From the NCBI GenBank assembly GCA_015231405.1, contig JADGBR010000010.1, positions 14,489-78,488 on the forward strand: a DNA stretch of 64,000 bases, in the 5' to 3' direction. Of this stretch, positions 1 through 64,000 are shown one piece after another. The position numbers and the translations under genes were made by a program. How positions within the stretch are numbered: position 1 is the first letter of the stretch; each line of letters begins with the position of its first letter. The notes under the pieces are model-generated. The model ran no database searches and was not told the DNA's origin. It saw nothing but the letters and a program-made list of their open reading frames with translations. Origin of the DNA: Candidatus Omnitrophota bacterium. GTDB lineage: Bacteria; Omnitrophota; Gorgyraeia; Tantalellales; Tantalellaceae.

Positions 1-44
1 GGCCCCGAGATCGATCTCGTCCATTATTTCGGGGTGAACTGTTA

Positions 45-365
45 TCATTTAACAATAGAACCGGTCTCGATGTCGCGTTCCGGAGAAAGAATGGCATGCC
101 CGCTCGCATCGCTCGCGGCAAGAAGCATCCCGTTAGACTGCTCTCCCCTTATCACCGCAGGATCCAGGTTAGCTATGACCACTATTTTCTTCCCGATAAG
201 AGTCTCAGGGGGATATGAAGAGCGTATGCCCGCGACTATCTGCCTTGTCTCGGCGCCCAAAGACACTTTGAGTACGAGAAGCTTATCCGCGTTAGGATGT
301 ACGGCGGCCTCAATTATTTCGGCTACCCTAAAGTCCAGCTTTTTAAAATCTTCGTAAGTCGCCAT
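45..365 (-). CDS. tRNA-binding domain protein (CsaA/EMAP-type OB fold)
   Basis: Complete 106-aa ORF with a TGA stop at 45-47. The pattern (HPNADKL.V..V..G....QIV.GI.....PE.LIGKK..V.ANL.P...RG..S.GM.L) matches the tRNA-binding domain of CsaA and the MetG C-terminus. Confidence 0.7.
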   Translation of the reverse strand: MATYEDFKKLDFRVAEIIEAAVHPNADKLLVLKVSLGAETRQIVAGIRSSYPPETLIGKKIVVIANLDPAVIRGEQSNGMLLAASDASGHAILSPERDIETGSIVK

Positions 366-386
366 ATTAAACAGCCCTTTAAAAAA

Positions 387-716
387 TTACTTTTTTCCTT
401 CCGGAGCCTTGGGAGAAGCGCCTTTCGCAGCAGCTCCAGCTTTCGGAGAGGCTCCCGCTTTCGGTGCAGCCTGAGCCTTCTGCGCACCTGCCGGGGCGCC
501 CGCCGGGGCACCTGCTTCCTGAGCCCCTTCTTCGGCCGCAGCCTTCGTCTTCTTCGCCTTAAAGAGGATCCTCTTGACCTTAGGTAATTTGTATACCGAA
601 TCCTTCTCTTCGAGCCAACTCTCTTTCTCCGCTAATTCCTTAACCCTCTCATGACGTTTTATAACTGAACGGAATTTTCCTTCAGCTCCCGACTTCAGAC
701 TTGGATGTTGTGACAT
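387..716 (-). CDS. small basic Lys/Ala-rich protein (histone H1-like tail)
   Basis: 109 aa. The N-terminus MSQHPSLKSG..FRSVIKRHERV resembles the bacterial small-basic-protein family. The C-terminal half is an (A/P/K)-rich low-complexity tract. Confidence 0.45.
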   Translation of the reverse strand: MSQHPSLKSGAEGKFRSVIKRHERVKELAEKESWLEEKDSVYKLPKVKRILFKAKKTKAAAEEGAQEAGAPAGAPAGAQKAQAAPKAGASPKAGAAAKGASPKAPEGKK

Positions 717-753
717 TAATATCCTCCCGGAAAAATAGTACCTTAAAATAAAA

Positions 754-1398
754 TTATTGTTTGTCTTCCCTTATAAAACAGCCGTTATAAGTAGCATTGA
801 ATTTTTCCTGAGCCTCAGTAGCATCATCTATCGTTTTATATCCTTTTACATATACCTGGTACAACTTACCGCTTTGAATAAAATCGGAATCATAACCCTG
901 GCTTTTCAATTTAGATGCCTCATCAACTGCATTTTCTTTCTTGGCATATGTTACCAGGCGAATAGTATATGACTTACCTTGCGTTTTAGCAACATTTTTT
1001 TGTTCTTCCTGTTTATCCTGAGCGTTTATCACGCTAACTTCATTTTTGTCATTCTGAGAAGACCGTTCCGTGACCGGAGAAACCTGCTCAGGGATAATTT
1101 TAGAGAGCAACGGCTCATTGCCGAGAGACCCAGACCCGTTCAGGATATTGTCCACTATTTCTTCCTTTATGATATCCGCACCCTTAACGTTCCTTTTGCC
1201 CTTCTCTATGCCAACCGCATAAGCGATAACGATTATGACTATCCATATCATAGCGACTATAGGGACAAATTCTATCGGAATGCGCAAATATGGCAGGTAC
1301 CTCTGCCTGGAGTATCCTGAGTTTTTTTTCATGCTCTTGTTGTCGTTCCCCTGAACTTTGTCCTCAGGGAAAAGGTCTTCTTGATATGATCTTTCCAT
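754..1398 (-). CDS. SPOR domain-containing membrane protein
   Basis: Single N-terminal TM helix (IVAMIWIVIIVIAYAV). The C-terminal block YTIRLVTYAKKENAVDEASKLKSQGYDSDFIQSGKLYQVYVKGYKT is a typical SPOR (septal peptidoglycan-binding) domain. Confidence 0.7.
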   Translation of the reverse strand: MERSYQEDLFPEDKVQGNDNKSMKKNSGYSRQRYLPYLRIPIEFVPIVAMIWIVIIVIAYAVGIEKGKRNVKGADIIKEEIVDNILNGSGSLGNEPLLSKIIPEQVSPVTERSSQNDKNEVSVINAQDKQEEQKNVAKTQGKSYTIRLVTYAKKENAVDEASKLKSQGYDSDFIQSGKLYQVYVKGYKTIDDATEAQEKFNATYNGCFIREDKQ

Positions 1399-2129
1399 TA
1401 TTCGCTCCCTATCTTTATGTCTATCTTATCCGTATTTACGTTAACCCAGTTCTTTTTGGTATTACCTTCCACCGCGATGCTGATCTTATACCAGTCTTTC
1501 CCCCCGCATTTTGAAAGGACATAATCGCGAAAATCTCCCAGGAGATCCTTGGAAAGCTTTCCCGAAAGCATTATGTCAAGGTTCACATAAATATCGCCAA
1601 GGCGCATCTGATGGACCATGTCGCCGTTCAGAAGCACGTCATCCGAAACCGCCTGAAAATCTCTTATTACCGTACTTGCGTTACCTTCCTCTATCATAAA
1701 ATTAACATGGTCATATTTTGTTTCCCGGCTGAAGATCTTACCTACGACAGGGTCAAGCGAAGGTATCTTCCCCTCGAGCCCGGATTTTTCGAAAGAAACG
1801 CCGCTCAAGCTGCAGTACCCGATAAACTTCCCTTCCCTATAGGATTCAACAAGCGATATTTTCATGACCGCCTTTTCAGCAGAGATGACAAGATCGGCTT
1901 TTTTTACAGCCAGACTGAAATTCTGGTAATAAAGCTGTTCAAAGACATTGCCGCTTCGCTGGGAAAAAGACATGTCATAACCCGAAAAATACCTGCAATA
2001 CATAATAGCCAGAACATCGACACATAGGACAGCCCATGACAATAAAGCCAAGGCCATTACTAGCACCATGACCCTCCAAAAAGTCCTTGTCTCAGGGATC
2101 CTCGCGGCTTTATTTATTATCATTCTCAA
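1398..2129 (-). CDS. hypothetical membrane-anchored protein
   Basis: 243-aa ORF with an N-terminal hydrophobic segment (MVLVMALALLSWAVLCV) and no motif I recognise. It overlaps its neighbours by 1 nt and 20 nt. Confidence 0.45.
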   Translation of the reverse strand: MRMIINKAARIPETRTFWRVMVLVMALALLSWAVLCVDVLAIMYCRYFSGYDMSFSQRSGNVFEQLYYQNFSLAVKKADLVISAEKAVMKISLVESYREGKFIGYCSLSGVSFEKSGLEGKIPSLDPVVGKIFSRETKYDHVNFMIEEGNASTVIRDFQAVSDDVLLNGDMVHQMRLGDIYVNLDIMLSGKLSKDLLGDFRDYVLSKCGGKDWYKISIAVEGNTKKNWVNVNTDKIDIKIGSE

Positions 2130-3636
2130 GCTCTTTTTTCAGAAGATTAAGTATCTTTTTCTGAGCAATGACCTCGCAGAAAATCTTAACAATGCCCGGG
2201 TCGAACTGCGAGCCGCTATTCCGTTTGACCTCTTCGACCGCGGCGGATATAGACAGTGCCTTCCGGTAAGACTTCTTCGTGATCATCGCCTCAAAGGCAG
2301 AAATAACCGCCATCACCCTGGCGGCCAGAGGTATCTCCTCTTTCTTGAGCCCGCGAGGATAGCCGGTTCCGTTATAATTCTCGTGATGGTAAAGGATGAT
2401 AGGTATTATGGGTTTAAGGGCCTTCGATTTCGAGAGGATATCGGCACCTTTAAGGGTATGCTTTTTTATGATATCGAATTCGCTGCCTGTCAAAACACCC
2501 TTTTTCATTAAAAGTTTCTCGGGGATACTGATCTGGCCTGTGTCGTGAAGCATGGCCGCGTACTGCATCATTTTTATCTCCGTCTCGTTCATGTTCAATT
2601 TAAATCCGATCGTTTTGATAAGGTGCCTAAAAGAAGCTTCTGCCACGAACCCGCCGTGGGGCCTTGCCTGCAATAAGCCCGCTATGCACTGGATGCTGCT
2701 CATGGTAAGGCGTTCCTGCTCCTCGTAAAGCTGGGCGTTCTTAATGGCTGTGATGGCCTGTTCCGCCAGAGTTTCCATTATCTCGGAATCATTTTCAGCA
2801 AAAGAAGTCCCGTCGATCTTGTCGTATAATGTGATCACTCCAAGGACATCGCCCTCTATGAGAGGTGTGGCGAGGTAATTCCTGCCCATGATCGACCTGG
2901 ATTGTTTTACTGCACGGCCCGGGGCATACCTGCCAATGGCCACCTTTTTTAGCTTCGTTTTTGTGCTCCGGAGATCTATTGTGGCCACCGGAAGAAGAGT
3001 CTTCCTTTTTTTATCAAGGAGCTTTATGGAACAGCGGTAGGCTTTCATGACCTGCAGTGATAGCCTCGCTATCCTCGGTACCAGTTCGTTAAAATCCAGC
3101 GTCGAGCTCATCAGCCTGTGCAGCGTGTGGACCGTCGACAGGGCTAAAGCCCTAGGACGGATCGTTTCGTTGAGGTCCTCGATCTCCAGTTCCTTCCTGG
3201 ATTCCCTAACGGCCGCGTCCAAATGTTCCTGGTAGAACGCCAATATCTCATTCGAAAGAACGGACGTGACTCCAGCGATAACCACGGCTCCAAGGACATG
3301 GCCGTCGGATCTCAGGAAGAAAATATACCCCTTATTATTCCTGCTCGACCGGAACTCGCCGGACTGTTTTTCGTGATAAACCCCTTTAATAGACCTTAGA
3401 AGTATATCAAGATCTTTTCTCCCTTCGCTTTTCGCTATATCCCTCGATACCATCCATTTCTGGATATTAGCCCCCATGAGCTTGTGGTCGGATTCGGATA
3501 TAAGGGGCAGAAGCAGCCAGGCATGGGTGCCGAATAACCTCAAATGTCCGGAAAACCCGTTATCCTCCTGCCATCTTGAGCGCAATTTTTCGAAAAGCCT
3601 CTGTAAGTATATCCTTTCCTTCTTCTTGATGTTCAT
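2110..3636 (-). CDS. GAF domain-containing HD-GYP phosphodiesterase (c-di-GMP)
   Basis: 508 aa. The C-terminal HD domain carries AAMLHDTGQ and HHENYNGTGYP (the HD-GYP signature). A GAF-like region lies upstream. Confidence 0.8.
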   Translation of the reverse strand: MNIKKKERIYLQRLFEKLRSRWQEDNGFSGHLRLFGTHAWLLLPLISESDHKLMGANIQKWMVSRDIAKSEGRKDLDILLRSIKGVYHEKQSGEFRSSRNNKGYIFFLRSDGHVLGAVVIAGVTSVLSNEILAFYQEHLDAAVRESRKELEIEDLNETIRPRALALSTVHTLHRLMSSTLDFNELVPRIARLSLQVMKAYRCSIKLLDKKRKTLLPVATIDLRSTKTKLKKVAIGRYAPGRAVKQSRSIMGRNYLATPLIEGDVLGVITLYDKIDGTSFAENDSEIMETLAEQAITAIKNAQLYEEQERLTMSSIQCIAGLLQARPHGGFVAEASFRHLIKTIGFKLNMNETEIKMMQYAAMLHDTGQISIPEKLLMKKGVLTGSEFDIIKKHTLKGADILSKSKALKPIIPIILYHHENYNGTGYPRGLKKEEIPLAARVMAVISAFEAMITKKSYRKALSISAAVEEVKRNSGSQFDPGIVKIFCEVIAQKKILNLLKKELENDNK

Positions 3637-3639
3637 ATA

Positions 3640-4803
3640 TCATACCCTTTCATAAGGCTCGAATAGTTTTTTATACTGGTCCAAAGCGTATCTATCCGTC
3701 ATTCCCGCTATGTAATCACAAATGGCCCGGTACTCTCCTCTTCCCGTCATTTTATCCCTGACGTTGGGAGGGAGCTGCCCGGGGTCGTCCGCATAGACGT
3801 GAAAAAGGCTTTTTAGGAACCTGGACGCCTTATTGGACATCCTGATCACCCGATAATGTCTGTAAAGTTTATTGAGCAACACTTCCCTGAAATGCGCCCT
3901 TTTCCTGTTCATTTCGTCGGAAAATTCTACAAGCCTTTCCCGGAACGCTGCAAGTTCATCGATCGACTGTATCCCCGATCTCTCCAACCGTTCTATGGAG
4001 TTGCCTATTATATCGGAGACCTGCGCGTTGATGAGAGCCCTGATCATCTGCGCCCTACGGATAGTCTGGTCCACTGTTCCATACCCCTCGAGCGCCCGGC
4101 GCGCGACTTCCTCCCATAAAGGTATCTCTTCCAGGTCACTATCGGCTAGGAGCCCGCTTTTCAATCCGTCATCGATATCGTGATTATCGTAAGCTATCTC
4201 GTCAGCCACGTCAACGACCTGTATCTCGAGAAGCCACGGCCCGGGAACATCCGTTCCGTAGCATCTGGAAAGATCGAACGGGGTGGAATGTTTAATGATG
4301 CCTCTCCTCACCTCCGAGGAAAGGTTCAGCCCCGGGAAATCCGGATATCTTTCTTCAAGCAGGTCTACTACCCTGAGCCCGTGAGAGTTATGATCGAACC
4401 CTCCGTGGTCCTTCATGAGCTCCATAAGGGTATCCTCACCCGCGTGGCCGAAAGGGGTGTGCCCGACATCATGAACAAGCGCTATAGCCTCTACCAGTTC
4501 CTCGTTAAGCCTGAGCGCCCTGGCTATGGTGCGGGCGATCTGCGCGACTTCAAGGGTATGGGTGAGCCTTGTTCTGTAATAATCCCCCTCATGGTTCACA
4601 AAGACTTGAGTCTTATACTCGAGACGCCTGAACGCCGTGGAATAGATGATCCTGTCCTTGTCGCGCTGGTAAACAGACCGGTAGGCGTGCTCGTCCTCTT
4701 TGTGGGCCCTACCCATGCTTTCCCTGCTTTTCATGGCGTACGGGGCCAGAAGTTCATATTCCCTGTTCTCTATGTCTTCTCTGGAAAGGATTCTTATACC
4801 CAT
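3640..4803 (-). CDS. dgt: deoxyguanosinetriphosphate triphosphohydrolase (dGTPase family)
   Basis: 387 aa. HD motif block LTHTLEVAQIART...HDVGHTPFGHAGE and overall dGTPase-like architecture. Confidence 0.85.
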   Translation of the reverse strand: MGIRILSREDIENREYELLAPYAMKSRESMGRAHKEDEHAYRSVYQRDKDRIIYSTAFRRLEYKTQVFVNHEGDYYRTRLTHTLEVAQIARTIARALRLNEELVEAIALVHDVGHTPFGHAGEDTLMELMKDHGGFDHNSHGLRVVDLLEERYPDFPGLNLSSEVRRGIIKHSTPFDLSRCYGTDVPGPWLLEIQVVDVADEIAYDNHDIDDGLKSGLLADSDLEEIPLWEEVARRALEGYGTVDQTIRRAQMIRALINAQVSDIIGNSIERLERSGIQSIDELAAFRERLVEFSDEMNRKRAHFREVLLNKLYRHYRVIRMSNKASRFLKSLFHVYADDPGQLPPNVRDKMTGRGEYRAICDYIAGMTDRYALDQYKKLFEPYERV

Positions 4804-4820
4804 AGTTTATGGAAAACGCT

Positions 4821-5312
4821 TCAGATGTTAATTATCTTCCCTTCTATCCGACCGCGATCGTTAATTTCTATTATCCCAAACGACCGGGTATCAGAATAGA
4901 CCATATCGGTGGGACTACCAGGGTTGAAATACAGTATGCCGGAGATGACCTCGTTGTAAGGCGTATGCGAATGTCCGAAAATGATTATATCAGGACGCTC
5001 ACTCTTGAAAGAATCCCTTACGAATTCAACCATCCTGGGAATGCTGCCCGAACCGTGAATAAGCCCTACTTTTTTACCTTGAGCCTCAAAAACCAGCTTT
5101 GACGGGAATCTCTTCTTAAGGTCAGGACTGTCCATATTGCCATGAACGACCTTAACATCGGACAATTTTGCCAGATCGTCGATGACTTCCTTAACGCAAA
5201 TATCTCCGGCATGAGCGATAACATCGCACTCGCCCAGCAGTTTAATGACTTTTTGGGGAAGACGCTCGGCGGAAAAAGGGATATGCGTATCCGACAGAAC
5301 CCCTATTTTCAT
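4821..5312 (-). CDS. YfcE/MJ0936-family metallophosphoesterase
   Basis: 163 aa with the motifs GVLSDTH, AGDI, GNMD and GHSH. It overlaps the upstream gene by 4 nt. Confidence 0.8.
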   Translation of the reverse strand: MKIGVLSDTHIPFSAERLPQKVIKLLGECDVIAHAGDICVKEVIDDLAKLSDVKVVHGNMDSPDLKKRFPSKLVFEAQGKKVGLIHGSGSIPRMVEFVRDSFKSERPDIIIFGHSHTPYNEVISGILYFNPGSPTDMVYSDTRSFGIIEINDRGRIEGKIINI

Positions 5313-6940
5313 AATACGATCTCGAATTTATTAAAAAGGCGCAATAACTGGTTCAACTGCTTAATATCCCATACCCAGACCCCGTTCTCTTTAGCCATGA
5401 GAAAAGCGTTATGATCTATATCCTGGAACGGTATGATCATACGCCTGGCTATAACTGAATTCTCAGAGGACTTACTCTTACAAAGCGCCATTACATCATT
5501 TTCGTCCGTTATGTCCTCTCGCTTAATATGGCATAGCCAGGTCTGTTTTCCTTTACGGCCCAAAACCTCGAACATGTTCCCGGATATCTTCGCCGACCTT
5601 ACCTCGTCAAAGAACGGAAGCTGCCTTTCCTGCATATTGATATTGACCTTTTCGTCCCTAAAAGACGAAAAAAGCCCGCATATAACGTCAAGAGGGTCCC
5701 TGTGGGAGAACACGGTAAAATCGGAGAAATCTTTTTCCAATATAGCCAGGAACTCACGATATTTCATGTCGGGGTCATCGACCAGCGTGCTTTGTTTGAG
5801 ATCATATACGTTCCTTAACCAGAACTCGAAAAGCGGATCATCGATCTTGTAAAAAACTCCGGTCTTATAGACGAGATCCATCTGGATGAGCGTATTCAGT
5901 TTCTCGCTGATATCCTTGATGGTCCTTTTAATATCGTTCCTGATAAGTTTTATCTTGGAATTGCCTTTAGACAGGGATATAAGCACCGGAATAAAACTTT
6001 TCCGGGAGCTTTTCTCGAGAAAAAAGTTAATATTGTTCGTGAAATACTGATTAAGAATGCCGTCCGAGTCATAAAGGACTCCCGCCAGAGCCGAGAATAG
6101 ATGCGCTTGGTGGGCTTTCCCTTCCGTGTCTCCCTTAGCATATGCCAGCAGGCTCTTAATTGTGGTCTCAATGTAAAAAGGGTTCCCCTTCGATATCTCG
6201 AGTATGTAGTTTATGACGGAGGCCGGGATATCGATATCGCGCACCTTTTCAGCGATAAAAGACCTGGCCGTCTCGTTATCGAACCCCTCGACGTTCAGTA
6301 TCTCGAAATTGCCAAAAAGGAGCGATAACTTTTTTGACAGTATCTCTTTGAGAAGGGTTTTCTGTGAACTGGAAACGATGTACATTGTGTTCTTCTGCAC
6401 CATTATGAACTTGCCGAATATCTGGAAAGGTTTTTTTAGATTAAAATTAGAGAGATTATGGAACTCATCAAAAACGACCACGCAGTTCTTACCCGTCTCG
6501 TACTTAAAGGTCGAAGTAAGGTCCAGCAGGTTCTCGTACGCTTCCGTGTCCTTCCCCTTCTCGAGCATACCTGAGATGTCGTCTATCTGCTTAGAAGTGG
6601 CCGGCAACATTTCCCGGGTAACAGCCCTGAGGTTCTCGAACTCCCCGTCATGTTTGATCCCCATCGATCTCAGGTACTGATACAGCAGAGTGGCCATGAA
6701 CCGCGTCGAAAAAACCTTGAAATCCTCTTCCATCATCTCGATGTATATCGGAACTATCGCCGGATCCTTAAGACCTTTCAAAAAATGCCTAAGTATTGAC
6801 GATTTCCCCGCCAGCATAGACCCAGCCAGCGCCAGATTCTGCCTGTACCCGCCCTTTATGGCCGCGACCCTTTTATGCAGGATCGCGAGTATAGTCTCCC
6901 GCCCGAAAAAATTTTTCCCCGATACCGGTTCTATGAACAT
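5309..6940 (-). CDS. archaeal-type AAA ATPase (Arch_ATPase with DUF234-like C-terminal region)
   Basis: Walker A GSMLAGKSS preceded by FFGRE..L..L. The track start at 6979 is a TTG, and the first ATG is M14 (6940), giving MFIEPVSGKNFFGRE, which is typical of this family. Confidence 0.6.
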   Translation of the reverse strand: MFIEPVSGKNFFGRETILAILHKRVAAIKGGYRQNLALAGSMLAGKSSILRHFLKGLKDPAIVPIYIEMMEEDFKVFSTRFMATLLYQYLRSMGIKHDGEFENLRAVTREMLPATSKQIDDISGMLEKGKDTEAYENLLDLTSTFKYETGKNCVVVFDEFHNLSNFNLKKPFQIFGKFIMVQKNTMYIVSSSQKTLLKEILSKKLSLLFGNFEILNVEGFDNETARSFIAEKVRDIDIPASVINYILEISKGNPFYIETTIKSLLAYAKGDTEGKAHQAHLFSALAGVLYDSDGILNQYFTNNINFFLEKSSRKSFIPVLISLSKGNSKIKLIRNDIKRTIKDISEKLNTLIQMDLVYKTGVFYKIDDPLFEFWLRNVYDLKQSTLVDDPDMKYREFLAILEKDFSDFTVFSHRDPLDVICGLFSSFRDEKVNINMQERQLPFFDEVRSAKISGNMFEVLGRKGKQTWLCHIKREDITDENDVMALCKSKSSENSVIARRMIIPFQDIDHNAFLMAKENGVWVWDIKQLNQLLRLFNKFEIVL

Positions 6941-7015
6941 ATTGTTTGTTTCAGGTAAGCTGGTTACGTATAAATCCAAAAAAGGAAATCATAGCGTCAT
7001 TCTTCAATACATATA

Positions 7016-7044
7016 ATGATATGATATTTAGATACGGATGTCAA
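7016..7044 (-). promoter_or_regulatory. putative sigma70 promoter for the ATPase gene (TTGACA-N17-TATCAT)
   Basis: Read on the minus strand: TTGACA at 7044..7039, a 17-nt spacer, and TATCAT at 7021..7016, about 75 nt upstream of the M14 ATG. Confidence 0.3.
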
Positions 7045-7106
7045 TAAAAGACGGGGGTTATTGTTCCAAAAGATTGGAAAAACAAAGAATATATAAATGC
7101 GTTCTA

Positions 7107-7280
7107 AGCGCGAAGCCATGCGACACAACAAGAGCGAGCAAAGCCATGCGACACCAGCGAGCAAAGCCATGCGACACCAGCGAGCAAAGCCATGCGATAC
7201 ACCAGCGAGCAAAGCCATGCGATACACCAGCGAGCAAAGCCATGCGATACACCAGCGAGCAAAGCGATGCGATACAACGC
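7107..7280. repeat. tandem direct repeat array of about 7 units of 23-25 bp (AGCGAGCAAAGCCATGCGAyAC(AC)C)
   Basis: Two identical 23-bp units (7133-7178) and three identical 25-bp units (7179-7253), flanked by degenerate copies at each end. The units are contiguous with no spacers. Confidence 0.85.
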
Positions 7281-7332
7281 AATAAGAGTCACGTGCCCAT
7301 AAGGCACACAATTTTAGGGGAAAAGGGTTCTT

Positions 7333-7366
7333 AAGGGAAAGGGGGACATTACTCCCCCTTTCCCTT
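7333..7366. other. perfect 14-bp inverted repeat hairpin (AAGGGAAAGGGGGA-cattac-TCCCCCTTTCCCTT)
   Basis: Seen directly in the sequence. A second perfect palindrome GGGGGAACC-aa-GGTTCCCCC lies at about 7470-7489. Confidence 0.6.
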
Positions 7367-7493
7367 ATATCCCTGAAATAAAAATAACATGAAATAATAA
7401 TTGCACCAATAGGAGGGGGTGACAGTGAGCGAACCCGTTATTACCCGTCTACAAAGCGAACGCCAAGAGGGGGAACCAAGGTTCCCCCTATGG

Positions 7494-7560
7494 AAAAAAT
7501 TAGGGACGTCACCCATTTTCGTAATTCATCGCTATAAATGGGTGACGTCCCTAATTTTTT
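7494..7560. terminator. bidirectional intrinsic terminator (19-bp stem TTAGGGACGTCACCCATTT / AAATGGGTGACGTCCCTAA flanked by T-runs)
   Basis: The stem is followed by TTTTTT on the plus strand (7555-7560) and by TTTTTT on the minus strand (7499-7494). It lies immediately 3' of the minus-strand tRNA. Confidence 0.7.
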
Positions 7561-7634
7561 GGAGCGAGAGAGGGGAATCGAACCCCCGTAGCTAGCTTGG
7601 GAAGCTAGTGCACTACCATTGTGCTACTCTCGCT
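7560..7634 (-). tRNA. tRNA-Gly (anticodon CCC)
   Basis: The minus-strand sequence AGCGAGA-GT-AGCA..GTGC-A-CTAGC-TTCCCAA-GCTAG-CTAC-GGGGGTTCGATTCCCC-TCTCGCT-CCA folds as a cloverleaf with a T-loop GTTCGATTC. The anticodon loop TT-CCC-AA and the CCA end are encoded. Confidence 0.85.
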
Positions 7635-8532
7635 AAAACCTTACAAGGGACATAAGGGCCTTGTACCTTTGCCGGATGTCCCGATCTTTAACTTTTAAAA
7701 GGGCGTTCACGCTGAAATCCTCGACCGTAAACGACGCCAATATACTACCATATACCAGCGACCTTCTCAAGTCTCTATCTGTGATCCGGCGCTTACCCGC
7801 AAGATAACCCAGCATCCCGCCCCCGAAAGTGTCACCGGCGCCAGTGGGGTCGACGACCTTTTTAACGAGATAGACCGGGACCATGAACGAAAGTCCTCCG
7901 GAGAATAAAAGCGCTCCGTGTTCCCCTTTTTTGATCACTACCTTCTTTGCCCCTTTCGAAATGATATATCTGGCGGCGTCAAGCAGGTTCGACTCGCCTG
8001 AGAGCTGTCTGGCCTCCTCGTCGTTAAGAAGAAGGATATCGATCTTTCCCAGAAGTTTCAAGAGTTCCTTTTTCTTAGTCGCTATCCAATGGTCCATAGT
8101 ATCGCAAGCGACTATCCCCGTGGCTGAGACATTCTTGAATATCCAGCCCTGAAGCTCCGGATCGATATTCGCGAGAAAAAGGCTTCTTGCTTTACGGAGC
8201 TCAATGGGTATGACCGGCTTAAAACCCTCGAAAACATTCAACTTAACGCTCAGAGTATCTCTATGGATAAGGTCCTTATGGTATTTAGCTTCCCATCTGA
8301 AAGTTTCCCCGTCCTTCCTCTCTACACCCAGGGTATTTACCCCCCGTCCCCGGAATATTTCGTAATATTTCCGGGGGAAATCCGTGCCGACAACGCTTAT
8401 GAGATTCACCGGTGAAAAGAAAGAAGCTCCCAACGCGGCATACGTAGCTGACCCGCCAAGCACATTATTTTTCTTTCCGTACAAGGTCTCAACGGTGTCA
8501 AACGCGACCGAACCTATTATCGCCAGGGACAT
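7633..8532 (-). CDS. PfkB-family carbohydrate kinase
   Basis: The PfkB signature DPTGAGDTFGGG is near the C-terminus. The likely start is the ATG at 8532 (MSLAIIGSVAFD), which overlaps the thiC stop as TAATG. The track extension to 8604 overlaps thiC. Confidence 0.75.
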   Translation of the reverse strand: MSLAIIGSVAFDTVETLYGKKNNVLGGSATYAALGASFFSPVNLISVVGTDFPRKYYEIFRGRGVNTLGVERKDGETFRWEAKYHKDLIHRDTLSVKLNVFEGFKPVIPIELRKARSLFLANIDPELQGWIFKNVSATGIVACDTMDHWIATKKKELLKLLGKIDILLLNDEEARQLSGESNLLDAARYIISKGAKKVVIKKGEHGALLFSGGLSFMVPVYLVKKVVDPTGAGDTFGGGMLGYLAGKRRITDRDLRRSLVYGSILASFTVEDFSVNALLKVKDRDIRQRYKALMSLVRF

Positions 8533-9797
8533 TACTTCTCCTTTTTGAATTTCAGGATTTCCTCGGTCCGCTTTATCGAACAGAGATCCTCGCACATGGA
8601 ACAAACATCCTCTTCGCTGGGATTCGTCCTTTTCCTGACCATGAATGGCAGCTCAGGGTCTATCGCAAGCCTGAACTGCTCTTTCCAGTCCCTTCTTGCC
8701 CTGGCCTTTGATATATTGATATCCCGGTCTAACGCGGACTTTACCCCCTTAGCGATGTCGGCCGCATGGGCCGCGATCCTCGCCGCTATCACGCCCTGTT
8801 TTACCTCACCAAGGTCCGGCAAACCGAGGTGTTCGGCGGGCGTTACATAACAAATGAAATCCGCGCCGTGCCAGGCCGCTATGGCACCTCCGATAGCGGA
8901 AACAATATGGTCGTAGCCCGGCGCAATATCAGTCACAAGCGGACCAAGTACATAGAACGGGGCCCCGTGACAAATGAGTTTTTCGAGTTTAACGTTGGCC
9001 TCTATCTGATCGAGCGGCATATGCCCCGGGCCCTCTATCATGACCTGAACCCCGGATCCGAGAGCTCTTTTTTGAAGGTCTCCCAAAACCAGAAGTTCCG
9101 ATATCTGGAGATGATCCGTAGCGTCCCGGACCGACCCCGGCCTCAAACTATCGCCTAAACTTAAGGTCACGTTATACTTTTTGAGTATCTTGAGCACATC
9201 ATCATAACGGGTAAAGTAGGGATTCTCCTTGTTGTTCATATACATCCAGGAGGCCAAGAGAGCCCCCCCCCGGCTGACAATGTTCATGATCCTGGGATTA
9301 TCCATGGCGTATTTCACTGCCTCGAGCGTTATGCCTGCATGTATGGTAAAGAAATCGACTCCTTCTTCGGCCTGCCCCTCAAGGATCTCTATGAAATCTT
9401 TTTCTCTGAGGGATTTAAAATCCCTATTGTCGCCGCAGGCCAGCTCATATACAGGTACTGTCCCGACCGGAACTGGCGAGTTTTCCAGTATCTTCTTTCT
9501 AACTTTATTCAGTAACGCTCCGGTCGAAAGGTCCATAATAGCGTCCGCTCCCGCTCCGATCGCTACCTCCATTTTTTTCAACTCTTCGTCCATCCCTGAA
9601 TGGCCTTTTGAAAGCCCGATATTCGCGTTAACCTTGGTCTTCAACCCTTCCCCTACCGCCATGGGACGATCGATCTTCCTCTTCAAGTTACAGGGTATGA
9701 CCACCCGGCCCTCCGAGACTTTCTTCTTAAGGACATCAGGCTCAACACCTTCCGTTAAGCATATGGCTTTAATAATTTCGCTGTTTATCTTCATCAT
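8532..9797 (-). CDS. thiC: phosphomethylpyrimidine synthase ThiC
   Basis: 421 aa with ThiC-like sequence throughout, including the C-terminal CSMCEDLCS cluster motif. Confidence 0.9.
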   Translation of the reverse strand: MMKINSEIIKAICLTEGVEPDVLKKKVSEGRVVIPCNLKRKIDRPMAVGEGLKTKVNANIGLSKGHSGMDEELKKMEVAIGAGADAIMDLSTGALLNKVRKKILENSPVPVGTVPVYELACGDNRDFKSLREKDFIEILEGQAEEGVDFFTIHAGITLEAVKYAMDNPRIMNIVSRGGALLASWMYMNNKENPYFTRYDDVLKILKKYNVTLSLGDSLRPGSVRDATDHLQISELLVLGDLQKRALGSGVQVMIEGPGHMPLDQIEANVKLEKLICHGAPFYVLGPLVTDIAPGYDHIVSAIGGAIAAWHGADFICYVTPAEHLGLPDLGEVKQGVIAARIAAHAADIAKGVKSALDRDINISKARARRDWKEQFRLAIDPELPFMVRKRTNPSEEDVCSMCEDLCSIKRTEEILKFKKEK

Positions 9798-10231
9798 TTA
9801 TGGAGGTCCCTGACCGCGGTCTTTTCTATGGAATATAAACTGAACCTGAATTTCTTGAATTGCTCCGAAAGCCGGCCGTCGAAAAGCTTCAGCACTTCCT
9901 CCAGCACGCGCAGTGATTCCTTACCCCTCTGGCTGTTGGCAAGGAATAAATCCACCAGGCCCTTTCTCTTTTTTTCGGACACTATACTTTTCTTCCCGAT
10001 ATCCATATGGACATCCCTCGAAGAAACAAGCTCTTCAAGATGATCCTCACGCAGCTTCTTGATCGCCGAGTATACGGAATGCCTTAAGGATTTCAATTTT
10101 GCCGTGCCCTTAGCGTCATCGGCCGAAAAACGGAGTATATCCTCGCAAACCCTCATACCTTCCATGACCCTGTTAAAATTTGCGTCTATTATCCTGTATA
10201 CGCCTTTATCTACAACTTTATCCACAACCAT
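9794..10231 (-). CDS. hypothetical protein, thiC-coupled (possible thiamin-related small protein)
   Basis: 145 aa with a 4-nt overlap with the thiC start. The N-terminus VYRIIDANFNRVMEGMRVCEDILRF resembles N-terminal extensions seen on some ThiE-like proteins. No assignment possible. Confidence 0.4.
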   Translation of the reverse strand: MVVDKVVDKGVYRIIDANFNRVMEGMRVCEDILRFSADDAKGTAKLKSLRHSVYSAIKKLREDHLEELVSSRDVHMDIGKKSIVSEKKRKGLVDLFLANSQRGKESLRVLEEVLKLFDGRLSEQFKKFRFSLYSIEKTAVRDLHK

Positions 10232-10261
10232 ATCCTTTTACGCCTTGCCGCAAATCCGGGG

Positions 10262-10732
10262 CTACTCCCTCATCTTTTGAATGATCCCCGTAGTCGAGTA
10301 CCCGTCCACATAGGGAACAATAACAACATCGCCTCCGTTCTCTTTGACATAACCTGACCCCACGACGGTTCCGGATGTCCAGTCTCCGCCCTTAAAAAGA
10401 ATGTCTGGGGTTATAGCCTTTATAAGTTCAAGGGGCGTATCTTCAACGAATATCACGACAAAGTCAACGCATTCCAGGGCCGCCAAAACCCGCGCCCTTG
10501 CCGATTCGTTATTTATAGGCCGTTCCGGACCCTTCAGGCGTTTTACCGATGCGTCGCTGTTGACCCCCACCACAAGTTTGCCGCATTTTTCACGCGCGCC
10601 GGCAAGATACGTAACATGCCCGACATGTAAAATATCAAAACAGCCGTTAGTGAAACCGACTGACACGCCATTGACTTTTAAAGCCTTGACGAGCCCGGCA
10701 AGTTCCTCGCGTGTTTTAATTTTTGACGTCAT
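10262..10732 (-). CDS. hldC: D-glycero-beta-D-manno-heptose 1-phosphate adenylyltransferase (RfaE domain II-like cytidylyltransferase)
   Basis: 156 aa with the nucleotidyltransferase motif GCFDILHVGH and overall RfaE-II likeness. Confidence 0.75.
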   Translation of the reverse strand: MTSKIKTREELAGLVKALKVNGVSVGFTNGCFDILHVGHVTYLAGAREKCGKLVVGVNSDASVKRLKGPERPINNESARARVLAALECVDFVVIFVEDTPLELIKAITPDILFKGGDWTSGTVVGSGYVKENGGDVVIVPYVDGYSTTGIIQKMRE

Positions 10733-10742
10733 AAAAAAGAGA

Positions 10743-11315
10743 TCACACGAATTTATCGTCGATCAGCCGGCACAAAGCGTGTATAACAATAATGTGGACT
10801 TCCTGTATTCTCGCCGTAACAGAAGATCTGACAAGGATCGAGAGGTCCGCGATATCCTTAAGTTCGCCTCCGTCCTTTCCGGTCAGAGCTATGACCGTCA
10901 TCCCGGCCTTTCGGGCGGTTTTGACCGCACCTATCACGTTCGGGGAATTACCGCTCGTCGAAATGGCAAGGACCGCGTCCCCTTTTACACCGAGGGCCTC
11001 GACCTGGCGGCTGAAAACACGGTCGAAGGAATAGTCGTTTGACATGGCCGTAAGATTGGAAGAGTTAGCCGAAAGGGCTATACAGGGAAGGGGCCTTCTT
11101 TCTTTCTCGAACCTCACCACAAGCTCAGCCGCGAAATGCTCCGAGTCACCAGCGCTCCCGCCGTTGCCCAAGGTCAATATCTTATTCCCGGCTTTAAGAC
11201 ACTTCACCATGATGTCAGCCGCCCTTAAAACTGAAGACATGGCTCCATCTTCCAGCATGAAAGCCGTGGACACCGCAACACTTTCTCTGAATATGTCCTT
11301 TATCTGGCTGTCCAT
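10743..11315 (-). CDS. gmhA: phosphoheptose isomerase (SIS domain)
   Basis: 190 aa with the SIS-domain motifs GNGGSA and ISTSGNS. True ATG at 11315. Confidence 0.85.
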   Translation of the reverse strand: MDSQIKDIFRESVAVSTAFMLEDGAMSSVLRAADIMVKCLKAGNKILTLGNGGSAGDSEHFAAELVVRFEKERRPLPCIALSANSSNLTAMSNDYSFDRVFSRQVEALGVKGDAVLAISTSGNSPNVIGAVKTARKAGMTVIALTGKDGGELKDIADLSILVRSSVTARIQEVHIIVIHALCRLIDDKFV

Positions 11316-11337
11316 ATGTTGTCTAATAACCCTTGAT

Positions 11338-11418
11338 CATAGAATATAGGATCCAGAATAAAGCAACAATAAGACATTCCATAATTCCATAATTCCGTAT
11401 TCTGGATTCTATATTCTG
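11338..11418. repeat. long imperfect inverted repeat (about 21-bp arms, 37-nt loop containing a CCATAATTCC x2 direct repeat)
   Basis: Left arm CATAGAATATAGGATCCAGAATA and right arm TATTCTGGATTCTATATTCTG, with one mismatch. It lies between gmhA and the Asp23-like gene. Confidence 0.7.
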
Positions 11419-11441
11419 CATTCTGTCTACAAATCCCGGCG

Positions 11442-12041
11442 CTAATACCTGTATGGTATCTCCGGGACTTCTTCCGAGTTTATCCCGTCGCGGGAATCCT
11501 TGGGACTAAGACTCCCCGTGATCTTACTGACCCGTATCATGAGATCGATGCTGCCTTCAAGGCCAAGCATCCCCTGGACCTTTCTCGTTACCCCGGACTG
11601 TATCTTCTCGGACACGTCAGGTATCCTTGTTCCGGCTCTCAAAACTACGTCGCTGACTATTTTCAGGCCTTTCCTTTTCAACCGTACCTTTGAACGTATC
11701 GTGCTGATCTCCGGAATATTTTTCGCGACTTTCTGGATATATTCCTCGACCGCGTAAACAGACACTATGACCTCACCGCCTGGATTTTTTAAAGTGATGA
11801 ACTTATCGGCCCTCATACCGGTCATTAGGCGGAAAGAAAGGACAACGCCCATAAGGATCAAAAGCGACCCAGCCAGATAAAGCGCGGCTTGTCCCTCTAC
11901 CCTCTCCGTAAAGATCCCGAACAGCTCGTTCCAAAGGTTTATCGAGATCTTCCCGCAGGAAAGGAGAACGAACGACGTCCCGGTCGCCACCATCACGCAC
12001 ATGAACACTAAAATGAATAACCTTTTTACGAACAGCATCAC
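11442..12041 (-). CDS. Asp23/Gls24-family envelope stress protein with N-terminal membrane anchor (AmaP-like)
   Basis: Two N-terminal TM segments. The Asp23-like core is GGEVIVSVYAVEEYIQKVAKNIPEI...IPDVSEKIQSGVTRKVQGMLGLEG. Confidence 0.55.
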   Translation of the reverse strand: MMLFVKRLFILVFMCVMVATGTSFVLLSCGKISINLWNELFGIFTERVEGQAALYLAGSLLILMGVVLSFRLMTGMRADKFITLKNPGGEVIVSVYAVEEYIQKVAKNIPEISTIRSKVRLKRKGLKIVSDVVLRAGTRIPDVSEKIQSGVTRKVQGMLGLEGSIDLMIRVSKITGSLSPKDSRDGINSEEVPEIPYRY

Positions 12042-12071
12042 GCTTCCTCCCCTAAGGGTCCAAGACCGAAC

Positions 12072-13421
12072 CTACACTTCGGTCTTGGGATAGAATTTTT
12101 CGACATAGTGCGTCGATATATCCCCATTCCTGAAATCAGTATCCTGGAGAACTCTTCTGTGAAAATCTATAGTGGTCTTTATCGGTGCTATGACAAACTC
12201 ATCAAGGGCCCGGAGCATTATATCGATGGCGTGGTCCCTCGTGTCAGAGAATGTTATAAGCTTTGCTATCATGGAATCATAATACGGGTTGATCCTGTAC
12301 CCGGGATAGACATGCGTATCTACCCTGACACCCAACCCTCCGGGAACATATAAAGATGTGATCTCCCCGGGACAGGGACAAAAATTATTGTCGGGGTCCT
12401 CGGCGTTGATCCGGCACTCGATGGAACTGCCCCTGAATTTAACGTCCTCCTGCTTGAACGGCAGTTTGGCCCCGGCGGCTATCTTTATCTGCTCTTTGAC
12501 TATATCTATCCCGGTAACCATTTCCGTCACCGGATGCTCTACCTGTATCCTGGTATTCATCTCCATGAAATAAAAGTTATTTCCGTCCACGAGGAATTCT
12601 ATGGTCCCCGCGCCCTGATAACCCACCACCTTAGCGCCTTCAACAGCCGCTTCGCCCATTTTCTTCCGCATAGTTTCAGAAAGGGCCTTGGACGGCGACT
12701 CCTCTATCAGCTTCTGGTGCCTTCTCTGTACTGTGCAATCCCTTTCCCCCAGGTGCACGACGTTCCCTTTCTCGTCGGCGAGGATCTGGAATTCTATATG
12801 CCGCGGCTGGTCGATATATTTTTCCATGTAAACGTCAGGGTTCCCGAAAGCCGCATCGGCCTCGCTTTGGGCTGTTAAAAAGGCACTGACAAGACGGACG
12901 TCGTTATGGCAAACCCTCATCCCCTTACCGCCACCGCCCGCGGAGGCCTTGATAATAACCGGATATTTTATCCTTTTAGCTTCTTTTAGCGCTTCTTCTT
13001 TCGACTTTATGATCCCCTTAGAACCGGGAGTGACCGGTATCCCGGCCTTTTCCATGGTATCTTTAGCGGTCATTTTATCGCCCATCATCCGCATATTCTC
13101 GGGGGTCGGACCGATGAACTTGATGTTGCAGGAACCGCATATCTCCGCGAAATGATCGTTCTCGGCAAGGAACCCGTATCCCGGGTGGATGGCCTCCACA
13201 TCGGTGATCTCGGCGGCGCTTATAATATTCGGTATATTGAGATAACTTTCAGACGCAGGGGCTTTCCCGATGCAGATAGCCTCATCCGCGAACCTGACAT
13301 GAAGAGACGACTCATCGGCTTCGGAATGCACCGCTACCGTCCTTATCCCGAGCTCCTTACAGGCCCGTATGACCCTTAAAGCTATCTCACCTCTATTTGC
13401 TATTAAGATCTTTTTGAACAT
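12072..13421 (-). CDS. accC: acetyl-CoA carboxylase biotin carboxylase subunit
   Basis: 449 aa. Starts [26 protein letters not shown], with an ATP-grasp domain and a biotin carboxylase C-terminal region. Confidence 0.9.
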
Positions 13422-13429
13422 GTTCTCCC

Positions 13430-13885
13430 TTAAAGCGGCTCTATCTGGAAAAGCGCCTGCCCAAACTCGACGGGCTCGGCGTTCTCCGAAAGGATATTGA
13501 CGATCTTACCGTCAACCTCTGATTTAACCTCGTTCATGAGCTTCATAGCCTCAATTATGCAAATGACATCTCCTTTGTGGATGACATCACCGACCCTGAC
13601 ATAAGGGTCCGCCTCCGGCGACGGCGCCCTGTAAAAAGTTCCAACCATCGGGGCTTTGATCTCCGCGAGATTTGACGGCGCCTTATCGGCCTTACCCTGC
13701 GACGCTGCCGGCGCTGTCTGGAATTCGCGATGCGAAACGACGGGACCGGGAATCATCGTTTGTTCCACGACACCGTATGGCCTCTTTATGAACTTCACCT
13801 TGAGACCTTCCTGCTCGAGCTCCATCTCGTTAAGCCCGTAATCTGTCATCAACTGGATAAGTTCCTGGATACGTTTTGTATTCAT
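13430..13885 (-). CDS. accB: biotin carboxyl carrier protein
   Basis: 151 aa. C-terminal biotinyl domain with EAMKLMNEV. It lies immediately downstream of accC. Confidence 0.85.
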
Positions 13886-13901
13886 CCGGCTCCTCCGTTA
13901 A

Positions 13902-14459
13902 TTACGCCCTTTCGATATACTCATCTTTGCGCGTATCTATCCTTATGAGATCACCCTGCTCCACAAAGAGGGGTACCTTTATTACTTTACCGGTCTCGAG
14001 AGTGGCGGGTTTCGTCGCGCCGCTTACAGTATTACCCTTGAAACCTGGCTCAGTCAGAACAACTTTCATTATCACATGTATCGGGACAGTTACGGTCAGT
14101 ATCTCCCCGTTGTAAATATTAGCCTGTATAGTGGTGTTATCCTGGAGATAATCCTTGGCGTCGCCTATTTTCTCCGGCGATATATGCATCTGCTCGTAAG
14201 TGGCCTCATCCATAAAACAATACCCCAAGTCGTCCTTGTAAAGATACTGCATCATTTTCTGATCGATATAGACATCCTCGAAAGTATCGTCCGGACGGAG
14301 GGTCTCGGTAATGATCGATCCGGAATTGAGGTTCCTCATTTTAGCCTTAACGAAAGCTCCGCCTTTGCCGGGTTTAAAATGGGAAGCGTCGATGATCTCA
14401 TGGAGTAGATTGTTGTATTTGATTATCGTCCCTTTGTTAAGTTGTTTAGCCGTTAACAT
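13902..14459 (-). CDS. efp: elongation factor P
   Basis: 185 aa, EF-P-like throughout (KPGKGGAFVKAKMRNLNSG). Confidence 0.9.
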   Translation of the reverse strand: MLTAKQLNKGTIIKYNNLLHEIIDASHFKPGKGGAFVKAKMRNLNSGSIITETLRPDDTFEDVYIDQKMMQYLYKDDLGYCFMDEATYEQMHISPEKIGDAKDYLQDNTTIQANIYNGEILTVTVPIHVIMKVVLTEPGFKGNTVSGATKPATLETGKVIKVPLFVEQGDLIRIDTRKDEYIERA

Positions 14460-15505
14460 ACTGAAAGCACCTCACATCCTTTCTGGTTCACCAGCACCAT
14501 GTCCTCTATTCTTACACCGCCAAGGCCCGGCACATAAAGGCCCGGCTCTATCGTTATGACCATGTTATTTTTGAGAACGCTGTCGTTCACGCCCGAGATA
14601 AAAGGCCGCTCATGAACATCCATGCCCAGCCCGTGGCCCAACCCGTGCGCCACGTATTTACCGAAATTGTTATCTATGAAATATTTATGAGACCGTTTAA
14701 CGAGCGAGGAGATCTTTATACCTGGCTTGATCATTTTGATCGCTTCGTCATGAACATGTTTGACAGCGTCATAGAGAGCGCTAATTTCGCGTTTCATTCT
14801 ACCGTTCGATAAAACTCTTGTCAAGTCAGAACAGTAATTGCCGGCGACAAGCCCGAAATCCAGGATGAGATGATCGTTCTTTCGGTACACTTTAGAGCCG
14901 GGTATCGCGTGGGGAAAAGCGCTGTTGGAGCCGGCGGCTGCTATAGTCTTGAAGGAGTTCGTATACCCAATTTCCCTTATGCGGCTATCTATCATGTGCG
15001 CGACCTCGACCTCAGTCATGCCTGTGGCGATGTTCTTAACCGCGAATTTCCAAACGGCGGATGTCAGCTTCGCGGCTTTTTTTATTAGGGTTATCTCGCC
15101 GTCATCTTTGATCTCTCTAGTCCGCCCGATGGGCTCTGAAGCGTCCACGAAGTCTACGCGGGGGGCCTCACTTTTCACGTTCATGAAAATATCCAGGCTG
15201 AAACTACCGTAATCGATACCGAGTTTTTTTACGCGAGCGTTCCTTATCCAGTCAGACAAGAAAGCGGCCTTATCACTGGACATTACGACCTCGATCGGCT
15301 GAGCTTTCAGTTCAGACGCGGCCAGGGAATGGTTCATCGTGTCGATCAGATAGACAGTCCTCTTCCCCGGCGTGACGATCAACATCGCCTTTTCACAGAA
15401 AAAACCCGCGAGGTAGACGATATCGGTACTTTTAGTCAGCACAGCCGCGTGAAGACCGTGCGATTTCATAGCCCTGGCAAATTTACTTAAGCGTTCTCTA
15501 TACAT
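14453..15505 (-). CDS. Xaa-Pro aminopeptidase (M24 family)
   Basis: 350 aa with the M24 metal-ligand motifs [13 protein letters not shown] and pita-bread fold signatures. Confidence 0.8.
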
Positions 15506-15939
15506 GATCTTTCCTTCAACATCATTCGAAGCGCATCAAAACCCAGCACATAGCTCTCCCTGCCGAACCCGCTTATCTGGCCTGTCACAACAGGCGCGAT
15601 CAAAGATTTGTGCCTGAATTCTTCCCTGGCGTAGATATTGGACAGATGGACTTCAACGGTCGGAAGTCTTTTAGCGGACAGGGCGTCCCTGATAGCGATA
15701 CTGGTATGGGTATACGCGGCTGGATTTATAAGGATCCCGGACGCGTCAGTATCGCGTATTTTGTCAACTATATCACCCTCGTGGTTAGACTGGAACGTCT
15801 CGATCCCTACACCGGTCTCTTTCGCCTTTGAGATAAGGACGCTATTGATATCGTCGATGGTCTCGGCGCCGTAAATATCCTTCTCCCTTTTCCCGAGGAG
15901 GTCAAGGTTCGGACCGTGAATAACTATTATCTTTTTCAT
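15487..15939 (-). CDS. aroQ: 3-dehydroquinate dehydratase, type II
   Basis: Start taken at the internal ATG at 15939 ([16 protein letters not shown], the type II DHQase hallmark). The upstream part of the track ORF is occupied in another frame by the Trm112-like gene, and the junction is ATGA. Confidence 0.85.
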
Positions 15940-16112
15940 GTTCTCCCTTCCTTTCCGGGCAATATCGCCTCGTCTATCAGCATTACCGGTATATCGTCCT
16001 TGACCGGGTACTTCCTGCCGCATTTAACGCAGACTATGTATTCACCTCTAAGCTCAACATCGGTCTTACATAAAGGGCACGCTAGTATTTTCAGCAATTC
16101 CTGACTGATCAT
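15936..16112 (-). CDS. Trm112-like / UPF0434 small zinc-ribbon protein (not in ORF track, 58 aa)
   Basis: Hand translation gives [58 protein letters not shown]. It has CPxC..C..CG motifs and the family-typical DGIPVML. A GGAGG SD sits 8 nt upstream. The stop overlaps the aroQ ATG. Confidence 0.6.
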
Positions 16113-16163
16113 ATTTTCCCCTCCTCGGCATTTGAAATATTCGTTCCACCCGCGTCCTTCTTT

Positions 16164-17111
16164 TTACGCACTGTTACCCAATAAAAATATACTCCCCCCC
16201 CCAAGAAAACTGATGCAAATAAGCCCGAATAAGTGGAGTATGCTGGCCGCAAATGCCGCCTCCTTACCCACAAAAGGCGCGAAAAGGGCAACCATAGCCC
16301 CCTCCCTGACGCCTAACCCACCTATCGAAGGCACCATACTTATAAAAACAACGATAGGCATCAGCAGAAAGACCTGTCCCAGCCTTATGTCCGTCCCCAA
16401 TGCGACCAGAAAAAGATAGATCGCGTAAAAGAAAAGACACTGGTTAACGAACGATATAATGATAGCCTTCATGACAACATCAATGCGGTTGCGGTAATCA
16501 TGCACGATCTTATAAACGGAGTCCAGCTTATTCCCAAGGTCCCAGAGGCGAAAACGGACAAAAGTCTTTTCCATCAATTTCGCGATTCTCATGCTTGTCA
16601 CTGCCATAAAGATCAGGACGCCGACGGCTATTAACGAAAAAACGACAGGCCTTAACAAGGGGATCTGGGTCTTTCCCTTGTCAACAACGAGCGCTATACC
16701 CGCGAACAGCAGAAAAGAGTATAGACCTATTAACCTGTCCATAAGAACGCTGGCATAGGATCTTATGCGCTCCTCCTTGGATTTCACCGACAGATGGGCT
16801 TTCACAATATCCCCGCCTACTGAAGTCGGCATGAAATTATTAAAGAAATAACCCATCCAGGTCAACTCCAGCGACTCAATGAACGATAATGAAAGATTTT
16901 CTCCCTCAAATACAACTTTCATCCTGAGAGCCAGCCATACCGTCAATACAACGAAGATAGCCATAGCTACGCCTATGGTCTCCTTATTAGCCGCGGCCAG
17001 TACCATCTTTATCTCAGAAAAATCCTTCCTCAATATCCAGGCGAGAGCACCGAGAAGACCGAAACTCACCAACAACCTTAGGATCACCGACAACTTAGCA
17101 TTCTTCCCCAT
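16164..17111 (-). CDS. flippase-like / lysylphosphatidylglycerol-synthase TM-region family membrane protein (UPF0104)
   Basis: 315 aa, polytopic. The motif FFNNFMPTSVGGDIVKA matches the conserved core of the PF03706-type TM domain. Confidence 0.55.
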   Translation of the reverse strand: MGKNAKLSVILRLLVSFGLLGALAWILRKDFSEIKMVLAAANKETIGVAMAIFVVLTVWLALRMKVVFEGENLSLSFIESLELTWMGYFFNNFMPTSVGGDIVKAHLSVKSKEERIRSYASVLMDRLIGLYSFLLFAGIALVVDKGKTQIPLLRPVVFSLIAVGVLIFMAVTSMRIAKLMEKTFVRFRLWDLGNKLDSVYKIVHDYRNRIDVVMKAIIISFVNQCLFFYAIYLFLVALGTDIRLGQVFLLMPIVVFISMVPSIGGLGVREGAMVALFAPFVGKEAAFAASILHLFGLICISFLGGGSIFLLGNSA

Positions 17112-17150
17112 CTTTCTCCTGACGTTTAGCGGACCATAACGGGGCCGGGG

Positions 17151-17951
17151 TCAAGTTATGACCATTCCGGCATATCCTACCACCTCGGAAATATCCCCGG
17201 TCCGCGCGCCGCTATCGTCGTATTCTATCAGCCTGGCCCGGCAAGCTCCAAGAGCCTTTGCCGAAAACAACATGATAGCCGCGGGTATCACTCCGCACAT
17301 GGATATCTCCTTACCCACAACTGTTCTTATCAAGCCTTCCGGGTCGAGTTTCTCGATACACTCTATCGCGAGCTTATCTTTTTTTGAAGCGGATGCTCTC
17401 GATTCATAATGGCTCATATCGCTCGACGCGATAACGGCAATATCACGTCCAGTTTTAGCAGCCGCTTCGTTTATAGCCAAGGCGATATCCTCTAGCTCCG
17501 CTATCGAACCCATTTGCGCGCAGATGGCGACCATACGGGAGTCTTCAAACTTCGCCTTCAGGAACGGGAGCTGGACCTCTATGGAATGTTCCCTGGCATG
17601 AGCCTTTTCGTCGATCTCAAGTATATCCGAAATTCCGGACAAGATCTCTACGAATTCTGAGTCAGCCGTTAACGTGCCCAATGGAATACGCCATGACTCA
17701 GCGCTCAAGGCGAACCTCTTGCCGTTACCCGTGTGATTCGGACCTAATATAACAAATGTTTCTTTTTCTTCAAGCGAAGAGATCGTCCTGCCTGCGACGC
17801 CTCCCGAATAGATATACCCGGCATGGGGTGAAACCGCACCTTTCGCGTCGTATCCAGTCACCTGATGGGACATGAGTTCCTCGACCAGGGCGTACAACTC
17901 CGTCTTGCCTGATGGATAAAAACTTCCAGCGAATACCGGTTCTCTTGTCAT
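17151..17951 (-). CDS. MEMO1-family protein (AmmeMemoRadiSam system protein B)
   Basis: 266 aa with the hallmark motifs AGSFYP, SPHAGYIYSG and GPNHTG. Confidence 0.75.
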   Translation of the reverse strand: MTREPVFAGSFYPSGKTELYALVEELMSHQVTGYDAKGAVSPHAGYIYSGGVAGRTISSLEEKETFVILGPNHTGNGKRFALSAESWRIPLGTLTADSEFVEILSGISDILEIDEKAHAREHSIEVQLPFLKAKFEDSRMVAICAQMGSIAELEDIALAINEAAAKTGRDIAVIASSDMSHYESRASASKKDKLAIECIEKLDPEGLIRTVVGKEISMCGVIPAAIMLFSAKALGACRARLIEYDDSGARTGDISEVVGYAGMVIT

Positions 17952-18036
17952 TATTTTCTTTCATCCGTTAAGATAGTAATTATAGGAATAAAAGGGGATT
18001 TAGGCAACTTGTATTTAGGCGGAACTAATAAATTAT

Positions 18037-18065
18037 TTGCTTTGAAAGAAAAACCATGCTAAATT
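18037..18065 (+). promoter_or_regulatory. sigma70-type promoter TTGCTT-N17-TAAATT, giving an essentially leaderless mRNA for the 18075 gene
   Basis: -35 at 18037-18042 and -10 at 18060-18065. The ATG at 18075 is only 9 nt after the -10, and there is no SD. Confidence 0.45.
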
Positions 18066-18074
18066 GCTCGGATC

Positions 18075-18341
18075 ATGAAAAGAATTATTCTGATCCTGAC
18101 CATACTGACCATCGGAGCACTGACATTTTCTGTTACTTGCAGGGTCTTTGACTCTTCTTTCGCCGATGCCACGATAGACTGGTTCGCTTTTCTTGCAGGT
18201 ATATTTCTTATTACCGAGGGTTTGTTCAAGATGCTTACCGACCGAAAAAAGATCCTATCGAATCAACTACTGCGCCTCTTTAGGATCATGATCGGCACCT
18301 GTGTTTTTACGATCCACCTTCTCCAGTTCATGCGCAAGTGA
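18075..18341 (+). CDS. small hypothetical membrane protein (3 predicted TM helices)
   Basis: 88 aa. It is the only convincing plus-strand gene in the first 62 kb, convergent with the pilin gene, and a shared terminator follows. Confidence 0.5.
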   Translation: MKRIILILTILTIGALTFSVTCRVFDSSFADATIDWFAFLAGIFLITEGLFKMLTDRKKILSNQLLRLFRIMIGTCVFTIHLLQFMRK

Positions 18342-18353
18342 ACAAAAAACAGA

Positions 18354-18387
18354 ACGGGGCGTTACGCTTTCGCATAACGCCCCGTTC
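18354..18387. terminator. bidirectional terminator hairpin (AACGGGGCGTTA ... TAACGCCCCGTT)
   Basis: 12-bp stem between convergent genes. Confidence 0.55.
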
Positions 18388-18407
18388 GATATAACCTGAC
18401 ACCTGAG

Positions 18408-18758
18408 CTATGACAACGTATGTGACGCAAAACTACCCACATTGGGACATGTCGGGTTGGTAGTATAACTTCCGATTGTATAAGAAGCCGTACCAGCCGG
18501 GCATTTGGGCTCTTTCTTGATATAAGAAGGCACCAGATCTGTCCAAGCCGCCGTTCCTGTATGTCCGTCAAGCCCCCATAGAGTCTTCGCGCCGTCGATC
18601 TGTTTCAGATTAGCTATACAAGCGTTCTGCTGTGCTTTTTCCCTGGCCTTTAAAAAGTTCGGGATAGCTACAGCCGCCAATAAACCTATAATTGCAACTA
18701 CTATCATTATTTCGACCAGCGTAAAACCCTGTTTACCTAACAGTTTTTTTATCTTCAT
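18408..18758 (-). CDS. type IV pilin / GspG-like pseudopilin with prepilin leader
   Basis: Start taken at the ATG at 18758, preceded by AAGGAGGTGA 7 nt upstream (the track start is a GTG). The leader MKIKKLLGKQG is followed by FTLVEIMIVVAIIGLLAAVAIP, a class III signal with Glu at +5. Four Cys lie in the C-terminal half. Confidence 0.75.
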   Translation of the reverse strand: MKIKKLLGKQGFTLVEIMIVVAIIGLLAAVAIPNFLKAREKAQQNACIANLKQIDGAKTLWGLDGHTGTAAWTDLVPSYIKKEPKCPAGTASYTIGSYTTNPTCPNVGSFASHTLS

Positions 18759-18903
18759 TTTTCTCACCTCCTTCACAATTTTGTTTGATATTCTTGAATT
18801 GCTTTCCTATCTCACATACATTTCAAGTATACCTGGTGTAAATGAAAAAGGCAAATTTAATGTCTCTTAATCTTTAGCTGGCTATTATATACTGCTAACA
18901 TTA

Positions 18904-20124
18904 TCAACCGCCCAGTACTGAAGATAATTGGAAAATTGGCAGGAACATGCACATAACTATCCCTCCTATAACAATACCCAGAAACGCAATGATAAGCGGC
19001 TCGATCATGCTTGTCAACCCTTCCACAGCGGCATTAACCTGACTGTCGTAAAAATCGGATATCTTTGAGAGCATTTTATCCAGCTGCCCGCTTTTTTCGC
19101 CAACCGACACCATTCTTGTGACCATCGATGGAAAAACCCCGGATTTTTCGAGAGGCGTGGCGATGCTTTCGCCGTCCCTCACTTTGTCCCTTACATCGAT
19201 TATGGCTTTTTCTATTATCACGTTCCCCGACGTTTTCGCCACTATTTCAAGCGCTGAGAGTATTGGAACTCCGCTCTTAACAAGAGTGCTGAGTGTCCTT
19301 GAGAATTTGCTTATGGCGAATTTCCTGATCAGAGGGCCGAATAATGGGATGTTCAACTTCAGTCTGTCGATCTTTTTCATTCCTTTTTCCGTGCGGGCAT
19401 AGTACCTGAACCAGAAGATAAAGGCAATGACTAAGGCTATTATGATAAGAAAGTAATTGCGGAGTATATCGCTTATGTTAATGAGGATCTGCGTTGGCAA
19501 AGGCAGCTGAGCGGAAAAGCCAACGTATATCTCCTTGAACACTGGAATGACCTTTACCATTAAAACAAGCGTGATAAAAACCGCCATAGACGAAACGATC
19601 ATCGGGTACATCAGCGCCGATTTGACCTTTTTCTGCAGGTCATTGGTCTTTTCGATATAGGTAGCTACCCTGTCCAGTATAGTGTCAAGCATCCCGCTGG
19701 ATTCGCCTGCATCGATCATGTTCACGAACAAAGGGGTAAACACATCGGAGTGCTTCAGGAATGCGTCGGAAAGGCTTGATCCCGTATTTACCGAGTCCCT
19801 GACATCGGTAAGGACCTTTTTGAGTGTTATGTTATCGGTCTGGTCTATCAATATGTCCAGCGCGTTGACGACCGGTATACCTGATTCGATCATAGTGGCC
19901 AGTTGGCGGAAAAGTATGACAAGGTCATCCAGTTTGATCTTTTTTCCGCCCTTGATCCTGAAGATCGCGGCAAAGCCCTCGGGCTTTTTAACTTCTTCGA
20001 GCTTCAGGACCATCAACTGTTTCGACCTCAATATTTCGACAGCCTGACCCTTTCCCTGGGCCTCGAGATCGCCTTTTAAGGTCTTCCCGCTCCTGTCCTT
20101 GGCTGTGTAATTAAAATTCGGCAT
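18904..20124 (-). CDS. type II secretion / type IV pilus platform protein (GspF/PilC family)
   Basis: Two T2SSF repeats and three TM segments. Start taken at the internal ATG (MPNFNYTAKDRSGK), because the track extension overlaps pilB. Confidence 0.8.
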   Translation of the reverse strand: MPNFNYTAKDRSGKTLKGDLEAQGKGQAVEILRSKQLMVLKLEEVKKPEGFAAIFRIKGGKKIKLDDLVILFRQLATMIESGIPVVNALDILIDQTDNITLKKVLTDVRDSVNTGSSLSDAFLKHSDVFTPLFVNMIDAGESSGMLDTILDRVATYIEKTNDLQKKVKSALMYPMIVSSMAVFITLVLMVKVIPVFKEIYVGFSAQLPLPTQILINISDILRNYFLIIIALVIAFIFWFRYYARTEKGMKKIDRLKLNIPLFGPLIRKFAISKFSRTLSTLVKSGVPILSALEIVAKTSGNVIIEKAIIDVRDKVRDGESIATPLEKSGVFPSMVTRMVSVGEKSGQLDKMLSKISDFYDSQVNAAVEGLTSMIEPLIIAFLGIVIGGIVMCMFLPIFQLSSVLGG

Positions 20125-20209
20125 GGAACCTGCCTCCGGAAAAGGATCCACGGCCCCCGGATGACTTTCCCATACAGCTCTCGGATAATTTATTCCCCAT
20201 AATTTCACC

Positions 20210-21940
20210 TCAAGTAACCCTATACACTTCCTGGAGCGTCGTATCACCCGAACAGAATTTCCTGATCGCGTTCTCCCTCAGGTTCTTGAACCCTTTTGAC
20301 CTTAGGTTCTTCTTTATCTCTTCCTCGGAAGCTCCCTTATTAATAAGCCTGGCAAGATCTTCGTCCATCATCATCGTCTCTATCGCGGCGAGCCTGCCTC
20401 TGTACCCTGTGTTATTGCACTTGGCGCAGCCTTTTCCTGTATAGAAGGACTTAACATTCCTGATTGCCGGATATCTTCCCTCCAGGCTCTGTCTTATCTC
20501 CGGAGAAAGGTCCATTTCTGTTTTGCAATACGGGCAGATCTTCCGTAATAGCCTTTGGGCACAGCACATTATCAGGCTTGAAGAAATGAGGAAAGGCTCA
20601 ACCCCCATGTTGATAAGCCTCGTTATCGCCCCGACCGAATCGTTGGTATGAAGGGTTGTAAGGACAAGATGCCCGGTCAATGAGGCTTTTATCGCGATAT
20701 CGGCTGTTTCCTGGTCCCTTATCTCGCCTATCAGGATTATATCCGGCGTCTGTCGAAGGATCGAGCGCAAACCCTCGGAAAAACCGAGCCCGATATCCTC
20801 GGAAACCGGGACCTGGGTTATCCCCTGGACCTGATATTCAACGGGATCCTCTACGGTTATTATGTTCTTCTCGGGAACATTCAATTTAGAAAGTACTGAA
20901 TATAATGTTGTGGATTTACCGCTCCCGGTAGGGCCGGTTACAAGGATAATGCCATATGGGCTTGCGATCGCCTTGTTAAAATCGGCCAGAGGTTCCGGTA
21001 GAAATCCCAAAGACTCAAGGCCCACCGACAGGTTGCTCTTATCAAGGGCCCTAAGAACTATTTTGTTCCCGAACACGGTAGGAAGCACCGATACCCTGAA
21101 GTCAATTTCCTTACCGGACATCTTTATCCTGAACCTCCCGTCCTGTGTCGTCCTGGAATCGGTGATGTCTATATTGCTCATTATTTTTATCCTCGTAGTC
21201 ACCGCCCCCTGGTTCTTTTGCGGGAGTTCAAAAGCCTCCTGTAGTTCACCGTCTATCCTGTACCGAATCCTGAGATGTTTTTCCTGGGGCTCGATATGTA
21301 TATCGCTGGCTCTCCTTTTTATCGCCTCGCTTATTATCACGGAAACAATTTTTACGATCGGAGCCCCTCCGCTTTCGGCCGAATCGGCGGAAAGGTCGAA
21401 CTCCTCGAGCTTTGTATCCCTGGACACCATCTCTACCGAAGCTATGTCCTTATTTGCGTCGAGAATGCTGTCGACGTCAAGATCATCGTTCCTGCCGGAT
21501 GAAAGGCTGGCCTCAATATCTTTACGCAAAGCCAGAAGAACGCTGATTTCACAGCCGGTCACTGTCTTCACGTCGTCAAGCGCCATTATATCCGACGGGT
21601 CGGAGATGGCTACGGTCAGGAAATCATCGATCCTGGATACCGCGATCACCTTATACTTGTGCGATATCTTGTCCGGGATGAGATTTCGGATATCAGGCGA
21701 TATCTCTATCCTGGAGAGAATGACCGGCACGATCCCGAAACAAACGCTCATCGAAGAAAGAAGATCGTCCCGTTTGACCATTTTTTCATCCAATAAACGG
21801 GTAAATAGGTCGACTCCAGGCCCAAGAGGCTTTTCCGTTGACGAGCGCCACTTTTCATCCAGGCATCCTTTCTTCTGAAGGATATCAAGTATCTTTTCCT
21901 GTGTTTTCTTATCCATTGCTATTATCCATACTCCTGTCAT
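20210..21940 (-). CDS. GspE/PilB-family secretion ATPase (copy 1)
   Basis: 576 aa with an N-terminal T2SSE_N-like domain, Walker A GPTGSGKSTT, an Asp box, and a C-terminal CxxC...CxxC zinc finger. Confidence 0.85.
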   Translation of the reverse strand: MTGVWIIAMDKKTQEKILDILQKKGCLDEKWRSSTEKPLGPGVDLFTRLLDEKMVKRDDLLSSMSVCFGIVPVILSRIEISPDIRNLIPDKISHKYKVIAVSRIDDFLTVAISDPSDIMALDDVKTVTGCEISVLLALRKDIEASLSSGRNDDLDVDSILDANKDIASVEMVSRDTKLEEFDLSADSAESGGAPIVKIVSVIISEAIKRRASDIHIEPQEKHLRIRYRIDGELQEAFELPQKNQGAVTTRIKIMSNIDITDSRTTQDGRFRIKMSGKEIDFRVSVLPTVFGNKIVLRALDKSNLSVGLESLGFLPEPLADFNKAIASPYGIILVTGPTGSGKSTTLYSVLSKLNVPEKNIITVEDPVEYQVQGITQVPVSEDIGLGFSEGLRSILRQTPDIILIGEIRDQETADIAIKASLTGHLVLTTLHTNDSVGAITRLINMGVEPFLISSSLIMCCAQRLLRKICPYCKTEMDLSPEIRQSLEGRYPAIRNVKSFYTGKGCAKCNNTGYRGRLAAIETMMMDEDLARLINKGASEEEIKKNLRSKGFKNLRENAIRKFCSGDTTLQEVYRVT

Positions 21941-23669
21941 CCATGGTCACCCTTAATATTTCCTCAAGGGAAGTGACGCCTAGAATGACGTTCTCCATAC
22001 CGTTCATCCTGAGAGTAATCATCCCCTCCTCTCTGGCCTTCTTCTCAAGCTCAGGCTCATCAGCTCCCCTGAACAATATCTCCTTTATAGCCGGAGTCAT
22101 CCTGAGGCACTCAACGATCACCGCCCTCCCCTTGTATCCGGAATTCATACAAACGGGGCACCCTTTCGGACGGTATATGCCTTTTATCTTACCATCGGGA
22201 CCTATGAGCCCGAATTTCCTGGCGGTCTTCTCCTCGGGAACAAAATACTCCCTGCATTCCCTGCAGAGCTTTCTGACAAGCCTTTGGGCTATGATCATAA
22301 TGACCGACGACGCGATAAGGAAAGGCTCAACGCCCATATTGACCAGACGGACGATTGACCCTGAAGCGCTGTTGGTATGCAATGTACTCAGCACCAGATG
22401 CCCTGTCAGAGCGGATTTGATAGCTATATCCACCGTCTCAAAATCCCTGATCTCCCCTATCAGTATAATATCCGGGTCCTGTCTGAGTATTGACCTCAAA
22501 CAACTCGAGAATGTCAGCCCTATTTCACTCTTCACATTCACCTGGTTTATCCCCGATAGCTCATATTCGACCGGGTCCTCTACGGTGACTAGGTTCCTGC
22601 CTGGAGAATCGACATATTTCAGTATTGAGTAGAGTGTCGTAGTTTTACCGGAACCGGTGGGGCCGCAGGCGAGTATCATCCCATGAGGCTTTTCGCTTTC
22701 CTCTATAATAGATTCCCTGTCACGGTCCTGAAGCCCCAGCCTGTTTATATCCACCATCACCTGGTCTTTGTCCAGTATCCTGAGACATGCCTTCTCACCT
22801 GTGATGGAAGGAAGTATGGATAAACGGAAATCAACCTTCCGCCCCTCGACCTTTATCTGGAACCTTCCGTCCTGGGGCAGCCTTCTCTCGGCGATATTCA
22901 GCATGGACATGACCTTCAGCCTCGAAATAAGCGAAGCGTGATATTTTTTCGGGGGCGTCTCTATCTCATGGAGTATCCCGTCGATCCTGTACCTTACGCG
23001 GAAAGTCCTTTCCATAGGCTCTATAAGTATATCGCTGGCTCCCTGTTTTACGCCGCGTCCGAGAATTAGATTGGCAAGTTTGATAATAGGGGTATCTTCG
23101 GCCGCGCTTAGGAGATCCCCGGAAGTGGCTTCTTCCTCTTCTCCGAGCATCTGCATCTCGGAGGCACCGATATCGTCGACTATCTTCTCTATCTCCTCGT
23201 CGGCCGAACGTTCGTAAAACCGGGTAATGGCTTCCCGCATCACGTCCTTATCGGAAAGAACGGCCCTCAGATTAAGCTTTGTGATGGCCTTCAGGTCGTC
23301 CATGGCGAAAATATTAGTCGGGTCGGTAATAGCCACCGTCAGCACATCACCCAATCTGGCCACCGGTAGGACCATGTACATCAAAGCCACCCTTTTAGGT
23401 AAGATACTGACGAGGTCTCTGTCAATGTTGATCCGGGAAAGGTCCAGCGGGGTAATACCGGTCAACATACTGACCGATGAAAGAAAAGTCTCCCTTGATA
23501 TCTTATGGAGCTTAATAAGGATATCCGTGACATTCTCGCCGCTTTCGAAAAATATTTCGCGCGCCTCTTTAAGATCAAGGGCGGACAGCTTCCCACCCTT
23601 TACCATATGATCGCAGATTTTATCTTCCAGGGTCATACCCATTGTTCCCCTCTTCCAGAGGCTGTTCAT
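21909..23669 (-). CDS. GspE/PilB-family secretion ATPase (copy 2, paralogue)
   Basis: 586 aa with the same architecture as copy 1 (GPTGSGKTTT; CPVC..GYKGR). It overlaps copy 1 by 32 nt. Confidence 0.85.
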   Translation of the reverse strand: MNSLWKRGTMGMTLEDKICDHMVKGGKLSALDLKEAREIFFESGENVTDILIKLHKISRETFLSSVSMLTGITPLDLSRINIDRDLVSILPKRVALMYMVLPVARLGDVLTVAITDPTNIFAMDDLKAITKLNLRAVLSDKDVMREAITRFYERSADEEIEKIVDDIGASEMQMLGEEEEATSGDLLSAAEDTPIIKLANLILGRGVKQGASDILIEPMERTFRVRYRIDGILHEIETPPKKYHASLISRLKVMSMLNIAERRLPQDGRFQIKVEGRKVDFRLSILPSITGEKACLRILDKDQVMVDINRLGLQDRDRESIIEESEKPHGMILACGPTGSGKTTTLYSILKYVDSPGRNLVTVEDPVEYELSGINQVNVKSEIGLTFSSCLRSILRQDPDIILIGEIRDFETVDIAIKSALTGHLVLSTLHTNSASGSIVRLVNMGVEPFLIASSVIMIIAQRLVRKLCRECREYFVPEEKTARKFGLIGPDGKIKGIYRPKGCPVCMNSGYKGRAVIVECLRMTPAIKEILFRGADEPELEKKAREEGMITLRMNGMENVILGVTSLEEILRVTMDDRSMDNSNG

Positions 23670-23692
23670 TCCCGCCTGGATAGGATCAGATA

Positions 23693-23746
23693 CCCGGAAT
23701 TCAGAATTCAGATCCCGGAACTCAGAAGCCAGGAGCCGGAATTTAG
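23693..23746. promoter_or_regulatory. three direct repeats CCGGAA(Y)T(Y)AGAA phased at exactly 21 bp
   Basis: CCGGAA at 23694, 23715 and 23736, in the 73-nt gap between the MshEN-domain gene stop and the pilB-2 start. Confidence 0.6.
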
Positions 23747-24192
23747 CTTTTTGAAGAATAGATCTTATTCAAGGCCGAATCAATATCAGAAATCACAGCG
23801 ATAAAGGATCTCACCGTTCTCATAGAGATCTCTTCCACATATTCAACGCTCTTCGTGTCCAGTGGATTCGCCATGGCAACGACGAGTATATCCCCGATAA
23901 GGTCGATAGGCGCGACTTTGTGTTCCCTGGCCATGGCTTCAGGTATGAACTTCGAGGCGTCCTTATTGAATTCGAACGATCCAAGAGTTATGAACGGGCA
24001 ACCGTATTGTGTTATAATGGCCTTCGTTATATCCCTGTCGGTCATAAAATTGAGCTTTACCAGGTTTTCGCCGAGAAGACCACCTTCGTTGGATTGCAGC
24101 TCCAAAGCCTCTCTTACCTGGCTCTGGGAGACCACACCCTGCCTTATAAGTATTTCACCTATCTTATCGTCGGTCAGCCTCTTGAACGTCAC
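23743..24192 (-). CDS. stand-alone T2SSE_N / MshEN-like domain protein (putative c-di-GMP receptor)
   Basis: 149 aa. The N-terminus KIGEILIRQGVVSQSQVREALELQ closely matches the MshEN c-di-GMP-binding motif RLGxxLVxxGxIxxxQLxxALxxQ. There is no ATPase domain. Confidence 0.6.
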   Translation of the reverse strand: MTFKRLTDDKIGEILIRQGVVSQSQVREALELQSNEGGLLGENLVKLNFMTDRDITKAIITQYGCPFITLGSFEFNKDASKFIPEAMAREHKVAPIDLIGDILVVAMANPLDTKSVEYVEEISMRTVRSFIAVISDIDSALNKIYSSKS

Positions 24193-24251
24193 TGTTTCCT
24201 CCCTTCGTCGTTCACTCGAACCCCATGAGCCTTATCCGTGCGCCATGACGA

Positions 24252-25313
24252 TCACCCTATCAGTTTCATCAGCTCCTCAACGTCCTGGCTTCTTGAGAGA
24301 GCATCGTCATATGAAATTATATCTTTTTTATAGAGCTCAAGAAGCGACTGATTCATCGTTTTCATACCCAGCCGCTGAGAGGTCTGTATCGTAGAATAAA
24401 TGTGATGAACCCTTTCATCCCGGATCATGTTCCGGATAGGAGGCGTAACAACCAGGATCTCGGCCGCCAGCACCCGGTCTGTCATCGTCTTATTAGTGAT
24501 CAACTGCTGGGACACTATCCCGAGAAGGACGAAAGAAAGCTGCGTGCGTATCTGTTTCTGCTGATGGGCCGGGAAGACGTCTACTATCCTGTTTATCGTC
24601 TGTATACTGTCGGATGTATGGAGCGTCCCAAGAACAAGATGGCCTGTATCGGCTATGACCAGGGCGCTTTGAATGCTTTCATAATCGCGAAGCTCGCCGA
24701 TAAGGATCACGTCCGGATCCTGCCTCAGAACATGCCGTAGAGAGTTATTAAAAGAGAGTGTGTCGAACCCCACCTCCCTCTGGTCAATAACCGCGGAAAT
24801 GTTATGGTGAACGTACTCTATAGGGTCCTCGACCGTTACGATATGGCACTTACGCGTTTTGTTGATCTCATTTACCATGGCCGCCAATGTAGTGGATTTA
24901 CCGCTTCCCGTCGCCCCCGTAACGAGAACAAGCCCTTTGGGGAACCGGCAAAAGTCTTTAAGAACGCTCTCAGGAAGGCCGCATTCTGAAATACTCCTTA
25001 TTTTTATGGGGATCATCCTTATCGCGCACCCTACATGACCTCTCTGCAAAAATACATTGGCCCTGAACCTGGATACGTTCTTGATAAAGAAAGCGAAATC
25101 CATTTCCTTATGTTCTTCGAATTTCCTTATCTGATCCTCCGACATCAGGCTGTACGCCATCCTTTTGGATTCCTCCGGAGACGTTATCTCCTCTCCTATC
25201 TTCACTAGATCGTTATTTATCCTGTAATGGAGCTGGCTTTCCGCTGAAATATGGAGATCGGAGGCGTTTTTAGCGGGCATAGCCTCGAGTAACTTTCTTA
25301 TTTTATCGTCCAT
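24252..25313 (-). CDS. pilT: twitching motility ATPase PilT
   Basis: 353 aa. Walker A GATGSGKSTT and PilT-like sequence throughout, with no N-terminal GspE_N domain. Confidence 0.85.
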   Translation of the reverse strand: MDDKIRKLLEAMPAKNASDLHISAESQLHYRINNDLVKIGEEITSPEESKRMAYSLMSEDQIRKFEEHKEMDFAFFIKNVSRFRANVFLQRGHVGCAIRMIPIKIRSISECGLPESVLKDFCRFPKGLVLVTGATGSGKSTTLAAMVNEINKTRKCHIVTVEDPIEYVHHNISAVIDQREVGFDTLSFNNSLRHVLRQDPDVILIGELRDYESIQSALVIADTGHLVLGTLHTSDSIQTINRIVDVFPAHQQKQIRTQLSFVLLGIVSQQLITNKTMTDRVLAAEILVVTPPIRNMIRDERVHHIYSTIQTSQRLGMKTMNQSLLELYKKDIISYDDALSRSQDVEELMKLIG

Positions 25314-25343
25314 CCATGGCCTCCTCCCAGTAGGCTAACATTA

Positions 25344-25372
25344 ATAATACCTTAATGGCAGGTGAAAGTCAA
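25344..25372 (-). promoter_or_regulatory. sigma70 promoter TTGACT-N17-TATTAT upstream of pilT
   Basis: -35 at 25372..25367 and -10 at 25349..25344. A GGAGG SD lies 7 nt before the ATG at 25313. Confidence 0.55.
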
Positions 25373-25492
25373 AAAGGGCGCTTAGAGCAAAGAAGAATAA
25401 AAAAATGCCATCCCCGCAAAAACTGTGACCCAATAAAATTATTTTCATGTGATCCCCGCTTTCCAGAGGATAACGTCACTTGTCCCTTATCT

Positions 25493-27253
25493 CTAACTCG
25501 AAGCCCCATCCCGACGATACAGCCCGCTCTCCCTAAGTTCCTCCCTGAGCGACTCGTCGGATAACTCCGTACGAATATGCCCCCAGGGTAACGGGTCATC
25601 CGGGGAAAGGGTTTTCCCGGCCTCGCGCCTCATGTCCATCGAATTTTCGGCAAAAGCTCTCTCCCATGCCGCGAGATCGAAGAACTCCGACCACCCGTCC
25701 ATCTTCGCTCCGTTCTTCCAGGCGGAATGAATGACATCCCCCATCGAATAGTCGCCTCTGGCCATACAACCTTCCAGGAGCGACCTCGGGATGTCATGGA
25801 ACTTGATCTCTACGTTATTGCTGGATCCGTTGACAAGGTGTTTTTTAGCTTCTATAAGATTAATTTCGGGGGCCATTCCGAGCCATTGCAGGGAGGTCTG
25901 TGGTTTTGGTATGAAGGGATTAACGCTGACGCTTAATTTAGCGGCTTTCTTCCCGTATTCCCTTCGGAGTGAAGATATACTCCGGCACCAGCCTATTATC
26001 CCGGTTGTTTCCTTGAGCGGGTCTTGAGTAAACCCTACCATGAAATAAAGTTTGAGCCGGTCCCACCCCATGGAAAAAGCCCTGCCGGCCGATCTTTTTA
26101 GCACTTCGTAATCTATATCCTTTCCTATCGCGGACATAACTTCGGGAGAGGCCGTTTCCGGGGCGAAAGTCAACCCGGCTTTCTTTATCATCGATATTAC
26201 CTCGGGCAATTCGTAAAATGACTCGTCCACCCTAAGCGAAGGAATGTTTATCCCCATACCTTTTCCTGCGAAACGAGCGTTCAAGACCTTTACAAGAGTT
26301 ACAATGTCGGGATAATTCACGCTTGAAAGAGATAAAAGCGATATCTCATCATACCCGGTATTCAAATATGTTTCCCAGCATAATCGCTCGATGACATCCT
26401 TGCTCCTGATCCTGAGAGGCCTGTTCACTGCGCTCGCCTGGCAGAACCGGCACCTGTTCGGGCACCCTCTCATTATTTCGACCATAATGCGCTCATGCAC
26501 TATCTTTATGAAAGGAACTATCTGTTTTGTCGGGTAATACGCCTTATTGAGATCTTTAACCGAAGCTTTACTGACGGTCTTGGGAATACCCAAGCCCAAG
26601 GGCTCGACTATCGTTATCTTCCCGATTTTCTTTTTCTGGTAGAGCGCGGGCATGTAGATCCCAGCCATCCCGGCCAGCATTGCCAGTTTTTGCTTTCTGC
26701 CCAGTGGTCTTTCACGGATCGCGCCGTATTTTTCAAGAAATTCAGGCAACGTATCTTCGGCGTCGCCTATGAAAAAGACATCGATGAACCCGCTCATGGG
26801 CTCGGGGTTATAACAGCAGGAGCCACCGGCGATAACAAGGGGCTCCTCATCGCCCCTTTCCGCGGATAAGACCGTTATCCCCGACAACTCGAGCATGTTG
26901 AGGACATTCGTGTACGTGAGCTCGTACGACAGGGAGAATCCCAGGACATCGAACTTATTGATGTCGGTCTTGGACTCCAGGCTGAACAGCCTTCTTCCGC
27001 CCGACCTCAGTTCCCGCTCGATATCAGGCCATGGAGCGAAAACCCTTTCGCATGATACGTCATCGATTTCATTCAGCAGATGATAGAGTATCTTGATCCC
27101 TAAATAACTCATACCTATCTCATAGACATCGGGATATGCCAGAGCCACTGTTATCCGTCCGTCTCGCGGCTTTTTCCGGACAATGTTCGTCTCTTCCCCG
27201 ATGTACCTGCCGGGCTTTTCGACTTTCTTGAATATTTCCAAAAGATCGGTCAT
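25493..27253 (-). CDS. B12-binding-domain radical SAM protein (TIGR03960-like)
   Basis: 586 aa. Radical SAM cluster motif CPNRCRFC and an N-terminal B12-binding-like region. Confidence 0.7.
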   Translation of the reverse strand: MTDLLEIFKKVEKPGRYIGEETNIVRKKPRDGRITVALAYPDVYEIGMSYLGIKILYHLLNEIDDVSCERVFAPWPDIERELRSGGRRLFSLESKTDINKFDVLGFSLSYELTYTNVLNMLELSGITVLSAERGDEEPLVIAGGSCCYNPEPMSGFIDVFFIGDAEDTLPEFLEKYGAIRERPLGRKQKLAMLAGMAGIYMPALYQKKKIGKITIVEPLGLGIPKTVSKASVKDLNKAYYPTKQIVPFIKIVHERIMVEIMRGCPNRCRFCQASAVNRPLRIRSKDVIERLCWETYLNTGYDEISLLSLSSVNYPDIVTLVKVLNARFAGKGMGINIPSLRVDESFYELPEVISMIKKAGLTFAPETASPEVMSAIGKDIDYEVLKRSAGRAFSMGWDRLKLYFMVGFTQDPLKETTGIIGWCRSISSLRREYGKKAAKLSVSVNPFIPKPQTSLQWLGMAPEINLIEAKKHLVNGSSNNVEIKFHDIPRSLLEGCMARGDYSMGDVIHSAWKNGAKMDGWSEFFDLAAWERAFAENSMDMRREAGKTLSPDDPLPWGHIRTELSDESLREELRESGLYRRDGASS

Positions 27254-27308
27254 AGTGTCCTTTTAGCTTTTTCTCGTTCCCTCGGCATGCTGCCCTTATC
27301 AAGAAACG

Positions 27309-27377
27309 CGTGATTCGTGGTTCGTGGTTCGTTTCAAGTAATAGCCCCACCTTCCCGCACCACGAACCACGAATCAC
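27309..27377. repeat. palindromic intergenic element copy 1 (GTGATTCGTGGTTCGTGGT-N24-ACCACGAACCACGAATCAC)
   Basis: Near-perfect 19-bp arms, lying between the rodA stop and the radical SAM start. Confidence 0.8.
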
Positions 27378-27391
27378 AAATGTATATTTTC

Positions 27392-28486
27392 TTACCTAAC
27401 CCTCTGTCTGCTAACACTTAACATGAGCCCCGTCCCGACAAGGAACACGATCGCGCTCGACCCGCCGTAACTGATGAGCGGCAGCGGAAAACCCACGACG
27501 GGCATAAGCCCTATTGTCATCGATATATTTACGACTACCTGCACCGCGAAAAGAGTGACTATTCCCGTCACAACACCTTTCCCGAAAATATCGTCAGTGC
27601 CGGATATAATCCGCACCCCTCTGGCCACTACGATAGCGTACAGCAAAAGAAGGACAATGGCTCCGGCAAAACCCCATTCTTCCCCTATCACCGAAAAAAT
27701 AAAATCTGTATGGCGCTCCGGAAGGAATTTCAGCTGGCTTTGTGTGCCATGAAGCCACCCTTTCCCTAAAAACCCTCCGGAGCCTATGGCTATCTTAGAC
27801 TGAATGATCGTATAACCCGCACCAAGAGGATCAAGGTTAGGGTTCAGGAAAACCATAAGTCGGCTCTTCTGGTAACCTTTCAAGAGGTTCCAAAAGAGGG
27901 GCGTACTTATCAGCCCTAATATGATGGTCGTCATCATATATTTAATGTTCTCGCCGGAGACGAACAATACCGCGTAAACTACCGGGACAAGTATCATGGC
28001 GGTCCCAAGATCCGGCTGTTTAAATATCAGCAGAAAAGCGGGAGCGACAAGGGCTAATGCTAGAACAAAATTTCCAAGCGACCGGGCTCTTTCTTTTCTG
28101 GCGCGCAATAATCCCGATAGGACAAGTATGACCGCCAGTTTCACGAACTCTGAAGGTTGTATAGAAAAGAACCCAAGACCTATCCACCTTTTCGCGCCGA
28201 ACCTTTCGCCGCCCAGCATGAGCAGGAACACCAGCAGCACCAAAATAACAAGATAGAATATCGGCGCGAAATCCATGCTCCGCCTGTAATCCGAATTAGC
28301 AATGAGGACCATGACGGCCAATCCGGCAAATATCCAAATAGCCTGCTTGATCACGATCTGGCTTATCACAGGACCATCAGTGCCTCTCTGTGACGAGGCA
28401 CTGAAAACGAAAAATATGCCCAATAATGATATCGTAATAACTGCAGCCAAAAGTGTCTTATCCATCTTGCCGTATCCTGATCTCAT
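27392..28486 (-). CDS. rodA: SEDS-family peptidoglycan glycosyltransferase RodA
   Basis: 364 aa polytopic FtsW/RodA-family protein. It lies downstream of PBP2 and overlaps it by 4 nt. Confidence 0.8.
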   Translation of the reverse strand: MRSGYGKMDKTLLAAVITISLLGIFFVFSASSQRGTDGPVISQIVIKQAIWIFAGLAVMVLIANSDYRRSMDFAPIFYLVILVLLVFLLMLGGERFGAKRWIGLGFFSIQPSEFVKLAVILVLSGLLRARKERARSLGNFVLALALVAPAFLLIFKQPDLGTAMILVPVVYAVLFVSGENIKYMMTTIILGLISTPLFWNLLKGYQKSRLMVFLNPNLDPLGAGYTIIQSKIAIGSGGFLGKGWLHGTQSQLKFLPERHTDFIFSVIGEEWGFAGAIVLLLLYAIVVARGVRIISGTDDIFGKGVVTGIVTLFAVQVVVNISMTIGLMPVVGFPLPLISYGGSSAIVFLVGTGLMLSVSRQRVR

Positions 28487-30201
28487 AATAACCCGAGTTC
28501 CTTAGCTTTCATGAACACCTTACCGGCAGCCTGAGCGGCGAACTGTCCGCCGGCGCCGCCGTACTCATCGAACACAACTACGGCGAGTTTCGCGTCATCG
28601 TAGGGGGCGAAGCCCGCGAACCACCCGTGATTCTCGGCTTTTGAGGTTTGCGACGTCCCAGTCTTGCCGGCGACCACGAAATCCTTATTATAAGCCTTTC
28701 CACCCGTGCCACCGGGATCATTAACACAGTCGTAAAGTCCCTTTCTTATCGTGTCTATAGCGTACTCTGAAATATTCATGTGATCCCTCTGGGGATTTTC
28801 TATAGTAACATCTCCTATCTTAGCCGTTAAGTACGGGTTCACAAGATACCCTTTATTCGCGAAAACGCTTATGACTTTAGCCATCTGCAGGGGGCTGGCT
28901 AGAAGGTACCCTTGGCCGATCGAATAATTGACGGTATCACCATCGAACCACTTCTGCTTGAAACGTTTCTTTTTCCACTCGGGTGTAGGCAATAAGCCCG
29001 GGTTCTCCGCCGGGAGGTCTATCCCGGTAGACCTGCCTATCCCGAATTTCTCGGCGTATTCGATGATATTGTTAACTCCGGAAGCCAGACCCGTCCTATA
29101 GAAGAATACGTCGCACGAATTCTCTAGCGCCAAAATAACATTTTGAACGCCGTGCCCGTCTTTTTTCCAGCAGCCGAATTTTATCGAACCCAGATCTAAG
29201 AACCCGTTACAGGTAAATTCCGTAGATGGTTTTATCTTGCCCCTTTCCATAGCCGCCAGAGCGACCACGACCTTGAAAACCGATCCCGGCGGATATATGC
29301 CTGATATGGCCCTCATCACCATGGGTCTGTCATCGTTTTTCAATAGCGGTGTTACCTCTTTCTTTCTTTTCTTGTCGATGAACACAGCCGGGTCGAAAGC
29401 CGGTGACGTTACAATAGCCTTTACTGCACCGTCCCTCGGGTCCAGCGCGACTATGGCTCCTTTTCTGCCCTTAATGAGCGAATAGCAGTAATTCTCGAGG
29501 TCAAGATCTATCGTAGTGGTTATATTTTTTCCCGGGACAGGCTCGAGAAACCCTAGCATCCTGATCTCGCGTCCGCGATGGTCTACCTCGACCTGTTTTC
29601 CTCCGTCCTCCCCCCGGAGATAAGTATCATACTGTTTTTCCAGCCCGCTCCTGCCGATAAGGTCATCGATGGTATATCCGTACGGTTTCATTCTGCCGAG
29701 CTCGGCGCTGTTAATTAGCCCCAGAAACCCGATGACTCCCGACGACGCTTCGCCGCCGGGATATTCGCGTTTTGTAGCGACATCGACCATTAGCCCGGGG
29801 TGATCGGAAAGCATCTCCTCAATGAGCGTAGCGCCTTTTATCCCGACATCGTCGACAACAGGCTGGGTAAGATAGCCTTTCCCCCTACAATTCTTTATCC
29901 TTTCTTCTACGGTTTCCAGCGGGACCTCAAGTACCCTGCTAAGTTTTTCGGCAAGAAGCTTCCTATCGCTCATCTGGTTGTAAACTATGGCCGCGTTAAA
30001 GCAGATAACGTCCTGGGCCAATGGGCGGCCCTTATTGTCAAATATCCCGCCTCTCGGGGCTTTAAAAGGTATTACCCTGAGACGGTTACCCTCTGACATT
30101 TTCCTGAACGCTTCATGCCCGATTATCTGTATATTAAAAAGCCCGGCGATGACAAAAACCAGAGCCAGGAACAATATTCTGACAAATACCTTTATCCTCA
30201 T
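28483..30201 (-). CDS. mrdA: penicillin-binding protein 2 (elongasome transpeptidase)
   Basis: 572 aa with a PBP dimerisation domain and a transpeptidase domain (SVFK, SGN, KTG motifs). It lies in the mre cluster. Confidence 0.85.
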   Translation of the reverse strand: MRIKVFVRILFLALVFVIAGLFNIQIIGHEAFRKMSEGNRLRVIPFKAPRGGIFDNKGRPLAQDVICFNAAIVYNQMSDRKLLAEKLSRVLEVPLETVEERIKNCRGKGYLTQPVVDDVGIKGATLIEEMLSDHPGLMVDVATKREYPGGEASSGVIGFLGLINSAELGRMKPYGYTIDDLIGRSGLEKQYDTYLRGEDGGKQVEVDHRGREIRMLGFLEPVPGKNITTTIDLDLENYCYSLIKGRKGAIVALDPRDGAVKAIVTSPAFDPAVFIDKKRKKEVTPLLKNDDRPMVMRAISGIYPPGSVFKVVVALAAMERGKIKPSTEFTCNGFLDLGSIKFGCWKKDGHGVQNVILALENSCDVFFYRTGLASGVNNIIEYAEKFGIGRSTGIDLPAENPGLLPTPEWKKKRFKQKWFDGDTVNYSIGQGYLLASPLQMAKVISVFANKGYLVNPYLTAKIGDVTIENPQRDHMNISEYAIDTIRKGLYDCVNDPGGTGGKAYNKDFVVAGKTGTSQTSKAENHGWFAGFAPYDDAKLAVVVFDEYGGAGGQFAAQAAGKVFMKAKELGLL

Positions 30202-30203
30202 GA

Positions 30204-30698
30204 CTAAATCATCCCGGTTCTCTCTAAATAGTTGTTCAAGGGCATAAAGATGATCGGTGAAAGGATCAAAGTGACGACCACCACCCTCCAGTTATCCGCA
30301 ACCGCCGAAAGGAACCTGATGTCGTTACCGGTGAGGATATTGAGGTAGGCCGTATGCGCAAAGACCAGAGAGATCATGGCAACGAGCATGACAAATATGT
30401 GCAGAACAGGGCTGTTCCTGTAGAACATACCGGACATCATGCTCGAAAAGAGCGCTATGAGTGGAAAGACCACAATATCAGCGGGAAGGGTATGCGCCGA
30501 AAAAAAGCCCCTAAGGGCGCCGAGAAGAAATCCGGAAATGACCCCGTTCCCCATCCCTCCGAAGATAGAAATAAAAACTACCGCAAGAAGAATAAAATCG
30601 GGGCACCATACTGAGCCCGGGCTGAAGCGGATCTGGGCAAGAAAAGCCATAAAGAAAAATAGATAAATTCCCGGCAATTTTCTTATTTCAGAACGCAC
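30204..30698 (-). CDS. mreD: rod shape-determining protein MreD
   Basis: 164-aa polytopic membrane protein. Assigned by its position between mreC and mrdA. Confidence 0.6.
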   Translation of the reverse strand: MRSEIRKLPGIYLFFFMAFLAQIRFSPGSVWCPDFILLAVVFISIFGGMGNGVISGFLLGALRGFFSAHTLPADIVVFPLIALFSSMMSGMFYRNSPVLHIFVMLVAMISLVFAHTAYLNILTGNDIRFLSAVADNWRVVVVTLILSPIIFMPLNNYLERTGMI

Positions 30699-31462
30699 AG
30701 GACCTCTTCTTCGGATATAAGATCGGCAAAAGGCTTTATCATGGCATACTGATAAAGGCCTGTCCTGCTTCTGTGTACCGACACTACCTCTCCGACCTTT
30801 ATCCCTTTCGGGAAAATACCGGAAAGGCCCGAAGTCAGGACTTCCTCTTTGGGCTCCACGTTCTTGTCCAGTGGGATATACAGCATTTTCAGTTTACCTG
30901 TACCTGCTCCGGCCAGGACTCCGCTAGTCCTTGTTCCGGCCAGGACGCCTCCGCACCTGAAACTGGGATGAGTTATCATTACGGCCATACTGGCTTCCTC
31001 GCCGGGATCCGTGAGCATTCCCACCAGCCCCTTTCCGCTGCAAATAGCCGTATGTGCAACAAGCCCTTCCCTTGTTCCCTTGTTTATAATGAACCCTCCG
31101 GCCCATGCGTTAGGCTCACGTCCGATTATCTCGGCCGGAACGGTCCTGAAATCAAAACTCTTCCTGAAACTCGCCAGGTCCCTCAATCGGTCGTTCTCTT
31201 TTTTTAGCTCGTCAAAAGCAGACGTTTTCAACAAAAGGACGTCTATTCTGCTTTTCAGCCGGGTATTCTCCGCGATAAGTTCGCCCCTGGACATTAAAGA
31301 CATTGATACATTATCAATGACATTCAGTGGAAAGGTAAAGACCTTAATTGCCAGGAATTTCAGATCATGAAGGGACGATGGGTCACGGAAGAAAAAAAAG
31401 ACCGAAGCCAGTATTAAAGCTATTATTAAACGGTATCTCTGTTTGTAATATACCTTGGGCAC
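30683..31462 (-). CDS. mreC: rod shape-determining protein MreC
   Basis: 259 aa with an N-terminal TM helix, a coiled coil, and MreC-like beta domains. Confidence 0.75.
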   Translation of the reverse strand: MPKVYYKQRYRLIIALILASVFFFFRDPSSLHDLKFLAIKVFTFPLNVIDNVSMSLMSRGELIAENTRLKSRIDVLLLKTSAFDELKKENDRLRDLASFRKSFDFRTVPAEIIGREPNAWAGGFIINKGTREGLVAHTAICSGKGLVGMLTDPGEEASMAVMITHPSFRCGGVLAGTRTSGVLAGAGTGKLKMLYIPLDKNVEPKEEVLTSGLSGIFPKGIKVGEVVSVHRSRTGLYQYAMIKPFADLISEEEVLCVLK

Positions 31463-31517
31463 ATCAAAATAAATTGTCAGACTTGAATGAACCTCTATCC
31501 CTCACTGATAAAAAGAT

Positions 31518-32579
31518 CTACCTGTGAAGTTTAGGGGCTACGGTCAACCTCTTAAGATAACTGATCTCGCTCAATACCTTCCCTGTCCCCATAGCAACCG
31601 CCGTCAAAGGATCATCGGCAATATGCACCGGAAGACCGGTCTCTTCGGAAATAAGTTTGTCAAGGCCTCTCAAAAGCGCTCCGCCGCCTGCTAGGATGAT
31701 ACCTTTCTCGATAAGGTCGGCCGAAAGCTCGGGTGGGGTCCTTTCAAGTGTGGTCCTTACGGCTTCCACTATCTGTGAAATAGGCTCCGAAAGTGCTTCG
31801 CGTATCTCTTCACTGTTGATCGTCACGGATTTGGGAAGGCCGGCTACCTGATCACGGCCCCTTACCTCCATCGTCATTTCCTCCTCAAGGGGATATGCGG
31901 ATCCAATGCTGATCTTGATATCTTCCGCCGTCCTCTCCCCTATCATGAGGTTGTAGGTCCTTCTCAAATAGTTAACGATAGCCTCGTCCATCACATCCCC
32001 TCCGGTCCTTATGGATTTGGAGAAAACAAGACCCGCCAGGGATATAACCGCCAATTCTGTAGTACCTCCGCCGATATCAATTATCATGTTCCCCGAAGGC
32101 TCCTGTATCGGAAGCCCTACCCCGATGGCGGCGGCCATAGGCTCTTCGATCATATAGACCTCTCTCGCTCCGGCGTGTATAGCTGAATCTCTCACTGCAC
32201 GCCTTTCCACTTCGGTTATACCGGATGGGACCGCTATTACTATACGAGGCCTGACCAACCTGCGGGAATTATGTACTTTCTTAATGAAATATCTGAGCAT
32301 GCTCTCCGTAATATCAAAGTCGGCTATAACGCCAGCCTTCATAGGTCTGATGGCCACTATATTCCCGGGAGTACGCCCGAGCATTCTCTTCGCTTCTTCC
32401 CCCACGGCCAGAACATTCGTCGTCCCGGCCTCTACGGCGACCACGGAGGGCTCGCAAAGAACTATTCCCTCATTCTTAAGATACACAAGGGTGGATGCTG
32501 TTCCAAGGTCGATCCCTATGTCGCTTGAAAAGAAACCAAGCAAATTACGCATAAAGTTCACAAAACGATTCGGGACCAT
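31518..32579 (-). CDS. mreB: rod shape-determining protein MreB
   Basis: Actin-like ATPase with [14 protein letters not shown]. The track start is a GTG at 32585. The ATG at 32579 is preceded by AAGGTG 5 nt upstream. An alternative ATG lies at 32552. Confidence 0.9.
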
Positions 32580-32647
32580 ACCCACACCTTCTTTCTTATA
32601 TTTAAAGGATTTAAAGCGGATAAATTACACAAAAAGAAGCTCATTGG

Positions 32648-32676
32648 ATAGTAGCAAATATATGGGGGTTTGTCAA
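32648..32676 (-). promoter_or_regulatory. sigma70 promoter TTGACA-N17-TACTAT upstream of mreB
   Basis: -35 at 32676..32671 and -10 at 32653..32648. Confidence 0.55.
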
Positions 32677-32756
32677 ATAATTTCTAAATAACGTGGAACG
32701 TGTGACATGGGACGAGAAATCTAGGACGTCCTACGTCCTACCCCGTCCTCCTTTAA

Positions 32757-34058
32757 TTACTTACCGGCAAGTTTAACGACACGGGTAAGATCTTCAAGAA
32801 AACCGGGATAAGATGTCGCAACGCAATCAACGCTGTCAATAATGCTTTCTCCCGACGAGAAAAGCGAGGCTATAGCCATGCTCATGGCGGTGCGGTGGTC
32901 TCCGTAACTAATGAACCGTGATGGCTCAAACCTCCTCCGCCCTCCAGGGATGACCACATCGTCGCCTGAACTTATGATCTCTATTCCGGCCTTCAGAAGG
33001 TTTTCCCCCATGCTTTTTATCCGGTCAGTTTCCTTGACTTTCAGCTCTGAGATCCCGCGGATGACGGTTTCACCCGAGGCCATAGCGGCCGCGACCATGA
33101 GAACGGGTATCTCGTCTATTAAAAGAGGTATCTCCGAAGGAGCGACAACTGTCCCTTTCAAATGTGAGTTTTTAACCCGGATATCGCCGTAAGGTTCCGG
33201 GCCTTTTTTAATGTCCGATATCCTTACGTCCGCGCCCATCCGTAAAAGCACGTCCAAAATCCCCGTCCTGGTAGGATTAAGCCCGACGCCCTTTAAAAGG
33301 AGATCGGATTTTTCGGCCAATAAAGCGCCGACCAGGAAGAAAGCCGCGCTTGAGATATCACCGGGTACAACTATGTCCTTTGGCTCGAGCTCTTTGAGCC
33401 CATTGACGCTTACCGTTAACTTATCCTTTCGGATGTCAGCTCCGAAAAGCTCCAAAATCCTTTCAGTATGGTCCCGGGAAATGAACGGTTCGGTAACGGA
33501 AGTGACCCCGTCAGCGTACAACCCGGCGGCGAGAACCGATGATTTTACCTGGGCGCTCGCGATCGGCATAGAATATGCTATAGGTTTAAGGGGCGCCTTA
33601 GCGCCTTTGATAATGAAGGGCGCGAACCCTTCTTTTTCGAGAAAATCTATCCTTGCTCCCATTTTCGCGAGCGGCTCTATTACCCTTTTCATCGGCCTTC
33701 CCGAAAGAGACTCATCGCCCGTGAGGATGACCTCTATCTCCTGCCCCGCCAGTATGCCCGCGATGATGCGCATGCTAGTCCCGGAATTCCCGAGATATAA
33801 CCTGCCCTCGGGCGCTTTAAGCCCCTTAAGTCCGACCCCCTTGATCCTAAGGATGTCTCCATTAACTTCGATAGGGACGCCCATGGCCTTAAAAGCCGAG
33901 AGCGTGCTCATACAATCCTCTCCGGTAAGGAAGTTCCCGACCTTCAAAGAGCCTTTTGAGATCGCCCCGAACATCACGGCGCGGTGCGAGATACTCTTGT
34001 CAGGGGGAACAGCTATTGTTCCTTTTATCTCATTAGCAGGATTAATTTTCCAATTCAT
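32757..34058 (-). CDS. aroA: 3-phosphoshikimate 1-carboxyvinyltransferase (EPSP synthase)
   Basis: 433 aa, EPSP synthase-like throughout (KSISHRAVMFGAIS...). Confidence 0.9.
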   Translation of the reverse strand: MNWKINPANEIKGTIAVPPDKSISHRAVMFGAISKGSLKVGNFLTGEDCMSTLSAFKAMGVPIEVNGDILRIKGVGLKGLKAPEGRLYLGNSGTSMRIIAGILAGQEIEVILTGDESLSGRPMKRVIEPLAKMGARIDFLEKEGFAPFIIKGAKAPLKPIAYSMPIASAQVKSSVLAAGLYADGVTSVTEPFISRDHTERILELFGADIRKDKLTVSVNGLKELEPKDIVVPGDISSAAFFLVGALLAEKSDLLLKGVGLNPTRTGILDVLLRMGADVRISDIKKGPEPYGDIRVKNSHLKGTVVAPSEIPLLIDEIPVLMVAAAMASGETVIRGISELKVKETDRIKSMGENLLKAGIEIISSGDDVVIPGGRRRFEPSRFISYGDHRTAMSMAIASLFSSGESIIDSVDCVATSYPGFLEDLTRVVKLAGK

Positions 34059-34984
34059 ATTGTCTCCGGTATTGAGTAATCCCCGCGTTTAATTACCCTA
34101 AGCATATCTTCCGGCACCGGCGCAACGAACTCGACGAACTTGCCTGTATCCGGATGAGTGAACCCAAGTTTATCCGCATGGAGGGCGTGTCGCGGCATTT
34201 CATTACCGATACCGTAAACTTTATCACCCAGAACGGGGTGCCCGATATGAGCGAGATGGACCCTTATCTGATGGGTTCGTCCCGATTCAGGCTCCAATTT
34301 CAACACTGTGAACCTCTCGAACCTTTTGGCCACGTGGAAAACTGTGCAGGCGGGTTTGCCCCTTTCGTGGTCGACCACGATCCTCCGGTGATCCTTAAGG
34401 TCCCTGGCAAGCGGCTGATCCACGATACCATTATCAGGCCCAACAACCCCGCGAACGAGCGCTATATATCTTTTTTTCACATTTCGCTTCTGGAATTGTT
34501 TCGACAGCGAGCGGTGGGCCCTGTCATTCTTAGCCACTACTATCAGCCCCGAAGTATCTTTGTCAAGCCTGTGCACTATTCCCGGCCTCGCCCCGTCTCC
34601 CGAGGAGGCCACCTCGCGGCACCTAAAAAGCACCGCGCTCACAAGCGTCCCATTTTTATTACCCGCGCCGGGATGAACTACAAGACCAGCGGTTTTATCT
34701 ATAACCATTATCCAATTGTCCTCGTAAATGACGTTGACAGGTATTTCCTCCGGCTCGATATCCGAGGATCCTTTAGGTGCGAATAGGCAGGAAACCGAAT
34801 CACCGGGCTTCAGAACATAGCTTGGTTTGACGCTCGCACCGTTCACCGTGATGTGGCCTTCGGTAATGAGATCCCTTACATATGTCCTTGAGCGTTCATC
34901 CCCGAGCATCGTGGCGACATATTTATCCACCCGGCACGGCGGCTGATCATCTGAAATAAGATATTTTGTCTCTTCCATCGGCAT
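34055..34984 (-). CDS. rluD: RluA-family 23S rRNA pseudouridine synthase (RluD-like, S4 domain)
   Basis: 309 aa with an N-terminal S4 domain and the catalytic motif HRLDKDTSGLIVVAKN. Confidence 0.85.
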   Translation of the reverse strand: MPMEETKYLISDDQPPCRVDKYVATMLGDERSRTYVRDLITEGHITVNGASVKPSYVLKPGDSVSCLFAPKGSSDIEPEEIPVNVIYEDNWIMVIDKTAGLVVHPGAGNKNGTLVSAVLFRCREVASSGDGARPGIVHRLDKDTSGLIVVAKNDRAHRSLSKQFQKRNVKKRYIALVRGVVGPDNGIVDQPLARDLKDHRRIVVDHERGKPACTVFHVAKRFERFTVLKLEPESGRTHQIRVHLAHIGHPVLGDKVYGIGNEMPRHALHADKLGFTHPDTGKFVEFVAPVPEDMLRVIKRGDYSIPETI

Positions 34985-34988
34985 TGTC

Positions 34989-35777
34989 CTAGAAAACCTT
35001 TTTAAAAGCCTCGCCCCGCCTCATACGGAAAAAATACGCCCCTACGATGAATATGCCTACGCTCAAGACCTGGGCGAGGGTTAACGAGAAAAAGATCCCG
35101 GGGTTATCCGCACGGAGAAAATCGGACAAGAACCTTACGAGCGAAAAGATCAGTAGGTATACAAGGAAAACACTGCCGTCGAATGGTTTCCTCTCCCGGT
35201 ACGACGTAAGGAAGAGGAACAAAAGCGCGAGCACGAGCGATGAGTACAGCTGCACCGGGATCCTCGCCGCGACGTCGCCGGGAAAAACAACGCCGAATCC
35301 GTTATCGACAGTTCTTCCGTAACAACAGCCGTTCAAATAGCAGCCTATCCTTCCGATGGAATGCCCCAACGCAATGTAAGGCGCTACGACGTCTGACATT
35401 TTCCAGAATGAAAGTTTTTTAACGCGGCATGTTATTATCCCGGCAGCGGCACCCGCGATCAAGCTCCCGTGAAAAGCCATCCCGCCGTCCCTAAAAACCG
35501 GGATGAGCCATGGGTTACTGGCGAAATACCCTATATTGACGATAACGTACAGCATTCGCCCGCCAACGAGCCCGGACAACAATACCCAGAAAAAACAATC
35601 AGCTATTTCGTTAAATGGTTCTCCCGTACGACGTGAATACCCGTACGCGAGAAAGGCGCATGTGAGGAAGGCGGCCGCCACGCAAAAACCGTACGTGTAT
35701 ATTTTAAAACCAAAGACATCAAGAAGAACCGGATGCATTATCGACCTTCTTTCTGGCAAAAATGATAGCCGCGGCAA
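34989..35777 (-). CDS. lgt: prolipoprotein diacylglyceryl transferase
   Basis: Lgt signature GRIGCYLNGCCYGR. Alternative start at the ATG at 35738 (MHPVLLDVFGFKIYTYGF). Confidence 0.85.
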   Translation of the reverse strand: MPRLSFLPERRSIMHPVLLDVFGFKIYTYGFCVAAAFLTCAFLAYGYSRRTGEPFNEIADCFFWVLLSGLVGGRMLYVIVNIGYFASNPWLIPVFRDGGMAFHGSLIAGAAAGIITCRVKKLSFWKMSDVVAPYIALGHSIGRIGCYLNGCCYGRTVDNGFGVVFPGDVAARIPVQLYSSLVLALLFLFLTSYRERKPFDGSVFLVYLLIFSLVRFLSDFLRADNPGIFFSLTLAQVLSVGIFIVGAYFFRMRRGEAFKKVF

Positions 35778-36186
35778 GAACTATCGCCCCGGACGTAATA
35801 AAACTGTCAGCAACGTTAAAAACCGGCCATATCCTGAAATCGAAAAAATCCACAACGTAACCCAGCCTGACCCTGTCCGTAAAGTTCCCAAGCGTCCCCG
35901 AAAAAATGAACGTAAGGCCCGTCCGCTCAAGTGTCCCGATAGAGTCAAAACGCCTGGCCATGAACCAGGCAATGAACAAAAGAGCCGCGACGGAAGCGAT
36001 CACAAAGATGCCGGGACTCGACCTCATTATCCCGAAAGCCGCGCCCGTATTATGAACAAGGGTTATATGAAAAACGTCTTTTATGACCGGCGAGCTTTCC
36101 CCGATCGATAAGGAACTGAGGACAATGTACTTTGTCAGCTGGTCAACCGCGAAAATAAAGACCGCCGACAACATTAAAATGATCAT
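35719..36186 (-). CDS. lspA: lipoprotein signal peptidase II
   Basis: LspA motifs NTGAAFG and FNVADS. Start taken at the ATG at 36186, which overlaps the upstream stop as ATGA. The track extension runs into the neighbouring gene. Confidence 0.85.
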   Translation of the reverse strand: MIILMLSAVFIFAVDQLTKYIVLSSLSIGESSPVIKDVFHITLVHNTGAAFGIMRSSPGIFVIASVAALLFIAWFMARRFDSIGTLERTGLTFIFSGTLGNFTDRVRLGYVVDFFDFRIWPVFNVADSFITSGAIVLAAAIIFARKKVDNASGSS

Positions 36187-36671
36187 TTGCTTTCTGATCG
36201 TTCTCTTTTCTCCTGGCATTTTATGCAATAGTGCGCCTGGGGCATAGCTTCCAGTCTCTGCCTGGATATTTTCTCGCCGCACATCTCGCAGCCCCCGTAC
36301 AAACCTTCATCGATCTTTTTTATGGCTTCGTCCAGCGAATAGAGCAGCTGCCTTTCACCCTCCGCCAGGCCGAGTATGAACTCACGATCGTACATGTCGG
36401 TCGCCATGTCGGCCATATGGAAAGAATAACCGGACAGATCCCCGGAGGCGTCTTTCTGGGATTTGCTGGCATCCTTCTTTATACGCTTCAGCTCCTCCAG
36501 TATCCCGGCCCTCTCCTCGACAAGGCTATCGCGCACCTTCATCAGTTCCGGGCTTATCTTCACATTTTTCTTTTTCGGAGCATTCAATTCATTCTTTTTC
36601 TGCGCCTTTACGGTTTTCTGTTTGGGCTTGGAACTTTCGATCTTTTTAACCGGTTTTTTCTTATTGGCCAT
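36183..36671 (-). CDS. DksA/TraR-family C4 zinc-finger protein
   Basis: C-terminal CEMCGEKI...CIKCQ with a coiled-coil region. Start taken at M25 (MANKKKPVKK), just after the ileS stop. The track start is a TTG that overlaps ileS. Confidence 0.6.
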   Translation of the reverse strand: MANKKKPVKKIESSKPKQKTVKAQKKNELNAPKKKNVKISPELMKVRDSLVEERAGILEELKRIKKDASKSQKDASGDLSGYSFHMADMATDMYDREFILGLAEGERQLLYSLDEAIKKIDEGLYGGCEMCGEKISRQRLEAMPQAHYCIKCQEKRERSESK

Positions 36672-39495
36672 CGCTATTTCTCCTTTCGTCCATGACATTC
36701 CCGCATCTTTGGCAAAGTTCCGGGTATTTTGAGTTGACTCCAACTATTTCGGCGTAGTTCCAACACCTGGGACATTTACAGCCCCTGGCCTTCCTTACTG
36801 ATATTAATAAAAGGCGCCCGCCGACCTTTTCCATATCTACGGCTGGACAGGCGACGATCTCCACCTGCGAAACCCTAAAAATAAAAGCCATAAGATCCCT
36901 CGAGCCCGAAAGAAAATCCGACTCTTTTGCATCCTCGGAATAAAGCTCAATTCTAGCATCAAGCGAGCTCCCTATCAAGCCTGTCGCCCTTTTTTCTTCA
37001 AGGGACTTCATCACCTCATTCCTTAAAGCGATGAGCCCGTCCCATTTGATCATAAGCGGCTCATCGTTCCATCCGGAGATGTCGTTCGACAACCCGGGCC
37101 ATAGCGACATATGCACGCTTTCCTCTTTTCCGTCGCATTTCACATATTCCCACACCTCATCCATCGTAAAAGCCAGTATCGGAGAAAGTATCCTGGTAAT
37201 GACGTCAAGGAGATGGAATATGACGGTCTGCCCGGAACGCCTCTGGGAAGACCCGGGAGACACTACGTACATGATATCCTTCTGTATATCAAGGTAAAAA
37301 GAGCTTATATCGGTCACGCAAAAATCATAGACCGACCTGTAAACTTTGTAAAACTCGAAATTGGCGTAATATCCGTCGTTATCCTTTACCAGCCTGTACA
37401 GTCTCGAAAGCATCCACCTGTCCACCTCATGCAATTCCCCGGGCGGCACACAATCGCGGGCATGGTCATAATCATAGAGGTTGCTTATGAGATATTTCAG
37501 CGTGTTCCTTATTTTCCTGTAACCGTCCGCGAGCCTCGCGAGTATCTCATCCGATAGTTTAATATCGCCCGAATAATCGCTGGAAGATACCCACAGGCGC
37601 AGGACATCCGCGCCGTACTTTTTCATTATCTCTTCCGGCTGGATGACGTTCCCCAGAGACTTTGACATCTTTTTCCCTTCGCCGTCCACGACAAAACCGT
37701 GCGTCAATACCTTCCTGTAGGGTGGGACGCCGTTTATGCCCATGGAGGTTATAATAGCGGCCTGGAACCAGCCCCTGTGCTGGTCAGAACCTTCGAGGTA
37801 GAGGTCGGCTGGGAAAGACAATTCCGGCCTCGCTTGCAGGACCGCCCTGAAACTGACTCCGGAATCGAACCATACGTCAAGTATATCCTGTTCCCTCACA
37901 AGGTCATCTTTCGCGCATTCAGGGCATTTTGTACCGGCGGGAACTATCTGGTCGATGGCTTTTTCGAACCACGCATCGGCCCCGTCCTTTTCGGTCAGCT
38001 TCGCCGTATTCCTGATGATCTGAGCAGTAGTGAACGCCTTGCCGCAGGAGCGGCATTTGACGGCCGGTATAGGAACGCCCCAATAGCGCTGCCTGGAGAG
38101 ACACCAGTCGGGTCTACCGGAGATCATTGCGCCTATTCGGTCAACGCCGCCTCCGGGAACCCACTTAACTTCATTATTTATGGCATGGACCATTTTCTCT
38201 CTGAGCCCGTCATGGTCGATCTTCATGAACCATTGTTCCGTCGCCCGGTAAATTATCGGGTCCTTGCATCGCCAACAATGCGGGTATGCATGCGTTATCT
38301 TATCGGCTAGGACAAGAGAACCGTTACCGGCCATTTTTTCTATTATCGCCTTATTCGCCTTGAAAACATCCTCACCCTCGAATTCTCCCGTCCCTTTCTT
38401 GAATCTCCCGCGTTCATCGACGGGCATAATAACGGGAAGCGAGAATTTTTTACCCGTGATATGATCGTCAGCTCCATGCCCGGGGGCCGTATGCACCGAG
38501 CCAGTACCTTCCTCTTTTGTAACATACGCCGCCGGGACAAGAACGGAATCCCTTTCAATGAATGGGTGTCTGACTGCCTGGATATCCTTTATGACCCGCT
38601 CGCCTGACATTTTCTCGAGTAAGGAGTAATTCCCCGCCGAGAATCTTTTCATTAACGGCTCAACCAGCTCGGACAACATCACCCATACTTCAGCGCCGAC
38701 CTCTACAAAGCTGTATTCAAATCCCGGGTTCAGGGCCACCGCCACGTTACCGAGAAGCGTCCATGGCGTCGTGGTCCATACGATGAAAACCAGATTTTTC
38801 CCGCGGTAAAGGTTTTTGGCGGGGAACTTCACGTATATGGACGGCGAGACCTTGTCCTCATACTCTACCTCAGCTTCGGCAAGCGCCGTTTCGCAGGTCT
38901 TACACCAGTTGACCGGCTTTAAGCCTTTGTAGATGAACCCTTTTTCATAGAGGTCTGCCAAAGCGTAAAGTATATTAGCCTCATAGGCTCTCGACAGTGT
39001 CAGATAAGGGTCATCCCAGTTCCCGAAAACCCCGAGCCTTTTGAACTCCTCTGCCTGTATCTTTACGAATTTCATGGCGTATTTATAAGCTTTTTTCCTG
39101 AACTCGACCTGAGATATATCGTTCTTGGTCATATTGAGCTCTTTGAAAAGCTGATGTTCTACCGGAAGGCCATGGCAATCCCATCCGGGTACGTACGGGG
39201 CATAATTTCCTTTTAACGCAGCGTATTTTACCGAGATGTCCTTAAGTATCTTGTTAAGGACATGACCCATATGTATGTGTCCGTTGGCGTAAGGCGGACC
39301 GTCATGAAGGATGTAAGTTTTCCCCGACGGCCTTCTCAGTGCGAGTATCTTTTCGTAAACCTTCATACCGTCCCATTTTCTTAGCGTCTCAGGCTCTCGC
39401 CTGGGAAGGTCCGCCTTCATCGAAAAAGTTGTTTTCGGAAGGTTCAGGGTATCTTTATAATTCGGTTTATCGTTCATTTGTTCCCTTGGATGCAT
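36661..39495 (-). CDS. ileS: isoleucine--tRNA ligase
   Basis: 944 aa with the HMGH and KMSKS motifs and a C-terminal zinc-ribbon cysteine cluster (CPRC..C..C). Confidence 0.95.
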   Translation of the reverse strand: MHPREQMNDKPNYKDTLNLPKTTFSMKADLPRREPETLRKWDGMKVYEKILALRRPSGKTYILHDGPPYANGHIHMGHVLNKILKDISVKYAALKGNYAPYVPGWDCHGLPVEHQLFKELNMTKNDISQVEFRKKAYKYAMKFVKIQAEEFKRLGVFGNWDDPYLTLSRAYEANILYALADLYEKGFIYKGLKPVNWCKTCETALAEAEVEYEDKVSPSIYVKFPAKNLYRGKNLVFIVWTTTPWTLLGNVAVALNPGFEYSFVEVGAEVWVMLSELVEPLMKRFSAGNYSLLEKMSGERVIKDIQAVRHPFIERDSVLVPAAYVTKEEGTGSVHTAPGHGADDHITGKKFSLPVIMPVDERGRFKKGTGEFEGEDVFKANKAIIEKMAGNGSLVLADKITHAYPHCWRCKDPIIYRATEQWFMKIDHDGLREKMVHAINNEVKWVPGGGVDRIGAMISGRPDWCLSRQRYWGVPIPAVKCRSCGKAFTTAQIIRNTAKLTEKDGADAWFEKAIDQIVPAGTKCPECAKDDLVREQDILDVWFDSGVSFRAVLQARPELSFPADLYLEGSDQHRGWFQAAIITSMGINGVPPYRKVLTHGFVVDGEGKKMSKSLGNVIQPEEIMKKYGADVLRLWVSSSDYSGDIKLSDEILARLADGYRKIRNTLKYLISNLYDYDHARDCVPPGELHEVDRWMLSRLYRLVKDNDGYYANFEFYKVYRSVYDFCVTDISSFYLDIQKDIMYVVSPGSSQRRSGQTVIFHLLDVITRILSPILAFTMDEVWEYVKCDGKEESVHMSLWPGLSNDISGWNDEPLMIKWDGLIALRNEVMKSLEEKRATGLIGSSLDARIELYSEDAKESDFLSGSRDLMAFIFRVSQVEIVACPAVDMEKVGGRLLLISVRKARGCKCPRCWNYAEIVGVNSKYPELCQRCGNVMDERRNSDGQ

Positions 39496-39519
39496 CCGCC
39501 ATGCATTTTATCATTGTCT

Positions 39520-40383
39520 TTAAATAAACCCCTTAACGATCGGCCCCAGCTTATCCAGCGTTGCGCGAGGAATGGCGTCTTTGCTTGTTATTATCGCGTC
39601 CTTCAACGCGTTCATGCAAGAGCATGTCCTCTTTCCCGGGATACCGGCCACGGTATTAAGGAGCATTTTTTTTGAAGTTTCCGCGTTCTTCATAAGATTC
39701 GCTATTATCATCTCCACCGTTACACATTCGGCGGAAGGACCTTCGCGCCAGCAGTCATAATCGGTTATCATGGCTATCGAAGCGTAACATAACCCGGCCT
39801 CGCGGGCAAGCCTTGCCTCGGCGATATTTGTCATGCCTATGACATCCGCCCCCCATGAACGGTAAAGTTCGGATTCGGCTTTAGTAGAAAAAGCCGGACC
39901 TTCCATGTTTATATATGTACCGTCGCGGTGTATCTTTACGGGCATTTTCGCGTTCAGGTCATAAATAGCCGCTCGAAGTGACGGGCAAACCGGCTCCGCA
40001 AAAGAGATGTGCGCGACGATGCCTTCCCCGAAAAAAGTCATTCTCCTGGCCGAATTCGTCCTGTCGATGAACTGATCCACCAGGAGCATATCTAGCGGCT
40101 TAAGTTCTTCCTTAAGGCTGCCTACAGCCGAAATTGCTATAATGCGGTCAACTCCCAGGACCTTAAAACCGTATATGTTCGCCCGGTAATTTATTTCAGA
40201 AGGCATCAGGCGATGACCTTCGCCGTGCCGGGCAAGAAAAACTACCTCTTTTCCCGACAATTTCCCTTTCATATATTCCCCTGAAGGCTCTCCGAAAGGG
40301 GTCTCAACCTTCACCTTCTCGTCAACCTCTAGACTCTCAATATTATAAAGCGCCGATCCGCCTATCACCCCGATCTTCGTCAT
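39520..40383 (-). CDS. mtnP: S-methyl-5'-thioadenosine phosphorylase (PNP/MTAP family)
   Basis: 287 aa, MTAP-like throughout (MTKIGVIGGS...GMTNIAEARLAREAGLCYASIAMITDYD). Confidence 0.8.
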   Translation of the reverse strand: MTKIGVIGGSALYNIESLEVDEKVKVETPFGEPSGEYMKGKLSGKEVVFLARHGEGHRLMPSEINYRANIYGFKVLGVDRIIAISAVGSLKEELKPLDMLLVDQFIDRTNSARRMTFFGEGIVAHISFAEPVCPSLRAAIYDLNAKMPVKIHRDGTYINMEGPAFSTKAESELYRSWGADVIGMTNIAEARLAREAGLCYASIAMITDYDCWREGPSAECVTVEMIIANLMKNAETSKKMLLNTVAGIPGKRTCSCMNALKDAIITSKDAIPRATLDKLGPIVKGFI

Positions 40384-40385
40384 AT

Positions 40386-40601
40386 TTACAAGACCTCCAA
40401 TATCTTGTTCCTGCTTTTCTCCCCGGCGATTATCCGAACCCTGCTTTTAGGGACCTTATACCTCGCGGCTACCAGCTCGATCACGGACTTGTTGGCTTTT
40501 CCCTTTTCGGGAGCAGCCGAAACATACGCTCTTATCACTCCATCCTTCTCGACAAGCTCCTCTCTCGAAGCCTTAGGGTGGACTTTTACCTCCAGCCTCA
40601 T
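40386..40601 (-). CDS. DUF167 / YggU-family protein
   Basis: 71 aa with a YggU-like sequence (KVHPKASREEL...GKANKSVIELVAARYKVPKSRVRIIAGEKSRNKIL). Confidence 0.7.
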   Translation of the reverse strand: MRLEVKVHPKASREELVEKDGVIRAYVSAAPEKGKANKSVIELVAARYKVPKSRVRIIAGEKSRNKILEVL

Positions 40602-40653
40602 CTCTACCTGCGCTTGCGCTTGATGACCAGGTACTAGTTTTAGGTTATAGATG

Positions 40654-40702
40654 TTAGGTTTTAGGTGTCAATGCTTTACAACAACGAACACCTAAAACCT
40701 AT
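40654..40702. other. intergenic hairpin (TTAGGTTTTAGGTGT-N19-ACACCTAAAACCTAT)
   Basis: 15-bp stem with one mismatch, between yggU and yggT. Confidence 0.55.
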
Positions 40703-40709
40703 AAACCAG

Positions 40710-41006
40710 CTAACCCAACCTGTACGCCAACTGATACAGTATCCCGACTATGACGTTCTTGACCACGCTCAACAAAAGGAACGCCACGATCGGCGAAAAA
40801 TCTATCATGCCCACCTGAAGCGGAAGCCTTCTCAGAGGGGCCAGTATGGGATCGGTGACAGAGTACACTATGCGTACGATCTCGTTATATTCATCCGCTC
40901 CGACCCAAGATATCACTATACGGATCACCAGAATAAAATAGACGACGCTAAAGAGTATCGAGACCAGGAGTGCAAGGCCTCTTATGATCTCAGCAACTAT
41001 GAACAT
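40710..41006 (-). CDS. YggT/Ycf19-family membrane protein
   Basis: 98 aa with two TM helices. It shows YggT-like conservation and sits next to yggU as in yggS-yggT-yggU-type arrangements. Confidence 0.7.
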   Translation of the reverse strand: MFIVAEIIRGLALLVSILFSVVYFILVIRIVISWVGADEYNEIVRIVYSVTDPILAPLRRLPLQVGMIDFSPIVAFLLLSVVKNVIVGILYQLAYRLG

Positions 41007-41030
41007 TGTATCCTTTCGCTCCCCGTTTCA

Positions 41031-41828
41031 TCACCGCGACAATTCTACGGAACGGCATTTCGCCTTATCCACGGCGTTAATTACGATCTTTTTAAGACCT
41101 TGTTTGTCGAATATCCTAAGGGCGGCTTCGGTTGTCCCCCCCTTGGAAGCTACTTGCTTGACCAACTCAGCCGGAATAATTCCATCATCCATAAGAAGAG
41201 CGGCACCCCGAACGGTCTGGCGGACGATCTTAAGTGCGATATCCCTGGACAGACCCATTTTTACCGCCGCTTCGACCATGGAAGCGGCCATGAAGAATAA
41301 ATAAGCCGGTCCACTGCCGGCGACGGCCGTAAATGCGTCAAAATACTTCTCATCAAGAGGAACGACATCCCCAATGGCCTTGAATATGCCTATCGCCTCT
41401 TCCTTCTTCGTTACGTGAATATTAAAGGCTATCGCGGTGACGCTGGCGCCTTTTTTTGCCGCAAGGTTGGGCATCGCCCTGGCGACAGGTGTCTTTTTAC
41501 CTATATATCTGTTTACGGTCGCGATCCTAACCCCGGCCATGATAGTTATTACCATGGTCTTTCCCGTAATATGCCGGGCTATCTCAGGAAAAAGGTCGGA
41601 TGAGTCCTGGGGTTTAACGGCTATTATTATGTAGTCCGACCCCTTAATAAGCGACTCGAGATCCACGCCTACGGCACCTGTCCTTTTAGAAAGGCCCCTC
41701 TGTTTTAAAGCATCCTTATCACTCAGAAAGATCTTCTCCGGCACGCATATTCGCTTCGCTAATAAGCCCTCGGCGATGGAAGCGCCCATGATCCCACACC
41801 CAATAATGCCGACTTTTATTTGTCCCAT
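41031..41828 (-). CDS. proC: pyrroline-5-carboxylate reductase
   Basis: The first ATG is at 41828 (MGQIKVGIIGCGIMG, a Rossmann motif). The track start at 41855 is a TTG. Confidence 0.85.
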   Translation of the reverse strand: MGQIKVGIIGCGIMGASIAEGLLAKRICVPEKIFLSDKDALKQRGLSKRTGAVGVDLESLIKGSDYIIIAVKPQDSSDLFPEIARHITGKTMVITIMAGVRIATVNRYIGKKTPVARAMPNLAAKKGASVTAIAFNIHVTKKEEAIGIFKAIGDVVPLDEKYFDAFTAVAGSGPAYLFFMAASMVEAAVKMGLSRDIALKIVRQTVRGAALLMDDGIIPAELVKQVASKGGTTEAALRIFDKQGLKKIVINAVDKAKCRSVELSR

Positions 41829-41884
41829 TTTATGCGAGTTCCTATGTATACCCAATTGATTTAGAGGACAAAAATATCATACTT

Positions 41885-42123
41885 AGGAGAGAAAGTCAAC
41901 TGAAGAAGGCTCGCACTCGTTAACGCCTTCGGCGCGGGAAACAATGGACCCTTGGGGAACAATTAATACACAGGCTTGAAAAAGCAGGAACAAAATACCC
42001 GCACTCGTCAGCCAAACACGGTTAATGGACCCATACTACTCCCCGGGTTGAAACCCTGGGTTTCCAGGTAAAGACCCATACTGAGGCGGCTTACATGTAA
42101 CCCCGCCTTTAACAGCGGGGTTT
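41885..42123 (+). ncRNA. candidate structured small RNA (unassigned family) ending in an intrinsic terminator
   Basis: The 284-nt gap has no ORF. On the plus strand there is a possible TTGATT-N16/17 promoter at 41856-41884, internal hairpins (GGGTT-ga-AACCC, CCTGG-gttt-CCAGG, GGCGG..CCGCC), and a terminal CCCCGC-cuuuaaca-GCGGGG followed by UUU at 42101-42123. Confidence 0.25.
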
Positions 42124-42139
42124 AGCGCCTCCGAATGTA

Positions 42140-43195
42140 TCAAAAATATCTATCCAGAAAGGTTACGATCTTCTTGTAAGCGTACCTGATAGGATTATCG
42201 GAAGGGACCTCCGCCTTTCTTTCGGCGGCTAAAAGTTCAAGAACGCCTATACAACCCGCGTATCCCATCCTGTCCTCCACTGAAAGCTCATCGAAAGGTT
42301 TCATGATATAGGGAGCTGAACGAACGGGTTTATCGACGCTTTTTTCGAGATATTCCAGCGTTTCGTCGCTGATACCCGATTCGCTGGTAACTATGATCTT
42401 CTTAGCCAGAGCCCATCCGTCCATTTCTTTCACGAAGTCTATGAGTCCGCTGAGATTCTCTTCTGAGACGTTAAGGTCCCCTGCTTTTGAAGATAAATCC
42501 TTGACCGGGATCACACGCGCTGAAAGTGCCTTGCCTTGGAAGAACACCGATAGCTCAATGATATCCTCGTACTGGTTGATAAAAATAACGCCGTCATTCC
42601 TGTCCTTTTCTGGGACAAGGCTGTGGGAATTCGCCAGGCCAGAAAATATTTTACCCCGGCAAGAATATCCCGCGAAAGCGATACTTTTCTCTATGTTCCT
42701 GAGTATCGAGGAATCCATTAAAAGAATATTCATTTCAACCCCGAGTCTCACCCCTTCCAATCCCACAGGCTCAGCGATCCCTCTTTCATTGTCGATCTCA
42801 AACCCGCTAACTATAACGTGAAGGGGTTCCTTACTTTCCGGCAATCTCACTATCGATCCCAATTGAACGCATTTATCCCTGTCCCGTCGGGTGATCTCTC
42901 TGCCATACCTCGAAAGAAGTATGGACCCTTTGGCGGGAAGCATTTCCATTGAGGTGGATGAGACCGCGAAATAAAGATCATATACTTTTTTCCCCGTCTT
43001 CTTCCGCAATTTTTCCATGACTTCCTGAACGGATTCGGAGGCGAATCCTATATCGGTTACCACTCCGCGCTTTATCCCTTTCGCCTGGGCCTTTGCCGAG
43101 CCTTCGATCGCATATTCCGATCTCCCCCGCCATGACGCTATTATCCCGTAAACTTCCTTGCCTTTAAAATCCAGTACGGCGAAACTTTTTGTCAT
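42140..43195 (-). CDS. ftsA: FtsA-like actin-family cell division protein (short, divergent)
   Basis: 351 aa. It aligns with E. coli FtsA through the 1A/1C/2A regions (PLHVIVSGFEIDNERGIAEPVGLEGVRLGVEM against [29 protein letters not shown]). The glycine-rich phosphate motifs (DIGGGT, LTGGA) are not conserved. Confidence 0.65.
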   Translation of the reverse strand: MTKSFAVLDFKGKEVYGIIASWRGRSEYAIEGSAKAQAKGIKRGVVTDIGFASESVQEVMEKLRKKTGKKVYDLYFAVSSTSMEMLPAKGSILLSRYGREITRRDRDKCVQLGSIVRLPESKEPLHVIVSGFEIDNERGIAEPVGLEGVRLGVEMNILLMDSSILRNIEKSIAFAGYSCRGKIFSGLANSHSLVPEKDRNDGVIFINQYEDIIELSVFFQGKALSARVIPVKDLSSKAGDLNVSEENLSGLIDFVKEMDGWALAKKIIVTSESGISDETLEYLEKSVDKPVRSAPYIMKPFDELSVEDRMGYAGCIGVLELLAAERKAEVPSDNPIRYAYKKIVTFLDRYF

Positions 43196-43323
43196 TGCGG
43201 CTCCTTATATCCTATTTAATGATCCAATGTGCTGAGCGGTGAGTGGCCGAAGGTAAAAGTGATCGTGTTCATTGTATTGGACCATTTCCCCTTCCGAGAC
43301 CCGTTCCCCTTGACCCTTAACGA

Positions 43324-44121
43324 TCATTTCGGCGATATCACTATTTTCTCAAACCTCAGGTCGATGTATGCGATCTCTTTCAAATTAACTTTCGGATCCG
43401 ACAGTACCATCTTCAATCGATCTATGTTCCTAGTGAAATCCGAGCGCCCGAGTTTTATAGTGACGCCCGAAAGGTCCATGGTGATATCGTTAATATTGCC
43501 GACATCTACAAAGGTGACCGGAGCTTTTTCTTTTATCCTTTGTTTTTCGACAAGGTTTAATATCTCAAAGGCCTTTTCGACCTGACGCGTAAGCAATACT
43601 TCCCCGGGCCTGGGCGTATTAATAAAAAATTTTACCCCTTTTATCCTTAATAGGTCTTTAACGGACGTATTGTCAGCCATAACCACCGCTTCCCGGTCTA
43701 TAACTACAGCTGGCTTAGCGTCGATGACGGCGTACGGCTCCCTCTCCGTTATTATCACATCTATCCTGTCGGGCAGGACCCTTCGCACTTCGATATACTT
43801 GCACTGAGGACGCGCTTCTTCTATGAAAGCGCGTATCTGCCTTAGATTTATCGAGAATATATTCCGGCCCATGTAAAGGCCTTCGAGGTCAAGGCCCGGC
43901 TTAAGAGAATACTCTTCCGCCCCTTTCTTTACCGATATTTCCTTTACGGAAAAATTATCACTGTCATTCAAAAACCTCCATGTGCCAAATCCAAGGGCCG
44001 AAACAAGAACAGCCGAGGCCAGGAAGGCAACGGTCAACCTGTGGCGCGTCAACCACATAAGATCGATCACTCTTTTAGTGCCGGATCTTTTTTGTCTGGG
44101 CGTTCGTTTTCTCCCCGTCAC
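43324..44121 (-). CDS. ftsQ: cell division protein FtsQ/DivIB (POTRA domain)
   Basis: TM helix plus POTRA-like region. Start taken at the GTG at 44121 with AAGGGG 6 nt upstream, overlapping the ddl stop as TAGTG. The track start at 44166 is a TTG. Confidence 0.7.
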   Translation of the reverse strand: MTGRKRTPRQKRSGTKRVIDLMWLTRHRLTVAFLASAVLVSALGFGTWRFLNDSDNFSVKEISVKKGAEEYSLKPGLDLEGLYMGRNIFSINLRQIRAFIEEARPQCKYIEVRRVLPDRIDVIITEREPYAVIDAKPAVVIDREAVVMADNTSVKDLLRIKGVKFFINTPRPGEVLLTRQVEKAFEILNLVEKQRIKEKAPVTFVDVGNINDITMDLSGVTIKLGRSDFTRNIDRLKMVLSDPKVNLKEIAYIDLRFEKIVISPK

Positions 44122-45074
44122 TATTTTCCCCTTTTTTTGAGCGCGCTGTAAAGTATGACAAGACAAAGCTCATCGAACTCTATCCCAGCCTGTTTTGCCG
44201 CCATCGGCAAAAGGCTTCTCGAAGTAAGCCCGGGGATAGTGTTAACCTCAAGAACGAATATCCTGTTATGTTCGTCCAACCTGAGATCGACCCTGGAAAA
44301 CCCGTCGCAACCAAGGGACATGTGCGCCCTCAAACCGATCTCGCTGGCTCTCTCGGACAACTCCTTGGATATTTCAGCCGGGACTATGTACCTGGTCTCT
44401 TTCGACATGTACTTGGCATTGTAATCGTAGATCCCGCCTTCCGCTCTGATCTCGATGACGGGAAGGGGCCTGTTCTCCAGCACACCTACCGTCAATTCCT
44501 TCCCTGGCACATAATCCTCGACCATCACCTTATCGGAATAATCGAGAGCCGTCTTGACGGCCTTCCTTATATCATTGCCGGTAAATACCACGCTAAGCCC
44601 AATGCTGGAACCCTCGGAAACCGGCTTTACAACGCAAGGATACTTTATTACACGCGATATATCTCTGTCAAAATCCTCGATCACGACATGCCCGGGGGTG
44701 TCTATGTTATCTTTCATGAATTGTTCCTTAGCCGCGAGTTTATCAAGGGCCTTTCGGGAGGAAATATCGTCAGATCCCGTGTATGGTATCCCGAGCCCGG
44801 AAAGCTTTTTCTGTACGGTCCCGTCCTCACCGAACCTCCCGTGAAGGGCTAGAAAAGCGATGTCAAAATCCCTTTCGACGAGAAAATCGAACGATTCGTC
44901 CTTAATATCGATAAAGACGGGATAAAACCCGCATCTTAAAAGAGCGGCTTCGACGGCTCTGCCGCTTTTGAGGCTTACTTCCCGCTCGCTTGAAGGACCT
45001 CCGGCCAGGATGGCTATCCTGAACTCCTTGAGCTCTTCCGCCATTTTTGTGAAGCGATTTTTTTCGTCGGCCAT
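44121..45074 (-). CDS. ddl: D-alanine--D-alanine ligase
   Basis: ATP-grasp, Ddl-like throughout. Start taken at the ATG at 45074, preceded by AGGAG 7 nt upstream. An alternative ATG lies at 45044, and the track start at 45131 is a GTG. Confidence 0.9.
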   Translation of the reverse strand: MADEKNRFTKMAEELKEFRIAILAGGPSSEREVSLKSGRAVEAALLRCGFYPVFIDIKDESFDFLVERDFDIAFLALHGRFGEDGTVQKKLSGLGIPYTGSDDISSRKALDKLAAKEQFMKDNIDTPGHVVIEDFDRDISRVIKYPCVVKPVSEGSSIGLSVVFTGNDIRKAVKTALDYSDKVMVEDYVPGKELTVGVLENRPLPVIEIRAEGGIYDYNAKYMSKETRYIVPAEISKELSERASEIGLRAHMSLGCDGFSRVDLRLDEHNRIFVLEVNTIPGLTSRSLLPMAAKQAGIEFDELCLVILYSALKKRGK

Positions 45075-45090
45075 GCGCTTACTCCTATTC

Positions 45091-45150
45091 GCGATTCGTA
45101 TCGAAAATCGCAGATCTACCCCTACAAACACGAACCACTATCCACGAATC
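45091..45150. repeat. degenerate copy of the GTGGTTCG-type palindromic element
   Basis: The right half CACGAACCACTATCCACGAATC matches the right arms of the copies at 27309 and 58931. The left half retains only GATTCGT. Confidence 0.45.
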
Positions 45151-45177
45151 TAGACCACTATCTTTCATCCCCGATCA

Positions 45178-46092
45178 TCATCCTATTATCTCTATTTCCG
45201 GCTCAAGTTCAACACCGAACATCTTAAAAACCTTATCCCCGGCAACACCCATAAGCCTGGCAACGTCATCGCTCGAAGCCCCTCCCGAATTAACTATAAA
45301 ATTTGCGTGCTTTCCGGATATCAACGCACCGCCGACCCTTGCACCTTTAAGCCCGGCATTCTCTAAAAGTTTTCCAGCCGGCAAAAAATTACCGGCTGGA
45401 TTCTTAAAAACACAACCGAGCGTTCTTTCTTCCAAAGGCTGTTTGAGAAGTTTCTCGATAAAAGTCATTTTTATCCGCTCTCGGATCTCTGACGAAAGCT
45501 TACTCTCCATCAGAAATTCAGCTTCTAAGATAATAGTTTCCCTGAGCGAACTTCTTCTGTAGCTGAACTCAGCCTTCTCTTTTTGTATAACTTCAACTGC
45601 TCCGTCCCTGTTTATGACCTTCACGGACAAAAGGTTCTCGCTGACGGCGCACTTATTGCTCGCATTGTTTATCAGCGCCCCTCCGAGAGTCCCGGGGATA
45701 CCCGCCAGGCCTTCGAATCCGGAAAGACCGTTCTTCGCCGAAAAGGTTATCAAGGAGCTCAGTTTAGCCCCGGCCCCGCTTATCAATATCTTTCCGGATA
45801 CAGTCATGCGCTTAAAATTCTCATGTTCCAGCAATATGAAGACCTTGTCATAATAAATATCCTTAAACAGAAGATTGCTTCCTTTCCCGATGACCATATA
45901 TTGAATGCCGTTCCCAATTAGATATGCGACGAGCGATCCGAGCTCAACCCCGCATGAAGGGCTGTAAACGGAGAAAGCCGTGCCGCCCGCAAAGAAAGTA
46001 TTGTATTTTGCCAGAGGCTCGTCGAAAACGACGGCTCCCCCCATAGCCGCGGCATGAGCCCACAGTGACCGTCTGACCTGCTCTTTATTCAT
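45178..46092 (-). CDS. murB: UDP-N-acetylenolpyruvoylglucosamine reductase
   Basis: 304 aa with an FAD-binding domain and a MurB C-terminal domain. Confidence 0.9.
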   Translation of the reverse strand: MNKEQVRRSLWAHAAAMGGAVVFDEPLAKYNTFFAGGTAFSVYSPSCGVELGSLVAYLIGNGIQYMVIGKGSNLLFKDIYYDKVFILLEHENFKRMTVSGKILISGAGAKLSSLITFSAKNGLSGFEGLAGIPGTLGGALINNASNKCAVSENLLSVKVINRDGAVEVIQKEKAEFSYRRSSLRETIILEAEFLMESKLSSEIRERIKMTFIEKLLKQPLEERTLGCVFKNPAGNFLPAGKLLENAGLKGARVGGALISGKHANFIVNSGGASSDDVARLMGVAGDKVFKMFGVELEPEIEIIG

Positions 46093-47494
46093 TTTTTCCG
46101 CTCTTACTCCCCGTCCCTTTCACTCCGGAACCAGCCCGTATGTTTTCCAGTATCGGCTTACCGGATTCTCTTATATCCCCGGCTCCCGCTATCAGAACAA
46201 GATCCCCCTTCCTGCATATCCCGGAAACATATCCGGGAACATCCTCTTTATTCATGAACTCGACGGACTCGAAATGCTTCCTGTCTATCTTCCTGAATAT
46301 TTCCTCGGACCCTACCTTAAAAGAGTCTGATTCATCGGCAGAATAGATATCCGTAAGTATGAGTATATCTGCTCCCTTAAAACACCCGGCAAATTCATCT
46401 TTAAGGTCAATGGTCCTTGAATACCTATGGGGCTGAAAAACCACAATAAGCTTTCCATCCGGGGAAAAATCACGCGCGGCAGTAATTACCGCCCTAAGCT
46501 CCGTCGGATGGTGTGCGTAATCCTCGTACACTTTCACTCCCCTGGCTTCGCCGACGGGATAAAATCTCCTTTTCACGGTCCGGAAGCTAAGAACGGCCTC
46601 AACAACCTCCTCAAATGAAAGGCCCAGCTCCAGGCACATTCCCACGGCCGAAATGAGGTTCATCACATTATGCCTGCCGATAAGTGTCGACATAACGTCT
46701 CCCCTGATTTTGCCGTTGGCGCAAAACTTGAATTTTATCGACCTTGCGTGTTCGGCGTCCTTCGAATAATATCGCGAAGCCGATGTTTTAGCGAACGAGA
46801 ACGGGACCTTCCTGGACGGAGCGTCAGCGACAAGCTCTTTCAAAAGCTTGTCATCGGCGTTGTATAAGAGCACACCCTCACGGGGCATATTGCCGAAAAA
46901 TTTTCTGTATCCGAGTTTAAGGTTCTCCATGGACCCGTAATGTTCCATGTGCTCCCTTTCCACATTCGTCACGCAAACGTTCGTCGCTCTTATATCCCGG
47001 AAAAAACCGTCGCTCTCGTCAACTTCGGCGACTATCAGGTCATCGTCGCCTAAAAGCGCGTTCCCGCCTATGGATTCTATTTCGCCTCCCACCAGCACCG
47101 TAGGTTGACGTTCGCACTTCCAGAGTATATGCGCGATAAGAGCGCTCGTCGTGGTTTTCCCGTGCGTTCCGGTCACGCCCACCGATATCTTCGCCAGTGA
47201 CATAACCCGCCTTAACAATTCCGACCTCGATATGATCTCAAGGCTCATTTCTTCAGCTTTGATCATTTCCGGGTTATCGTTCGGTATGCTGGTCGATCTG
47301 ACCACTATACGGGCGTCGCCTGGTATATTTAAAGGAGAATGCCCCTTTTTAATGACAGCGCCTTTTCTGGCGAGATGTTCGGTGAGATTATTACTTCTCA
47401 GGTCCGACCCGGAAATACGGTTCCCCTTAGCCAGAAGCACATGCGCCAGAGCGCTCATCCCTATCCCGCCTATTCCGATAAAATGATAATTCAT
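46085..47494 (-). CDS. murC: UDP-N-acetylmuramate--L-alanine ligase
   Basis: 469 aa Mur ligase (GTHGKTTTSAL). Confidence 0.9.
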   Translation of the reverse strand: MNYHFIGIGGIGMSALAHVLLAKGNRISGSDLRSNNLTEHLARKGAVIKKGHSPLNIPGDARIVVRSTSIPNDNPEMIKAEEMSLEIISRSELLRRVMSLAKISVGVTGTHGKTTTSALIAHILWKCERQPTVLVGGEIESIGGNALLGDDDLIVAEVDESDGFFRDIRATNVCVTNVEREHMEHYGSMENLKLGYRKFFGNMPREGVLLYNADDKLLKELVADAPSRKVPFSFAKTSASRYYSKDAEHARSIKFKFCANGKIRGDVMSTLIGRHNVMNLISAVGMCLELGLSFEEVVEAVLSFRTVKRRFYPVGEARGVKVYEDYAHHPTELRAVITAARDFSPDGKLIVVFQPHRYSRTIDLKDEFAGCFKGADILILTDIYSADESDSFKVGSEEIFRKIDRKHFESVEFMNKEDVPGYVSGICRKGDLVLIAGAGDIRESGKPILENIRAGSGVKGTGSKSGKNE

Positions 47495-47531
47495 GTCACC
47501 CCGTTGTTTGTCATATGCTCTCGCACCTTCG

Positions 47532-48629
47532 CTACATTTCGCTCAGAACCAAATCAGCTAACAGACGACCCGCCTCAGGCCTGGCGAGCGAGCCGGCGGC
47601 GGCGCTCATTTTTGCGTAAACTTCACTGCTCTTAAGTATCCTCAATACTTCTTCCGCCAGAAGTCCCGGAGTAAGGTCATTTTCTTCGATCCGGATAGCT
47701 GCTCCGGCTTTAGCGAAATATGCCGCGTTAGTCCTCTGGTTATTATCCCTGGAGGGATACGGAACGAGTATCATGGGCTTCCTGTGATAAGCCAGTTCGA
47801 ACACCGCCGCGGATCCTGACCTGGAGATAGCTATATCCGCAGCCGAATAGGCCGCGTCCATCCTCTCAAGAAAAGAGAAAACGGCCGCGTTAATACCGTT
47901 ATCCCTGTAAAAATCTTTTATCGCCGCATGATCCTTAGCTCCTGTCAAATGTATGAATTCGATATCCAGCGACCTGTCTTCTTTTAGCAGACTAGCCGCT
48001 ATCGACGCCACCCGGTTTAGCGATGAAGAACCCTGGCTCCCTCCCATGACGAGCACTTTTTTTGAGCTCCCGGAGAGTTCCAGGTACTCCATGGCCCCCT
48101 CGCCTATATCCGTCAGATTACAGGACCTTATGGGATTCCCCGTCAATACTACCCTGCCGCGAGAACTACAAGGAAAGAATTGTCCGCTTTCCGGAAAACT
48201 CACCGCTATTTTTCGGGCTATGTTCGACAATATCATGATAGCCCTCCCCGGGGCATGGTTCTGCTCGTGTATCACAAGCGGGATATTAAAGGCTTTCGCG
48301 CAAAGGGAGATCGCTCCCGAAGAATAACCTCCGAAAGCGACTACACGACCGGGTCTTATCCATACCAGAATAGCCGCCGAAAGGAAAGCGTCGGAGACGA
48401 TCTTAAAGGCGAACACCACCCATTTCAGGATATCCTTTCTAAAAGGCATGGGGTTCGCGGAAAGATAAAATGATCTGTATCTAGAGGCGCCTAAAATATT
48501 CCGGTCAAGCTTCCTGTCGCTCGCTACGAAATATATTTCTTTCACGCCTTTTTTTTCAAGTTCCTCGGCGACAGCCGTCGCCGGAAAAATATGTCCACCG
48601 CTCCCGCCAGCGGCGATGATAACCCTCAT
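47532..48629 (-). CDS. murG: undecaprenyldiphospho-muramoylpentapeptide beta-N-acetylglucosaminyltransferase
   Basis: 365 aa GT28 enzyme (GGSGGHIFPA). Confidence 0.9.
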   Translation of the reverse strand: MRVIIAAGGSGGHIFPATAVAEELEKKGVKEIYFVASDRKLDRNILGASRYRSFYLSANPMPFRKDILKWVVFAFKIVSDAFLSAAILVWIRPGRVVAFGGYSSGAISLCAKAFNIPLVIHEQNHAPGRAIMILSNIARKIAVSFPESGQFFPCSSRGRVVLTGNPIRSCNLTDIGEGAMEYLELSGSSKKVLVMGGSQGSSSLNRVASIAASLLKEDRSLDIEFIHLTGAKDHAAIKDFYRDNGINAAVFSFLERMDAAYSAADIAISRSGSAAVFELAYHRKPMILVPYPSRDNNQRTNAAYFAKAGAAIRIEENDLTPGLLAEEVLRILKSSEVYAKMSAAAGSLARPEAGRLLADLVLSEM

Positions 48630-48632
48630 CCT

Positions 48633-49727
48633 TTAATCCGACTCCTCTATATGCCTTGCCATATTCAATATCACCCCTATCGCGGCCAGGTGGACGAGAA
48701 GGGAGCTCCCCCCGTAGCTGATGAACGGGAGCGGGAGGCCTTTAGTCGGGAGCGCTCCGACCGAAACCCCGATGTTGACGATCGACTCAAAAGCGATCAT
48801 TACCCCTATACCAAAAACTACCCTCGACATGAAAACATCCTTCAGTTTAAAAGATATCCTCATCGTAAAGAATACGATCAGAAAGAAGAGCGACAAAACG
48901 GCTATCGCTCCTAAGAACCCCATTTCCTCTCCTATGATCGAATAGATAAAATCGGTATATGATTGCGGCAGATAGAACAGCTTTTGTTTAGAACTGCCCA
49001 GCCCGACGCCGAATATCCCGCCAGAACCCAACGCTATGAACGATTGGATCAATTGAAATCCGGCGCCTTTAGGATCGTTCCATGGCTCGAAAAAGACCAT
49101 CACCCTTCTCAGCCTGTACGGGGCGCTCACTATCGCGAGAAGCAGAAGCGGCATGGCGGACAGAACGATAACGAAAAGATGTTTCAACTTTATCCCTGAG
49201 GCGAACAACATCACCAGCCCGATAACCCCGATCGAAACTGCGGTCCCAAGGTCAGGTTCAAGAAGGACAAGGAGCGACATTAACGAAATGACAGCCACAG
49301 ACGGGACAAATCCGGTAAAGAGGTGATGCATCTTATATCTATTACGGCCGGTAAAATCAGCCAGATAAAAAATAACGGCGAGCTTCGCTATTTCCGACGG
49401 CTGAAGCCCGAACCCTCCTATCCTTATCCATCTTCTGGCTCCGCCGGCGAGTGTGCCAAATCCCGGAAGTGCCACTAGAATGAGCATAGCCAGCGACAGC
49501 AGAAAGAACCACCTGACATTGCCCCTCATCTTCTCAGCCGACATCGACATGCAGAATATCGCCGCTATCATGCCGATGAAGATAAAAATAAGATGCCTTT
49601 TTACAAAATAGAGGCTGTCGCCCAGGGTCTCATATGAATAAACAGCGCTGGACGAATAGATCATGACGATCCCTATCATCATAAGGATGGATACGGATAG
49701 CAAAACTATTTTCGCGTTTATATTCAT
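48633..49727 (-). CDS. ftsW: SEDS-family lipid II flippase / peptidoglycan polymerase FtsW
   Basis: 364 aa polytopic protein, assigned by its position between murD and murG. Confidence 0.85.
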   Translation of the reverse strand: MNINAKIVLLSVSILMMIGIVMIYSSSAVYSYETLGDSLYFVKRHLIFIFIGMIAAIFCMSMSAEKMRGNVRWFFLLSLAMLILVALPGFGTLAGGARRWIRIGGFGLQPSEIAKLAVIFYLADFTGRNRYKMHHLFTGFVPSVAVISLMSLLVLLEPDLGTAVSIGVIGLVMLFASGIKLKHLFVIVLSAMPLLLLAIVSAPYRLRRVMVFFEPWNDPKGAGFQLIQSFIALGSGGIFGVGLGSSKQKLFYLPQSYTDFIYSIIGEEMGFLGAIAVLSLFFLIVFFTMRISFKLKDVFMSRVVFGIGVMIAFESIVNIGVSVGALPTKGLPLPFISYGGSSLLVHLAAIGVILNMARHIEESD

Positions 49728-49749
49728 TTATTTTATGACAGATGAAAGA

Positions 49750-51099
49750 TCAGTTTTTAGCGCCGTAAAGAGAAAGAACTTCCCGCCTGAATACGTCCCC
49801 TCTTTCCTTGTAACCTGAAAACATGTCAAAACTGGAGCACATGGGTGAAAGAAGCACTATCTCGTCCTGCCGGGCGTTCTCCGACGCCGCTTTGACCGCT
49901 TCGGCCATATTTCCGCAGGCGATAACATTGACGAAAGGGCCAAAAGCATCGCGTATCTTTTCCTTCGCCTCACCTATGACGACGATAAGCTTGACATGTT
50001 CTTTTACCGAACTAAGTATCTGCCTGTAATCCCCTCCCTTATCCCTGCCCCCGGCGATAAGTACTACTGGTCTCAAAAGCGAATCCAGGGCCACCCTGGT
50101 AGCATCAATATTCGTCGCCTTGGAATCGTCGATGTACTGGATCCCGCTGAACGACCCTATGGTCTCAAAGCGGTGGTCAAGTGTCTTAAAAGTCTTAATT
50201 GCCGAAAAAATCTCTTTATCGGCCAGACCCATCAACCGTGACGCGGCTATGGAACAGATCATATTGTCGATGTTATGTTTGCCCTTAAGAGGGATATCCC
50301 CGGAGTTCAGGACCTCATGATCGGGATCGGGCTTATTCACGATATTTGCGGCCGGTCTTTTGTCTTCTGCCGCGCGGCTGTGTCCGTAAAAAATGACATT
50401 ACTTTTCAGGTCTTTTACCAGCGGATCTCCCTCCAGGTCGGTATGTATTATCGCCCAGTCGCTGGAGTCCTGGTTCATGAATATCTTGAATTTCTCTTTT
50501 TTATATTCTTCCAGACCGGCGTGCCTGTCATAATGGTCGTCGGTGACATTAAGCAGAAGGGCGATCTTTGGACGGAACCTGTCGATCGTCTCCAACTGAA
50601 AAGAGCTCACCTCTATCACGGCGACGCTGTTCGCGGTCATGGACCCTACGACCCTGGTAAAAGGGATGCCGATATTGCCGCACACGAACGCGTCCACGGC
50701 AGAACTCTTAAGGATATGCCCTATAAGCTCAACGGTAGTACTTTTTCCGTTTGTCCCGGTCACGGCTATTATCGGACTTTCGCAAAAGATGTAACCAAGT
50801 TCTATCTCTCCGATGATCTTCGCTCCCGGAGGTATAAGATCTTTCATCTGCTCGGTGCGGAGGTCCACCCCGGGCGAAGGGATAACGATCTCGGCCCCCT
50901 CGAAGAATTCTTTTGTATGTTTTCCGGACTCGGCGAATATCCCTTTGGCCGAAAGCTCGCGGGTAATAGCCGAAAATCTGTCTGCGGCTGCGGCCTCCGA
51001 CACATATACCCTGGCGCCTTTACTTTTCAAAAGCTCGGCAGATGAGATCCCGCTGACTCCCATGCCTATTACGATCGCTTTTTTGTTCTTGAGATCCAT
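49750..51099 (-). CDS. murD: UDP-N-acetylmuramoylalanine--D-glutamate ligase
   Basis: 449 aa Mur ligase (GTNGKSTT). Confidence 0.9.
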   Translation of the reverse strand: MDLKNKKAIVIGMGVSGISSAELLKSKGARVYVSEAAAADRFSAITRELSAKGIFAESGKHTKEFFEGAEIVIPSPGVDLRTEQMKDLIPPGAKIIGEIELGYIFCESPIIAVTGTNGKSTTVELIGHILKSSAVDAFVCGNIGIPFTRVVGSMTANSVAVIEVSSFQLETIDRFRPKIALLLNVTDDHYDRHAGLEEYKKEKFKIFMNQDSSDWAIIHTDLEGDPLVKDLKSNVIFYGHSRAAEDKRPAANIVNKPDPDHEVLNSGDIPLKGKHNIDNMICSIAASRLMGLADKEIFSAIKTFKTLDHRFETIGSFSGIQYIDDSKATNIDATRVALDSLLRPVVLIAGGRDKGGDYRQILSSVKEHVKLIVVIGEAKEKIRDAFGPFVNVIACGNMAEAVKAASENARQDEIVLLSPMCSSFDMFSGYKERGDVFRREVLSLYGAKN

Positions 51100-51147
51100 T
51101 TAAGCCATCCTTGTTCTCATAAATGAACACATGTGCCGCATAGCGCG

Positions 51148-52236
51148 TTACTGAGCTTTGATCGCCGCCAAAGCCAAAAGCGCCAGTATCGCCGATATGA
51201 TCCAAAACCTTATCGTTATCTTCGACTCTGGCCATCCTTTAAGCTGAAAATGGTGGTGTATGGGAGCCATCAGAAATATCCTCTTCCCTCGCAACTTAAA
51301 AGACGCCACCTGCAGAATCACAGAAAGCGATTCTACCACAAAAATACCCCCGACCAGGAGCAGAAGGAACTCCTTTTTAAGGAACACGCTGATTATCGCT
51401 ATGGTCCCCCCCAGGGACAAAGAACCCGTATCCCCCATGAAGACCGATGCGGGATGGCTATTGAACCAGAGGAACCCCAGGCCCGCTCCGACCATAGCTC
51501 CGCAGAAAGGGGTCAGCTCTCCGGCCCCGGGAAGATAAAAGACATTGAGGTACCCGCTCACAACCGCGTTCCCGGCAATATAGCTCATCAGGGCGTATGT
51601 GAGAGACACGAAGATCATGCAGCCTATAGCAAGCCCGTCCAACCCGTCAGTAAGGTTGACCGCGTTCGACGCACCAACTATAACAAGCCATGCGAAGACA
51701 ATATACAAGATCCCAAGATTGGCCACTGAGTTCTTAATGAACGGAAGATAGAGCTCGGTCCCCATATGTTTATCCGAGACAACATATAACCCTATGATAA
51801 GCGCGACCACGGTCTGGCCAACTATTTTAGTCATCGACCTGATCCCCTTAGCGCTTTTATTACGTATTTTTGTCAAATCGTCCATGAAACCTATCATTCC
51901 AAGCCATAACATCCCGAACAAAAGTAGCAGGACCAGCGCGTTATCAAGCCGGCACCAGAGGATCGCCGAAACGCATACAGAAAAAATTATTATCGCCCCG
52001 CCCATCGTAGGCGTCCCCTTTTTCGTTGTCAGGAAATCATCAAGTTTCTCGACATGCTGGTTCCTGACATATTGCCCTAGCTTTAAGGTCTTAAGCCATT
52101 CGATCATTATCGGGCCTAACCAGATACATAGAACAAAAGAAGTAACCGTAGCCATGCTGGCCCTGAAAGTCAGGTATTTAAAAACGTTGAACCCGAACCA
52201 AAGATCCCTTAGCGGATATAAGAGGAAGAAAAGCAC
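51148..52236 (-). CDS. mraY: phospho-N-acetylmuramoyl-pentapeptide transferase
   Basis: 362 aa. The N-terminus GFNVFKYLTFR matches E. coli MraY. Confidence 0.9.
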   Translation of the reverse strand: MLFFLLYPLRDLWFGFNVFKYLTFRASMATVTSFVLCIWLGPIMIEWLKTLKLGQYVRNQHVEKLDDFLTTKKGTPTMGGAIIIFSVCVSAILWCRLDNALVLLLLFGMLWLGMIGFMDDLTKIRNKSAKGIRSMTKIVGQTVVALIIGLYVVSDKHMGTELYLPFIKNSVANLGILYIVFAWLVIVGASNAVNLTDGLDGLAIGCMIFVSLTYALMSYIAGNAVVSGYLNVFYLPGAGELTPFCGAMVGAGLGFLWFNSHPASVFMGDTGSLSLGGTIAIISVFLKKEFLLLLVGGIFVVESLSVILQVASFKLRGKRIFLMAPIHHHFQLKGWPESKITIRFWIISAILALLALAAIKAQ

Positions 52237-53582
52237 TTGAGTATCTCCTCCATTTTAGTTTTTCTTGAGCCTTTTATAAGAACTGTATCGCCTTCCGCCG
52301 CCACTTCGGACAATATCCTGGACGCGCCTTCGGCGTCGGAAGCTCCGTAAATGTAACGAGGATCGAAACCGTTATCTATCGCTCCGGACGCTATGGATGA
52401 AGCCCCGGCCCCGACCGTTATGAGACGGTCTATCCCGAGCCCGGCTATTTTCCTGCCGATCTCTATATGTAACTGCTCGCTCAATTTGCCCAGTTCCATC
52501 ATCTCACCGGATACAACTATCTTCTTCCCGAACTCACCCAATGAGGAAAGAACGCCGAGCGCCGCTTCGAAAGAGGAGGGGTTGGAATTATACGAGTCGT
52601 TGATGAAATCTATCCCGTGAGCTTTCACTTTTTCCAGTCTCATTTTCGGAAGGGCCGCCGACATAAGTTGTTTACCGATAAGTCCGGGGTCGACCCCAAG
52701 ATAGGACGCTACCGATACCGCCGCTGCGGCGTTATGTACGTTATGCGCGCCCGGGACCGGTATAAAATACGCGTTGCCGTTAAGCCTGAACGATGATCCG
52801 TTCGTCTCGCACTTTATATCCGTGACCCTGTAATCACACTCCCTGCGTTCGCCATAGAACAGTACCTTAACGTCGTCCCTGTTCACGCGCCGAAGATAAT
52901 TATCGTCGCCGTTGAAAAAGGCCGCTCCGCCTTCGCCCAAACCTGAGAGAATATCGGATTTTTCCCTGAACACGCCGTCCCTGTCCCCCAGGAACTCAAG
53001 ATGGCTGTCCCCGATATTCGTGATAACGGCGAGACGAGGTCTGACCAACCCGGCGAGGTCACGGATCTCTCCGGGATGGTTCGTTCCTAATTCCATGACG
53101 GCTATCTCGTGGTCGCTTTGGGCATTGAAAAGCGTCAGGGATACACCAAGAACATTGTTATATGAAGCCTGGCTTTTAAGCGTTTTAAACTTAGCGGAAA
53201 TGATAAGGGCGATAAGTTCTTTTACCGTTGTCTTACCGTTAGACCCTGTAACGCCGATAAAAGGGATATCCAGTTTTCCGCGTATATCTTCCGCGACACG
53301 TCGTATCGCCCCGGAGGATCCTTTTACCGTTATAAGGGCTGCCTTCCCGTTCGCCTCCGAACCGATAAAAGTCTCAGCGATAACGCCCAAGGCTCCCTTG
53401 GCGAGCACCTCGCCGATAAAATCATGCCCATCGTGATTATCGCCTTTTAAAGCGATAAATACATCGCCTTTTTTTATAGTGCGGGAATCAATACTTAAAT
53501 CCCCTATCCGGGCGGAGGTATCTCCCGAGATCACCGTTCCCAGAGCCGCCTCGGCCAGGTCTTTCAACGTGTAGTTGATCAT
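52209..53582 (-). CDS. murF: UDP-N-acetylmuramoyl-tripeptide--D-alanyl-D-alanine ligase
   Basis: 457 aa Mur ligase (GVTGSNGKTT). Confidence 0.85.
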   Translation of the reverse strand: MINYTLKDLAEAALGTVISGDTSARIGDLSIDSRTIKKGDVFIALKGDNHDGHDFIGEVLAKGALGVIAETFIGSEANGKAALITVKGSSGAIRRVAEDIRGKLDIPFIGVTGSNGKTTVKELIALIISAKFKTLKSQASYNNVLGVSLTLFNAQSDHEIAVMELGTNHPGEIRDLAGLVRPRLAVITNIGDSHLEFLGDRDGVFREKSDILSGLGEGGAAFFNGDDNYLRRVNRDDVKVLFYGERRECDYRVTDIKCETNGSSFRLNGNAYFIPVPGAHNVHNAAAAVSVASYLGVDPGLIGKQLMSAALPKMRLEKVKAHGIDFINDSYNSNPSSFEAALGVLSSLGEFGKKIVVSGEMMELGKLSEQLHIEIGRKIAGLGIDRLITVGAGASSIASGAIDNGFDPRYIYGASDAEGASRILSEVAAEGDTVLIKGSRKTKMEEILKCFSSSYIR

Positions 53583-53597
53583 TAAATATTCTTTATC

Positions 53598-55034
53598 TTA
53601 ATTTTGTAAAAGCCGGTTCACTGTTTCTATGTCACTAAAGTCAAATTTCGTATCGCCTATTATCTGGTAGTCCTCGTGACCCTTACCGGCAATAATAATA
53701 ACATCTCCGGGCGCCGCCGTCCTGACCGCATGGGCTATGGCTTCCTCTCTAGGACGTATTATACAATAGTTATCTTTTCCGCATATACCTTTTTCTATGT
53801 CTTTTACAATATCATCGGACTTTTCTCTTCTGGGGTTATCGTCCGTAACGATAACCCTGTCAGCGATGTCTGTGGCAATTTTGCCCATTACGGGCCGCTT
53901 TTCCTTATCTCGGTTGCCTCCGCACCCGAAAACACATATAAGTTGACCTGATGCGAAACCCTTTAAACATTCCAGCACATTAAGCAGCGCGTTGGGAGTA
54001 TGCGCGTAATCCACGTAAACGTCAAAATCCTTTCCGGAACGTATCTTTTCGAGCCGGCCCGGAACTTTTATCCCGCTTTCCAGCCCTTTCTTAATGACCA
54101 AAGGCGGTATCCCGGAATAAAGAAGAGCCGACGCGGCAGACAACGAGTTATAAACATTATGCCTGCCTACAAGATCCGTTCTGATATCAATTTCCCCGAA
54201 ATCCCTGGACGATATCAGGAATTCACTCCCGTCCCGGCTCAATTTAATATCTCTGGCGGTCACATCGGCTTCATTCTCGATGCTGAACGTTACTAGCCCT
54301 TTTATTCTCTTATCCTGTTTGAGAGTAGCTATCATCGCGTCATCGATATTAATGGCGGTATGCCCTCCGTCAGCCACAAGCTCGAATATCTTTGATTTCG
54401 ATTTCAGGTATTCCTTCATATTGTGGTGATAGTCAAGATGTTCAGGCGTGATATTCGTGAATACTGCCGAACGTACCGATATCCCGGAAGCCCTCCCCTG
54501 CTCCAGAGCGTGGCTTGAAAGCTCCATGGCTGTGTACTTACAGCCATTCGCCGATATCTCCTGGAGATACCGGTTAAGCTCGTCTCCACCGGGAGTGGTC
54601 AGCGCGGATGGAGAGATCTTTCCTTTACCGGTTATATTGCAAACGGTCCCGAGAAGCCCGCAATCGATCCCGGATCTCCTGAGGATATCGTAGATCATGA
54701 AGACCGTAGTTGTCTTGCCGTTGGTGCCCGTTATGCCGAATATAGACAGGGACGACGCCCTTTTCTCGAATATCCTTTTGTTGACGTAAGTGAACGCTTG
54801 CTGCGCATTATCGACCTCGATGATCCGCTCTTGGGCTGTAACTCCACCCGGGCCCCGTTCCGCGATAACGCGTTCCGCACCCGCCTTAATAGCGTCGTCG
54901 ACGAAGAGCCTGCCGTCTATGGCGGTCCCCTTCAGGGCAATAAAGATATCCCCTTTGTTAACCCCTCGCGAATCAATCTTTATCCTATTGGCGTCGTAAG
55001 AAACCTTTTCCAGCAATTCATCGATATTTTTCAT
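53598..55034 (-). CDS. murE: UDP-N-acetylmuramoyl-L-alanyl-D-glutamate--2,6-diaminopimelate ligase
   Basis: 478 aa Mur ligase (GITGTNGKTTT). Confidence 0.9.
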   Translation of the reverse strand: MKNIDELLEKVSYDANRIKIDSRGVNKGDIFIALKGTAIDGRLFVDDAIKAGAERVIAERGPGGVTAQERIIEVDNAQQAFTYVNKRIFEKRASSLSIFGITGTNGKTTTVFMIYDILRRSGIDCGLLGTVCNITGKGKISPSALTTPGGDELNRYLQEISANGCKYTAMELSSHALEQGRASGISVRSAVFTNITPEHLDYHHNMKEYLKSKSKIFELVADGGHTAINIDDAMIATLKQDKRIKGLVTFSIENEADVTARDIKLSRDGSEFLISSRDFGEIDIRTDLVGRHNVYNSLSAASALLYSGIPPLVIKKGLESGIKVPGRLEKIRSGKDFDVYVDYAHTPNALLNVLECLKGFASGQLICVFGCGGNRDKEKRPVMGKIATDIADRVIVTDDNPRREKSDDIVKDIEKGICGKDNYCIIRPREEAIAHAVRTAAPGDVIIIAGKGHEDYQIIGDTKFDFSDIETVNRLLQN

Positions 55035-55037
55035 GGT

Positions 55038-56714
55038 CTATTTCTTTTTCTGCTTATTGTTTTCAAGATACTGTACTATCTTCTCAGTAATGTTCTTAAA
55101 TGTCGGGCCGGCCACGGTCCCGCCATAATGCAGCGGATGCGCGTCTTCAGCCGTAACTACCATACAGATGCTGGGATCGTCCTTCGGCGCGAACCCAACA
55201 AAAGTCGACTGGTATCGGTCGCTGTAATATCCACCCGCGGGGTTGACCCTCTGCGCTGTCCCGGTCTTCCCGCAGATGGAAACTATTTTAGAGCTCGCGG
55301 TCTTACCCGTCCCTTCCAGGACAACTTTTTCAAGGAAATCCTTTATCACAAGAGCGGTGCTTTCCTTAAGGACCCTCCGCTTAATTTCCGGAGCGAACTC
55401 CTCCACCACTTCTCCGTCCATAGTCGTTATTTTTTCGACGATGTACGGCTTTACCAGCATGCCGCCGTTAGCTATGACGGCCGTCGCCGCCAGGAGCTGC
55501 ATCGAAGTTACAGCGATCCCCTGTCCGATCGGCACCGTGGTGATATCGCTTTTCGACCAAACTGACGGCGCCCTGACAAGCCCGGGGATCTCACCGGGGA
55601 GATCGATCCCTGTCACCTCGCCGAACCCGAATTTCTTTATGTATTCGAAAAGTATTTTAGGGCCGACCTTTATTGCGGATTTGACCGTTCCGATGTTGCT
55701 GGACTTGGCGATCACCTCCGAATATTGCATATTCCCGTAAGGATGGACGTCGTGCAGTATCCTGCCGCAAATATTGTAGTTACCGTTCTCGCAATTGAAC
55801 ACGTCGGTAGGTTTGACTATATCGGTATCAATGGCGGCGCTGGCTGTTACAATCTTGAAAGCGCTTCCCGGCTCGTACACGCTCGCGACCGATATGTTCT
55901 TTCTGTTTTCGCTCGGCGACTCAGGGTATTTGTTCAGATCGCAGTTGGGGTAATTGGCAAGCGCCAGCATTTTACCTGTCGACGGTTCCATAACGGCGAT
56001 GGTTGCGCTCGAGCAGTTGAATTTCTCGACCATTTTAAGGATCTCTTCTTCGACGATATACTGCACCACGCTGTCAACCGTCAAAACAAGGTTCTCCCCG
56101 TTCTCCGCGCGCATCGAAGCCTTATCGTCGAAAAGGACCGGCTTCAGTCTCGCGTCCCTCATGAAATGCCTGTACCCAGGCGCCCCTTTCAGCTTTTGGT
56201 CATAAATAAGCTCAAGTCCTTCGAGCCCGTTGTTGTCTATGCCCGAATACCCGATCATATGCGAAGCGAACGTGTCGTTAGGATATATACGCTTGCTCTC
56301 CGTGACAAAGAACACTCCTTTCAATTTTATTTTCTTGGCTTCATCTATTTCCTGGTGGTCGATCTTCCGTTTTATCCATACGAAGCCTTTGCCGGAGGAG
56401 AGCCTTTTAAAGATCACATCCCTGTCAAGTCCGAGCTTATCAGCCAGGGCGTCAGAGGTCGAGGCTGGATCGTCGACCATCCTCGGGTCGGCGTAAATAG
56501 AGATCGTATCAAGGTTCACCGCCAACGGCTCCATGAACCGGTCATAGATCGCCCCCCTCACCGGATCGATCTTGATTATCTTGTTATGCTGCTCCAGGGC
56601 CATTGTGCTGTACTTCTCAAAATTCATCACCTGAAGAAAGAACAGACGGCCGGAAAGCACAAGATAGGCAAAAGCAAAAAGCAAAAAAACTATGTATGAT
56701 CTGGCCCTGAACAT
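55038..56714 (-). CDS. ftsI: penicillin-binding protein 3 (divisome transpeptidase FtsI)
   Basis: 558 aa with a TM helix, a PBP dimerisation domain and a transpeptidase domain, in the dcw position. Confidence 0.85.
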   Translation of the reverse strand: MFRARSYIVFLLFAFAYLVLSGRLFFLQVMNFEKYSTMALEQHNKIIKIDPVRGAIYDRFMEPLAVNLDTISIYADPRMVDDPASTSDALADKLGLDRDVIFKRLSSGKGFVWIKRKIDHQEIDEAKKIKLKGVFFVTESKRIYPNDTFASHMIGYSGIDNNGLEGLELIYDQKLKGAPGYRHFMRDARLKPVLFDDKASMRAENGENLVLTVDSVVQYIVEEEILKMVEKFNCSSATIAVMEPSTGKMLALANYPNCDLNKYPESPSENRKNISVASVYEPGSAFKIVTASAAIDTDIVKPTDVFNCENGNYNICGRILHDVHPYGNMQYSEVIAKSSNIGTVKSAIKVGPKILFEYIKKFGFGEVTGIDLPGEIPGLVRAPSVWSKSDITTVPIGQGIAVTSMQLLAATAVIANGGMLVKPYIVEKITTMDGEVVEEFAPEIKRRVLKESTALVIKDFLEKVVLEGTGKTASSKIVSICGKTGTAQRVNPAGGYYSDRYQSTFVGFAPKDDPSICMVVTAEDAHPLHYGGTVAGPTFKNITEKIVQYLENNKQKKK

Positions 56715-56832
56715 TTAGCTCCAAAAACACAATTATTTTCAAAAGACTAAGTTTTTATATTGTACCAGATTACCTATTGGTTTTGAAAGGCAGTTTTAAT
56801 GAATTATGGCGCGGCTCTTTCAGGCCCGGAGT

Positions 56833-57198
56833 TCATTTATTTGTCCTGGCTTCGGCAGAAACGGTAAAAAGGTCCATGACCCTCCCCATCAGCCCATCGG
56901 ACTCATAATTCCTGTTATTCCTTGCGCGCGAAAGCTGGTAGGTGTCATCCTTCTCTTCCCGTTGTCCCGAGAACTTGATCGTATTCATATCGATCGTGGA
57001 CAATAGGTTCTTTGGAGATTCGAGCCGTGACAGTGAGTACACAAGTTTTGAGTTCTCGTCTGCCAGGCAGGCTAAATACCTTTTGTTCTCCTGCAGCGCA
57101 TAGCCCGCTTTAATTATTTCTATCCTTTGGTGTACATATCCCACCGCAAGGAGCGTCACAACAAAGAACATCAGTACAGGTCTGCCTATTGATGTCAT
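56833..57198 (-). CDS. ftsL: cell division protein FtsL-like
   Basis: 121 aa with one TM helix and a coiled coil. It lies between rsmH and ftsI and overlaps rsmH as ATGA. Confidence 0.55.
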   Translation of the reverse strand: MTSIGRPVLMFFVVTLLAVGYVHQRIEIIKAGYALQENKRYLACLADENSKLVYSLSRLESPKNLLSTIDMNTIKFSGQREEKDDTYQLSRARNNRNYESDGLMGRVMDLFTVSAEARTNK

Positions 57199-58079
57199 AT
57201 TTTTTTACATGTCCTTAATTTGGCGCTCCTGGATCTGGGATTATTCTCGATTTCGCGCATATCCGGACAAACCGGCTTTTTGGTGAGAACTTCGAATTCT
57301 CCGCGCATTTTATTTTCACGGAAAATATTCTTGATCATCCTGTCCTCGAGCGAATGAAAAGATATCACGGAAATACGCCCACCGCTTTTTAATTTCCTCA
57401 TGGCTGCTCTCACGCCGCCCTCGATCGCCTCGAGTTCCCTGTTAGTCGCTATCCTTATCGCCTGGAAGGTCCTAACCGGCGATGAGAGCCTCTGCCCTCT
57501 ATACATTTTCCCTATAGCCCCTTCTATGATCGATGCGAGCTCAAGTGTAGTTTCGATCTTTTTCCTTTTCCGGGCTTCGCAGATACTCCTGGCGACCCTG
57601 TAAGCGTACCGCTCCTCGCCATACTCTCTTATGAGGTCCTGAAGCTCTTTCTCGCTGAGGCCGTTCACCAGATCCCGCGCGCTTAATTTTCCATTCGTAT
57701 CATATCGCATATCGAGAGGGCCGTCTTTCATGAAGCTAAACCCTCTTCTCGGATCATCCAGCTGATATGACGAAAACCCGAGATCAAAAATAGCCCCATC
57801 GATCATTTCTATCCCCTCTTCCGTCAAAACTTTTTCAATGTCGGCAAAATTGGCTGAACGGATTATTACTTCTTTCCCGAGATCTTTGAATCTAACGCGC
57901 GCCATCTCTACGGCGCGTTCATCCCTGTCTATCGCGACGAGCCTTCCTCCAGGCGCGATCTTCTTCAGTATCTCCTCCGAATGTCCGCCCCCGCCCAACG
58001 TCGCGTCTACGATCGTTTCGCCTTTAACAGGCCGCAAGTACTCCATGACTTCATTTAAAAGGACCGGGATATGACCCAT
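57195..58079 (-). CDS. rsmH: 16S rRNA (cytosine1402-N4)-methyltransferase
   Basis: 294 aa, MraW-like throughout (MGHIPVLLNEV...DATLGGGGHS). Confidence 0.9.
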   Translation of the reverse strand: MGHIPVLLNEVMEYLRPVKGETIVDATLGGGGHSEEILKKIAPGGRLVAIDRDERAVEMARVRFKDLGKEVIIRSANFADIEKVLTEEGIEMIDGAIFDLGFSSYQLDDPRRGFSFMKDGPLDMRYDTNGKLSARDLVNGLSEKELQDLIREYGEERYAYRVARSICEARKRKKIETTLELASIIEGAIGKMYRGQRLSSPVRTFQAIRIATNRELEAIEGGVRAAMRKLKSGGRISVISFHSLEDRMIKNIFRENKMRGEFEVLTKKPVCPDMREIENNPRSRSAKLRTCKKI

Positions 58080-58109
58080 TTATATTACTTCCAATCCACT
58101 CGGCAAAGG

Positions 58110-58331
58110 TTATTTCTTCTTTCCTTTATCCAGGTTTATCCTGTCGCAACTTTTCAGGGTGAAATGCAGATTCTCTCCCCCTCCGGAAGATGTGAGCACA
58201 TACCTCTTAACCCCTAAATGCGAAATACCCGATGGAAGAGCTCTCGCTTTTTTCACGCGTTCGACCATGTTCACGCAATTCACGAATTCGACCTGTTTCT
58301 TATTGAACTTCACCGCGCAGCGACGATACAT
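58110..58331 (-). CDS. small hypothetical basic protein (73 aa) between mraZ and rsmH
   Basis: The ATG at 58331 is preceded by GGAGG 5 nt upstream. The protein is MYRRCAVKFNKKQVEF...GENLHFTLKSCDRINLDKGKKK. I recognise no family. Confidence 0.35.
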   Translation of the reverse strand: MYRRCAVKFNKKQVEFVNCVNMVERVKKARALPSGISHLGVKRYVLTSSGGGENLHFTLKSCDRINLDKGKKK

Positions 58332-58351
58332 ATCGCCTCCTTGATCATCTA

Positions 58352-58807
58352 TTATCGATTGTCGATTGAACCCTCTTCCCCCAAAAGCTCCGCGATATCC
58401 GCGTAATCTTTCTTGGAATTGGCGTAAAATTCCTCCCACTTCACCACGTCCCATATTTCTATACGGTCGGACACACCGACCATTTTCACTTTCTTATTGA
58501 TCTTCGCGTACTCCCTAAGATAATCAGGAATGAGGATCCGCCATTGCTTGTCCAAAGTCATATCAACTGCCCCACCAAAAAACTGCCGCTGAAAAGACCT
58601 CACGTTCTTTCTTGTAAAAGCCATTTCGCTGAACTTTTTTTCCTGGGTTTTCCAGACGCTATCCGGGAACATGAATATGCATTCCTCAAGACCCCTGGTG
58701 ATATAGAACTTCTCTATTCCTTTGTCCTTTATCACGTCACGGAATCTCGAAGGAATTATCAACCTTTTCTTGTTATCCAGTATGTGTAAATACTCTCCGT
58801 AAAACAC
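58352..58807 (-). CDS. mraZ: transcriptional regulator MraZ
   Basis: Start taken at the GTG at 58807 (VFYGEYLHILDNKKRLIIPSRFR aligns with the E. coli MraZ N-terminus [23 protein letters not shown]), giving about 151 aa. The track N-terminal extension contains the promoter. Confidence 0.75.
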   Translation of the reverse strand: MFYGEYLHILDNKKRLIIPSRFRDVIKDKGIEKFYITRGLEECIFMFPDSVWKTQEKKFSEMAFTRKNVRSFQRQFFGGAVDMTLDKQWRILIPDYLREYAKINKKVKMVGVSDRIEIWDVVKWEEFYANSKKDYADIAELLGEEGSIDNR

Positions 58808-58808
58808 T

Positions 58809-58870
58809 CCACTTCCCTCCACTTTGCACCACTTGGGATTAAGTATACCCGCAGGTATTGAAAAAGTCAA
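58809..58870 (-). promoter_or_regulatory. dcw promoter TTGACT-N17-TATACT with three AGTGG direct repeats at 10-bp phasing (MraZ-type operator)
   Basis: -35 at 58870..58865 and -10 at 58847..58842. The AGTGG repeats (minus strand) sit at 58833, 58823 and 58813. GGAGG lies 8 nt before the GTG. Confidence 0.6.
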
Positions 58871-58930
58871 TCGGAATTGTGACGGAAATTGAAAAGCAAA
58901 TGGGCTCGAGTCGATTGAAAAAGATTTTTC

Positions 58931-58998
58931 TGGTTCGTGATTCGTGGTTCGTAAAAATGTACCCTACAAAAACCGAATCACGGACCACGATCCACGAA
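58931..58998. repeat. palindromic intergenic element copy 2 (TGGTTCGTGATTCGTGGTTCG-N22-CGAATCACGGACCACGATCCACGAA)
   Basis: Imperfect arms of about 20 bp, between the PilZ gene and the dcw promoter. Confidence 0.7.
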
Positions 58999-59091
58999 AC
59001 ACTATTGTATTAACGCGAAAAAAAATGCTGGAATGGAAAAATCACATGGGAACGTTCACTTCCTGAAGATCATCCCGGAAAGAAACGAATA

Positions 59092-59523
59092 TCACCAGTA
59101 AAGCTTCTTGAACCTCTCCGAATAACGCTTGATCCACTCCTGCGAAGCCTCGGAAAGGGACATGTCCCTCCCCAGCTGAAGCGACCTGAGCACGCGGTAT
59201 TCCTCAATGAGATATATCTGTTCGATAAGTTTAACTTTGAAGGCGTCAGAGTAGGTAAGAAAAGCGACGCCTATTTTAAAGAGTCCGGTCTCAGGATCTT
59301 TCGCAGTATGAACGACTTTGGCTTTGATATGGAACGTTCTTTCGTACAACGGCATATTTATATTGATCCTCTTTTCTATTTCAACGTCATCCTTAGCCAT
59401 GAACAAAAGGCCGCCCTCGCTGATATCCAGGGTCTGCGTTTTGGTAAATTCCGGCCCGTCCTCTATCTGGTATTCAAGGGGACTTACAAGAAGGTGCCTT
59501 ATGAATCTTCTTTTCTCTGACAT
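59092..59523 (-). CDS. PilZ domain protein (c-di-GMP binding)
   Basis: Start taken at the internal ATG (MSEKRRFIRH). PilZ motifs RRFIRH (RxxxR) and DISEGGLLF (D/NxSxGG) are present. Confidence 0.7.
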   Translation of the reverse strand: MSEKRRFIRHLLVSPLEYQIEDGPEFTKTQTLDISEGGLLFMAKDDVEIEKRININMPLYERTFHIKAKVVHTAKDPETGLFKIGVAFLTYSDAFKVKLIEQIYLIEEYRVLRSLQLGRDMSLSEASQEWIKRYSERFKKLYW

Positions 59524-59560
59524 AGTACTTCCTTTTATTTGGCAACTATGCGCTATCGGA

Positions 59561-59794
59561 TCACAACAGCCTGTTATCAACAAGTTCTTTCTCCAGCTTA
59601 TTTATCGCTTCCTTAAGCTGCGAGAATAACTTAACGTTGATATTTATCCCTTTGCCTGTCGGCACTTTCTCATTCCCCTGGGGCGGCTGAGTCCATATCC
59701 TAATATCGATAACATCATTTCCCTGATATTCGGATATGCGAACCCTTATGTCCTGATACTTGTTCTTTTCAAAAGAGGCTATATCCTTTTCCAT
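59561..59794 (-). CDS. PC4/YdbC-like ssDNA-binding protein
   Basis: 77 aa with the pattern DIRVRISEYQG..VIDIRIW....G.......KGININ that is typical of bacterial PC4-fold proteins. Confidence 0.45.
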   Translation of the reverse strand: MEKDIASFEKNKYQDIRVRISEYQGNDVIDIRIWTQPPQGNEKVPTGKGININVKLFSQLKEAINKLEKELVDNRLL

Positions 59795-59920
59795 GATTCC
59801 CCCTCCGTTTATTAAATTATTAATATAAATAATACCTAATAATAATAAAAATACAAGGGTTCAAGTATTGAAATGTCAGATTACCGGATCAAAGATCGCG
59901 GTTAGTGGGTGTGGCTATAT

Positions 59921-60325
59921 TTAAGCGGTAAAATTGTTTTTTCGTCTTGAAGCCTTTTTCTCGGAGCGCTTCCTTTTCGATTCGAGTATTTTTTCCTTAA
60001 GTGCCTTAGGCCTCTTCCTCATCGCTCTCTTTTTCTTTTCGGCCGCCTGCCTATATGAAAACTCTTCGCTGGAATGTTTCTTCTCGATCTTATCCACCAG
60101 AATAACCAGGGCTGAGTACCGGTTAAGGGACTGCGACCTCTCACGGGAACTCTTTACTTCCATACCCGTAGGACCATGTTTCAAATACACGCAGCTTGAC
60201 GTTTTATTCACCTTTTGTCCGCCGGGTCCGCCTGACCTTATGAACCGACAGATGATATCCTTTTCATGGATACCGAGCCGCCGCATTTTCTCTTCCAGTT
60301 CATGGTCACCTGTTAAAGCACGCAT
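59921..60325 (-). CDS. arfB: alternative ribosome-rescue factor ArfB (peptidyl-tRNA hydrolase, GGQ domain)
   Basis: 134 aa. The GGQ motif SGGPGGQKVNKTSS is followed by a basic C-terminal tail. Confidence 0.8.
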   Translation of the reverse strand: MRALTGDHELEEKMRRLGIHEKDIICRFIRSGGPGGQKVNKTSSCVYLKHGPTGMEVKSSRERSQSLNRYSALVILVDKIEKKHSSEEFSYRQAAEKKKRAMRKRPKALKEKILESKRKRSEKKASRRKNNFTA

Positions 60326-61253
60326 CTATTAGGTCATCCAGCTTCGCCGTTGCGAGGCACTGTACTGTATCGGCGCCCCCGTAGTATATCTTTACCTCCC
60401 GGTTATCCTCCAAGACCGCCCCGCATGTGAACACTACCGCATAGCTCAATCCGTTAAGCTCGTAATCTGTCGTCGGGGATAATATCGGGGAATCGGAACG
60501 GGCTATGATCTTCGACGGATCATTGAGGTCCGTCAGCATGACTCCAAGATGATAAACATACTGCGCCGCGCATTGCACGTTGACGGCATGGTATATAATG
60601 AGCCACCCTTTATCGGTCTTGATAGGAACCGCGCCTGGACCGTTCTTTTTCCATCCCCACTCGTCCTTAGCAAGAGCTACCGCCTTGGACCCACCCCAAT
60701 GGATGAGGTCCGGAGAATAGGAAACCCACATATAGGCCCTCCCGTCGCTGGTATTGGGCCTGTCATAACGGCAATAGAGCCCGTTGATCTTTTCGGGAAA
60801 AAGTACCCCGTTCCTGTTGTCAACCTCCGAGATAAAGCCCATCCACTTAAAATCGACCATATCGGTCGAACGGAGGAGGCCCAGACGGCAGGAGTGTGTG
60901 CTGTGGCACGCGAATATAATGTAGTATTTTCCCTCGATCTCGGTAACCCTCGGATCGTAATACATCCCTGTCGTATACTCAAGGAATTCTGGATCCTTAG
61001 GCATTATTATCGGTTCGGGGCGAAGCTGGAATTTTACGCCGTCAACGGAGTCAGCAGGCCATACGAACTGTTTCATGGATGGTGTTTCCACCCTGCAAAG
61101 CATCACGTATTTCCCGTCTTTCTTTTTGATGATCCCGGAGTTGAATACTCCTTTAGCCGCCAGAGGAACATCATTCTTGGTCAATATAGGATTACCCGGA
61201 TACCGAACGACGATATCCTGTTTCGATTTAGCGTACAAGTAACGTTCTGCCAT
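60306..61253 (-). CDS. glycoside hydrolase family 130 protein (beta-mannoside phosphorylase-like)
   Basis: 315 aa. Five-bladed propeller signatures (VFNSGIIKKKDGKYVMLCR, YYDPRVTEIEGKYYIIF) are typical of GH130/DUF377. Confidence 0.7.
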   Translation of the reverse strand: MAERYLYAKSKQDIVVRYPGNPILTKNDVPLAAKGVFNSGIIKKKDGKYVMLCRVETPSMKQFVWPADSVDGVKFQLRPEPIIMPKDPEFLEYTTGMYYDPRVTEIEGKYYIIFACHSTHSCRLGLLRSTDMVDFKWMGFISEVDNRNGVLFPEKINGLYCRYDRPNTSDGRAYMWVSYSPDLIHWGGSKAVALAKDEWGWKKNGPGAVPIKTDKGWLIIYHAVNVQCAAQYVYHLGVMLTDLNDPSKIIARSDSPILSPTTDYELNGLSYAVVFTCGAVLEDNREVKIYYGGADTVQCLATAKLDDLIDACFNR

Positions 61254-61339
61254 TTTGATACCTTCCCTTTTAAGTTAGTTGCGTTCAACAAGGAAACAAC
61301 GGACATAATTATACATACAAACCCGGAGGTTGTCGAGAG

Positions 61340-61382
61340 TTAGCGGTTTGCGTGTTAGCGGTTAGCGATTAGCGATTAGCGG
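61340..61382. repeat. tandem heptamer repeats TTAGCGR (4 perfect plus 2 variant copies)
   Basis: TTAGCGG TTTGCGT g TTAGCGG TTAGCGA TTAGCGA TTAGCGG, upstream of the GH130 gene. Confidence 0.8.
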
Positions 61383-61419
61383 AGGGCGGTAAGGCAACAT
61401 ATGGAAATGATTTATCGGT

Positions 61420-61460
61420 AAAAAAGGAGGGGCCTCGCGGGCGATAAGCGCCCGCGAGGC
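61420..61460 (-). terminator. intrinsic terminator after the ParA-like gene (12-bp GC stem followed by CCCTCCTTTTTT on the minus strand)
   Basis: GCCTCGCGGGCG-ataag-CGCCCGCGAGGC at 61432-61460. The A-run at 61420-61425 becomes a U-tract on the minus strand. Confidence 0.75.
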
Positions 61461-61470
61461 AGGGTTGGAA

Positions 61471-62514
61471 CTAGAGTTCGATGACTGAATCTATGCTGCC
61501 GAAAATATTGCTTTCCAGAACGGGATTACTGTCGTCATGCATCCAATTCCCGTCGACCAGGAATTTGTAACGGTGCCTTCCTTTGGGAAGGCTGAAATGT
61601 CCTCCCCATTTACCGTCCTCAAACTTTGTCAGTTTGTTCACTTCGGTCTTTTTCCATCCGTTAAAATCGCCAAGGACATAGACGGAGGACGCTAGAGGCG
61701 CGCTTACAAGAAATTCCTTAACATGGAGGTTCATATCCCTGGAGCCCATTTCCAGGAGTTCGGTTGTCACGTTGTAAAAATCCAGAGCGGCCTGGGATTT
61801 GGGATCGTGTTCGAAAATGCTCTTACCAAGCCCGGAAGCTTCTCGCAGCCTGACGCAAGAGCGTATCTTGGTAGACATCAGGAAATTTCCCACCCTGGCT
61901 TTCACATCCCTCTCAAGCTGCATTGCGAAATTAGACCGTCCGTCAAAAATATTAAGGACAAAAAATACCTCAGGCTGTTTTCCGGTCTCGCTGTTCAATA
62001 TCCCTTTAACACGGTAAATGCTGTTTATGGCGTTGAACGAGAAATAGCTGAGGTCGATCGGGACCAGAAGTATATCGGCCGCGTACATCGAATTGAGAGT
62101 TAGGAAGCCGAAGCTGGGCGGCGAATCGATTATGACATACTCATAATCCTCGCCTTTGTAATTGGCGAGGCTTTCGGAGAGGATCGCAGCGGCTCCTTCC
62201 ACGTTACCAAGGTTAATTTCAGCCGTGCTCAAAACCATGTTTGACGGAATGAACGAAAAGTTCGGCCTGTTGCGTAAAATTATGTCGTCGAGCGCGATCT
62301 CCGATTCATCGAGATGGGCTCTAAAGATGTCGTAAGAGGTTTTTGCCTCTGCGGCTTTTCTCGAATACCCCAGGGCGTATGTAGCGTGCGCCTGCGGATC
62401 GAGGTCAATTAAAAGAGTGTTTTTTCCGAATTTTGCCAATGTCGCTGCGATATTAACGGATAATGTTGTTTTCCCACAGCCACCTTTTTGGTTAACAATA
62501 GAAATTACTTTCAT
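61471..62514 (-). CDS. ParA/MinD-family ATPase fused to a C-terminal AMPK-beta-like glycogen-binding domain (CBM48)
   Basis: N-terminal deviant Walker A KGGCGKTT and a ParA fold spanning about 255 aa. The C-terminal 85 aa (VYVLGDFNGWKK...GRHRYKFLVDGNWMHDDSNPVLESNIFGSIDSVIEL) align closely with the AMPK beta GBD (VYLSGSFNNWSK...GEHQYKFFVDGQWTHDPSEPIVTSQLGTVNNIIQV), including both carbohydrate-binding Trp residues. Confidence 0.8.
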   Translation of the reverse strand: MKVISIVNQKGGCGKTTLSVNIAATLAKFGKNTLLIDLDPQAHATYALGYSRKAAEAKTSYDIFRAHLDESEIALDDIILRNRPNFSFIPSNMVLSTAEINLGNVEGAAAILSESLANYKGEDYEYVIIDSPPSFGFLTLNSMYAADILLVPIDLSYFSFNAINSIYRVKGILNSETGKQPEVFFVLNIFDGRSNFAMQLERDVKARVGNFLMSTKIRSCVRLREASGLGKSIFEHDPKSQAALDFYNVTTELLEMGSRDMNLHVKEFLVSAPLASSVYVLGDFNGWKKTEVNKLTKFEDGKWGGHFSLPKGRHRYKFLVDGNWMHDDSNPVLESNIFGSIDSVIEL

Positions 62515-62701
62515 TTTCTTAACACCCCCCCCTTATGTTGTATCTGAAAAGCCAAAGTAACCTTCAGATAGCGATATCCAACTTTCTTAAAAAAAATTAT
62601 ACATTACTAACAGTGTAATGACAAATTTTTTAGTAATATATTTTGTGACCGGCGTTTCCTCTGTATCGTTTCCCGATATTTTATCGAATAACAGTTGATT
62701 A

Positions 62702-63724
62702 ATGTTGCCCCTCGGGAATACAATGGTGTCGATGGATAATAAAAATAACTACGATGAAATTGACCGAGAAATATCTAAGACGTATTTCGCCCATTCCGTT
62801 AAAAAGCTAAAAAAGAAGCTGCCCGAGACAGAAACAAAAAATGTTCCCTGCGTTGAAAATTCACCGGATGAGCAAAAAATATCACCTCCCCAAAACAATC
62901 CGGTCCCACCCGAAATACCTATACCCCTCACCATCCCGCCGGTTCCGTATTCACAACCCATCGATAAAATGGAAAAGGCCAACCGTGGGTCTAAACGATC
63001 TAAAAAACCGCTCTTTTTACTTATATTGATCCTCGCGCTCACGGCTTGTACCGTCTCCGTCGCACTCTACTACTCAAAGGATAAAATTTTTTTTCTGGCC
63101 ATAACCGACAAAAAAGGGACTCAGCTCGCCTTCTTCGGCAAAGCCCAGTTCTCTTTTAACCCTTTTTCCCCGGCAAAGGTAATTCCCACGGAAGGGTCAA
63201 ATATTCTTTTTGATTTTGAGAATGACAAAGGCGGTTGGGAGATCCCTTCATGGGCAATGGATCAGCCCGACCACGTAGCTATTTCTTTAAAACACTCCGA
63301 TTATATCGCCTCTAACGGCAAAGGCAGCATTGAGTGTCTTGCGGATTTTCCGGGAGGTGAGTGGTCGGGGGCCTTTATTGAGATCCCCCAGTATTTCGAT
63401 CTCGGCAAGTATCTGACCATGGCGGCGGATATCTATATACCTCCCGCCTGCCCCAAGGGGCTTAAAACAAAGTTGATATTGACAGTTGGAGATGACTGGA
63501 AATTCATCGAGATGTCGCGTTACGTATCACTTGTCCCGGGAAAATGGGTGACCCTTTCGGCGGATCTTTCGGATACCTCCAAAGATTTCCGGAGCACGGA
63601 AGCCAAGGCCGGATTCAGGTCAGATATCCGTAAGCTTGGGATCCGGGTAGAATCGTTCAACAAACCCGTCTACAAAGGTCCGTTCTACGTAGACTGCGTG
63701 AGGGTATACGGCGAGAAGAAATAG
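62702..63724 (+). CDS. membrane-anchored protein with C-terminal beta-sandwich carbohydrate-binding-module-like domain
   Basis: 340 aa with a Pro-rich linker and one TM helix (LFLLILILALTACTVSVALYY). The C-terminal region (FDFENDKGGWEIPSWA...GEWSGAF) has a CBM/CIA30-like pattern. The start is uncertain because there are several in-frame Met codons. Confidence 0.5.
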   Translation: MLPLGNTMVSMDNKNNYDEIDREISKTYFAHSVKKLKKKLPETETKNVPCVENSPDEQKISPPQNNPVPPEIPIPLTIPPVPYSQPIDKMEKANRGSKRSKKPLFLLILILALTACTVSVALYYSKDKIFFLAITDKKGTQLAFFGKAQFSFNPFSPAKVIPTEGSNILFDFENDKGGWEIPSWAMDQPDHVAISLKHSDYIASNGKGSIECLADFPGGEWSGAFIEIPQYFDLGKYLTMAADIYIPPACPKGLKTKLILTVGDDWKFIEMSRYVSLVPGKWVTLSADLSDTSKDFRSTEAKAGFRSDIRKLGIRVESFNKPVYKGPFYVDCVRVYGEKK

Positions 63725-63768
63725 CAATTAGGCTCAGGAAGCAGGAAGTCGTGGTCCAGAATAGTATA

Positions 63769-64000
63769 TCAACCGAAAAGATCTTTGCCGTTAACGATAT
63801 TACCCGTACCCTTATCCTTGGCATCTTCCCTGAGGGGTTCCCTGACGAAGTATTTTCGGGATTTTATGGAAACATAATCGCTCCACTCCCTGTCGGAACC
63901 TTTCTGCGAGACCAATATCTCCCTTACGGCGCTAGCCTGTGAAACGAGGTCATCGGCCTGGTACACGACCGTAGCCTCAAGGGTTTTAGGCAGTACAGGG
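63769..64000 (-). CDS. 3' portion of an unidentified gene that continues beyond the window end
   Basis: The minus-strand frame is open from the window edge down to the stop at 63769. No recognisable motif. Confidence 0.25.
   Translation of the reverse strand, partial: PVLPKTLEATVVYQADDLVSQASAVREILVSQKGSDREWSDYVSIKSRKYFVREPLREDAKDKGTGNIVNGKDLFG

What the first reader, a model, noticed from the sequence alone, without database searches (positions are those of the whole stretch)
61471..62514. ParA/MinD-type ATPase fused to an AMPK-beta-like glycogen-binding domain (CBM48)
The N-terminal 255 aa are a canonical ParA-type partition ATPase (KGGCGKTT, MinD/ParA fold). The last ~85 aa are a clear CBM48/AMPK-beta GBD, with both starch/glycogen-binding Trp residues conserved (FNGW, DGNW) and the characteristic KFLVDGNW..HD motif. 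ParA-like ATPases position cargo such as plasmids, carboxysomes, PHB granules and chemoreceptor arrays by binding an adaptor. Here a polysaccharide-binding module is covalently attached, so the cargo could be an alpha-glucan (glycogen-like) granule, which would make this a granule-positioning or segregation system. I do not know of a described ParA-CBM48 fusion. The neighbours fit a carbohydrate theme: a GH130 phosphorylase at 60306-61253 and a divergent membrane protein with a CBM-like domain at 62702-63724. The gene has its own intrinsic terminator.
Basis: partly seen in the sequence, partly recalled or inferred. Interest (0 to 1): 0.75.

Follow-up and report, generated by a model that had tools for sequence, protein, structure and literature searches.

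The report
ParA ATPase fused to glycogen-binding module
This gene encodes a bacterial "cargo-positioning" ATPase with a glycogen-binding module fused to it; it belongs to a large, undescribed family that always travels with a peptide-bearing partner gene, and it may be the first ParA-type system that organises a storage polysaccharide.

Summary
Window 61471-62514 (-) encodes a 347-aa protein: a Soj-like ParA/MinD ATPase (aa 1-256) joined by a 6-residue linker to an AMPK-beta-type CBM48 (aa 263-347). Pfam, PDB sequence matches and AlphaFold/Foldseek all agree.

It is not a one-off. 132 of the 150 best 50%-identity representatives in 1.84 billion proteins share the architecture. Most are from Omnitrophota; others carry labels from at least six other phyla. 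The two sugar-stacking Trp and the catalytic residues are invariant.

No parB, parS or second parA lies in the window. Instead, at least 63 of 86 loci have an adjacent single-pass membrane protein (here 62702-63724, +). It has a conserved cytoplasmic N-terminal peptide and an extracytoplasmic CBM-like domain. In other phyla an unrelated downstream protein carries an RGLEDISHLFLS-type N-terminal peptide.

Alpha-glucan enzymes are linked in 26 loci (GH57; GH77 in one).

Best reading (about 0.45): a two-protein ParA-type system that tethers or positions cytoplasmic glycogen. I found no published description. It is a new variant of a known kind, and its function is inferred, not shown.

The parts
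61471..62514 (-). ParA-CBM48 gene (347 aa plus stop codon)
   Evidence: ORF. Pfam AAA_31/CbiA plus AMPK1_CBM/CBM_48. Exact match to NCBI 'AAA family ATPase [Candidatus Omnitrophica bacterium]' (P0001).
61747..62514 (-). ParA/MinD-type ATPase domain, aa 1-256 (Soj-like, no N-terminal extension)
   Evidence: phmmer against PDB: T. thermophilus Soj 1WCV/2BEJ E 2.3e-32, ParA 8RAY, H. pylori Soj 6IUB. Foldseek: TMt 0.93 to Soj 9A6N_A and 0.91 to 2BEJ. AF2 pLDDT 89.9.
62464..62490 (-). Deviant Walker A QKGGCGKTT (signature Lys10, Cys13, Lys15)
   Evidence: Invariant in 108 homologues. KGGCGKT is present in 117 of 132 fusion representatives from the unbiased search. Coordinates.
62125..62136 (-). Walker B VIID (Asp130). 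The Asp37/Asp39 switch motif lies at 62398-62406.
   Evidence: D130 107/108, D37 108/108, D39 107/108; 86/86 in the wider set.
61936..61938 (-). Arg193 in the D-G-R-S-N motif, aligned with the Soj DNA-binding Arg (R189 of B. subtilis Soj; that assignment rests on my recollection of the sequence)
   Evidence: R193 is 86/86 in the wider family and was not part of the scan pattern. Motif alignment to T. thermophilus Soj.
61729..61746 (-). Short linker GSRDMN (aa 257-262)
   Evidence: AF2 secondary structure: helix ends at 256, strand starts at 263. Linker identity about 23%. Linkers of 3-373 aa in relatives.
61474..61728 (-). CBM48 / AMPK-beta-type glycogen-binding domain, aa 263-347, with W287, K317, W324, F338, S340 and D342 at the positions of AMPK beta1 W100, K126, W133, L146, T148 and N150
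   Evidence: Pfam above gathering cut-off. phmmer against PDB: AMPK beta1 CBM 4YEF/1Z0M/1Z0N E 6e-12 to 1e-11. Domain model pLDDT 94.9. All top 50 Foldseek PDB hits are AMPK beta CBM, SEX4 or Sip2, TM up to 0.86, rmsd 1.4-1.8 A. Residue conservation.
61432..61460 (-). Intrinsic-terminator-like hairpin (12 bp, 11 GC) followed by CCCTCCTTTT
   Evidence: I4.
62596..62624 (-). Sigma-70-like promoter candidate for the ParA-CBM48 gene (TTGTCA-17-TATAAT, 11/12), overlapped by an inverted repeat at 62591-62631
   Evidence: I2. This is a consensus match only.
62702..63724 (+). Divergently transcribed candidate partner: single-pass membrane protein (NCBI start at 62732, 330 aa, 'hypothetical protein HQL30_06030')
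   Evidence: ORF; P0267. Homologues are divergently adjacent in 9 of 9 loci of this sub-lineage. It is homologous to the upstream-adjacent partners of other sub-lineages (hhalign 92-97.5%).
62750..62788 (+). Conserved cytoplasmic N-terminal peptide YDEIDREISKTYF of the partner
   Evidence: Across 63 partners (mean identity 16%) the peptide columns are the most conserved: L/I 62/62, Y/F 62/62, L/F 59/62.
63008..63073 (+). Transmembrane helix of the partner, preceded by RGSKRSKK (positive-inside rule implies N-in topology)
   Evidence: Sequence and coordinates.
63197..63706 (+). Extracytoplasmic beta-rich, CBM-like domain of the partner
   Evidence: Mann_GBD_bact and SGBP_B_XBD below threshold here. 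SGBP_B_XBD in 9 family members, CBM27 in 7, CBM30 in 3. Family profile against PDB: CBM11 1V0A E 1e-4, CBM27 1PMH, CBM30.

Best explanation
The gene encodes a cytoplasmic ParA/MinD-family ATPase that carries its own alpha-glucan-binding module. With the adjacent peptide-bearing partner it forms a two-protein ParA-type system that organises intracellular glycogen-like alpha-glucan by tethering, spacing or partitioning it.

Proposed cycle:
1. ATP binding makes the usual sandwich dimer.
2. The dimer presents two CBM48 modules, so weak monovalent sugar binding becomes avid binding to the multivalent glycogen surface. The dimer also forms the Soj-like basic face for the nucleoid and the groove for a partner peptide.
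3. The N-terminal peptide of the partner docks on the dimer and triggers ATP hydrolysis. In this genome the partner is a single-pass inner-membrane protein whose outer domain is CBM-like.
4. Hydrolysis resets the ATPase to monomers that let go.

The net effect would be that glycogen particles are held at defined places relative to the nucleoid and envelope and are shared between daughter cells, instead of drifting to a pole.

Shown here: the domain identities, conservation of the catalytic and sugar-binding residues, the conserved adjacency of a peptide-bearing partner, linkage to alpha-glucan enzymes in some lineages, and the absence of parB/parS nearby.

Inferred: glucan binding, DNA binding, peptide-ATPase contact, and the cellular outcome.
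For: 1. Both domains are identified with confidence by sequence and by fold.

2. The surface residues that contact sugar in AMPK beta1 are under strong constraint. W287 and W324 are 86/86 across 29-89% pairwise identity, position 317 is K/R in 75/86, position 338 is aromatic in 78/86, and position 342 is D/N in 85/86. The linker is free to vary from 3 to 373 aa.

3. The ATPase machinery is intact (K10, K15, D37, D39, D130), so this is a working switch and not a relic.

4. The protein has no signal peptide. The Walker A strand starts at residue 2, so any ligand must be cytoplasmic.

5. Cytoplasmic alpha-glucan enzymes are linked. GH57 (209 bits) lies just upstream of partner plus fusion in 24 c2-type loci, and in a different arrangement in L014. 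GH77 4-alpha-glucanotransferase (591 bits) and GH57/DUF3536 are adjacent in L016.

6. A partner of the kind expected for ParA/MinD systems is conserved. It is an adjacent gene with a conserved N-terminal peptide, while the rest of the protein varies by lineage. That matches the general rules in PMC10241942 and PMC11407121.

7. There is no parB, no parS and no second parA in 64 kb, and no parB next to the fusion in any annotated locus.

8. Most Omnitrophota MAGs studied encode glycogen synthesis (PMC8542988).

9. Unpositioned glycogen in E. coli collects at the old pole and skews nucleoid position and division (PMC12706056), so there is a plausible need for such a system.
Against: There is no experiment of any kind.

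In canonical systems the ATPase activator sits on the cargo. Here the cargo-binding module is on the ATPase and the activator candidate is in the membrane, so the classical diffusion-ratchet picture does not transfer directly.

The window and the window's own sub-lineage have no alpha-glucan gene next to the fusion. GH57 linkage is mostly one clade (median fusion identity 66%) and could partly reflect inherited synteny.

Candidatus Aadella gelida carries the fusion (P0034), but the paper lists only trehalose synthesis for it, not glycogen synthesis (91%-complete MAG).

The similarity between the Omnitrophota peptide and the RGLEDISHLFLS-type peptide of other phyla is a short-motif resemblance without statistical support. 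A loose regex gives 70/86 loci against 8% per control ORF, which corresponds to roughly 30% per locus by chance.

About 23 of 86 loci show no recognisable partner.

The DNA-binding assignment of R193 rests on my recollection of the B. subtilis Soj sequence.
Confidence: 0.45

Rival explanations
1. The thing being positioned is the membrane partner, or an envelope complex that contains it. The CBM48 then serves as the matrix-binding or anchoring element, with glycogen as the surface on which the ATPase sits, or as a sensor of stored glucan. In this reading the system places an envelope machine, for example a glycan-uptake or glycan-processing site with the outer-membrane barrel and GH57 of the c2-type operon, next to the glycogen store.
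For: ParA/MinD partner proteins normally belong to the cargo and are encoded next to the ATPase (PMC10241942), and here the partner is a membrane protein. In c2-type loci the operon reads outer-membrane Alginate_exp/porin-like barrel, GH57, partner, fusion, small membrane protein. The partner's outer domain is CBM-like. In the window's sub-lineage the pair lies just upstream of the division and cell-wall cluster.
Against: No known ParA/MinD ATPase uses a polysaccharide as its matrix. The Soj-type Arg193 and the basic residues at 222 and 224 are conserved, which points to DNA as the matrix. In other phyla the partner bodies are soluble and unrelated, so an envelope cargo cannot be general.
Confidence: 0.2
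2. The C-terminal domain has the CBM48 fold but works as a protein-protein interaction module, much as the AMPK beta CBM also packs against the kinase domain. It would not bind glucan. The protein would then be an orphan ParA-like ATPase for an unknown, non-carbohydrate cargo defined by the partner.
For: CBM48/E-set folds are used for protein contacts in AMPK (the heterotrimer structures are among the hits). The high pTM of 0.88 for the two-domain model suggests the CBM packs against the ATPase domain in this short-linker member. The window's sub-lineage has no alpha-glucan gene nearby. Aadella gelida has no listed glycogen synthesis.
Against: The residues that stay invariant are exactly the solvent-exposed sugar-stacking Trp pair and the Lys/Asn-equivalent positions of the AMPK beta1-cyclodextrin complex. 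Linker length varies from 3 to 373 aa, which argues against a fixed intramolecular interface. GH57 and GH77 are linked in 26 loci.
Confidence: 0.12
3. It is the chromosome-partition or replication-control Soj of these bacteria, working with a ParB-parS encoded elsewhere. The CBM48 would couple segregation or DnaA control to the state of the carbon store.
For: The nearest solved structures are chromosomal Soj proteins. Arg193 is conserved. Some sources label homologues 'chromosome partitioning protein'. I could not check whether these genomes have another ParA.
Against: No parB is adjacent in any of the annotated loci. There is no ParB box motif, no parS and no GC-skew switch in the window. A different, conserved partner gene is present. 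The score against NCBIfam ParA_partition is far below its cut-off (104 against 180). The ATPase domain's closest relatives in 1.84 billion proteins are other fusions, not plain Soj.
Confidence: 0.1
4. It is a scaffold or regulator of glycogen enzymes rather than a positioning device. The ATP-dependent dimer would recruit GH57 or other enzymes to the glycogen surface, or gate their access, without any spatial patterning.
For: The operon link to GH57. CBM48-containing non-catalytic proteins target enzymes to starch in plants (the PTST proteins; my own knowledge).
Against: This does not explain the conserved membrane-anchored or otherwise variable partner with a ParA-type N-terminal peptide. GH57 is absent from most sub-lineages, including the window's.
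Confidence: 0.08

Closest known systems
Soj/ParA of ParABS chromosome partition (T. thermophilus Soj 1WCV/2BEJ, B. subtilis Soj, H. pylori Soj 6IUB)
   Same: Same fold and size of the ATPase domain (TMt 0.85-0.93, 28-34% identity). It has the deviant Walker A with signature Lys, the Asp switch residues, Walker B, and the Arg of the D-x-R-[ST] motif.
   Different: It has a C-terminal CBM48. Cys replaces Val in the Walker A. There is no parB next door and no parS in the window. The partner is a membrane protein with a different N-terminal peptide. It scores below the NCBIfam ParA_partition cut-off.
McdA/McdB carboxysome positioning, and other orphan ParA/MinD cargo systems (PpfA, ParC, FlhG, PomZ)
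   Same: A two-gene logic: a ParA-type ATPase encoded beside a lineage-variable partner that carries a short conserved N-terminal peptide, with a non-DNA cytoplasmic cargo (PMC10241942, PMC11407121; McdA structures 6NON/6NOP are among the fold hits).
   Different: In those systems the adaptor binds the cargo and the ATPase has no cargo-binding domain. Here a cargo-type binding module is fused to the ATPase itself, and the partner is anchored in the membrane (Omnitrophota) or has an unknown soluble body (other phyla). No polysaccharide cargo has been described in the two ParA/MinD papers I read.
AMPK beta-subunit glycogen-binding domain (CBM48; 1Z0M/1Z0N, 4YEF, 4YEE, 2F15)
   Same: Best sequence and fold match for the C-terminal domain (E about 1e-11; TM 0.77-0.86; about 31% identity). 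The equivalents of W100, K126 and W133 are conserved, and L146/T148/N150 are conservatively replaced by F/S/D.
   Different: It is attached to a bacterial P-loop ATPase instead of a kinase scaffold subunit. There is a one-residue insertion before the L146-equivalent position. Ligand binding has not been tested.
Non-catalytic CBM48 targeting proteins of starch metabolism (SEX4/LSF1 phosphatases; PTST proteins)
   Same: CBM48 is used to bring a non-glycosidase activity to an alpha-glucan particle. SEX4 3NME/4PYH and LSF1 8J5D are among the hits.
   Different: Those are plant plastid proteins with phosphatase or coiled-coil partners. None is an ATP-driven positioning switch.
PhaM/PhaF-type tethering of PHB granules to the nucleoid (my own knowledge)
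   Same: The functional analogy: a storage-polymer granule is coupled to the nucleoid so that daughter cells inherit it.
   Different: The proteins are unrelated and there is no ATPase cycle. This is an analogy only and was not tested here.

Membership tests
ParA/MinD (deviant Walker A) P-loop ATPases | Deviant Walker A KGGxxGK[ST] with the N-terminal signature lysine | tested here: met
   QKGGCGKTT at aa 9-17. K10 and K15 are 108/108. KGGCGKT is present in 117 of 132 representatives.
ParA/MinD (deviant Walker A) P-loop ATPases | Switch Asp residues after strand 2 (D-x-D-P-Q) and the Walker B Asp | tested here: met
   D37 108/108, D39 107/108, D130 107/108; 86/86 in the wider set.
ParA/MinD (deviant Walker A) P-loop ATPases | The fold of the family | tested here: met
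   AF2 pLDDT 89.9. Foldseek TMt 0.93 (Soj 9A6N), 0.91 (2BEJ), 0.83 (McdA), about 0.8 (MinD).
ParA/MinD (deviant Walker A) P-loop ATPases | ATP-dependent sandwich dimer, with ATPase stimulated by a partner's N-terminal peptide | not testable with these tools
   Only indirect evidence: a conserved adjacent gene with a conserved N-terminal peptide.
ParABS chromosome or plasmid partition system | A parB gene (HTH plus ParB/Srx CTPase domain) adjacent to parA | tested here: not met
   There is no ParB Pfam family among the genes of six annotated loci or among the window neighbours. There is no GERRxRA or ENLQR motif in six-frame ORFs of the window.
ParABS chromosome or plasmid partition system | parS centromere sites nearby | tested here: not met
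   0 matches to TGTTNCACGTGAAACA with up to 3 mismatches in 64 kb. A non-canonical parS cannot be excluded.
ParABS chromosome or plasmid partition system | Non-specific DNA binding through a basic face (Soj R189-type Arg) | tested here: inconclusive
   R193 is 86/86, position 222 is K/R in 68/86 and position 224 is K/R in 82/86. The equivalence to Soj R189 rests on motif alignment and my recollection of the sequence, and binding was not tested.
MinD-type membrane-binding ATPases | C-terminal amphipathic membrane-targeting helix | tested here: not met
   The C-terminus is the beta-sandwich CBM48, ending ...SIDSVIEL as a strand.
CBM48 / AMPK-beta glycogen-binding domain | Profile match above the curated threshold | tested here: met
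   PF16561 48.6 bits (gathering cut-off 26.8) and PF02922 24.3 bits (cut-off 22.4). PDB phmmer E 6e-12 to AMPK beta1 CBM.
CBM48 / AMPK-beta glycogen-binding domain | Beta-sandwich fold that superposes on solved CBM48 domains | tested here: met
   Domain model pLDDT 94.9. The top 50 PDB hits are all AMPK beta CBM, SEX4 or Sip2, TM up to 0.86, rmsd 1.4-1.8 A, and include the cyclodextrin complexes 1Z0N, 4YEE and 4YEF.
CBM48 / AMPK-beta glycogen-binding domain | Ligand-contacting residues (AMPK beta1 W100, K126, W133, L146, T148, N150; residue list from my own knowledge of the 1Z0N work) | tested here: met
   W287, K317, W324, F338, S340 and D342 align to them. W287 and W324 are 86/86, position 317 is K/R in 75/86 (Q in 11), position 338 is aromatic in 78/86, and position 342 is D/N in 85/86.
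CBM48 / AMPK-beta glycogen-binding domain | Actual binding of glycogen, amylose or cyclodextrin | not testable with these tools
   This needs biochemistry.

The most novel reading that the evidence does not exclude
This is the founding example of a ParA/MinD-type system whose cargo is a storage polysaccharide. An ATP switch carries its own glycogen-binding module, is reset by a short N-terminal peptide on a lineage-specific partner (membrane-anchored in Omnitrophota), and actively places and partitions glycogen particles. It would be widespread in uncultured bacteria of several phyla.
Probability: 0.4. Interest if true: 0.8.

Novelty: new variant of a known kind. Interest (0 to 1): 0.68.

Why it matters
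ParA/MinD ATPases are the general positioning devices of bacteria. Known cargos are DNA, protein organelles and protein machines, and the ATPase reaches its cargo through a separate adaptor. A family in which the ATPase itself carries a carbohydrate-binding module would add polysaccharide stores to the cargo list. It would also show a different wiring, with the cargo binder on the motor and the activator elsewhere.

Recent work shows that unpositioned glycogen in E. coli piles up at the old pole and distorts nucleoid position and division (PMC12706056). The question of whether any bacterium manages glycogen placement actively is therefore open, and this family makes it directly testable. It offers a clean set of point mutants (K15, D39, R193, W287/W324, and the partner peptide).

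The family also gives a functional handle on Omnitrophota and other uncultured lineages in which the gene is conserved.

Tried and rejected
- The look-up of encoding contigs with the window protein found no record, so I used homologues instead.
- Fold search against afdb50 was unavailable, so I could not list UniProt or cultured carriers. The listing of cluster members gave few names.
- A greedy longest-ORF gene caller failed on high-GC loci because of shadow ORFs. I replaced it with all-ORF clustering.
- My first peptide regex was too strict and missed the window's own partner. A looser one is enriched but not clean: 70/86 loci against 8% of control ORFs. I therefore rely on homologous clusters and hhalign.
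- Motif searches for glgA, glgC, glgP and GH13 in the window found nothing, but they are crude. A full Pfam scan of the window was not done.
- GH130 as a functional associate is rejected as unreliable: 5 of 9 loci, and it has its own promoter-like site.
- The routine ParABS reading is rejected on the absence of parB and parS and on the presence of a different conserved partner.
- The coupled downstream genes of the non-Omnitrophota loci, and the recurrent proteins c3 and c4, gave no Pfam, NCBIfam or PDB sequence match.
- The word-indexed search for the partner returned only 6 hits because the family is very divergent.
- Literature searches for a ParA-CBM48, ParA-glycogen or Omnitrophota-ParB description found nothing relevant.
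- I could not establish whether these genomes also encode a canonical soj-spo0J operon.
Full report
OBSERVATION. The ORF at 61471-62514 on the minus strand is real: 347 aa with an ATG start. An SD-like AAGGGGGGGG lies upstream. Pfam places a ParA-type P-loop domain at the N-terminus (AAA_31 151 bits, CbiA 65 bits). At the C-terminus it places the AMPK-beta glycogen-recognition domain (PF16561, 48.6 bits against a gathering score of 26.8) and CBM_48 (24.3 against 22.4). The window is an exact match to a Candidatus Omnitrophica MAG protein that NCBI labels only 'AAA family ATPase'.

THE TWO DOMAINS.
- By sequence, residues 1-260 are closest to chromosomal Soj/ParA structures: T. thermophilus Soj E 2e-32, ParA 8RAY, H. 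pylori Soj.
- An AlphaFold2 model built from a 50-sequence alignment has pLDDT 89.9 and pTM 0.88. Its ATPase part superposes on Soj with TM-scores of 0.85-0.93, and less well on McdA, MinD, BcsQ and FleN.
- By sequence, the last 95 residues are closest to the AMPK beta1 and beta2 carbohydrate-binding modules, including the cyclodextrin-complex entries (E 6e-12 to 1e-10). GlgB N-domains, SEX4 and LSF1 follow.
- A separate model of residues 258-347 has pLDDT 94.9. Its top 50 PDB fold matches are all AMPK beta CBMs, SEX4 or yeast Sip2, with TM up to 0.86 and rmsd 1.4-1.8 A.
- In the HMMER alignment, W287, K317 and W324 fall on AMPK beta1 W100, K126 and W133. F338, S340 and D342 fall on L146, T148 and N150. 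The list of ligand-contacting residues is from my own knowledge of the 1Z0N work.
- The two domains are joined by only six residues (GSRDMN).

A LARGE FAMILY, NOT A CURIOSITY.
- The word-indexed search returned more than 100 clusters at 90% identity with the same architecture at 54-67% identity, and a second tier at 39-43%.
- The exhaustive HMMER search of 1.84 billion 50%-identity representatives found 791 proteins with E below 1e-30.
- Of the best 150, 132 have the ParA domain followed by one CBM48, always in that order, with linkers of 3 to 373 residues. Of the rest, 14 are ParA-only (several are fragments) and 4 are giant proteins made of CBM48 repeats.
- So the closest relatives of this ATPase domain are other fusions, not plain Soj.
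- A scan of one genome per GTDB species found 588 relatives. The best 80 nearly all cover the query end to end at 30-62% identity.
- Most record titles say Omnitrophota or 'uncultured Planctomycetia'. Others say Krumholzibacteriota, Desulfobacterales, Myxococcales, Acidobacteria, Gemmatimonadales, Margulisiibacteriota and Phycisphaerae, and one representative is from a Leptospirillia MAG.
- These are submitters' labels on MAGs and I did not verify them.

WHAT IS CONSERVED.
- In 108 close homologues, K10, G11, G12, G14, K15, T16, D37 and P40 are invariant, and D39 and D130 are 107/108. W287 and K317 are 108/108 and W324 is 107/108.
- In 86 loci spanning 29-89% pairwise identity, W287, W324 and R193 are 86/86. 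Position 317 is K/R in 75 and Q in 11. Position 338 is aromatic in 78. G339 and S343 are 85/86, and position 342 is D or N in 85.
- Walker A invariance in that second set is partly by construction, because the scan pattern was QKGGCGKT. The unbiased search independently shows KGGCGKT in 117 of 132 fusions, so the Cys in the P-loop is a hallmark of the family.
- The exposed sugar-stacking tryptophans are invariant while the linker is free to vary. That is what one expects if the module binds a ligand in trans.

CONTEXT IN THE WINDOW.
- The gene looks monocistronic. It has a promoter-like site (11/12 match) upstream and a strong hairpin plus T-tract 11 nt after the stop codon. GH130 downstream has its own promoter-like site.
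- The 64-kb window has no second ParA and no other CBM48. It has no ParB-box motif and no glgA/C/P-type motifs by a crude search. It has no parS-like site and no GC-skew switch.
- Downstream on the same strand lie GH130, an RF-1-domain protein, PC4, PilZ, mraZ and the division and cell-wall cluster.

THE CONSERVED PARTNER. This is the main new result.
- I clustered all ORFs of 87 loci by all-against-all BLASTP and asked which families recur next to the fusion.
- A protein of about 190 aa lies immediately upstream on the same strand in 38 loci, with a median gap of 22 nt (class c2). A 240-300-aa protein holds the same position in 9 loci (c15). A 210-260-aa protein does so in 6 more (c48 plus L003 and L050).
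- In the window's own sub-lineage, a 270-360-aa protein is divergently adjacent in 9 of 9 loci (c13; in L001 a giant gene is inserted between them).
- Profile-profile comparison shows that these four classes are one diverged family: c2-c13 96%, c2-c15 97.5%, c13-c15 92% over 229 columns, c15-c48 96%. So at least 63 of 86 loci have this neighbour.
- All members share one plan. There is a short N-terminal peptide, then a Lys/Arg-rich stretch, one TM helix and a beta-rich domain. The positive-inside rule puts the peptide in the cytoplasm.
- Across all 63 proteins, which average 16% identity, the best-conserved columns are in the peptide: x-[DE]-[IV]-x-[ED]-x-L-[AS]-x-[IVT]-[YF]-[LF]. L/I is 62/62 and Y/F is 62/62. 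In the window the peptide is YDEIDREISKTYF (62750-62788).
- The outer domain gives weak but consistent hits to type-B CBMs: SGBP_B_XBD in 9 members, CBM27 in 7, Mann_GBD in 7, CBM30 in 3. The family profile matches CBM11 1V0A at E 1e-4.
- NCBI calls the window protein hypothetical.
- In 23 loci no such protein is seen, and most of the loci labelled as non-Omnitrophota are among them. In at least eight of these, the gene just downstream on the same strand begins with a related-looking peptide: RGLEDVSHLFLS, RSLEDISHFFLS, RGLEDISQIFLS, KGFEDISHYFLS, KTLADVSHLFFS, RGLGDVSRLFKE, ISNIAHFFLS, RDLGDVFDYFL. The rest of each protein is unrelated and mostly without any Pfam match; two have degenerate MinD/Mrp-like P-loops.
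- This peptide resembles the LG(R/K)GL-x-AL N-terminus by which ParB activates ParA (my own knowledge). The resemblance is suggestive only. A short conserved N-terminal peptide on a lineage-variable body, encoded beside the ATPase, is the signature of ParA/MinD partner proteins (PMC10241942, PMC11407121).

LINK TO ALPHA-GLUCAN.
- In c2-type loci a cytoplasmic GH57 enzyme (209 bits; the sequence starts directly with the catalytic HQP motif, with no signal peptide) lies just before the partner gene. It is found in 24 of the 39 c2-type loci, of which 29 have more than 2.4 kb of upstream sequence.
- The typical operon reads: outer-membrane Alginate_exp/porin-like barrel, GH57, partner, fusion, a small membrane protein (c4), a Lys-rich protein (c3), then DUF134.
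- GH57 also occurs in two differently arranged loci. L014 has it upstream with a gene in between. L016 has GH77 4-alpha-glucanotransferase (591 bits) and a GH57/DUF3536 protein convergent downstream.
- The GH57-linked fusions have a median pairwise identity of 66% (range 37-89%). Part of this linkage could therefore be inherited synteny.
- In the window's sub-lineage there is no alpha-glucan gene. GH130 is present in 5 of 9 loci, and its known substrates are beta-mannosides, so I do not count it as an associate.
- Most Omnitrophota MAGs examined by Williams et al. encode glycogen synthesis. Candidatus Aadella gelida, which carries the fusion, is listed with trehalose synthesis only.

MECHANISM.
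- Best reading, confidence about 0.45: a ParA-type ATP switch that binds glycogen through its own CBM48.
- The ATP-bound dimer would carry two CBMs and so bind a multivalent glycogen particle with avidity. The same dimer would form the Soj-like basic face (R193, K/R222, K/R224) and the groove for the partner peptide. Peptide-stimulated hydrolysis would release it.
- With the activator fixed in the membrane, as in this genome, the result would be glycogen held at defined places relative to the nucleoid and envelope, and shared at division.
- Shown here: the domains, the conserved residues, the partner adjacency and the partial enzyme linkage.
- Inferred: every binding event and the cellular outcome.
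- The wiring differs from the classical systems, where the activator rides on the cargo. The roles could therefore be inverted, with the partner or its envelope complex as cargo and glycogen as anchor or signal (rival, 0.2).
- Other rivals: the CBM48 fold is used for protein contacts only (0.12); a Soj that works with a distant ParB-parS and senses the carbon store (0.1); an enzyme scaffold without spatial patterning (0.08).

COMPARISON AND NOVELTY.
[quoted passage not shown] Every sequence-level and fold-level criterion is met.
- It is not a member of a ParABS system as far as can be tested, and it is not MinD-like, because it has no membrane-targeting helix.
- The C-terminal domain is a CBM48 of the AMPK-beta type.
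- In the way it probably works, it is closest to McdA/McdB-type orphan cargo systems. It differs in having the cargo-type binder fused to the ATPase.
- Full-text searches for ParA with CBM48 or glycogen, and the two ParA/MinD papers, gave no description of such a protein or of a polysaccharide cargo. The library is incomplete, so absence is not proof.
- I rate it a new variant of a known kind.
- Thappeta et al. (PMC12706056) show what happens in E. coli when glycogen is left unpositioned. That is why an active system would interest the field.

LIMITS.
- Everything is from uncultured genomes, and MAG taxonomic labels were not verified.
- Gene calls in the fetched loci are my own ORF calls.
- The cross-phylum peptide similarity lacks statistics.
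- I could not see whole genomes, so co-occurrence with glycogen synthesis and with a canonical parAB operon is unknown.

Noticed in passing
window 61339-61386: About six tandem copies of a 7-nt unit, (G)TTAGCG(G/A). They lie in the intergenic region between the ParA-CBM48 terminator and the GH130 promoter-like site (families D1 and D2). Function unknown.
   Followed up: no
window 62591-62631: An inverted repeat (17-nt arms, 82% complementary, 7-nt spacer) overlaps the -35/-10 promoter-like site of the ParA-CBM48 gene. It could be an operator for autoregulation.
   Followed up: no
P0121 (Candidatus Epulonipiscium viviparus, WP_305767917.1); also P0147, P0197, P0232: Giant proteins made of CBM48-like repeats: 1,812 aa with 18 matched stretches, and 1.3-1.4 kaa with 7 each. 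They were found as strong hits to the C-terminal domain. The first is from a giant, polyploid gut bacterium.
   Followed up: partly
window 59092-59794; L001, L007-L009, L011-L013: A small PC4-family protein (77 aa) and a PilZ-domain protein (about 145-163 aa) form a conserved pair in the c13-type Omnitrophota loci; where the flank extends far enough, mraZ and the division and cell-wall cluster follow them. A bacterial PC4 next to a c-di-GMP receptor at the head of the dcw cluster may be worth a look.
   Followed up: partly
L032 7125-7565 and L033 7068-7397 (classes c3 and c4): In c2-type loci the fusion gene is followed by a membrane protein of about 108 aa (24 loci) and a protein of about 140 aa with a Lys/Ala/Pro-rich, histone-H1-like N-terminal tail and a small beta domain (34 loci). 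Neither has a Pfam, NCBIfam or PDB sequence match. They may be further components of the system.
   Followed up: partly
window about 18400-24200: A cluster that looks like type IV pilus or type II secretion genes: a pilin-like protein with a GFTLVEIMIV N-terminus, a PilC-like protein and two GspE/PilB-like ATPases. I read this from translations only and did not check it with profiles.
   Followed up: no
L001 1-9809; L005 1-9166: Giant ORFs (more than 2,000 aa, no Pfam hit) lie directly upstream of the ParA-CBM48 gene in some Omnitrophota loci. In L001 one is inserted between the partner and the fusion gene. Giant genes are a known feature of Omnitrophota (bioRxiv 10.1101/2023.11.21.568195).
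   Followed up: no
window 62464-62490 and family-wide: The Walker A motif has Cys where ParA proteins usually have Val (KGGCGKT). It is invariant in 108 close homologues and present in 117 of 132 fusion representatives. A P-loop cysteine could make the ATPase redox-sensitive.
   Followed up: partly
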